Shown here piece after piece: positions 1-12,696 of a DNA stretch of 12,696 nt (within the stretch, counting starts at the first letter, position 1; the number at the start of each line of letters is the position of its first letter). Where the stretch lies: positions 1 through 12,696 of the forward strand of contig CBFGMF010000002.1 in the NCBI GenBank assembly GCA_965649825.1, given 5' to 3'. The translations under genes were made by a program, and so were the position numbers. The notes beneath the pieces were generated by a model. The model was not told the origin of the DNA and did not search any database. It saw only the letters and a list, made by a program, of their open reading frames with translations. Source of the DNA: Penicillus capitatus. Its lineage: Eukaryota; Plantae; Chlorophyta.

Positions 1-731
1 GGGGACATGGTCACTGTTGGCTGTGGGGAGGGACAGGCAGACCACTCCATGTCTGACGGCTGTCCAGGCTGCGATGCAGGAGGATCTGCGTGCTGCGTGG
101 CCGGCGGAGGATCTGCGTGCTGCGAGACATGTGGTGCAGCTGGCGTCTGGAGAGGCGGCGATGCGGGCTGCGCGGGCGGAGGCGGCGATGCGGGCTGCGC
201 CGGCGGAGGCGGCGATGCGGGCTGCGCGGGCGGAGGCGGAGCAGCAGGCTGGCCCTCTTGGGCCAGTCGCGCTCTCCTGTCCTCAGAGGACAGGACCCTC
301 GCCCGCCGCACAGGCCGAGGCTGTGCGGGTTGGTCCCTATTGGGACCGAACCGCACAGGAGGGGTCTGCGCGTCGAGGTGCGCTTGACCCCTCAGAGCAG
401 TAGTTTGGGCTTTGAGAGCCCAAAACAACTGCTCCCTCTCAGCCTCGCCCATCCCCACGAAGGCCCTGGGCGGTCGATTGCCCAGGACCTCCGGCAAAGA
501 CACTTGGGAAAATCTAAAAGACACACAAGGGTCAGAGATGTCTCGAAGAGCAGACCCGCCGCGCGCTACGGGGCTTCTCGACTGCAGCCGGACGCATGCG
601 TGCGCATGAAAAGCGTTCTGGCCGCAGTCGAGGAGCCCCGTTGCGCGCGGCGCGTCGAAACATGGCCAGTGGACTTACGGTCTTCCGGGATATCCGTAAT
701 CATCCTCGGTGGTCATATGTGCGTCGGCCAT
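1..731 (-). CDS. Hypothetical Pro-rich protein, 3' end runs off the window. Exons 731-679 and 513-<1, with an optional 48-nt cassette exon at 617-570
   Basis: ATG at 731 (MADAHMTTEDDYGYPGRP), canonical donor CC|GTAAGT at 678, and acceptor with CTGAC branch and pyrimidine tract (CTCTGACCCTTGTGTGTCTTTTAG|) at 514, all phase-compatible. The downstream frame is open to base 1 (FSQVSLPEVLGNRPPRAFVGMGEAEREQLFWALKAQ...PPPPAQPAS x3). TATAAA lies ~80 nt upstream of the ATG. It is absent from the ORF track because it has no stop in the window. No family recognised. Confidence 0.55.
79..239. repeat. 27-nt tandem repeat (coding minisatellite), two subtypes
   Basis: GAGGCGGCGATGCGGGCTGCGC(G/C)GGCG occurs at 152-178, 179-205 and 206-232, plus a partial copy. 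The related GGAGGATCTGCGTGCTGCG occurs at 79 and 106, again with period 27. Confidence 0.95.
553..656. repeat. Long inverted repeat / fold-back hairpin inside a predicted intron
   Basis: 557-589 is the reverse complement of 620-652 with 3 mismatches in 33 bp (one is G.U on each strand). The stem extends outward (553-555/654-656) and inward (590-595/613-619), and there is an ATGCG/CGCAT mini-stem in the loop. Confidence 0.9.
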
Positions 732-807
732 TGTCTTCGTCGCTTGCGTTCGCAGAAAACAACAGAAGAAACTCGAAACTCGAGTGCAGAAGGTCTGCGA
801 CAGGACC

Positions 808-813
808 TTTATA
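808..813 (-). promoter_or_regulatory. TATA box of the left-hand gene
   Basis: TATAAA on the minus strand (CCTATAAAGG context) in a GC-rich region, ~80 nt upstream of ATG 731. Confidence 0.6.
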
Positions 814-840
814 GGCCGCCTCGGTTACCGAGCGCGGCCT
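813..840. promoter_or_regulatory. Palindrome abutting the TATA box
   Basis: AGGCCGC-CTCGGT-T-ACCGAG-C-GCGGCCT: 7 bp + 6 bp inverted arms with a single bulged C. Confidence 0.5.
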
Positions 841-992
841 GCGGGTGGCGGCTAGGAACTGTCGCCGTTTGGCGGCGCCTGCATGCGCTGTCGGACAAGG
901 GAATCGCCGCCAGATCTCCGGAAACGCAGGATGCTGCCGTCGGGATGCGCGACGCGAACGGGAGAGCGCTTCTAGAAGCTTTGCAAGGAGTT

Positions 993-997
993 TTACA
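993..997 (-). terminator. Putative UGUAA polyadenylation signal
   Basis: TGTAA on the minus strand, ~12 nt after the TAG at 1009-1011. UGUAA is the known chlorophyte poly(A) signal, but this 5-mer also occurs by chance. Confidence 0.45.
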
Positions 998-1008
998 GGC
1001 AGGATTCT

Positions 1009-2577
1009 CTACAGTTTGTCCGTAAGCTCCTCTCTGAGTGTAACCCGCATGCGTTCTCTGCGGCCTCTCAGACGCGATTCTGCGAACGGCGAACCGTCCG
1101 AAGTCAGCTCCGCGTTGCCCGGGCAGAGGAACCATGCGGGCGTTCTCTTTCGCAGAAGCGGAACGGACTCTTCGTCTAGACGGCCGTCTCTTGCGAGCGT
1201 CTCCGTCGCAAACGCCGTCGAGAGAGCGTTCTGCGCGGTGTAACGCGAATCGGTTCGAGGAGTTGGCGTGCGTCCTAACTCCCTCGAACATGGAAGGCGG
1301 ACCAGAACGGCCGGCCTTCTGCGACAAGCAGACGGGCACGGAGTCGCCGTTTCGGTTCGCGTTTGCGCACAGCGTCGAAAGACTGTTTCGGAAGTCGCCG
1401 GTCGCTCCGATCAATGCAGTCGGTCGCGTTTTGCGTCTACTGTGCAGGACTGCCGTTCTGTCTGCGAAGCTATTCATTAGGACTGTTCTCGAGTACAACC
1501 TGTGTGTTTGCGCTGTTGATCGCGGCCGAGGCCAGTTGCCATCCAGTGCCATCGCCTTCTTTCATTCCGGCGTTCCACAGTACGGAGTGCGCCAAAGAGG
1601 CAGGGTGTCATTGAAGGGGTGGTATGCTGCTGCATCCTCATTGGAATCCTCCGTGACGTTCCATTTTAGTGTCTGGCAAGTTCTGAGGTTGTGTGTGAGG
1701 CTGTGACGGAGATCGTCCGTCTTCTGTTCGGAGACCACCACTCAGGATTCTTTGCTGTGAAAGACGAACAAGTGACGCCGATTGCTCTGAGTGCGTGGTC
1801 GTTCTAGGACGATGTCGTCGGTGCTGGCGATGATCTCTTGTACGTTAAAAGCAGTGAGAAATGCGTGAACGAGACCGTTTTTCGTCAGCTTTTTGCTTGG
1901 CCATTTGGACTGGTGATTCGGGATTGTTGACAGAAGAAGAGCGATGCTGAGAAGGCCATCCCAATGCCAGACACGGTCTCTTGGCTGGACGAAGCGAAAC
2001 CAATACCACGATCTTCATTCAGGAGATCGTGGAGGAAGGCAGACAACAACAATCCATGTGATTTTCTATAGAGATTGTAAATGCATCTGGACACCTGCGG
2101 TGCCTGTGAAGGTCGACTACGCAGGTCACTGACTCATCCTGCAACACATGTGAACTGGACGACCATTTCAGAATCTTCGATTTCGATCGTCAGCCGAAGT
2201 CTGGAGTCAAGCTGTCGGGTTCATTCGAGATTCAAGACTAATGCTTGCTACATGCTCTGTCCGATGTCGAATGTCCTGATCTGATAGTCTGTCCTTTCTG
2301 TTGAGCATCGCCCAGGCGCGTTGGCTCGTTGCCTTTAACAATAGAGGATCTATCGTTCTTAAAATTGTACGTAATTCAATTTCCGGGTCGATATACGTAA
2401 CAAAGGTCGACCTATGGTCAGGAGGGTATCTTTGTTGAAACGCCGCTTGTATATTTTTTTCCCACTCTATCACGGCGCAGGAGCCGAGAAGGAAGAAAGC
2501 TCTTTAGATTTAGACGCTAAACCATGCTTTAAGAATGCGCCTTTGAGCCCTGCAGGGGGTCGATGGTGATGTGCCAT
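1009..2577 (-). CDS. Multi-exon hypothetical protein; internal exon structure only partly resolved and could be two genes
   Basis: The minus strand is the A-rich strand here. Protein-like segments can be joined by typical-length GT-AG introns. At the 5' end, ATG 2577 plus intron 2522-2467 (56 nt) gives MAHHHRPPAGLKGAFLKH|EWEKNIQAAFQQRYP. The middle exon 1984-1811 reads PRDRVWHWDGLLSIALLLS...FNVQEIIASTDDI. At the 3' end, introns 1499-1437 (63 nt) and 1289-1231 (59 nt) give ...RLLVAEGRPFWSAFH|NALSTAFATETLARDGRLDEESVPLL...REELTDKL*, followed by TGTAA. Junctions between ~2250-1990 and ~1750-1500 are ambiguous. Confidence 0.45.
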
Positions 2578-2650
2578 CGATCCCTTGCCCTCACTGATCA
2601 AGAGGGCACAGTTCTCGCTCTGTCATCAGACAAGTGCAGGAAAACCATTC
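2533..2650. other. Predicted four-way-junction RNA structure (unassigned)
   Basis: P1 2549-2554/2635-2640; P2 2555-2566/2574-2585 (12 bp, 2 G.U on +); P3 2586-2592/2602-2608; P4 2621-2624/2629-2632; outer stem 2533-2537/2646-2650. Confidence 0.4.
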
Positions 2651-2837
2651 CCTAGTCTTTTCACTGTCCAGGGGAGTTGTATGAAAACTTCACAATGTGG
2701 CGCACCTGTGCAAATTAAGAATGCTATGCTGAGAACAGAGCTTTTCACGGAGAGAATCGTTTCGTTTTCGAGTGTCTTTATGACTCGGACGGCAAACCGT
2801 GCACACACAAATCTACGCACGCTCAAGAGTGTGGCCT

Positions 2838-2842
2838 TTACA
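2838..2842 (-). terminator. Putative UGUAA poly(A) signal of BTA1
   Basis: TGTAA on the minus strand, ~200 nt downstream of the BTA1 stop codon. Confidence 0.5.
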
Positions 2843-3042
2843 ATCAATCAGCAATCTTAATACGACCACCGTTGAATCGATACCGTCAATACTGAATGAA
2901 TCTCAGAAAAAGAGATAGGCAGGTTCGTATCAGAACAACACCAAGCCACATCTACAGTGCTCGCAGAAAAACCACTGTAAGATTAAAGAATGTAGCGACG
3001 AGGAATGTAAGACACTGTCTGTCGCACGTCAACGTTTGATCT

Positions 3043-5477
3043 CTACATCTTGATGCCCAAGTAGAATCCGTTGTACATATTCACCTTATCCATGTAATGT
3101 CCTCCCTGATCTGCTCTTTTTACGCATGTCACATGGAAACCGTGATCTTTCAGCATCTTGACGTATGGAGGGCACAGCGATGCAGAACGGAAAATAACGC
3201 GTCCTCCCTGAATGACTTGCTTGGACAAAAGCTGTATCACTTCGAGGGAACTCTTTTCGTCTAGCCAGTCAATATGATCCATCAGAATGACCTACAGAGA
3301 GAAGGCGGTTGCACCGAGTGCTTTGTCATAACACAGGAGCAAACCTTGGAGTATTTTCTCACGGCTAGCTCATCATTGAATTTTCCGTTTAGAACATGCA
3401 GCCGATCTATGGCTGTCGATTTAAGCTTCTTAAAGTTATGCTCCCTTAAGTAAGCTGGACAGTTGCTCTTTGTGTAATGTCCCTTCAAGCAATTGTAGTA
3501 GAAATAATTTTCATTCTTCACATGCGAGTAACGAGCCACCCCATCAAAAGTGCGTGCAACGTATGAGGGCAGTGTATACCCATCCTTTAGGATCAGCTGG
3601 TACTGCTTCGTCGGCACACCAGCACCAAACCACAGAACAAAGCGATTAAAAACCATGGAATGGACGAAGCGGACGACAAGCGAGATGAAGAATTGCGGTC
3701 CGGATTGAAAAAAGCGGACAATCCACATCTGATCCCATAGGTATCGTTGTTCCTAGAAACCGGCACCGAATGACATCCGAAGCTACAGCTGTCGACAGTG
3801 GATGGCTCACTTCAAGAGTATTTGCCTCAACGAGGGCGTCTGTTTGATTTGCCATGCCTGACAAATAGATAATGTACTGTACCATCCAGCACACTTTCCC
3901 CATCCCTCCTGCGTAGTAGAGGCCGCGTTTGAAATGGTATAGTTTTCTGTTCCAGAAGTCAATTGAATTTTGTGTCATGAAAGGCATCAAGTGTTTTCTG
4001 TAAACGCTGTCGATGTTTTCAAACTTTCCTTCACCGAACATTTTCCAGACTTGCTCGAATTCCAAGTTTTTAATGGCAACAATTTTGAGTTCGAGCAAAG
4101 CACTCTGGGCAGGATTGCAGTCCACGGAGTAGACCTCCTTCGCGTCGTGCAGCACCAAATTAAGAGAATTGCATCCTCCGCTCGTCAAGGTCAAACAGAC
4201 ATCGTTTTCGTTGATATTCAAGACCTGCGCGTCCGCGTCTGGGTCCTCCCATGACATCGTGTACAAAAATGTCGGAGGAAAGAGTGGAGGGGCTTGGGCA
4301 CGTCGGACAATATTGTGCACATGACCTAAACATCAGCCGCCGCCGCCATTGGCCCGACGGCGTATTCATATTGCTGTGGATGCTCTCACTTGAATGCCTC
4401 TTCCCAATCCAGACGTACCACGGCACACGAAGATAAGGGACATACGGAATCGAACCCTGTGCCAAAGATGAGATCTCAGCGAAAGAGATCTCTGGCAGAA
4501 AGCCATCTGTGCACTTGTCCATTGTATTCCCATTCCATGTCCATTTTGCAGTCGAGGTAGTTGCGCCGTTCTGGTCCAATATCAATGTTATCGGTATCAA
4601 AGATAGCTCTGCGCACCAAAACATGTTTAATAGGGCCTGTCCGTCAGCAAGAAGAGATACCTCCAGAAAAAACGCCTCACCCAGCTCATCTGACGTAATG
4701 GCAGATCATACTTAGACGATACAAAGAAATCACAGACACCGAAGAGTCCGCCTTCATCCAAGTACGAAAGAGCTCGATCGACAGCCTCGTGAAAAGGAGG
4801 TATCACTAGAACAAAGCGGAAAAACCATGCATTTCTCCTGGATCCCATAGAGAAGAGGTGGGGTTCACTTGAAAGGGAATAAGAGAAGGTGATCAGTGTT
4901 GCTTTCTGATCTTTCGGTGTGGCGAAGGTGCACGCATCGGCCTCGATCACCTGCACATTTGTCCACGAGTTCTTCTTAACCTTGTGCTGCGCCTGTTTGC
5001 AGAGGGAATGGCAAAGATCCACAATGTAGATTTGCTTGAAATCTGCGATGGGAAAGAACGCGTTCATCATCTGCACATTCTCCTGCGCATTATGCGTAAA
5101 TGATGGATAGATATCCTGGAAATTGGATCGTACTCCTGTGCCGCCTCCCAAATCAACCCAAACAACGTCGCGAACGTTGCGCAGGCGCGCAGCACATGCT
5201 GCCAGGAGTGGCTCTCGTCCCCAGAGGAACTTCTTGCGGAAACGGTCATCTAAAAACGGCATCTCCCGAAACATTTTTGTCAGCATAGAGTAATACAGGC
5301 ATCGGCTTGTGGAGCGTAGAATGTCTCGAGACGATCGGCGTGGCTGTCGCCGCGCGATTTAGCAAACCACATCGTTTTAAGCACCGTCAGATCTTTTTTT
5401 AAGTTCGTGCCGAGCGCTTTCATTTTGTCGAGGCGTCCTGCAGGACGCAGCACGAATCCATCTCCTCCTCGTCCCAT
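3043..5477 (-). CDS. BTA1: Betaine lipid (DGTS) synthase, bifunctional BtaB-like methyltransferase + BtaA-like 3-amino-3-carboxypropyltransferase, 662 aa as spliced
   Basis: Exons 5477-5297, 5249-5134, 5082-4869, 4805-4661, 4608-4515, 4456-4390, 4325-3811, 3752-3345 and 3291-3043 (1989 nt, in frame). All eight introns are GT-AG, 47-64 nt. The protein tracks Chlamydomonas BTA1 end to end: MGRGGDG..., RLETFYAPQADAY, VWVDLGGGTGENV (SAM motif I), FSYSLSMIPPF, PTFLYTMSWEDP, LTLTSGGCNSLNL, VDCNPAQSALLELK, NYFYYNCL, ILMDHIDWL, YMDKVNMY. Confidence 0.97.
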
Positions 5478-5601
5478 GATGGCCGCAAGAACGTTCGATA
5501 GTAAGGAACGGCGCGAACGCAAAGAGTCAAGAAATGCTCTGGTGTGATGGCGACCACCAATTAAAGATACAGGAATAATGCGAGCATGTGTGGGATATGC
5601 C

Positions 5602-7542
5602 TCATTTGGCTTTGACATCGTGACTCCTGTCTTCTGGCAGTAGAGCCACGAAAAACAAAGGCAGCAAGTTGCTAAAAACGCAAATCGTCGTCAGAAGTCC
5701 GAGATGCGAGAAGTCCTGATCTGTGACACCGAGGATTTTCGTCAGCCCGGCTCCTATAGACATAGATGTGACGTGAGCAACGGAATGGAATGACTTGCCG
5801 AGGAGGCCGCTTGCAATGCCTCCCCCGTTGCAGATGCTCATGAGGAGAGCAAAGAGCGTTGCCTCGACGCCTTCCGGGCATAGCCGAGTTGCCAGGACCA
5901 AGACTGGCATCAGTGCCACTTGACCGATGACTTGAAGAACAGCATTGTCCCCAAGGACAAATAGCTCATCGCTGAGACCAAATTCTTGGTTGATGCGACT
6001 GATGAGAATAAGCTGAGACATGCCGATGCACGTGCTCAGAATACAACACCACGAAAAGACTTTTTTCAACGGGACGGAACGAAGATAAAAACGGTAGATG
6101 CCTACGCCACAAAGATGTGCCACTTGTCCAATGAGCGCCACACGTCCCATAAACTCTGGCGTAAAATTCAGTTCGTTCGTTTCGAAGAAGAACATGGCAG
6201 ATCCGGCGTTGGGCATCGCCTGTAAAACCCAGGACAGTTCAAGAGAGTAGACTGGCACTCCGCACGCACCTCATACAGGAAGATAAAAATAGCTGGCATC
6301 AATACTCTCTTCTGCTTGAAGGCTTTCCACAAAGAACTGATCTGAGATTTCACACTGAGTAGTATTCCTTAGGGACGAACGACACAGAGAGAGTCAGTTG
6401 ACTGTTCGTTGATAGAAACCTGTGGGAATGCCATCGAGCAGAGGCAATGTTTCTTTCTCTTGCGAAACAGGGAGGCTTCGATAAGGCTTCTCATTCACAA
6501 GGAAAGCACTCACGGCAACGAATAAAGGAAAGATAGACATGGTCCGGAAGACAAATCTGGGCCCAAAGGCATCGACAAAGTATCCGCCATAGTAAGAACT
6601 GACGATGCCGCCCAGAGCCATAGACGACCAACAGAGAGATTGCAGGGAACCTGAAGTCTCCTGATCCAACATCGATTGCTCAAAAGCGAGTCATGGAAAG
6701 GGGGAGGGCAAAGCACTTGCGGTTCGCCTCGTGCACGTTCCACGACAATCGAATCGATCACAACATCACTGCACGCCGTTCCAACGGACGAGACAGCAAG
6801 CATGACAACAGTTGTATAAGCTGTCATTGTCGTCGTTCCCAGCAGAAACCACGATACTGAACCTGCATGGGGTTTTGGTCAAGGCGATCGACGGGTGTGG
6901 AAAGAATAGGCACCTAACAATCCACAGATGACGAGATATGAACGTCGGCGATAGCCAAACAGTGGAAATGCATCGCTTGCAAATCCATACAGAGGTTTAA
7001 TGATCCACGGTATTTTTCCAAACTCTTCAAGAAAGGCCACCTAAGCAAAAACACTCATGCCACCATTCCTCCGTTTCGAGAAATGCCTGAGAGGGGCCTT
7101 GATTCAGCTCATCTTTCAGAAAGTAAGAGACAGCGAGCATCGACAGAGAAACAAATCCCTGGACGAAGTACACTGGCAGGGCTGTGATGGACGGGTCATG
7201 AAACTAGACAGTACCCAAAGAGATGGCCAGCAGTTCCGGTGAAGCAGAGCGTCGCAGCATCTGTCCGATGTTCTTGATTTCCCAAGTTTGGGCGTCGTCC
7301 ATCTCCCCTTCCACTGCTTCGGTGCTCTCACTCTCCTCCACGGGTTTTATTGGGATAATTTCTTTCTCGGGAAATGTTGGTTCAATTATATCACGACCGC
7401 TTTCGTTAGGCATCAGCACTTTCGATAGCTTTGAATAGCGGTGGTTAAGTCGAGGCCGAAACGACCGAGAAGGAACGACATGAGGACAGAGGCGACTTTT
7501 CTTGACGGCTAGTGTTGCATGATTGCGCAATCGTGATGCCAT
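5602..7542 (-). CDS. FBT: Folate-biopterin transporter (BT1/FBT family, MFS) with probable plastid transit peptide, 532 aa as spliced
   Basis: Exons 7542-7215, 7172-7087, 7040-6914, 6862-6717, 6660-6420, 6367-6270, 6219-5799 and 5753-5602 (1599 nt, in frame). Hallmark motifs: [81 protein letters not shown]. The N-terminal ~50 aa are Arg/Ser-rich and poor in acidic residues. Confidence 0.93.
5754..5798 (-). other. GC-AG intron (FBT intron 7, 45 nt, in frame, no stop)
   Basis: G|GCAAGT donor, CTCAC branch-like motif, TATAG| acceptor. Removal restores GLLGAGLT as in plant FBT; the nearby GT (5794) would frameshift. Confidence 0.85.
7041..7086 (-). other. GC-AG intron (FBT intron 2, 46 nt)
   Basis: CAG|GCATTT...TTTTTGCTTAG|GTG. 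This is the only junction I found that restores the frame and gives the 18-residue KD-to-PW spacing remembered from Arabidopsis FBT. Confidence 0.8.
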
Positions 7543-7635
7543 TCTGCCAAAACGAACTCTACGCTATGTGAGAGTTAGTTAACTCTTTCTTCATGATAGA
7601 CGACGACATCAAGCGGTTCCACAACAACCCAGCCT

Positions 7636-7640
7636 TTACA
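7636..7640 (-). terminator. Putative UGUAA poly(A) signal of the TPR-SGNH gene
   Basis: TGTAA on the minus strand, ~104 nt after the stop at 7744, within the 201-nt spacer. Confidence 0.5.
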
Positions 7641-7743
7641 GTGAACAAAGAACCACTCAATCTTATACCGTACGAAGTCTGTCTCGGCATGGAGATGGTG
7701 TTTGAGGCCTTCCATCTGGGGATCCCTTTTCTCGATGCTGGCA

Positions 7744-10300
7744 TCATGAATGGCATTGTGTGAGAGCTCTTCTTAAGTACTGCGTGTAAGTGGGAGACAA
7801 ATGCGTGTCGTCGAACTTCAGCTCTGTTTTCAATGCCGTGCCATCTTCACTCACCAAATCGTCGAAAAAGTCTAACCAGTAAACACGTTCTTTATACGAC
7901 GTCTGTTCTGCCAGGGTTTGAACAGCCGGCTTCAGTGCTTCGTTATAGGCCGTCACAATCTGTCGTGTCACATCCAGGGCGGGAGGCACTGGGTGGACGT
8001 AGATCACAAACTGCCGTTCCTTTACGAGCTCCTTGATGACTTGGATATAGATGCTGACCGTCTTCTTGATGGCAGATGCTTGAGAATCGTACTACAGAGA
8101 CACAAAACGATCGACATGGTGTCCTATTCCATCTCACGTCGATACTTTGCATTTCTCCACGGCCAATCCAATTCCTGTCCGGCAATCGATCTCACCGAAC
8201 AGCAGAATGACAGAGGATTTTTTTGGAATGGACTGCATCGTATGCTGAAATCCATGCTTTGGATAGAATCTGCTTTCTTTTCGCAGATGCCACACTTTGC
8301 ATCCCGTCACGAGCTTCGGCACCAGTAAATGTTCTTCACCTTTTAGCAGGACTCTTTGCCAAGCTCCCGAAAGACAGTGAGAATCTCCGCAGAGGTAAAG
8401 GGGTTTGAGATCGTCCAGTCCTGTTGGTTCAGCAGGAGGAATCTCTTCGAGTATCTGACGAATGCAGTTGAAGTAAGCAGCTTCGTTGCGCACAGTTGTT
8501 GTATGGAGCTTTTTAGAAGAGGCCTCGCAACAAGGATGCACAAGCTCAATGAGTTGATAGGTTCGCTCCAATGCTCCTCCAATGAAAAGAACCTTGACTG
8601 TTGTGAACAACAACGCCAGCAGATCCAATTGCAGCTCAGAGAACTCGACCTAACAATCCACAGAACGCTGTTGATGACCTCGAAGAGTCAGGCAGTGATG
8701 TCAGACACCGTTTCGACGATTTCTTCGACAGTTTCCTTCTGCTCATGCGGTTTCCAGTTCTCACTCTTAAACCATCCATACTCCCCTCCTTGATGAAAGA
8801 ATGGAAGGCCATCCAGCAATCGAGCAATCTGACAGACAGACAGTCAATGGGCTAACCGAGTGGAAGGGATGGCGTCGACCTCTTTGCATTCGAGGCTGCG
8901 GATGAGCTGGACGTGACAGATGTTCATAAAGGTCCTGATAAACTGTACGATCTCATCGGTTTTGGGGAGGAGTTCCATTGTGTGAACATAGTTCAAAGCG
9001 ATAGAGGGGTCTTCTGCATCGATCGTCACTGCTTTCTCATATAACTGTAGGGCAGCCTTGATAGCACCATAATCCTTAATTCTTGCTGCCAAGAAAGCAT
9101 ACGCCGAGCCCAATCCTGTCCCTGTCTTGAGTTCCCTCACCACAAAGTCCACCGTCTCTTCTTTCTGTGAACACCATTCCTGGCTTTCAGCAGGAGATGT
9201 GACAGGTGAATGATCTACCTCAAAGCAATCAGCGAGGTATCGTTTAACGTCCTCGTGTTCTTGTTTTTGCATGATTAGTCTTAAGAGCACACGGACGGCG
9301 TCTTCGATCAGTCCACGATCATAAGCGATTTTGGCGTAGAGAAGCAATCCTTCAAAATGCGTTCTTTCTGGTTCGACGACAGACATGACGAGCTGCACGG
9401 CTGTGTTCTCCCATGCTCCACCCATCACATACATTGCATTGGCAGCATAGATTTCGACATCCTTAAGTGGATACTCTGGAGATGGCTGAGAAACAAAGAA
9501 AGCACGATCCATCCTTAAGATGTTCAGCATGGAACGGGTATACTTTTCTCTTGGCGATGTCGACTGCCTTGTTAAAAATCTGGATCGCAGCTTTGTGATC
9601 TTTTGAGGCACTATTAGCACAGAAGCTGTGAATTGTTGAAAGCATCTTTTCTGCTGTTTTACTGCTTGAGTTTTCCAGCAGCGACCAATACCGCCAGGTC
9701 ATCGGGGTAATGACTGAGACATGTCTCGCACCATTTCTCAGCCACTTTTGGTTTACCCACTCTCGTCCATAGCGATATCAAGTGCAGCAATGCCTCTTTG
9801 TGATAGGAACATCCCCTCAGAATCTACTCAACCATCTCCGAATCGCACACGGGCATATCGAGTGTAGCAAAGACCCGTTGATAGAGCTCTGAGGCATTGC
9901 GAAAACGACTCTGCGATTCTTCCTCCTCCCCTCTCTTGATAAACTCGATCATGAGTGGAGAATTCTGATTGACCGTCGGTTGGGGAGGTGTCGGTTGGAC
10001 ACTTTGCTGTTTCGAAGGGGGAGTCTTCGCTGAAGGCGGTTTCGGTTCTTTGCTGTCGCGTACAGGAATTAAGAAGACGTCTTCCATGTCTTCAAGCACC
10101 CTCCCCACACGTTCCGTACCCGACAACGTCGATTTCACTCCGTTTTGCAGCAACCATTCATTGGCTGCAAATTTTCGTCCGAATTTCGTCTCATAGCGCT
10201 GTGCGACGTCTTCCAACAACGCCTTTACTTTTGCCTCGTCGCTTACGCGGCAGATCAGTGTACACGTCTCTTCGCCATCCAGGTGGACATAAATCTTCAT
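7744..10300 (-). CDS. TPR-repeat protein with N-terminal ubiquitin/PB1-like segment and C-terminal SGNH/GDSL-hydrolase-like domain, 725 aa as spliced
   Basis: Exons 10300-9875, 9823-9663, 9610-9544, 9485-9219, 9164-8880, 8828-8709, 8649-8146 and 8091-7744 (2178 nt, in frame); introns are GT-AG, 51-59 nt. TPR-like helices: ASELYQRILRGCSYHKEALLHL, AALQLYEKAVTIDAEDPSIALNY. SGNH-like blocks: LYLCGDSH (I), ILLFGEIDCR (III), FDDTHLS (V). Confidence 0.8.
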
Positions 10301-10446
10301 TTTGATAACGAAAACGAGCGAAAATCGTGCATTCTTACGCAAAGCAGCCCGAACTTATCCAACCCACATCTGCGCGCTTGCAAATCGTTGTTTCACACAA
10401 CACACGGTTTAAAGAGGAGACCCTTAAAAAGATCTTCCGCAGCGCT
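10301..10446. promoter_or_regulatory. 146-nt divergent (probably bidirectional) promoter/5'-UTR region
   Basis: Lies between head-to-head ATGs at 10300 (-) and 10447 (+); no + strand ATG in the interval. Confidence 0.55.
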
Positions 10447-11338
10447 ATGGACTCATTTCAGTCGCGTTCCCAAGCATTGGAGGGAATGTATTTCCGTGGA
10501 CGCGAGACGACATCGATGGAGATGTACATGCGCCGACTCGTTGAAGAAGGGAAAATCCCAGCGTCGTCTCTCGATGTCTTCGAACAGAACAAAGCCGAAG
10601 TCCGAACGCGACCTGCCTCGGAAATCGTTCGTCGTCAGGCCAAGAGACTCCAACCAGGTCAGTGGAGAATCTAGATCTCCATCACTCATGCAGAGCCTTG
10701 CTGACGACATGCGTTTTGGACGCAGACTTCGTGCTATCGGGTTCGTCGACCATCGGTCTTGGCCAACCTGTGAAACTGGGTGGTCTATCGCGTTGGAGTG
10801 TGGACAACATCTCGATCTTTGACGTGGAAGCCGGCAGGAAGATGGCAGCAACTCCTCGACGTGAACCGTCAATCTTTGAGATCAAGAGAGCGGCTGCGAT
10901 CGAGAAGGCGGCGACTGAGACACCGCTGGTCGGCAAGTATCGTCTCTATCCACGGCTATCACCCGGACGAGCCTTCTTCTGGGGAACAATGGCGGCGCTG
11001 ACGGGGACAATGATCGGAACTAAGATGGCATGTCTTGTCCTCGATATCAAATCCGTAAAACCGCCCCTCTTGCATATCAGAATGACAGGCGGGCAATCTG
11101 TGCAGATGGATGAGGTTGCTGGCAAGATGAAGACAACACTCGAACCCTTACGAAGTTTCATGGAGTCCACATTCACGCCCGTCAATGGAGCGGTACGGCA
11201 GACAATATATGTCCCTATTGGCATGTGGTGTGAAAATGTTAGTTGTTGACGGCGGGGAACGGAAGTGTGGATCCCACTTCGCTGAATCGATTTGCCGGAC
11301 AGCTCAAAGAGAAATTCTCCCATAACTCGTCGTCCTAA
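10447..11338 (+). CDS. Putative mitochondrial ATP-synthase-associated protein(s): IF1-like N-terminus + TMEM242-like membrane C-terminus (one 240-aa spliced gene or two adjacent ORFs)
   Basis: Fused model: exons 10447-10657, 10726-11054, 11106-11192 and 11243-11338 (723 nt, in frame). The N-terminus MDSFQSRSQALEGMYFRGRE matches the IF1 inhibitory helix pattern. The C-terminal RAFFWGTMAALTGTMIGTKMACLVLDIKS|MDEVAGKM matches the TMEM242 pattern RAxxWG[ST]...LxVxSMxDxxxKM once the 51-nt intron is removed. Family calls are from memory. Confidence 0.6.
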
Positions 11339-11543
11339 AACAAGACACTCACGATTCTCTCTGCCATCAAAGATCTCCTCCACCCGATTCCTTTGACATT
11401 CCTATTCTTTGTGACTGCCAACCATAAACGCTCTGCCATTCTTTGTTATATGCTGAAATGATCGTGGCATCCATGATCATGTGAATTAAATCCGTTTCTC
11501 ACGTGTTTCGCTCGTCAAGGAGTAAACGCAAGTGACTGGCAGA

Positions 11544-12360
11544 CTAGGATAGAATGGAGGCGAGGTGTGTTATGTCTGGAAAATCCCGAAGATCCGAAAA
11601 GAGATTTGAAACAATATCCAGAATGTCGGAGACATCGATATCGGATGTCGCACCGATCCGCCTCTTTCCGAATTCCAGCTCCGTATCCATTATCCCGCCG
11701 CCCAAAATCAGTGTCTTTTCATCGCCGAGCTGACGTACGAATTTGCATTCCTTGTCGATGAATTTCGCGGCTCTGCGGTAGCTGCTTGTGCATTGCGAAC
11801 CTGATCGATGATACTCGAGACGTGGAGGCTTGCATTCAAACTCGCTGTGTTCCCTGAGCCGCCCACATGAACACAGGCAGCTCTCTCGACAACGGATCTC
11901 ACCGATTAACGACCTTGCAGATGCCAGGCACGAGTTCGAACGTGATCTCCGGTCCTTCGCACTTCTGTAGTAGGATGGCACTGTCCTCTTTCTCGGGTTC
12001 TGTACAGAACTCCTTGTATTTTTCTTTGATCGTGTTTTCCCATTCGGCATTCGTCGCCGGAGTGTCTTTGGCGAGATCGAAAATCTGCGGGTTCAGCAGT
12101 CCGGCGACGAAATCGGAAAGATCGATGTCGAAGTCGATATCGTCGATATGCGGAATCTTCGAAATGGCATCCTCAATCGACAGCAAGTTTCGCCGCCGAC
12201 TTTTACTGTCGATCGTTTCCTCCTGAACGTCTGACAACCCTTGCGCGAAATCGCATATCGCATATCGCACATTCTCCGCCGTCAGATCGAGATCGTCATC
12301 GCACGTGATCGACGTCGAACAGGTACAGAAGAAAACAAACAGTATCCAGTTCTTCGGCAT
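11544..12360 (-). CDS. Secreted Cys-rich hypothetical protein, 255 aa
   Basis: ATG 12360 starts a signal-peptide-like MPKNWILFVFFCTCSTSITC. Intron 11902-11854 (49 nt, CG|GTGAGA...CTCAG|) joins the two listed ORFs in frame. An acidic region precedes the Cys-patterned domain FCTEP...CEGPEI...PGIC...ECKPPRLEY...QC...KEC. The last codons could be altered by a further intron. Confidence 0.75.
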
Positions 12361-12507
12361 CCCGTGCGCCAATCACGTAAAGAAATGCGGATCGATAGAG
12401 AATCGAATCGTCGTTCTCTTCATATCGAGACTGTGCTCTTAAACGGATCAAAAGCTCGAATTGTACGACAATGTAGACATGGCACTTCGAACCGCTGCAT
12501 CGAGGAT

Positions 12508-12696
12508 CTACTGGCAGTCGTTCGTGTCACAGGGAACGAAATCCTTTCCCTTCAGCGGCCGGTGGCGTTCCTTCAGTGATACGACGGGCGAGAGCGATTC
12601 AGCTCTTGCCGAATTCGAACCGACAGACTTGCCCGTTGTTACGGCCACGCCTGTCGAGTCCATAAACGAAGCTGATTTTTCCGACAAATCGTTGAA
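12508..12696 (-). CDS. Probable 3' end of an upstream gene (partial, Ser-rich tail)
   Basis: The minus frame is open from the window edge (FNDLSEKSASFMDSTG...VPCDTNDCQ*) to TAG at 12510-12508, ~150 nt before the next ATG. There is no homology evidence. Confidence 0.35.
   Translation of the reverse strand, partial: FNDLSEKSASFMDSTGVAVTTGKSVGSNSARAESLSPVVSLKERHRPLKGKDFVPCDTNDCQ

Follow-up and report, generated by a model that had tools for sequence, protein, structure and literature searches.

An IF1-like helix and a TMEM242-related membrane helix in one protein of an uncharacterised green-algal family

Organization of the locus

The window, that is the whole stretch of 12,696 nucleotides of Penicillus capitatus DNA that was analysed (contig CBFGMF010000002.1, positions 1 to 12,696 of the forward strand), carries at 10447-11338 (plus strand) a four-exon nuclear gene. 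Its coding sequence of 723 nt, starting with the ATG at 10447-10449 and ending with the TAA at 11336-11338, specifies a protein of 240 aa. The features of the locus and of the encoded protein are as follows.

10301..10446, strand not applicable: head-to-head spacer of 146 bp between the start codon of the gene and the ATG (10300-10298) of a minus-strand ORF
10447..10657, plus strand: exon 1, 211 nt, residues 1-70, ending in phase 1; N-terminal helix and basic, probably disordered linker
10456..10518, plus strand: IF1/zeta-type motif, residues 4-24, FQSRSQALEGMYFRGRETTSM (hhalign, hmmsearch of the PDB, column conservation, shuffle controls)
10658..10725, plus strand: intron 1, 68 nt, GTCAGT...CGCAG, with CTGAC at 10701-10705; the intron of Bryopsis BSKO_02182 has the same position and phase
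10726..11054, plus strand: exon 2, 329 nt, residues 71-180; family-specific middle domain and transmembrane helix
10752..10964, plus strand: family-specific middle domain, approximately residues 80-150, with the invariant columns LGxxVxLGGxSRWxVDxxSIFDV..G..LAATPRR..FE..RA..
10965..11144, plus strand: segment related to the second transmembrane helix (TM2) of TMEM242/DUF1358 and the first part of its tail, residues 151-193 (Pfam PF07096, hhalign), split by intron 2
10971..11042, plus strand: predicted transmembrane helix, residues 153-176, AFFWGTMAALTGTMIGTKMACLVL (Kyte-Doolittle scan, AF2 of homologue P0004)
11055..11105, plus strand: intron 2, 51 nt, GTAAAA..TGCAG; matched by an intron in the equivalent place of the Bryopsis gene
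11106..11192, plus strand: exon 3, 87 nt, residues 181-209; amphipathic juxtamembrane helix
11193..11242, plus strand: intron 3, 50 nt, GTACGG..TGTTAG; identical in position to an intron of the Bryopsis gene
11243..11338, plus strand: exon 4, 96 nt, residues 210-240 and TAA; conserved C-terminal helix, F..+L+.+.

The spacer presumably contains a shared promoter and the 5'UTR of the gene. Translation of exon 1 begins MDSFQSRSQALEGMYFRGRE, and residues 2-20, DSFQSRSQALEGMYFRGRE, read exactly as quoted in a preliminary description of this DNA, which had also proposed a 68-nt GT-AG intron at 10658-10725 with CTGAC at 10701-10705; these coordinates proved correct on the sequence. The end at 11338 given there is reached only with two further introns that had not been listed, 11055-11105 and 11193-11242, both of which were placed here by alignment to homologues. 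Intron 1, a phase 1 intron, splices exon 1 into the frame of an ORF at 10662-11249, and removal of intron 3 restores the conserved C-terminus ...NGALLTAGNGSVD..LNRFAGQLKEKF. Retention of intron 2, which would stay in frame and add 17 residues, was ruled out, the extra residues being found in none of the transcript-derived or annotated homologues.

Whether one gene or a pair of genes is present had been left undecided. Without splicing, exon 1 meets a stop at 10672-10674, giving an ORF of 75 residues, and is followed by the second ORF of 195 codons (10662-11249), an arrangement that could also be read as a small IF1-like peptide gene beside an independent membrane-protein gene. Such a pair is scarcely credible: the second ORF lacks a conserved ATG, and the two parts are joined in every full-length homologue, including transcript-derived ones, among them MMETSP complete-ORF transcripts from Pyramimonas and Pterosperma, and the annotated Bryopsis gene BSKO_02182, whose introns lie at the same three positions. 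The protein is also encoded uninterrupted on contigs of ~0.9-1.2 kb. Proteins that seem to consist of the N-terminal module by itself turned out to be 5'-extended ORF calls or cases in which exon 1 is read on into intron 1, and the read-through fragments of other algae stop at the same point as the Penicillus exon 1 (...P, before G). Because the full-length homologues, transcript-derived ones included, are colinear, both modules are assigned to a single gene.

A family with two sequence relationships

At E<=1e-3, the family to which the protein belongs counts 192 representatives, and a good many are 240-275 aa long and matched end to end; full-length colinear homologues share 41-68% identity with the Penicillus protein. 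The named members come from Ulvophyceae, Trebouxiophyceae, Chlorodendrophyceae, and Pyramimonadophyceae, all of them chlorophytes, and all are labelled 'hypothetical'. The architecture, which the preliminary description had rightly proposed to seek in chlorophytes, is found there in colinear full-length homologues. A motif of the form A-x-E-x2-aromatic lies within the first 45 residues of 66 of the 88 full-length-like sequences, most of the others being N-terminally truncated, and the start Met (MD[GAS]F...) is common to homologues. In two variants, P0071 and P0115, the N-terminal helix is absent altogether. A second, word-indexed homologue search with a wide alignment returned 13 matches only, few of them named. 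Literature on DUF1358, on TMEM242 with algae, and on IF1 in Chlamydomonas or Polytomella yielded no published account of an IF1-type helix combined with a TMEM242-like segment.

The order of parts in the protein is an N-terminal helix of ~32 residues, a basic disordered linker, a middle domain of ~70 residues, a transmembrane helix with its juxtamembrane segment, and an amphipathic helical tail. In homologue P0004, AF2 predicts helices at residues 3-34 (pLDDT 70-97) and 148-173 (pLDDT >90), the latter being the sole hydrophobic helix of transmembrane length. Correspondingly, a Kyte-Doolittle scan of the Penicillus protein gives a single hydrophobic segment, residues 153-176, and no hidden first transmembrane helix was found by hydrophobicity. 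With the 39-sequence alignment, AF2 reaches a pLDDT of 76 and yields isolated helices only, while a six-sequence alignment gives 42.6 and was unusable; Foldseek of the predicted structure against the PDB returned no match at E<=0.001. The middle domain has no Pfam or PDB match, and the PDB was also without a match to a profile of six Bryopsidales sequences. The C-terminal tail draws apolipoprotein-like matches of low specificity.

IF1 uses its motif to bind the alphaDP/betaDP interface of F1, as does, probably by convergence, the bacterial zeta subunit. In the Penicillus protein, residues F4, R7, A10, E12, Y15, F16, R17, and M24 align with F22, R25, A28, E30, Y33, F34, R35, and L42 of bovine IF1, and the formula F-x2-R-x2-A-x-E-x2-[YF]-F-[KR] has the same spacing in IF1. 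The preliminary description had compared residues 2-20 with segments of yeast Inh1 (DSFVKRERATEDFFVRQRE) and bovine IF1 (GAFGKREQAEEERYFRARA); both segments were confirmed in database proteins (P0207 and P0212), and each indeed shares 9 of the 19 positions. The absence of a presequence, claimed there as well, holds: residue 4 is the first of the motif, and homologues have kept the start Met. Downstream of the motif, the sequence continues ..RRLVEEGKIP.. into the disordered linker and has no His cluster.

At the level of the single protein, the exon-1 peptide scores 12.7 bits on an IF1 HMM built for this analysis, a value reached by one of 5000 shuffles of the peptide, and its match to IF1 therefore exceeds chance. 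Pfam searches with exon 1, with the C-terminal part, and with the full protein returned noise only: neither zeta nor DUF1358 was matched, and IATP was not matched by exon 1 or the full protein at E<=10. On this single sequence, the refuting condition set in the preliminary description would have gone against the proposal. A phmmer search of the PDB with the exon-1 peptide found only chance matches to the phage protein Sri.

As a property of the family, the IF1/zeta-type motif is borne out by several lines of analysis. The N-termini of 11 of 35 members score above all 5000 shuffles on the IF1 HMM, the best at 23.4 bits. When all 177,635 distinct PDB sequences were searched by hmmsearch with a 43-position N-terminal profile, the two highest-ranking matches were Tetrahymena IF1 (E=0.007) and a further IF1 (E=0.021); the 19 matches at E<=10 include seven IF1 chains, those of cattle and yeast among them, together with the plant IATP-like protein P2. 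The full-length family profile has the same top match. Comparison with an IATP alignment by hhalign gives P=2.2e-4 for the full length and 3.1e-5 and 4.3e-6 for the N-terminus only, and the aligned stretch is always the inhibitory region of IF1 and not its coiled coil. Column-permutation controls average ~9 (SD ~2) against the observed 26.5; in two of the three controls, all 300 permutations stay below that score. One of the 300 IF1-column permutations scored 133, which was treated as an artefact of gappy columns.

Pfam thresholds are not attained by these N-termini. In one search, none of 39 family members matches IATP (PF04568) at E<=1; the best match obtained is P0121 (E=0.32, 11.9 bits against a gathering score of 25 bits). 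The best zeta (PF07345) match, between the N-terminus of one member and zeta positions 2-35, is also the best Pfam match of that member, and at E=0.089 it scores 13.7 bits where 25 are required.

Column conservation within the family is 33/35 for A10, 35/35 for E12, 35/35 for the aromatic residue at position 15, and 27/35 for F16. The most conserved positions, A10 and E12, together with R7, Y/F15, and F16, correspond to the invariant A28, E30, R25, Y33, and F34 of IF1, the residues whose mutation weakens F1 binding most (PMC3041923). F22, the counterpart of F4, is likewise invariant and sensitive to mutation in IF1.

The second relationship concerns the membrane segment. A C-terminal likeness to TM2 and the tail of TMEM242 had been proposed in the preliminary description; it holds in family profiles and in hhalign, but the Penicillus protein by itself has no Pfam DUF1358 match. 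DUF1358 (PF07096) is matched at E<=1 by 17 of 39 members, always at profile positions 72-112 of 115, with scores of 27.7 bits for P0129, 25.3 for P0054, and 24.2 and 26.6 for the family consensus, the gathering score being 23.4. The human TMEM242 sequence used for direct comparison scores 195.6 bits on DUF1358, which validates it, and hhalign relates the family to it with 93.4% probability (P=2.6e-7) over 43 columns, TMEM242 residues 80-122.

Judged from sequence, an IF1-like helix and a TMEM242-related membrane helix are combined in one protein, and this combination is conserved across green algae (Chlorophyta). The architecture and both sequence relationships of the Penicillus protein can be stated with high confidence. 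The family is uncharacterised, and the protein is a canonical member of neither the IF1 nor the TMEM242 family.

Comparison with TMEM242, IF1, zeta, and plant P2

Human TMEM242, a protein of the mitochondrial inner membrane, spans that membrane twice, its N- and C-terminus lying in the matrix; it binds subunit c, and assembly of the c-ring requires it (PMC8020751). What the Penicillus protein has in common with it is a transmembrane helix and the ~18 residues that follow, GRAxxWGTxLAxWGT...LxIxSxxDvxxKM. Unlike TMEM242, the Penicillus protein has 240 aa instead of 141 and one hydrophobic segment instead of two, of which only TM2 is matched, and it adds an N-terminal domain of 150 residues, comprising the IF1-like helix and the middle domain, as well as a longer helical tail.

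IF1 and its relatives Inh1 and Stf1 are small and soluble, whereas the Penicillus protein is membrane-anchored and three times longer than IF1. It has no presequence, no counterpart of IF1 residues 1-20, including the gamma-contacting residues 8-20, no dimerising C-terminal coiled coil, and no His-rich pH switch. With the zeta subunit of alphaproteobacterial F1Fo (PF07345), it shares an inhibitory motif at the extreme N-terminus with no leader. However, zeta is a soluble bacterial four-helix bundle, AF2 predicts no bundle for the algal family, the match is limited to the motif, and the Penicillus gene is eukaryotic and intron-containing. That an IF1-like motif can arise by convergence has its published precedent in zeta (PMC9317440).

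The plant complex I subunit P2/NDUP2 (At2g27730) is also a single-pass mitochondrial protein with an IATP-like motif before its transmembrane helix, and it matches Pfam IATP with E=0.021. Its N-terminus lies in the matrix on the gamma-carbonic-anhydrase (gamma-CA) domain, and the subunit adjoins ND2 and NDUC2 (PMC7447434). P2 differs from the algal protein in being a structural complex I subunit of 113 aa with a presequence and a transmembrane helix that is not DUF1358-like. Homology between the two is weak: hhalign gives P=0.082 and a probability of 0.7%, with the motif region aligned and the transmembrane helix left unaligned.

Topology and possible functions

The DUF1358 link is the sole basis on which the protein is placed in the mitochondrial inner membrane. 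As to its orientation there, the charges flanking the transmembrane helix are not decisive: for 36 of 39 members, net charge favours a matrix location of the N-terminal side, but the K+R count is slightly higher on the C-terminal side. If the helix keeps the orientation of TM2 in TMEM242, with the tail in the matrix (PMC8020751), the IF1-like helix would lie in the intermembrane space, away from F1. The indications of topology conflict, and the proposed function of a tethered inhibitor at assembling complexes would depend on them.

It is conceivable, with somewhat less than even confidence on our part, that the protein is a TMEM242-like protein of the mitochondrial inner membrane with a tethered IF1-type plug for F1. 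Residing in that membrane, it would be docked by its TMEM242-like helix to subunit c or to Fo assembly intermediates, and the tethered N-terminal helix would plug the catalytic interface of F1, which may prevent ATP hydrolysis by free F1 or by F1-c-ring intermediates as long as the stator is not yet in place; alternatively, the protein may act as a membrane-anchored IF1. Such a function is biologically plausible because, while human ATP synthase is being assembled, IF1 is bound to the free F1 module and to vestigial complexes (PMC13434801), and TMEM242 takes part in c-ring assembly (PMC8020751). Counting against it are the extent of the IF1 similarity, which spans only ~30 residues of a motif that zeta shows to be open to convergence (PMC9317440), the near-zero net charge of the N-terminal helix, the absence of a presequence, and the degeneration of the motif in some family members. 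The fuller proposal can be offered only tentatively: green algae would have an F1 inhibitor and a c-ring/Fo assembly factor covalently joined in one natural chimera, which would protect F1 or F1-c-ring intermediates during ATP synthase biogenesis or serve as the anchored IF1 of the lineage.

Two other explanations bear on the same evidence. One, a possibility albeit a doubtful one, is that the family corresponds to TMEM242 in chlorophytes and works in assembly at the membrane, with an N-terminal helix that does not act on F1. In that case, the helix could bind the ND2/gamma-carbonic-anhydrase region of complex I in the manner of P2, or it could serve in regulation or oligomerisation and perhaps lie on the intermembrane-space side, where the TM2 orientation described above would put the N-terminal domain. 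P2, itself a single-transmembrane protein with an IATP-like motif located beside ND2 and NDUC2, is among the PDB matches of the N-terminal profile; human TMEM242 binds ND2, ND3, NDUFC2, and the MCIA complex (PMC8020751); and the variants P0071 and P0115 do without the helix. Yet the family aligns far better with IF1 (P=4e-6) than with P2, and its conserved positions are the F1-contact residues of IF1 (PMC3041923), which would be unexpected for an unrelated partner.

It is improbable that the resemblance to IF1 is a mere by-product of a charged amphipathic helix and that the protein, possibly not even mitochondrial, is a membrane protein peculiar to the lineage and unrelated in function. The shortness of the IF1 match, the want of any IATP match above the Pfam threshold, the isolated helices of the AF2 model with no Foldseek match, and the low-specificity, apolipoprotein-like matches of the tail would all fit such an origin, but an unbiased PDB-wide search is dominated by IF1 chains of ciliate, mammal, and yeast, and local alignment chooses the inhibitory region of IF1 over its coiled coil. 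Moreover, permutations and shuffles that keep composition fall far below the observed scores, and the TMEM242 link, at 93% probability, is independent of the helix.

How cells keep a partly assembled ATP synthase from wasting ATP or leaking protons is, to our knowledge, still for the most part a matter of inference. The human c-ring is built by TMEM242 and TMEM70 (PMC13434801, PMC8020751). If the reading as a tethered F1 plug is true, the inhibition of assembly intermediates and the assembly of the rotor, which are entrusted to separate proteins in animals, would be physically linked in green algae, and the coupling of F1 inhibition to c-ring assembly would become directly testable in one gene. 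Chlorophytes would also gain a candidate ATPase inhibitor, and the IF1-type motif would acquire a third context after soluble IF1 and bacterial zeta, or a fourth if plant P2 is counted, which bears on whether the motif has spread by descent or by convergence. Even if the helix faces the intermembrane space or binds complex I, the form that relatives of TMEM242 take outside metazoans would still be defined by this family.

A four-exon gene and its relatives

The gene with the IF1-like N-terminus has four exons, which after splicing form a coding sequence of 723 nt and a protein of 240 aa.

Structure of the gene, forward strand
10447-10449, +: start codon ATG, read from the sequence
10447-10657, +: exon 1, translation opening MDSFQSRSQALEGMYFRGRETTSMEMYMRRLVEEGKIP
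10658-10725, +: intron 1, 68 nt, phase 1, GTCAGT...CGCAG, with CTGAC at 10701-10705
10726-11054, +: exon 2, from the spliced coding sequence
11055-11105, +: intron 2, 51 nt, placed by homologue alignment
11106-11192, +: exon 3, from the spliced coding sequence
11193-11242, +: intron 3, 50 nt, placed by homologue alignment
11243-11338, +: exon 4, from the spliced coding sequence

The ATG, the peptide, and the 68-nt GT-AG intron with its CTGAC are in the sequence as the preliminary description had them. Removal of intron 1 brings exon 1 into the frame of the ORF at 10662-11249, and unspliced exon 1 runs into a stop at 10672-10674. The proposed span to 11338 holds with this intron, but the intron alone is insufficient, as introns 2 and 3 are also required.

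The preliminary description had left open a fusion or a pair of genes. A database search returned full-length colinear homologues of 41-68% identity, among them BSKO_02182 of Bryopsis sp. KO-2023 and a EukProt model. Several homologues lie on contigs of ~0.9-1.2 kb in which the coding sequence is unbroken, and are thus transcripts; complete-ORF MMETSP transcripts of Pyramimonas and Pterosperma carry both the IF1-like and the membrane parts. The Bryopsis gene has three introns at the positions of the window gene and one extra. Moreover, the seemingly stand-alone N-terminal-module proteins were rejected as exon-1 read-throughs into intron 1, all breaking between P and G. On these grounds the two-gene reading is rejected, and both modules belong to one gene. 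The four introns of BSKO_02182 (locus L001 6001-7731) measure 157-296 nt, and the three position-matched introns of the window gene 50-68 nt, so introns in the window genome are much shorter.

Searching 1.84 billion representative proteins with a profile yielded 192 family matches at E<=1e-3, many of 240-275 aa and aligned end to end. The named members are all chlorophyte (Bryopsis, Apatococcus, Symbiochloris, Tetraselmis, Pyramimonas, and Pterosperma), annotated in every case as 'hypothetical' or 'uncharacterised'.

The genes around the studied gene are unrelated to ATP synthase.

Neighbouring features in the window
3282-5286, minus: DUF3419 ORF pieces, E=6e-52 and 3e-27
5602-6258, minus: BT1-family folate/biopterin transporter exon, matching PF03092 at E=3e-60 over profile positions 225-420
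8134-9620, minus: TPR-repeat protein in several ORF pieces, with TPR_19 and TPR_14 matches in 8844-9620
9824-10300, minus: head-to-head ORF with start codon at 10300-10298, opening MKIYVHLDGEETCTLICRV, no Pfam match
10301-10446: 146-bp spacer between the two start codons, from the sequence

Because the head-to-head start codons are only 146 bp apart, the studied gene and its minus-strand neighbour probably have a bidirectional promoter in common. The region 3282-5286 also gives a weak, sub-threshold match to a methyltransferase domain (E=8e-4, 20.5 bits vs a cut-off of 27) and is, judged from its domains, an intron-split architecture of the betaine lipid synthase (BTA1-like) type. The 8134-8628 piece of the TPR-protein region has no Pfam match. 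In window 1-1500, GC rises to 0.60-0.69 vs ~0.47-0.51 in most of the remainder, and a 27-bp unit, GAGGCGGCGATGCGGGCTGCGCGGGCG, is present in 3.3 copies at 152-239.

The IF1-like N-terminal helix

The preliminary description had counted 9 of 19 positions shared with yeast Inh1 and likewise with bovine IF1; both counts are correct, and the two IF1 sequences used for them are genuine, matching the database IF1 proteins P0207 and P0212. A direct Pfam scan gave no IATP match for the window protein and none at E<=1 among the 39 members of the family alignment; there were sub-threshold matches to zeta in one member (E=0.089) and to IATP in another (E=0.32). Tests of greater sensitivity and without bias were mutually consistent. 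With hhalign, the family was aligned over the inhibitory region to an IATP alignment of 18 vertebrate and yeast IF1s, both at full length (P=2.2e-4) and by the N-terminus alone (P=3.1e-5 and 4.3e-6). Compositional chance as the source of this resemblance is argued against by several controls. When columns were permuted in IF1, in its helix, or in the N-terminus, scores were ~9 +/- 2 vs the observed 26.5, which was reached by 0/300 permutations in two controls, with one odd outlier in the third, and the reversed IF1 alignment scored 11.6. The IF1 HMM gave the window exon-1 peptide 12.7 bits, equalled by 1/5000 shuffles, and placed 11 of 35 family N-termini above all 5000. Chance is further opposed by the ranking obtained when a 43-position N-terminal profile was run by hmmsearch against all 177,635 distinct PDB sequences: Tetrahymena IF1 headed the list (E=0.007), followed by another IF1 (E=0.021), and the 19 matches at E<=10 include seven IF1 sequences (bovine and yeast among them) and the plant IATP-like P2. 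Tetrahymena IF1 was again the top match of the full-length profile. Among the N-terminal-profile matches, 7dtl_A ('PSK') carries the IF1-type motif AFGKLEAAREEEYFYRKQKEQLER, and plant complex I P2 (6x89_P2 / 7a23_n) carries LSEEE[KR]AAEN.[YF].KK.EQ[DE]KL.

The conserved family positions, hydrophobic 4, R7 (20/35), A10 (33/35), E12 (35/35), aromatic 15 (35/35), F16 (27/35), and K/R17, have IF1 counterparts at identical spacing in F22, R25, A28, E30, Y/F33, F34, and R/K35. Mutations of these residues weaken IF1 binding the most, and E30 forms a salt bridge to beta-DP R408 (PMC3041923). The A-x-E-x2-aromatic motif lies inside the first 45 residues of 66 of 88 full-length-like sequences, the rest being mostly N-terminally truncated. 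At the level of sequence motif, the IF1 resemblance is therefore real and a property of the family; it is not proof of common descent, because the likeness between zeta and IF1 in exactly this motif is regarded as convergent (PMC9317440). Unlike canonical IF1, the protein lacks a presequence, the coiled coil, the His switch, and an above-threshold IATP match.

The TMEM242-like anchor and predicted anatomy

The sole hydrophobic segment of the window protein spans residues 153-176. Although a Pfam scan of this protein alone gave no match, DUF1358 (PF07096), the TMEM242 family, is matched by 17 of the 39 members, and every other family by at most 3. The matched region is constant, the TM helix and the residues after it aligning with profile positions 72-112 of 115. 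Scores above the gathering score of 23.4 were reached by members P0129 (27.7 bits) and P0054 (25.3 bits) and by the consensus of the family (24.2 and 26.6 bits). In hhalign against human TMEM242 (93.4% probability, P=2.6e-7), the family GRAxxWGT...LxIxSxxDvxxKM is paired with residues 80-122; the human query sequence was validated by 195.6 bits across the whole DUF1358 profile. The likeness to the second TM and tail of TMEM242 seen earlier is thus borne out. TMEM242 itself has two TM helices (PMC8020751), whereas the protein has one, and only about one third of the profile is matched, so that it is no canonical TMEM242.

Helices and disorder predicted by AF2 for homologue P0004 (39-sequence alignment, pLDDT 76)
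3-34: N-terminal helix
40-48: short helix
~50-95: disordered stretch
102-110 and 118-132: middle-domain helices
148-173: TM helix, pLDDT >90
179-213 and 219-234: C-terminal helices

The middle domain is family-specific and the most strongly conserved region, with no relative in Pfam or PDB, and Foldseek of the model against PDB found nothing. The C-terminal tail (window residues ~181-240, nt 11106-11335) has weak apolipoprotein A-I/A-IV-like matches (PDB 3s84, E=0.029; Pfam Apolipoprotein, E=0.022); these matches suggest proline-punctuated amphipathic helices, which may lie on a membrane surface. In members P0071 and P0115, the IF1-like helix and linker are absent, and a Ser/Ala/Arg-rich, transit-peptide-like N-terminus immediately precedes the middle domain, after which comes the DUF1358-like TM. 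The N-terminal module is thus exchangeable, which bears on topology.

Possible roles and place among known proteins

The protein is very likely single-pass, with an IF1-type motif at its start and a TMEM242-type helix as anchor. It would reside in the inner mitochondrial membrane, where the anchor, like TMEM242 (PMC8020751), may bind subunit c or intermediates of Fo. The N-helix, tethered in this way, would then fill one of the catalytic interfaces of F1 and silence free F1 or F1-c-ring intermediates, a role in which soluble IF1 has been seen on the F1 module of humans (PMC13434801); or else the protein could serve as an IF1 anchored in the membrane. This functional reading as a whole is tentative, with a chance somewhat below even. 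Its caveats are that there is no presequence, that the N-helix carries no net positive charge, and that the gamma-contacting part of IF1 (residues 8-20) is missing. If the orientation of TMEM242 TM2 were kept, so that the tail lay in the matrix, the N-domain would face the intermembrane space. By net flank charge, a matrix N-side is favoured in 36 of 39 members, but not by K+R counts; this net charge and the transit-peptide-like N-termini of the two variants point away from the TM2-based orientation. The protein could also be a TMEM242-type factor whose helix binds a partner other than F1, for which plant complex I P2, with its IATP-like motif and single TM, is a precedent: P2 adjoins ND2 and NDUC2 (PMC7447434), and human TMEM242 also contacts ND2, NDUFC2, and the MCIA complex (PMC8020751). 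The alignment of P2 to the family is poor, however.

TMEM242 orthologues have been reported in most eukaryotic lineages (PMC10214729) and may include this green-algal family, but a literature search found no description of an IF1-like N-terminus on TMEM242-type proteins. The family is best regarded as a new architecture that joins two known modules related to ATP synthase and is conserved across Chlorophyta.
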